A stretch of DNA of 12,135 bases from Trueperaceae bacterium. Its GTDB lineage: Bacteria; Deinococcota; Deinococci; Deinococcales; Trueperaceae. Made by a program: the position numbers and the translations under genes. Shown here one piece after another: positions 1 to 12,135 of the stretch. The stretch lies in contig JBBDRK010000032.1 in assembly GCA_040905465.1 (NCBI GenBank), positions 1 to 12,135 on the forward strand. The letters are read 5' to 3'. Position 1 is the first letter of the stretch. Each line of letters begins with the position of its first letter. Below the pieces are notes generated by a model. That model was not told the origin of the DNA, searched no databases, and saw nothing but the letters and a program-made list of their open reading frames with translations.

Positions 1-81
1 GACTCGAAGTTTCCGGGCCACCGCGGCTTCATCAGGGTCAACCGAACAGTCGCCAGACTCTCGGTTCCGGATGCGAATCTG

Positions 82-720
82 TCACGGTTCCATCACCGTC
101 CGTTCCACTATCACGGCCACCGCACCCTCGTGCACCGCGATGCGCGGTCCGTCCATCGCCCGGTTGGCCAGACCTAACCCGACCCCGAAGGGCAGGGGAG
201 CGTCGGAAAGCGGGTAGTCTGCCCCGGCGACGGTGCAACGGGACTGCTCGAGCGCCAGCAGGCTGAACGTCATGCCGGGCGGCAGCGCCAGGTCGAGGGT
301 GTCGCCGGCCGTCAGCGGATAGGCGTCGCGCACGCCATCGTGAAGCGAGATGGCTATCCCCTGTGTCCGGAGCCGTGCTCCTATCAGCAGCGCAGCCAGC
401 GACTGGTCGAGCCGGGAGCCGAAGGCCCCCAGCACCAGCAACTCATCGGCGCCCCGCTCCATGGCCAGATCTATCGCCAGCTCGAGATCGAGCTGGTCCT
501 TGCGGACCGGGTGACGCAGTTGCGGAAGTTCCGGAAAGCTTGCCAGGTCGGCTTCCGCTACCGAATCGAAGTCGCCCACGATCGCCGCCGGCTCGAGCCC
601 CAGCGCCAGTGCGTGCCGCAGCCCCGAGTCAGCCGCCAGAACGAGCGAGTGGCCCGCCAGCAACTCCTCGAGGTGAGGCGACGGCGCCAAACGGCCGCCG
701 GCCAGGATCACCGCCTTCAT
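82..720 (-). CDS. thiN: Thiamine diphosphokinase (thiamine pyrophosphokinase)
   Basis: 212 aa. Family motifs AADSG, GDFDS, KDQLDLELA, GSRLDQ and C-terminal YPL...GLGLAN. GGAGG/AGGA RBS upstream of the ATG. Lies in a thiamine transport cluster. Confidence 0.93.
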   Translation of the reverse strand: MKAVILAGGRLAPSPHLEELLAGHSLVLAADSGLRHALALGLEPAAIVGDFDSVAEADLASFPELPQLRHPVRKDQLDLELAIDLAMERGADELLVLGAFGSRLDQSLAALLIGARLRTQGIAISLHDGVRDAYPLTAGDTLDLALPPGMTFSLLALEQSRCTVAGADYPLSDAPLPFGVGLGLANRAMDGPRIAVHEGAVAVIVERTVMEP

Positions 721-754
721 CGTCCTGCCTCCGGCAGAGCACTCGCCCGGTAGC

Positions 755-1741
755 TCACGAGTCTTCCAACTCCACCCAGGCCGACGCCGGAACGTCGAGT
801 CCCACTTCGTCCCCTGCCGACGGGTCCGACGGCAGCTCGCGCCGATACCCCTCCCAGGTCAGGCCGGCGCCCCAGGAGGGGACGACCAGCGTGAGCCGTA
901 AGCGGTGGCCCGCTCGCTCCACGGCCTCTACCCGGGCCGGCAGGCCGCCCGTCAGGCTCACCAGGTCGTCACGCAACAGCAACGGTCCCGGACCGAGTCC
1001 GGGAGCGCTCACTTCCCCTCTCCCAAAGATGTTGCGGTACCCGAGGAAGCGTGCCGACCAGGCATCGCGGGGGCGAGCCAGCACCTCGTCGCTCGGCCCA
1101 AGTTGGACGATGCGACCGGCCTTCATGAGCGCAACCCGCTCGGCAATTGCGAACGCCTCCGCCTGGTCGTGGGTAACGTACAGCGCCGTCACCCCCAGGT
1201 CGGCGAGGAGCGTTCTCAGTTCGAGTTGCAACGATTGCCGCAACTCTGCGTCGAGGTTCGACAGCGGCTCGTCGAGCAGCAGCAGCGAAGGCTCCACCGC
1301 CAGCGCTCTGGCCAGCGCTACCCGCTGCTGCTGCCCGCCGGAGAGCTCGAACACCCTCCGCCGCTCGTAGCCGGCCAGCCCCACCACTTCCAAAAGCTCC
1401 GCCACCCGCCCTCTGACCTCGGCGGCGGGTCGCCGCTGCTCCACCAGCGAGAAGCCGATATTGCCGGCCACGTCCAGGTGCGGGAACAGCGCATAGTCCT
1501 GGAACACCACCCCCATGGCACGCTTCTGAGGCGGAAGCCCGGTGATCTCGCGTTCGCCGTGCACGATGCGGCCGCGGTCGGGGTGTTCGAGCCCGGCCAC
1601 CAGGCGCAGCAGCGTGCTCTTGCCGCACCCGGAAGGTCCCAGGAGTGCGACGGTCTGGCGTTGCGGCAGCTCGAGCGACACAGCCTCCAACGCGCGGATG
1701 GAGCCGAATCGCTTGCTGAGGTCGACAAGACGGAGAGTCAT
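755..1741 (-). CDS. thiQ: ABC importer ATP-binding subunit, ThiQ by context (PotA/FbpC-like)
   Basis: Walker A GPSGCGKS, Q-loop FQDYALFPH, signature LSGGQQQR, Walker B LLLDE, H-loop VTHD. Directly downstream of thiP. Confidence 0.85.
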   Translation of the reverse strand: MTLRLVDLSKRFGSIRALEAVSLELPQRQTVALLGPSGCGKSTLLRLVAGLEHPDRGRIVHGEREITGLPPQKRAMGVVFQDYALFPHLDVAGNIGFSLVEQRRPAAEVRGRVAELLEVVGLAGYERRRVFELSGGQQQRVALARALAVEPSLLLLDEPLSNLDAELRQSLQLELRTLLADLGVTALYVTHDQAEAFAIAERVALMKAGRIVQLGPSDEVLARPRDAWSARFLGYRNIFGRGEVSAPGLGPGPLLLRDDLVSLTGGLPARVEAVERAGHRLRLTLVVPSWGAGLTWEGYRRELPSDPSAGDEVGLDVPASAWVELEDS

Positions 1742-1762
1742 CGGGGCGTGCCGATCATACCG

Positions 1763-3340
1763 TCACAACTCGCCGGAACTCGCACCGGAGCGCTCCAGGA
1801 CCATCATCGCCAGGGCGGTGACGGCCATCAGAATCACCGCCAGCGCGAGTGCGGATGCGTAGCTGAGCGCCCCCGGCCGACCCAGGCGGTCGAAGATCGC
1901 CACCGGTATGGTGGCGAACTCCGGCCGGGTAATCACCAGCGTGGCACCGAACTCTCCCATCGACACGGCGAATGCGAAGGCGGCGGCGGTCGTGAGCGAT
2001 GGCCTCAGAAGCGGAAGCTCGACACGGAGGAGCCGCGACCGGGACCCCGCGCCGAGCGTGGCCGCCGCCTCCGTCAGGCTGGCGGGAAGGGCGCGCAACG
2101 CCGGCAACAACGCCCGAGCAACGAACGGGAAGGCCACCAGAGTGTGAGCGCACAGCAGCCCCCAGGGGCTTGTTGCCAGGCGCGGGAAGGCCAGGAGATA
2201 ACCGAGCCCCAGCGTCACGGCACTGGCCGCCAGCGGCAGCAGGCTGGCCTCGTCGAGCCAGCGCCAACCCCCCCGTACCACCGCATAGGCGAAGGCGAAA
2301 CCGAGCGCTACCGCCGCAACCATGGTGCCGGCGGCGAACAGCAATGAGTTCGATACGGCGGCTCCGGCGCCCGTGAAGGTGGCCGTCCGCTGCCCCTGGG
2401 CGAGTGCCCGGAAGCCTGCCAGCGACGGTTCTCCCTGACCCGACGGCCAGAAAGCCTGCACGGTGAGAGCGACCAGCGGCGACAGCACCAGCACCGCGGC
2501 GAAGGTCAACTGCAGCGCGAGCAGGACCTTTGCCACCGTTCGGGGCTTGGGCAGCGGCCGGCCGGAACCGGCCATGGCGACCGCCAGTCGGGACTGCAGC
2601 ACCACGTAGAACCGGCTCACCAACGCCACCACCAGTAACTGGGCGATAACCAGCACGGCGGCGGCGTCGAGGCGCAGGAGGCGGGCGGTGAGCCGGTAGA
2701 TCTCCACCTCGACAGTGGGCAGCCCTGGCGCCAGGATCAGGATCACACCGAACGAGGTGAATGTGAACACGAAGACCAGCGCTGCCGCAGCCGCCAGCGC
2801 CGGCGCTGCCAAGGGGAGGTCTATCCGCCAGATCGTGCGCCAGGAGGTCGCTCCCAACACCGCCGAGGCGTCCCGAAGGCGCGGAGCGGTCGCCTCGAGG
2901 TAGGAGCCCACCACGCGCACGACGACCGGGTAGTTGTAGAACACGTGAGCGAGCAGGATCAGTGTCAGCGTCCCGCGAAGGTCGAGTCCGAGGACGCCGC
3001 GGGGACCGACCAGCGCCAGGAATCCGATGGCAGCGACCACGGTCGGCATGACGAAGGGGACCGTGAAGGCACTGCGCAACAGCCGCTTGCCGGCGAAGTC
3101 GTAGCGGCCGAACAGCAGCGCGCCGGGCAGTCCGAAGAGCACGGTCAGCGCCGTCGACAGCAGCGCCTGGGCCAGTGTGAAGCCGAACCTGCCCCAATAG
3201 TAGGGATTGCCGAGCACCGCCAGCAGCCCTTCCACATCCGCGCTGCGTGCGACGATCGCCGCCAGCGGGAAGAGAAAGAACACGGCCAGGAAGGCAACCG
3301 CCAGAAGACCGAGGCCGTGCGCCAGCGTTTGATCTCGCAT
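1763..3340 (-). CDS. thiP: Thiamine ABC transporter permease (two fused TM domains, ThiP/FbpB type)
   Basis: 525 aa, hydrophobic, with two EAA loops (DASAVLGA, EAAATLGA) plus PFVMPT, LAHVFYNYP, FTSFG and MGEFGAT motifs. Confidence 0.9.
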   Translation of the reverse strand: MRDQTLAHGLGLLAVAFLAVFFLFPLAAIVARSADVEGLLAVLGNPYYWGRFGFTLAQALLSTALTVLFGLPGALLFGRYDFAGKRLLRSAFTVPFVMPTVVAAIGFLALVGPRGVLGLDLRGTLTLILLAHVFYNYPVVVRVVGSYLEATAPRLRDASAVLGATSWRTIWRIDLPLAAPALAAAAALVFVFTFTSFGVILILAPGLPTVEVEIYRLTARLLRLDAAAVLVIAQLLVVALVSRFYVVLQSRLAVAMAGSGRPLPKPRTVAKVLLALQLTFAAVLVLSPLVALTVQAFWPSGQGEPSLAGFRALAQGQRTATFTGAGAAVSNSLLFAAGTMVAAVALGFAFAYAVVRGGWRWLDEASLLPLAASAVTLGLGYLLAFPRLATSPWGLLCAHTLVAFPFVARALLPALRALPASLTEAAATLGAGSRSRLLRVELPLLRPSLTTAAAFAFAVSMGEFGATLVITRPEFATIPVAIFDRLGRPGALSYASALALAVILMAVTALAMMVLERSGASSGEL

Positions 3341-3347
3341 TGCCGCA

Positions 3348-3353
3348 AGTGTA
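3348..3353 (-). promoter_or_regulatory. -10 element (TACACT) of a probable leaderless thiP promoter
   Basis: TACACT ends 7 nt before the thiP ATG. No SD upstream and no consensus -35. Confidence 0.6.
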
Positions 3354-3378
3354 CCGGCAGGAGCGAGCGGTCGCTCTA

Positions 3379-3407
3379 TTGACAGGAATCGGGTTGGCCG
3401 CTAATGT
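3379..3407 (+). promoter_or_regulatory. Sigma70-type promoter for the leader and ABC exporter operon
   Basis: TTGACA (3379-3384), 17-bp spacer, TAATGT (3402-3407). Predicted TSS near 3414. Confidence 0.8.
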
Positions 3408-3436
3408 TATTGCCGATAGCGAGCAGTGGAGCACAG

Positions 3437-3502
3437 ATGACGAAGATCTTCCACATCTACCTCACCGGCGACCCGCAAGGGGAGGAGTCTGCCTGCTCGT
3501 AG
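3437..3502 (+). CDS. Putative attenuator leader peptide, 21 aa (MTKIFHIYLTGDPQGEESACS)
   Basis: GGAG at 3428-3431, 5 nt before ATG 3437, with TAG at 3500-3502. Lies between the promoter and the terminator. Its 3' end is complementary to the terminator 5' arm. Below the ORF-track size cutoff. Confidence 0.75.
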   Translation: MTKIFHIYLTGDPQGEESACS

Positions 3503-3539
3503 CCTAGTCGACTGACCGCTTACGACCGTGGGTGACTCC
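3484..3539 (+). promoter_or_regulatory. Predicted anti-terminator stem
   Basis: GGAGTC/GACTCC (3484-3489 with 3534-3539), GCCTGC/GTGGGT (3491-3496 with 3528-3533) and TCGTAG/TTACGA (3497-3502 with 3520-3525). About 18 bp including G-U pairs. Mutually exclusive with the terminator. Confidence 0.65.
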
Positions 3540-3565
3540 GAGAGCGCCCACGGTCGTTTCTTTGT
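3522..3565 (+). terminator. Intrinsic terminator in the 5' leader (attenuator)
   Basis: ACGACCGTGGGTG (3522-3534) pairs with CGCCCACGGTCGT (3545-3557): 13 bp with one G-U, plus an inner CTC/GAG. Followed by TTCTTTGT. Lies upstream of the ABC start at 3627. Confidence 0.85.
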
Positions 3566-3626
3566 CCCCAACGACCGGGCCTCCGGCGCGCCATCAACGA
3601 CGACGACCTGTCCAGCGTAGGAGATC

Positions 3627-5612
3627 ATGACCAGCAGCAGCTTCAACCGAGCCGGAACCGGCGACCGCCGGAACCAGGGCAGCGGGGCCACCCTCGCTCG
3701 CTACCTCAGGCCTCAACTCGGCAAGGTCGTGTTGATGGCTGCCCTTCTGGTCGGCGCGATCGGCCTGCAACTGTCCATCCCGCAGATCCTTCGCGGTTTC
3801 ATAGACAACGCAATGGCCGGGGTCCAGGTGGCAGAACTGCGCCGGACCGCAGTCTGGTTCCTGGCGATCGCCTTCGGCTACCAGTTGCTGGCGGCCGTGG
3901 CGACCTACGTGGGTGCCGACGTGGGCTGGACGGCGACCAATCGACTCCGGCGCGAGCTGGCCGGCCACATCCTGGGGCTCGACATGTCCTTCCACACCGC
4001 GCGCACGCCGGGCGAGATGATCGAGCGGATAGACGGCGATGTGACCGCCTTGTCGAACTTCTTCAGCCAGTTCTCGGTACGCGTTTTCGGAGGGTTGCTG
4101 CTGCTCCTGGGCATCCTGATCCTGCTGTGGTTGGAGAACCCGCTGGTTGGTCTGGTCCTCACCCTGTTTACCGGTCTCGAGCTCGTGGTCCTGGCCTGGA
4201 CGCGGCGGTTGGGCGTGCCGGCGACGATCGAAGAGCGCGAGGTGAACGCCAGGCTGTTCGGCTTCATCGAAGAGCGGTTGGGCGGCATAGAGGACTTGCG
4301 CGCCAACGGCGCCGGCGCTCACGCCGTGCACCGTTTCGGTGCGGTGATGCGCGACTTCTTCCACGGCACCCGCAGAGCCTGGATGATGCGTTCGCTCGGG
4401 TGGCTGCTGTCGTACGGCTTGTTCATCGCCTCCAGCGCGACACTATTGGCCGCCGCGATAGTGCTCGTGTCGCAGGGTTCGATCACCCTCGGGACCGGTT
4501 ACATGATCTTTCAGTATCTGGTGATGCTGCAGACTCCGATCGACCAGATAACCCAGCAGATGCAGGAGTTGCAGAAGGCAGCGGCCAGCATCGGACGGGT
4601 ACGCAACCTGTTCGCGGAGCAGGGGACGCCCGAGCCGACGGGAGGACCGGTACTGCCGGCCGGTGCCCTGGCGGTCGAGTTCGACCGGGTCTCGTTCGCC
4701 TATGGCGAACCCGTAACCAACGGCGATCCTTCGGATGCGGCCGCTGGCGATCACAGGGCTGGCGCCGACGGAGGCCGAGATCGGCCCGGCGGCACGCTGA
4801 ACGACGTGAGTTTCCGGTTGCCGGCGGGCAAGGTCCTGGGACTGCTGGGGCGCACCGGCAGCGGCAAGACGACCATGACGCGCCTGCTCTTCAGGCTCTA
4901 CCAGCCGACCTCGGGGCGGATAGTTCTCGGTGGAGTGGAGTCGGCGAGGGTGAGGACCGGATCGTTGCGAGGACGCGTGGGGCTGGTAACCCAGGAGGTG
5001 CAGCTCTTTCAGGCGAGCGTTCGCGACAACCTCACCTTCTTCCGCCAGGACGTGCCCGACGAGGAGCTGACGGACCTGTTGAACGGCCTGGGCATGAGTC
5101 GCTGGTTGGCTTCGCTGCCGGAAGGACTCGACACCATTCTCACTGCCGGGGGCGGCAACCTCTCGGCCGGCGAGGCCCAACTGCTCGCGTTCGCCAGGGT
5201 GTTCCTCAAGGATCCCGGACTGGTGGTGTTGGATGAACCGTCGTCTCGACTCGATCCGGCGACTGGGCGTCAGCTCGAGCGGGTAGTCGACCGGCTCCTT
5301 GCCGGCCGTACCGGCATCCTCATCGCCCACCGGCTGGAGACGGTGCAGCGAGCCGATTACGTCATGGTGCTCGACGGTGGACGAGCGGTCGAGTTCGGCG
5401 AGCGGCAGCGGCTGGTCCTCGACCCGGAGAGCCACTATGCGCGCCTGCTTGCCGCGGCCGGGCTGGCAGACGCGCCGGTGGGCGCCCGGTCCGGAACCGC
5501 GGCCGGCACCGCGGCCGGCACCGCTCTCGGCACCGCTCTCGGCACCGTTGCCGATACCAGCGAGCAGGCGTTGGCGAGCGGCCGGCGAGGCCAGGGGAGG
5601 GCAGGCCGATGA
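3627..5612 (+). CDS. Type IV ABC exporter half-transporter (TMD-NBD), subunit 1 of a heterodimer
   Basis: N-terminal TM domain, Walker A GRTGSGKT, degenerate signature LSAGEAQ, Walker B VVLDE, H-loop IAHR. AGGAG RBS at 3619-3623. Confidence 0.92.
   Translation: MTSSSFNRAGTGDRRNQGSGATLARYLRPQLGKVVLMAALLVGAIGLQLSIPQILRGFIDNAMAGVQVAELRRTAVWFLAIAFGYQLLAAVATYVGADVGWTATNRLRRELAGHILGLDMSFHTARTPGEMIERIDGDVTALSNFFSQFSVRVFGGLLLLLGILILLWLENPLVGLVLTLFTGLELVVLAWTRRLGVPATIEEREVNARLFGFIEERLGGIEDLRANGAGAHAVHRFGAVMRDFFHGTRRAWMMRSLGWLLSYGLFIASSATLLAAAIVLVSQGSITLGTGYMIFQYLVMLQTPIDQITQQMQELQKAAASIGRVRNLFAEQGTPEPTGGPVLPAGALAVEFDRVSFAYGEPVTNGDPSDAAAGDHRAGADGGRDRPGGTLNDVSFRLPAGKVLGLLGRTGSGKTTMTRLLFRLYQPTSGRIVLGGVESARVRTGSLRGRVGLVTQEVQLFQASVRDNLTFFRQDVPDEELTDLLNGLGMSRWLASLPEGLDTILTAGGGNLSAGEAQLLAFARVFLKDPGLVVLDEPSSRLDPATGRQLERVVDRLLAGRTGILIAHRLETVQRADYVMVLDGGRAVEFGERQRLVLDPESHYARLLAAAGLADAPVGARSGTAAGTAAGTALGTALGTVADTSEQALASGRRGQGRAGR
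5493..5552 (+). repeat. In-frame 12-bp tandem repeat, 5 copies (GTAA-GTAA-GTAL-GTAL-GTVA)
   Basis: ggaaccgcggcc ggcaccgcggcc ggcaccgctctc ggcaccgctctc ggcaccgttgcc. Confidence 0.85.
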
Positions 5613-7360
5613 GCGGTTCGCATCCGGACCCGTTGCGACTGGCCATCAGGCTGGTCGGCCACCGGCGTCCACTCTTCCTATTCAATTGCCTGCTCTGGGG
5701 CGTGATCCACTCCCTTCCGGTGCTCTACGGGGTGTTCGTGAAGGCGCTCTTCGATGCGCTCACCGGCGAGAGCCCGGCCGGGGCCAGCCCCTGGACGTTC
5801 CTCGCCCTGGCGCTGGCGGTAGACGCCGCCAGGCTCATCGGCCTGGCCGGCGGCATCCGGACCTGGAGTACCTACTGGATAGAGATCACCCTGCTGGTGC
5901 GCCGCAACCTGCTCGAGTACCTGCTCACCGCCCCCGGCTCGAGACGCCTGCCGGACTCGCCGGGCGAAGCGATAAGCCGCTTTCGGGACGACGTGAACGA
6001 CATCGCGGAGTACGTGGAGACCTGGATCGACTTCTGGGGGCTGGCCGCTTTCGCGCTGGTGGCGTTGACAGTGATGGTCAGCATCGATCCGTTGATGACC
6101 GGCCTGGTTTGCCTGCCCTTGGTGCTGACATTCCTGCTCACCGGGTTGCTCAGGCCCCGCATCCGCCGGGTGCGCAAGCTGATGCGCGAGACCACCGGTC
6201 GCGTCACCGACTACATCGGTGAGATGGCGGGCGGTGTCCAGGCTCTCAAGGTTTCGGCGAGCGAGGAGTCTGCGCTCCGTCACTTCGACCGGCTGAATGG
6301 CAGACGCCGTCAGGCAGCGCTGGAAGACACGCTCATAACCGAGCTGTTCAAGTCCGTCACCGACAACATGGTGAACGTTGCTACCGGGATCATCCTCCTG
6401 CTCGCCGCCGGGGCGCTTCGGGACGGCAGCTTCACGGTGGGGGATTTCGCGCTGTTCGTGGCCTACTTGCCCCGCCTCACCGGCGTGATGTCGTTCATCG
6501 GCGCGATGCTGGTGCAGCACAAGCGGACCGCCATCGCCTTCGAGCGGCTCGAGCGTCTCATGGCAGGGGCCGGCAGCGAGGTCGCGGTGGCCGATTCGGT
6601 CCTGCCCGTTCACGGGCTGCCACCGGTTTTCCGGGATCCGCGCCCGGAACCGTTGCCGCTGCGCACCCTGGAGGTAGCCGGGTTGAGCTACCGCCATCCG
6701 GACGGAGCTCACGGCGTGGAAGACGTCTCCTTCACCCTGGAGCGAGGGTCGTTCACCGTGATCACCGGTCAGGTCGGCTCTGGTAAGTCGACGCTCCTAA
6801 GGGTGCTGCTGGGTCAACTGCCGGCCACCGCCGGGAGGATCGGTTGGAACGGTCTGCAGGTCGACGATTCGGCGTCGTTTTTCGTGCCGCCGCGCAGCGC
6901 CTACACGCCGCAGGTGCCCCGGCTGTTCAGCGACACGCTGCGCGAGAACCTGGTGCTCGGCGCGGACGTCACCGCCGACGCCGTCGCCAACGCTCTCGAG
7001 CTCTCGGTCATGAGCGAGGACGTCGCGCGCCTGGACCGGGGTCTCGACACGCCGGTAGGTAGCCGCGGCGTCAAGCTCTCCGGCGGCCAGGTGCAGCGCA
7101 GCGCGGCGGCGCGCATGTTCCTGCGCGAAGCCGAGCTGCTGGTGTTCGACGATCTGTCGAGCGCGCTGGATGTGGAGACCGAGACCCTGCTGTGGCAGCG
7201 CCTGGAGCGGTGGAAGGGCGTCACCTGCCTGGTGGTTTCACACCGTCCGGCAGCGTTCGCGCGAGCCGACCGGATCCTGGTGCTGAACGACGGCCGGCTG
7301 GTTGTCGCCGGGACTGCCGACGAGCTACGGCTGGCTGAAATGGGAGCAGGGTCACGGTAG
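5609..7360 (+). CDS. Type IV ABC exporter half-transporter (TMD-NBD), subunit 2 of a heterodimer
   Basis: ATGA overlap with subunit 1. TM domain, Walker A GQVGSGKS, canonical LSGGQ, Walker B LVFDD with the catalytic E replaced by D, H-loop VSHR. Confidence 0.92.
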   Translation: MSGSHPDPLRLAIRLVGHRRPLFLFNCLLWGVIHSLPVLYGVFVKALFDALTGESPAGASPWTFLALALAVDAARLIGLAGGIRTWSTYWIEITLLVRRNLLEYLLTAPGSRRLPDSPGEAISRFRDDVNDIAEYVETWIDFWGLAAFALVALTVMVSIDPLMTGLVCLPLVLTFLLTGLLRPRIRRVRKLMRETTGRVTDYIGEMAGGVQALKVSASEESALRHFDRLNGRRRQAALEDTLITELFKSVTDNMVNVATGIILLLAAGALRDGSFTVGDFALFVAYLPRLTGVMSFIGAMLVQHKRTAIAFERLERLMAGAGSEVAVADSVLPVHGLPPVFRDPRPEPLPLRTLEVAGLSYRHPDGAHGVEDVSFTLERGSFTVITGQVGSGKSTLLRVLLGQLPATAGRIGWNGLQVDDSASFFVPPRSAYTPQVPRLFSDTLRENLVLGADVTADAVANALELSVMSEDVARLDRGLDTPVGSRGVKLSGGQVQRSAAARMFLREAELLVFDDLSSALDVETETLLWQRLERWKGVTCLVVSHRPAAFARADRILVLNDGRLVVAGTADELRLAEMGAGSR

Positions 7361-7382
7361 CGGCGGCACTTCGACGCTGGGA

Positions 7383-7413
7383 TTGCACACACGCCCCCCG
7401 GTTGGTGTATAAC
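7383..7413 (+). promoter_or_regulatory. Possible promoter for the small ORF
   Basis: TTGCAC (7383-7388) and TATAAC (7408-7413). The 19-bp spacer is suboptimal. Confidence 0.4.
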
Positions 7414-7439
7414 AGTTCCTCGGCAGGGGAGTAATAAAG

Positions 7440-7580
7440 ATGATGAGCATTCTCAGACGGCTAAAAGACAGATTGTTCGGCAATGACGCCGGCCGCGTGC
7501 GCAATCGGACCGTCCGCCGCGAGCGGGCCACCTTGCGGCGCTGGGCAGAGCGCGCGCAAGGCGACCGCTTCAATCTCTGA
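7440..7580 (+). CDS. Unannotated small Arg-rich protein, 46 aa (MMSILRRLKDRLFGNDAGRVRNRTVRRERATLRRWAERAQGDRFNL)
   Basis: AGGGGAG SD at 7425-7431, then an 8-nt A-rich spacer, ATG 7440 and TGA 7578-7580. Fills the intergenic gap without overlapping either neighbour. Confidence 0.62.
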   Translation: MMSILRRLKDRLFGNDAGRVRNRTVRRERATLRRWAERAQGDRFNL

Positions 7581-7615
7581 CGGCGACTCCCAGCGTACCT
7601 GACGACAGCCAGCGC

Positions 7616-8665
7616 TCAGCGAGCCTGTTCCGGATCGCGACCCTGCGACACTACCTGAGTCCAAAGGTCCAGCCAGCGCTCGAGACCTTCGGCGATCAGA
7701 CCGGGTGCCAGTTCGGCGGTCTGCTCCTCGTCGGGAACGTCGGCGTGGAGCTCGAACTCCCGCGGTAGCGGCACATCCTGCCGCACCGGGTACACGAACA
7801 TCACGCCTGGGATATCGGCCTGCACCTCTTCACTCAGAAGGAAATCGATGAACAGCCGGGCCGCGTCCAGATTCTGGGTGCCGCGGAGGATACCGGCCGC
7901 CTCCACCTGCCGGTAGGCGCAGCTTCGGCAAAGCAGGTTGGCCGTCGGCGAGCTGTCGAGCGGCTCTTCGGCAAACATGACCTCGGCCGCCGGACTGGTG
8001 GCGTACGAGAGAACGATCGGCCGGTCGCCGCCGTAGCGGGTGAAGGCGGTGTAGTAGGCGTCGGACCAGCCGCTGGCGACCTGCAGGTCGTTGTCGCGAA
8101 GGTCGGCCCAGTAGCTCAGCCAGCCGTCGTCTCCGAAGCGCTCGACGGTAGTGAGCAGGAATGCCAGGCCGGGCGAAGAGGTAGCCGGGTCGGCCACCAC
8201 AGTCAGGCCGCGGTAGCGGGGCGCGGTGAGTTCGGAGATGTCCTGGGGAGGAGCCAGGCCTTCGCGCTCGAACCAGCCAACGTCGATGTTGAACAGCACG
8301 TATCCGACGTCGATCGGTGTTACCCGGTGTTCCGGGTCGAACACGAAGCGCTCCGGCACCTTGTCGAGCAGGGGGCTGCGGTACGGCTCGAAGATGTTCG
8401 CCTCGAGTGCCCGCGTGAGCAGGCTGTTGTCGACGCCGAACAATACATCGGCGATCGGGCGGGCGCGCGTGAGGATGGCGCGGCTCACCACCTCGCCGGC
8501 ATCGCCCGCCGGCAGTATCTGTACGTCCACTCCCGTGTCCTGGCTGAACCGGTCCAGCACGTCGCTGGAAAGGTCGAAGGAATCGTGGGTGAGCACTCTG
8601 AGCGGCTGGGCGTGGCCCACGGCGAGCAACAGCAGGCTTAGCGTCAGGACGATGCTTCTGAACAT
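7616..8665 (-). CDS. thiB: Thiamine ABC transporter substrate-binding protein
   Basis: Motifs THDSF, GDAG, ADVLFGVDN, DPATSSPGLAFL, GWSDAYY, SYATSPAAE, RQVEAAG. Signal peptide ends GHA. Start placed at ATG 8665 (349 aa) after GGAAAGGG, because the longer ORF start lies inside the riboswitch. Confidence 0.93.
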   Translation of the reverse strand: MFRSIVLTLSLLLLAVGHAQPLRVLTHDSFDLSSDVLDRFSQDTGVDVQILPAGDAGEVVSRAILTRARPIADVLFGVDNSLLTRALEANIFEPYRSPLLDKVPERFVFDPEHRVTPIDVGYVLFNIDVGWFEREGLAPPQDISELTAPRYRGLTVVADPATSSPGLAFLLTTVERFGDDGWLSYWADLRDNDLQVASGWSDAYYTAFTRYGGDRPIVLSYATSPAAEVMFAEEPLDSSPTANLLCRSCAYRQVEAAGILRGTQNLDAARLFIDFLLSEEVQADIPGVMFVYPVRQDVPLPREFELHADVPDEEQTAELAPGLIAEGLERWLDLWTQVVSQGRDPEQAR

Positions 8666-8722
8666 TTTGTGGCCCTTTCCGTCACCGGAGAGGAGCGCGA
8701 ACATAGGCGGGAGTCTTGGGAA

Positions 8723-8817
8723 CATCACGCTTCCTACGCCCGTACGAACGGGATCAGGTACTAGGGTCTGCTCTCAGCCAAGTGACGCGTGTCGCGCCCG
8801 AGGCACCCCTGGTGACG
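8723..8817 (-). ncRNA. TPP riboswitch (thi-box)
   Basis: Minus strand reads CGTCACCAGGGGTGC...GCTGAGA...GACCC...TACCTGATCCCGTTCGTACGGGCGTAGGAAGCGTGATG, with P1 = CGTCAC/GTGATG. Downstream, GCTCCTCTCC can pair imperfectly with the thiB RBS (GGAAAGGGC), which suggests translational control. Confidence 0.95.
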
Positions 8818-8822
8818 AATCA

Positions 8823-8851
8823 AAGCTACCCCTTGCGGCGGGGCCTGTCAA
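8823..8851 (-). promoter_or_regulatory. Sigma70 promoter of the TPP riboswitch and thiB
   Basis: TTGACA (8851-8846), 17-bp spacer, TAGCTT (8828-8823). Predicted TSS coincides with the riboswitch 5' end. Confidence 0.85.
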
Positions 8852-8905
8852 TCACCGGTCGGGGACCGTCGTGCCTGCGCCGGCTCGACTTCGCTTGCCA
8901 CATGC

Positions 8906-10231
8906 TCATCGTCCCGTCCGGTCACTGACGTCAGCCGGCGGCCGGTACCGATTCGGGCCCGGCGCGGCCCTTCCGGCGCCGTCCCGACCGACCGGTCCTC
9001 CGATGCTCGTGCGAGCCCCGCTGCGCGGATCGGGTAGTTTCAACGCCGCAACCGCCAGGGTGACCAGGAAGATCGCGCTGCCGGCCAGGAAAGCGGCGCG
9101 GTAGCCGAACAGGCTCGCCACTCCGACGCCGACCAGCGGTGCCACCGCACGCGAGCCGGACATCACAGAGTTGTCCAGGCCGAATGCGCTGCCGATCCGT
9201 CCTCCGCTGCTGTAGCCGGTCAGCAAGGCAGACAGGGACGGCATCACACCCCCAATTGCCACGCCGCTCAGCGCGTTCAGCAACAGCAGTTGCCAGGGGT
9301 GGGTTACGAAAGCCATCGGAATGTAGGCGAGGGCGGCGGCCAACGCCGACCAAACCAGTATCCGCTTGTGGCCGACGCGGTCGCCGAGGTTGCCCAGGAA
9401 GATGGCGCTCGCCGTTCCGGTGGCCGAGGAGATCCCGATCACCAGTCCTATCATCGTGCCTACCCGCTGGGGATCCACCATTATCAGGGGGATGAACAGC
9501 GGCAGCACCGGCACCAGCAGGCCGCGCCCCAAAGTGGAGGTAAAACGGGCCGTAAAAGCCACCGCCACCCCGCGCGTGCCCAGGATCTGTTGCCAGTCGC
9601 CCAGCACTCCGGCGCCAGCAGCTCGTGACGGCTGGAACTTCTCGCGAACGCCGAACAGCACCAGCACCCCTCCCAACGTCAGCAACGCCGCGGTAACGAC
9701 GAACGCGATGCGAAATCCGTAAAGGTCGGCGAGCACCCCGCCCAGCACCGGCCCCACCGCCACACCGCTCCACAGGGCGGTTTGCAGCACCCCCATCGCA
9801 TAGCCGGAGCGTTCCTTCGGTGTGATCGACGCCACCAGGGCGTTGGCGGCCGACCCGATACCGGTGATGAGGCCCTGAATCGCCCGGAGCAGAGTGAGTT
9901 CCTCCGCGCTGCGGGCGAACGCCATGAGAAGTATTATCACCGCGCCCCCGAACATCGCGCGCGCCACCATCGGCTTGCGGCCAAGGCGGTCGGCGGCGGC
10001 CCCCCACAGCGGCGAGGCGATCATCATGGTGATCGCCTGCGCGCTGAACACCGCGCCCGCCCAGAACACCAGGCTGGTACCGGTGCTCGATCCGAGCGAC
10101 TCGACGTAGTTGGGAAGGAACGGGAAGATCATCGAAAAGCCGATCGCCGACAGCAACTGGGCAACGCTCAGGACTATCAGCGCCCGGCGCCAATCGGTCC
10201 CATCCCGGTTGTCATCTTGCCGACTTTTCAC
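8906..10231 (-). CDS. MFS transporter, DHA1 / MdtG-like efflux
   Basis: WRRAL...GFSMIFPFLPNYV, motif A WGAAADRLGRK, LRAIQGL, antiporter motif GPVLGG and second-half GNLGDRVGHK. Start uncertain: GTG 10231 was chosen because a candidate promoter (CTGTCG-17-TACCAT, -10 at 10283-10278) overlaps the upstream ATGs. Confidence 0.85.
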   Translation of the reverse strand: MKSRQDDNRDGTDWRRALIVLSVAQLLSAIGFSMIFPFLPNYVESLGSSTGTSLVFWAGAVFSAQAITMMIASPLWGAAADRLGRKPMVARAMFGGAVIILLMAFARSAEELTLLRAIQGLITGIGSAANALVASITPKERSGYAMGVLQTALWSGVAVGPVLGGVLADLYGFRIAFVVTAALLTLGGVLVLFGVREKFQPSRAAGAGVLGDWQQILGTRGVAVAFTARFTSTLGRGLLVPVLPLFIPLIMVDPQRVGTMIGLVIGISSATGTASAIFLGNLGDRVGHKRILVWSALAAALAYIPMAFVTHPWQLLLLNALSGVAIGGVMPSLSALLTGYSSGGRIGSAFGLDNSVMSGSRAVAPLVGVGVASLFGYRAAFLAGSAIFLVTLAVAALKLPDPRSGARTSIGGPVGRDGAGRAAPGPNRYRPPADVSDRTGR

Positions 10232-10349
10232 GATGCCGTTCGCATGCCCGTTCCCTCGGCCGACGCATGCAATCGCCATGGTACCGCCGGCCACGAGGAG
10301 CGACAGTTGCATCGGCCGGATGGGTACGAACGGATCGCCACCGGGCGGG

Positions 10350-10387
10350 ACCGGTGTTGACGTCGCATACCACCGGTGCTAACGTCG
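10350..10387. repeat. 16-bp direct repeat with 22-bp period over the promoter (candidate operator)
   Basis: ACCGGTGTTGACGTCG (10350-10365) and ACCGGTGCTAACGTCG (10372-10387), 14/16 identical. Confidence 0.6.
10357..10385 (+). promoter_or_regulatory. Sigma70 promoter with extended -10 for the amino-acid ABC operon
   Basis: TTGACG (10357-10362), 17-bp spacer ending in TGc, TAACGT (10380-10385). Confidence 0.7.
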
Positions 10388-10530
10388 AATCGTTCGGCGT
10401 CAAAGCTCCATGTCTCCTTCGGCATCCTGGTGGCCGGCCCGGCCGGCGCTCCAGCCGTCCCGGGAGACCCCGTCCCGAACGTTTGTCCGCAACGGCCCTC
10501 GGGCCATCGACAGAAGCAAAGGAGACCCTG

Positions 10531-11328
10531 ATGACAAGTGCGCCCATGTTACGTCGCTTCATTTCGCTCGCTTCGGCGGCTCTGCTGGTTCTAGGTGCAG
10601 TGGCACATGCAGAACTCGACGACATCCTGGCGGAGGGGGAGGCGGTCTTCGTGATGTCCGGAGAATATCCGCCCTTTTCCATGCCGGATGAGAATGGCGA
10701 GATGATCGGCTTCGATGCCGACGTGGCCCGTGAGTTGGCCGCCCGGCTGGGCGTCGAACCGAAGCTGCAACAGGCGGAGTTCTCGTCGATCATCGCCGGC
10801 ATTCAGGCAGGCGTTTTCGACGTAACCGTGGCATCGCACGCCCGTACCCCGGAACGGGAGCGAGCTGTTACCTTCCTGGAGACGCCGTACTACTACAGCG
10901 GAGCGCAGCTCTTCGTGCGTGGCGACTCCGAGTACACCAGCCTGGAAGAGCTGGAAGCGGACAACGCAGCCATCGCTGTCGACCTGGGTGGCACCAACCA
11001 GCAGTGGCTCGCCGATCACGGCTACCCCAACATCGCCACCTACTCAGGCATTCAGGATGAGTTGCAGGCGGTGCAGTCCGGTCGGGCCGCGGCCATCTTC
11101 ACATCGCCGATCGTCGGCAACCTGGCGATCAAGGATCAGGGCGTCGATATCAAGCCCATCGACGAGCTCCTTTTCGAAGAGAACGCATGGGTGACCATCG
11201 CCGAGGATCAACCCGAGCTCGAGGCTGCACTAAATGAGGCGCTCAACGAGATGCGCGCCGACGGCACGCTTCGCGAGATAAGCATGAAGTGGATCGGGGC
11301 GGACATCACCACGCCCCCGGGCGAGTAG
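10531..11328 (+). CDS. Polar amino-acid ABC transporter substrate-binding protein (SBP family 3)
   Basis: AAAGGAG RBS, signal peptide ending AHA, motifs YPPFS, GFDADVA, IIAGIQAGVFD, TPERE, PYYYSG and MRADGTLREISMKWIG. 265 aa from ATG 10531. Confidence 0.92.
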   Translation: MTSAPMLRRFISLASAALLVLGAVAHAELDDILAEGEAVFVMSGEYPPFSMPDENGEMIGFDADVARELAARLGVEPKLQQAEFSSIIAGIQAGVFDVTVASHARTPERERAVTFLETPYYYSGAQLFVRGDSEYTSLEELEADNAAIAVDLGGTNQQWLADHGYPNIATYSGIQDELQAVQSGRAAAIFTSPIVGNLAIKDQGVDIKPIDELLFEENAWVTIAEDQPELEAALNEALNEMRADGTLREISMKWIGADITTPPGE

Positions 11329-11371
11329 GAGTGTTCGGGTGTTCCGGCCGACCGGCCGGAACACCCCACTC
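11329..11371 (+). other. Strong intercistronic stem-loop between SBP and permease
   Basis: Perfect 14-bp inverted repeat GGGTGTTCCGGCCG / CGGCCGGAACACCC, extended by GAGTG/CACTC. No U-tract. Confidence 0.75.
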
Positions 11372-11389
11372 GAAACCGGCCCCTGAGCA

Positions 11390-12070
11390 ATGATCGAGTC
11401 CCTCGTCGATATCTTCAACCCGCAACACACGCGGCTGCTGCTGCGTGGGGCGCGCATAACCATCGAGGTCACCCTCCTTTCCGGCCTGTTCGGTCTAGTT
11501 CTGGGAATGATGGCCGCGCTGGGGCGCATGGCGCCCAGCAGGATCAGCAAACTGATCGCCGGCATCTACATCGAGTTCTTTCGCGGCACGCCGCTGCTGG
11601 TACAGCTGTTCATCGTCTATTTCGGGTTGCCTTCGCTCCCCTTCGTAGACCCGATGCCGGCGTATTGGGCGGGCGTGACCGGGCTGAGCCTCTACGCCGG
11701 TGCCTATTTCTCCGAAATAATCCGTGGTGCGTTCGCCGCCGTCCCCTCCGGTCAGGAAGAAGCAGCGCGGGTTCTCGGCTTCGGACCACCCGGCGCCTAC
11801 CGGTTCGTGCTGGTCCCGCAGGCGATTCGCAACGCGGTGCCGGCCCTGGGCAACCAGTTCATCTCGCTGATCAAGGACTCCTCGCTGGTTTCGATCATCA
11901 CCGTCACCGACCTGCTCCAGGCCGGGCGAACGGTTATCAACCGGACCTTCGAGCCTCTGATCGTCTACCTGGCGGTGGCGCTGGTCTACTTGCTGCTCAG
12001 CAATCTGTCGGCGATAGCCGTGGGCGCGATCGAGCGGCATTACAACAAGCCTTACCGGCGCGCCGGCTGA
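11390..12070 (+). CDS. Polar amino-acid ABC transporter permease (HisM/GlnP family)
   Basis: Motifs YIEFFRGTPLLVQL, AYFSEIIRGA, GQEEAARVLG, PQAIRNAVPALGNQFISLIKDSSL. Confidence 0.94.
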   Translation: MIESLVDIFNPQHTRLLLRGARITIEVTLLSGLFGLVLGMMAALGRMAPSRISKLIAGIYIEFFRGTPLLVQLFIVYFGLPSLPFVDPMPAYWAGVTGLSLYAGAYFSEIIRGAFAAVPSGQEEAARVLGFGPPGAYRFVLVPQAIRNAVPALGNQFISLIKDSSLVSIITVTDLLQAGRTVINRTFEPLIVYLAVALVYLLLSNLSAIAVGAIERHYNKPYRRAG

Positions 12071-12081
12071 ACAGGGCGTCT

Positions 12082-12135
12082 CGGCAGCGGGTATCGGTCG
12101 TGCCGCCAGACGGCGCGGCCGACGGCAGCGGGTAT
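12082..12135. repeat. 13-bp direct repeat flanking a hairpin (41-bp period), truncated by the window edge
   Basis: CGGCAGCGGGTAT at 12082-12094 and 12123-12135. TCGGTCGTGCCG (12094-12105) pairs with CGGCGCGGCCGA (12111-12122). Confidence 0.55.

Follow-up and report, generated by a model that had tools for sequence, protein, structure and literature searches.

A probable ribosome-mediated transcription attenuator ahead of a heterodimeric ABC exporter operon in Trueperaceae

In the trp-type attenuator, segment 1 consists of consecutive regulatory codons close to the stop codon. The leaders of the antibiotic-resistance ABCF genes vmlR and msrD and of whiB7 combine a short upstream open reading frame (uORF) with anti-antiterminator, antiterminator and terminator helices and respond to stalled ribosomes. 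Compared with the leader described here, they belong to other regulated proteins and other phyla and have unrelated sequences. For Deinococcota-type bacteria, we know of hardly any cis-regulators of transport. For bmrB-bmrCD from Bacillus subtilis, read-through is reported to require translation of the leader and to be raised by ribosome-targeted antibiotics; bmrB has 53 codons, and the terminator lies within the leader ORF (Reilman et al. 2014, PMC4191407). For Deinococcus deserti, leaderless leader peptides at or next to the 5' end of the transcript, with a predicted function in transcription attenuation, are described (de Groot et al. 2014, PMC4007540).

The leader studied here lies in a contig of a Trueperaceae bacterium; the window is the whole stretch of 12,135 nt that was analysed. 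As in bmrB-bmrCD (PMC4191407), the genes of a heterodimeric ABC exporter follow a leader ORF, stem-loops that can form as alternatives, and an intrinsic terminator. The exporter class, with one degenerate ATP site, is that of bmrCD. Differences to bmrB are that the terminator core lies at least 18 nt beyond the uORF stop codon in 64 leaders, that the anti-antiterminator contains the uORF's own Shine-Dalgarno (SD) sequence or start codon, and that most relatives of the leader are leaderless. The likeness is one of architecture; a relation at the sequence level was neither apparent nor expected, and induction would be assumed by analogy. Like the leader peptides of D. deserti (PMC4007540), a member of the same phylum, the uORFs of 33 relatives would begin close to the 5' end of the transcript, with an ATG located 5-13 nt past the -10 box. 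Unlike these peptides, the Trueperaceae leader precedes an exporter and does not have their residue bias, and the copy in the window is SD-led and not leaderless. Three mutually exclusive pairings, between which the position of the ribosome would decide, are a feature shared with the trp-type 1-2-3-4 attenuator as summarized in PMC4007540. Unlike in the trp-type, segment 1 is here the ribosome-loading site together with the first ~10 codons, and there is no regulatory codon run.

From the sequence of this window, an original prediction had drawn a complete leader-peptide attenuator. In its core, this reading was borne out by comparison of 60-odd related leaders, with terminator and antiterminator situated where they had been drawn, and we consider it probable that the leader is a ribosome-mediated transcription attenuator gating the exporter operon. 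As judged from the sequences, translation of the uORF most likely decides whether transcription halts at the hairpin. The computations established the parts of the leader, their conservation, the alternative pairings and a coding constraint on the uORF; we infer the order of events and, as natural trigger, slowed early translation (e.g., by ribosome-targeting compounds). The features of the locus are:

3379-3384, + strand: -35 box TTGACA, read in the sequence
3402-3407, + strand: -10 box TAATGT, 17-nt spacer from the -35 box, read in the sequence
3419-3431, + strand: 5' strand of P1 (anti-antiterminator), pairs with 3487-3500 in minimum-energy folds
3428-3431, + strand: Shine-Dalgarno sequence GGAG of the uORF, 5 nt ahead of the ATG at 3437 and inside the P1 5' strand
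3437-3502, + strand: uORF of 21 codons plus TAG, peptide MTKIFHIYLTGDPQGEESACS, with an equivalent uORF in related leaders
3460-3466, + strand: 5' strand of P1b, CCUCACC (segment 1 of the original prediction), lies opposite GG.GAGG (3479-3485) in a helix within the P1 domain
3480-3493, + strand: conserved box GGGAGGAGTCTGCC, common to P1/P1b and the antiterminator
3484-3503, + strand: antiterminator 5' strand, identified by fold, shuffles, cognate preference and fixed-register core
3518-3539, + strand: antiterminator 3' strand, covers the complete 5' arm of the terminator and the beginning of its loop
3522-3565, + strand: intrinsic terminator with 5' arm ACGACCGTGGGTG (3522-3534) and 3' arm CGCCCACGGTCGT (3545-3557)
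3558-3565, + strand: U-rich terminator tail TTTCTTTG, directly after the 3' arm
3570-3579, + strand: second copy of the terminator 5'-arm core, AACGACCGGG, seen in the fold with the antiterminator forced
3627-5612, + strand: ABC half-transporter A (661 aa), with LVVLDE as catalytic Walker B and NLSAGE as degenerate signature
5609-7360, + strand: ABC half-transporter B (583 aa), with LLVFDD as Walker B, lacking the catalytic Glu, and a canonical LSGGQ

These elements lie in the 286 nt that separate a divergent permease gene, on the minus strand at 1763-3340, from the first ABC gene. The latter starts at 3627 and has AGGAG ahead of its ATG. Direct reading of the sequence confirmed the promoter, the SD sequence, the 21-codon uORF at 3437-3502 and the terminator at 3522-3565, all as predicted. 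From the promoter spacing, transcription would start near 3413-3415, about 23 nt ahead of the uORF. A promoter pattern (TTGAC-type -35 and TAnnnT -10 at 16-18 nt, searched as a regular expression) was present in 57 of the 64 related leaders. A consensus scan of positions 2800-4200 called neither a promoter nor a terminator. This was due to the thresholds of the scan itself, since the -10 box matches TATAAT at 3 of 6 positions and the terminator loop exceeds the allowed length. The region 3414-3630 folded better than shuffled sequences (z = -2.3, reached by 3 of 200).

The original prediction of a heterodimeric ABC exporter downstream of the leader agreed with the domains, the gene overlap and the motifs, which indicate one degenerate ATP site. 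Both proteins matched Pfam ABC_membrane and ABC_tran, and the two genes overlap in ATGA (5609-5612). We take the absence of the catalytic Glu in one subunit and the non-canonical signature in its partner to signify a heterodimeric exporter with one degenerate ATP site. The PDB relatives of half-transporter A include TM288 (1e-56) and a TmrAB chain (7e-55), which are among the closest bacterial chains of known structure. No NCBIfam equivalog was found for the ABC proteins at its cut-off, and a 46-aa ORF at 7440-7580 had no Pfam match. The exporter operon is nested inside a thiamine importer locus controlled by a TPP riboswitch, and this nesting is conserved.

Relatives of the leader were searched by sequence, pattern and structure. 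By blastn, the leader was found in only 4 other genomes among the relatives, and only the core 3480-3579, comprising the uORF end and the terminator, was aligned. Scanning species genomes with a strict pattern yielded 5 true loci (in records of Trueperaceae, Truepera and uncultured bacterium); a further match in Halobacteriales (L008) had no 3' arm and was rejected as a chance match. We built the covariance models R1 from 6 leaders and R2 from 63 leaders. The ABC protein had matches at E<=1e-60 in 89 of 128 Trueperaceae genomes, and R1 matched directly upstream of the ABC gene at 29 of the 30 best ortholog loci, the 30th being cut by the contig end. Genome-wide, R1 matched 68 places in 66 of the 128 genomes. 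Two of these (L077, L078) were false, an ordinary terminator and a coding stretch, so that 65 genomes remained. Each carries a single copy apart from G019, in which a contig is duplicated. The ABC ortholog is present in 64 of the 65 genomes, and in the 65th (G003) the leader is located at the end of a contig. A search at the level of the locus recovered some leaders that had escaped the genome-wide filters. The tallies for ABC orthologs and for genome-wide R1 matches include an unpublished genome (G034), and no locus-level claim rests on it. R2 found the leader in 22 of 36 sampled Trueperaceae genomes; a sample of 114 genomes spread over the remaining four families of the order gave no match. 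In two genera, a different short-uORF leader is present ahead of the ortholog (L100, L102, L105).

In Rfam, the window leader had no match at E<=1, and 20 related leaders gave a single weak match (ncS54, 25.1 bits vs. a gathering score of 43). Literature searches, with most subscription journals outside their coverage, returned no paper on the leader, and in one of them none of the papers returned mentions Truepera. The leader family, so far found only in Trueperaceae, thus appears to be undescribed. For the alignments, we dropped duplicates (L059, L060, L083), a repeat of L010 (L081), L071 (N) and a leader with a degenerate box (L072). L034 is absent from alignment A2 (63 leaders) and L065 from alignment A3. 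The tests that need the 5' region omit seven leaders truncated at the boundary of a contig or extract (L026, L082, L020, L017, L033, L041, L018). The alignment of regions upstream of the ABC-pair orthologs, proposed with the original prediction as a check, revealed a conserved uORF and a covarying terminator stem.

The terminator hairpin of the window has 13 G+C-rich base pairs plus three inner pairs. When one strand was shuffled 1000 times with preserved dinucleotides, a test that concerns the window alone, none of the shuffled sequences reached the duplex energy of -26.9 kcal/mol; the fold energy was -28.1 kcal/mol. In A2, 92.8% of the cells were paired, compared to 31-55% once the partner was slid, and 7 of 11 pairs showed changes on both sides (49 cells), a value that was equalled by none of 500 shuffles. 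Examples of the arm variants are GGCCGUGGG/CCCACGGCC, GACUGUAGGCA/UGCCUACAGU and GCUGUGGG/CCCACAGC. The U-tracts are weak in several high-GC relatives.

The antiterminator, which pairs segment 3 with the end of the uORF, was found where the original prediction had placed it. Folding of 3477-3541 without the terminator 3' arm resulted in 19 bp between 3484-3503 and 3518-3539 with -26.4 kcal/mol. By the shuffling test, the duplex of 3480-3503 with 3516-3541 reached -24.4 kcal/mol, as did 12 of 1000 shuffles. When the 3' arm was withheld, nearly all leaders paired the box and the following bases with the 5' arm of the terminator and the beginning of its loop. The fixed-register core was paired to 83.2%, and to 33-53% when slid. 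Double changes in this core are few (3 pairs, 7 cells). We attribute this thin covariation to the near invariance of box and arm and to registers that slide between subfamilies. An alignment-free comparison of 35 representatives gave -23.4 kcal/mol for cognate and -20.4 kcal/mol for non-cognate strands (0 of 20000 permutations, p<5e-5), a test that is open to shared ancestry and, like all permutation tests used here, inflated by genome relatedness; a negative-control pair of segments gave p=0.69.

Individual replacements were in line with this pairing. The loop sequence CGACC always occurs together with U9 of the box (GGUC:GACC), and in L067 box GGUC and loop GACC are replaced by GAUC and GAUC. 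The arm variant GAGGG causes a mismatch in the terminator and pairs with CCUCG in the antiterminator (L032, L040, L034, L075). In a low-GC genus, GCAGG:CCUGC is replaced by GUAGG:CCUAC. Once the antiterminator takes the 5' arm, the second copy of the arm (3570-3579) can pair with the terminator 3' arm, as seen in the forced fold. This copy recurs in relatives, with a cognate preference of p<5e-5 (n=26).

We consider it extremely improbable that the uORF is a small-protein gene in its own right, ended by a terminator of its own, with the exporter transcribed from a separate promoter and the hairpin having no control function. The distance from the terminator tail to the ABC start, which is 61 nt in the window and reaches about 200 nt in relatives, would leave room for such a promoter, but the consensus scan of 2800-4200 gave no promoter-like site. 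The strict linkage of the leader to the exporter ortholog and the conservation of an antiterminator that fits its own leader best also argue against this. In addition, conservation of the peptide does not exceed what follows from RNA pairing, and two different frames encode its C-terminus.

The reading frames of the related leaders argue for translation of the uORF. In every related leader, an ORF crosses the box (consensus GGGAGnGGnCUGCC, 14 nt, nearly invariant in the 63 leaders of A2) and stops 14-28 nt past the box start. The length of the uORF is 21 codons in the window and 19-55 codons in relatives with an uncut uORF. Among the 58 leaders with a recognisable promoter, 33 have the ATG at 5-13 nt past the -10 box and are leaderless or nearly so; in the remaining leaders, including that of the window, the uORF is SD-led. 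All 33 near-5' ORFs were open through the box and ended ahead of the terminator. The distance from ATG to box took 14 distinct values in these 33 leaders; 17 of them use frame 1 and 16 use frame 2, while frame 0 does not occur. Insertions and deletions have thus respected the reading frame, which is not required of a purely structural RNA.

The uORFs of the relatives read the box in two frames, ending with ..GERSAx or ..GEVCxxxG ahead of the stop codon. This indicates that the box itself is constrained as RNA. The frameshifted uORF of L003 was considered as an assembly error, which was rejected as 16 other leaders use the same second frame. A candidate peptide motif, AP[LF]GV, was also rejected: it reflects an RNA hairpin, in which the third codon positions of Ala and Gly covary. 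Conservation at the peptide level is therefore not claimed, and a specific arrest peptide is without support.

The original prediction had noted that the window peptide has no run of one amino acid. We confirmed this and found no residue or codon run common to the uORFs of the relatives either. This bears on the possibility that the same attenuator hardware senses a shortage of a particular charged tRNA, as in starvation control of the trp/his type, which we regard as very improbable. The architecture does equal that of amino-acid attenuators, and Arg-rich stretches occur in several relatives (RVRR, ARRRH, LRRRA). However, Arg is common in any high-GC coding sequence, no run is shared, and the regulated genes encode exporter half-transporters and not biosynthetic proteins.

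An upstream partner for the box was seen in folds of transcripts ending just past the box, in which the 3' half of the box and the next bases paired with the very start of the transcript. An equivalent of this pairing, P1, was present in the folds of nearly all relatives. It is formed by AUGGCAGAC with GUCUGCC plus flanks (GCUA:UAGC, GUCA:UGAC) in leaderless leaders, by GGAGCAGGC with GCCUGCUC in SD-led leaders and by UAGUAGG with CCUACUA in the low-GC genus. Cognate strands gave -17.6 and non-cognate strands -15.5 kcal/mol (p=5e-5, n=30), and the upper helix was paired to 81% in 32 leaderless leaders (L065 omitted). For the window alone, P1 (3416-3436 with 3486-3503, -18.7 kcal/mol) was not above chance (106 of 1000 shuffles). 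The element hidden in P1 is the ribosome-loading site of the uORF, i.e., the SD region 3419-3431 in the window and the 5' AUG itself in leaderless relatives.

The helix of segments 1 and 2 (P1b), as drawn in the original prediction, was upheld in part. It belongs to the minimum-energy fold of the window, and its cognate preference was modest (p=0.011). Its energy in the window (3455-3470 with 3476-3490, -9.5 kcal/mol) was at chance level, being reached by 604 of 1000 shuffles. Upstream pairing of three or more of the five bases that open the box (GGGAG), mostly with uORF codons 4-10, was seen in 50 of 57 relatives. P1, which hides the uORF's own loading site, is the better-supported anti-antiterminator. 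The small hairpin within the uORF that underlies the AP[LF]GV motif, P2 (CNCC, loop, GGN'G), covaries (CUCC/GGAG, CACC/GGUG, CGCC/GGCG); it was paired to only 66% in A3, as several subfamilies misalign.

Such covariation of P2 inside the uORF, the reading of the box in two frames and the near identity of the box and of the stem CCGUGGG/CCCACGG, which are oddly invariant for a mere terminator, could also point to a leader that binds a ligand or protein, with box and hairpins as the sensor and the reading frame as incidental. We consider this distinctly improbable. An incidental frame does not account for 14 lengths with none in frame 0 or for all 33 ORFs ending within a span of 15 nt, and leaderless and SD-led versions both keep the start signal in the P1 strand. 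Three mutually exclusive pairings account for all conserved bases without a visible multi-helix junction, and the Rfam search at E<=1 returned nothing for the window leader and the one sub-threshold ncS54 match among 20 relatives.

Ribosome-mediated attenuation, the reading we prefer, would proceed as follows. The 3' end of the uORF (conserved box GGGAGGAGUCUGCC plus CUGCUCGUAG) could pair either backwards, with the ribosome-loading site of the uORF (P1, 3419-3431) and codons 8-10 (P1b), or forwards, with the 5' arm and loop of the terminator (antiterminator, 3518-3539), the two being mutually exclusive. A first ribosome that moves briskly would cover the box and the stop codon while the terminator is being made. 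The antiterminator would then be blocked, the hairpin 3522-3557 would form, and transcription would end at 3558-3565. If no ribosome is loaded, P1 and P1b would form first, and the terminator would likewise stay free. If a ribosome is held up at the start or within the first ~10 codons, it would cover the backward partners and free the box, which could then capture the emerging 5' arm, so that the polymerase would continue into the exporter genes. The leading guess for the inducer is translation-inhibiting compounds; like the drug or translation-stress sensor of the original prediction, it is made by analogy to bmrB-bmrCD.

We followed the effect of the ribosome in ensembles of truncated transcripts (n=57). 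The expected number of antiterminator pairs was 6.1 without ribosome; with a ribosome it was 10.3 for a position at the start, 7.7 for mid-uORF and 0.3 for the stop codon. Folding constrained by ribosome footprints, as had been suggested for checking the original prediction, thus supported its view that the antiterminator is blocked once the ribosome has reached the stop codon. Since the stop codon lies so far ahead of the terminator core, a ribosome at this position covers the box yet leaves the terminator free. In the window, 15.2 antiterminator pairs were expected without ribosome on the truncated transcript. The antiterminator is thus partly populated in this state, which makes termination without a ribosome uncertain: an unloaded leader probably terminates, and this is the least secure step. 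In equilibrium folds of the full-length leader, the terminator won under every ribosome mask, so that these folds are uninformative, and the pair lists are imperfect for bulged stems. The decision must consequently be kinetic, as in classic attenuators.

A more elaborate reading, which we regard as doubtful when its three parts are taken jointly, adds to this switch. The leader may report the dwell of the first ribosome at or just past initiation and thus read the occupancy of the loading site. If so, it would be selective for ribosomes trapped at the first peptide bonds and not for slow elongation in general. The copy of the 5' arm together with a post-terminator segment complementary to the exporter ribosome-binding region may form a second stage, gating translation. 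If this is true, only transcripts in the antiterminated fold would be translated. The accessibility of the exporter SD sequence in the window was 0.27 in the terminator fold and 0.39 in the antiterminator fold; as it barely changes, the window itself lends no support to translational control. The nesting in the thiamine importer locus might tie the exporter to traffic of vitamins or antivitamins.

In its design, the leader represents a familiar kind of control, ribosome-mediated attenuation, to which the Trueperaceae leader contributes one more family. It gives Deinococcota-type bacteria, here for the most part uncultured Trueperaceae, a well-supported family of regulatory RNA. Control of heterodimeric ABC exporters by translation sensing, for which bmrCD of Bacillus is the closest experimental case, would recur here independently. 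The leader is also a compact natural example of one 14-nt box that serves two reading frames and three competing helices. As leaderless and SD-led versions follow the same logic, the family could be a convenient model for the coupling of leaderless translation to transcription. If ribosome inhibitors induce the exporter, the leader would serve as a marker for an intrinsic efflux response of environmental bacteria.

In the window, the core of the 5' arm of the leader terminator was repeated downstream of the terminator (3558-3626, especially 3570-3579). Among the leaders compared, the repeated core reads C[CT]GTGGG, and it occurred as CGTAGGCA in leaders whose stem itself differs. The repeated core was able to pair with the 3' arm of the terminator, and pairing was better with the leader's own segment than with those of other leaders (permutation test, p<5e-5, n=26).

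Several leaders also carried, directly 3' of the U-tract, complementarity to the ribosome-binding region of the exporter gene (p=0.00025). In the leader of a related genome, L046, for example, UUCUUGCACA is complementary to UGUGCAAGAA. These post-terminator pairings may represent a second, translational control stage; such a stage was not evident in the window's own leader. The relatives noted for post-terminator features were L045-L049, L053, L055-L057, L067 and L004.

Another type of leader preceded orthologous exporters in two genera; it has GGCAGGCAGGAG as SD and combines a uORF of 9-10 codons with a hairpin. A further genus has a uORF enlarged to roughly 90 codons and a terminator stem that reads GCAGAU.../...AUCUGC. 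By genus, loci L100 and L105 belong together, as do L101 and L106 in a third genus, while L102 represents another.

The following features surround the leader and the exporter operon (ABC_A, ABC_B):

82-3340, minus strand: genes for a thiP-like permease, an ATPase and thiamine pyrophosphokinase, on the flank opposite to the TPP riboswitch
7440-7580, plus strand: 46-codon ORF (MMSILRRLKDRLFGNDAGRV...) with a GGGGAG SD, in the convergent gap 3' of ABC_B
Within 7616-8820, minus strand: gene for a thiB-like binding protein, on the same flank as the TPP riboswitch
8713-8820, minus strand: TPP riboswitch, 54.0 bits versus a gathering score of 54.3
8906-10312, minus strand: MFS transporter gene, adjoining the TPP riboswitch

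The 46-codon ORF had no Pfam match at E<=1. The MFS gene most resembled the multidrug efflux protein MdtG in NCBIfam (230 bits, under the cut-off of 571). On the minus strand, a TACACT hexamer lies 7 nt before the thiP-like ATG (3340), and no -35 box was seen in 3341-3378; the spacing would fit a leaderless mRNA with a -10-only promoter.

The operon and its leader are oriented opposite to the surrounding thiamine-type genes (82-3340 and 7616-8820). A thiP-like gene was divergent to the leader at 13 of 38 other ortholog loci. A convergent thiB-like gene followed ABC_B in four of six genomes checked, two of them having a TPP riboswitch at gathering score (loci behind the neighbourhood observation: L015, L019, L021-L025, L029, L031, L039, L042, L084, L091, L094, L097-L099). 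The genes flanking the exporter operon look like a thiamine importer locus, within which the operon is nested.
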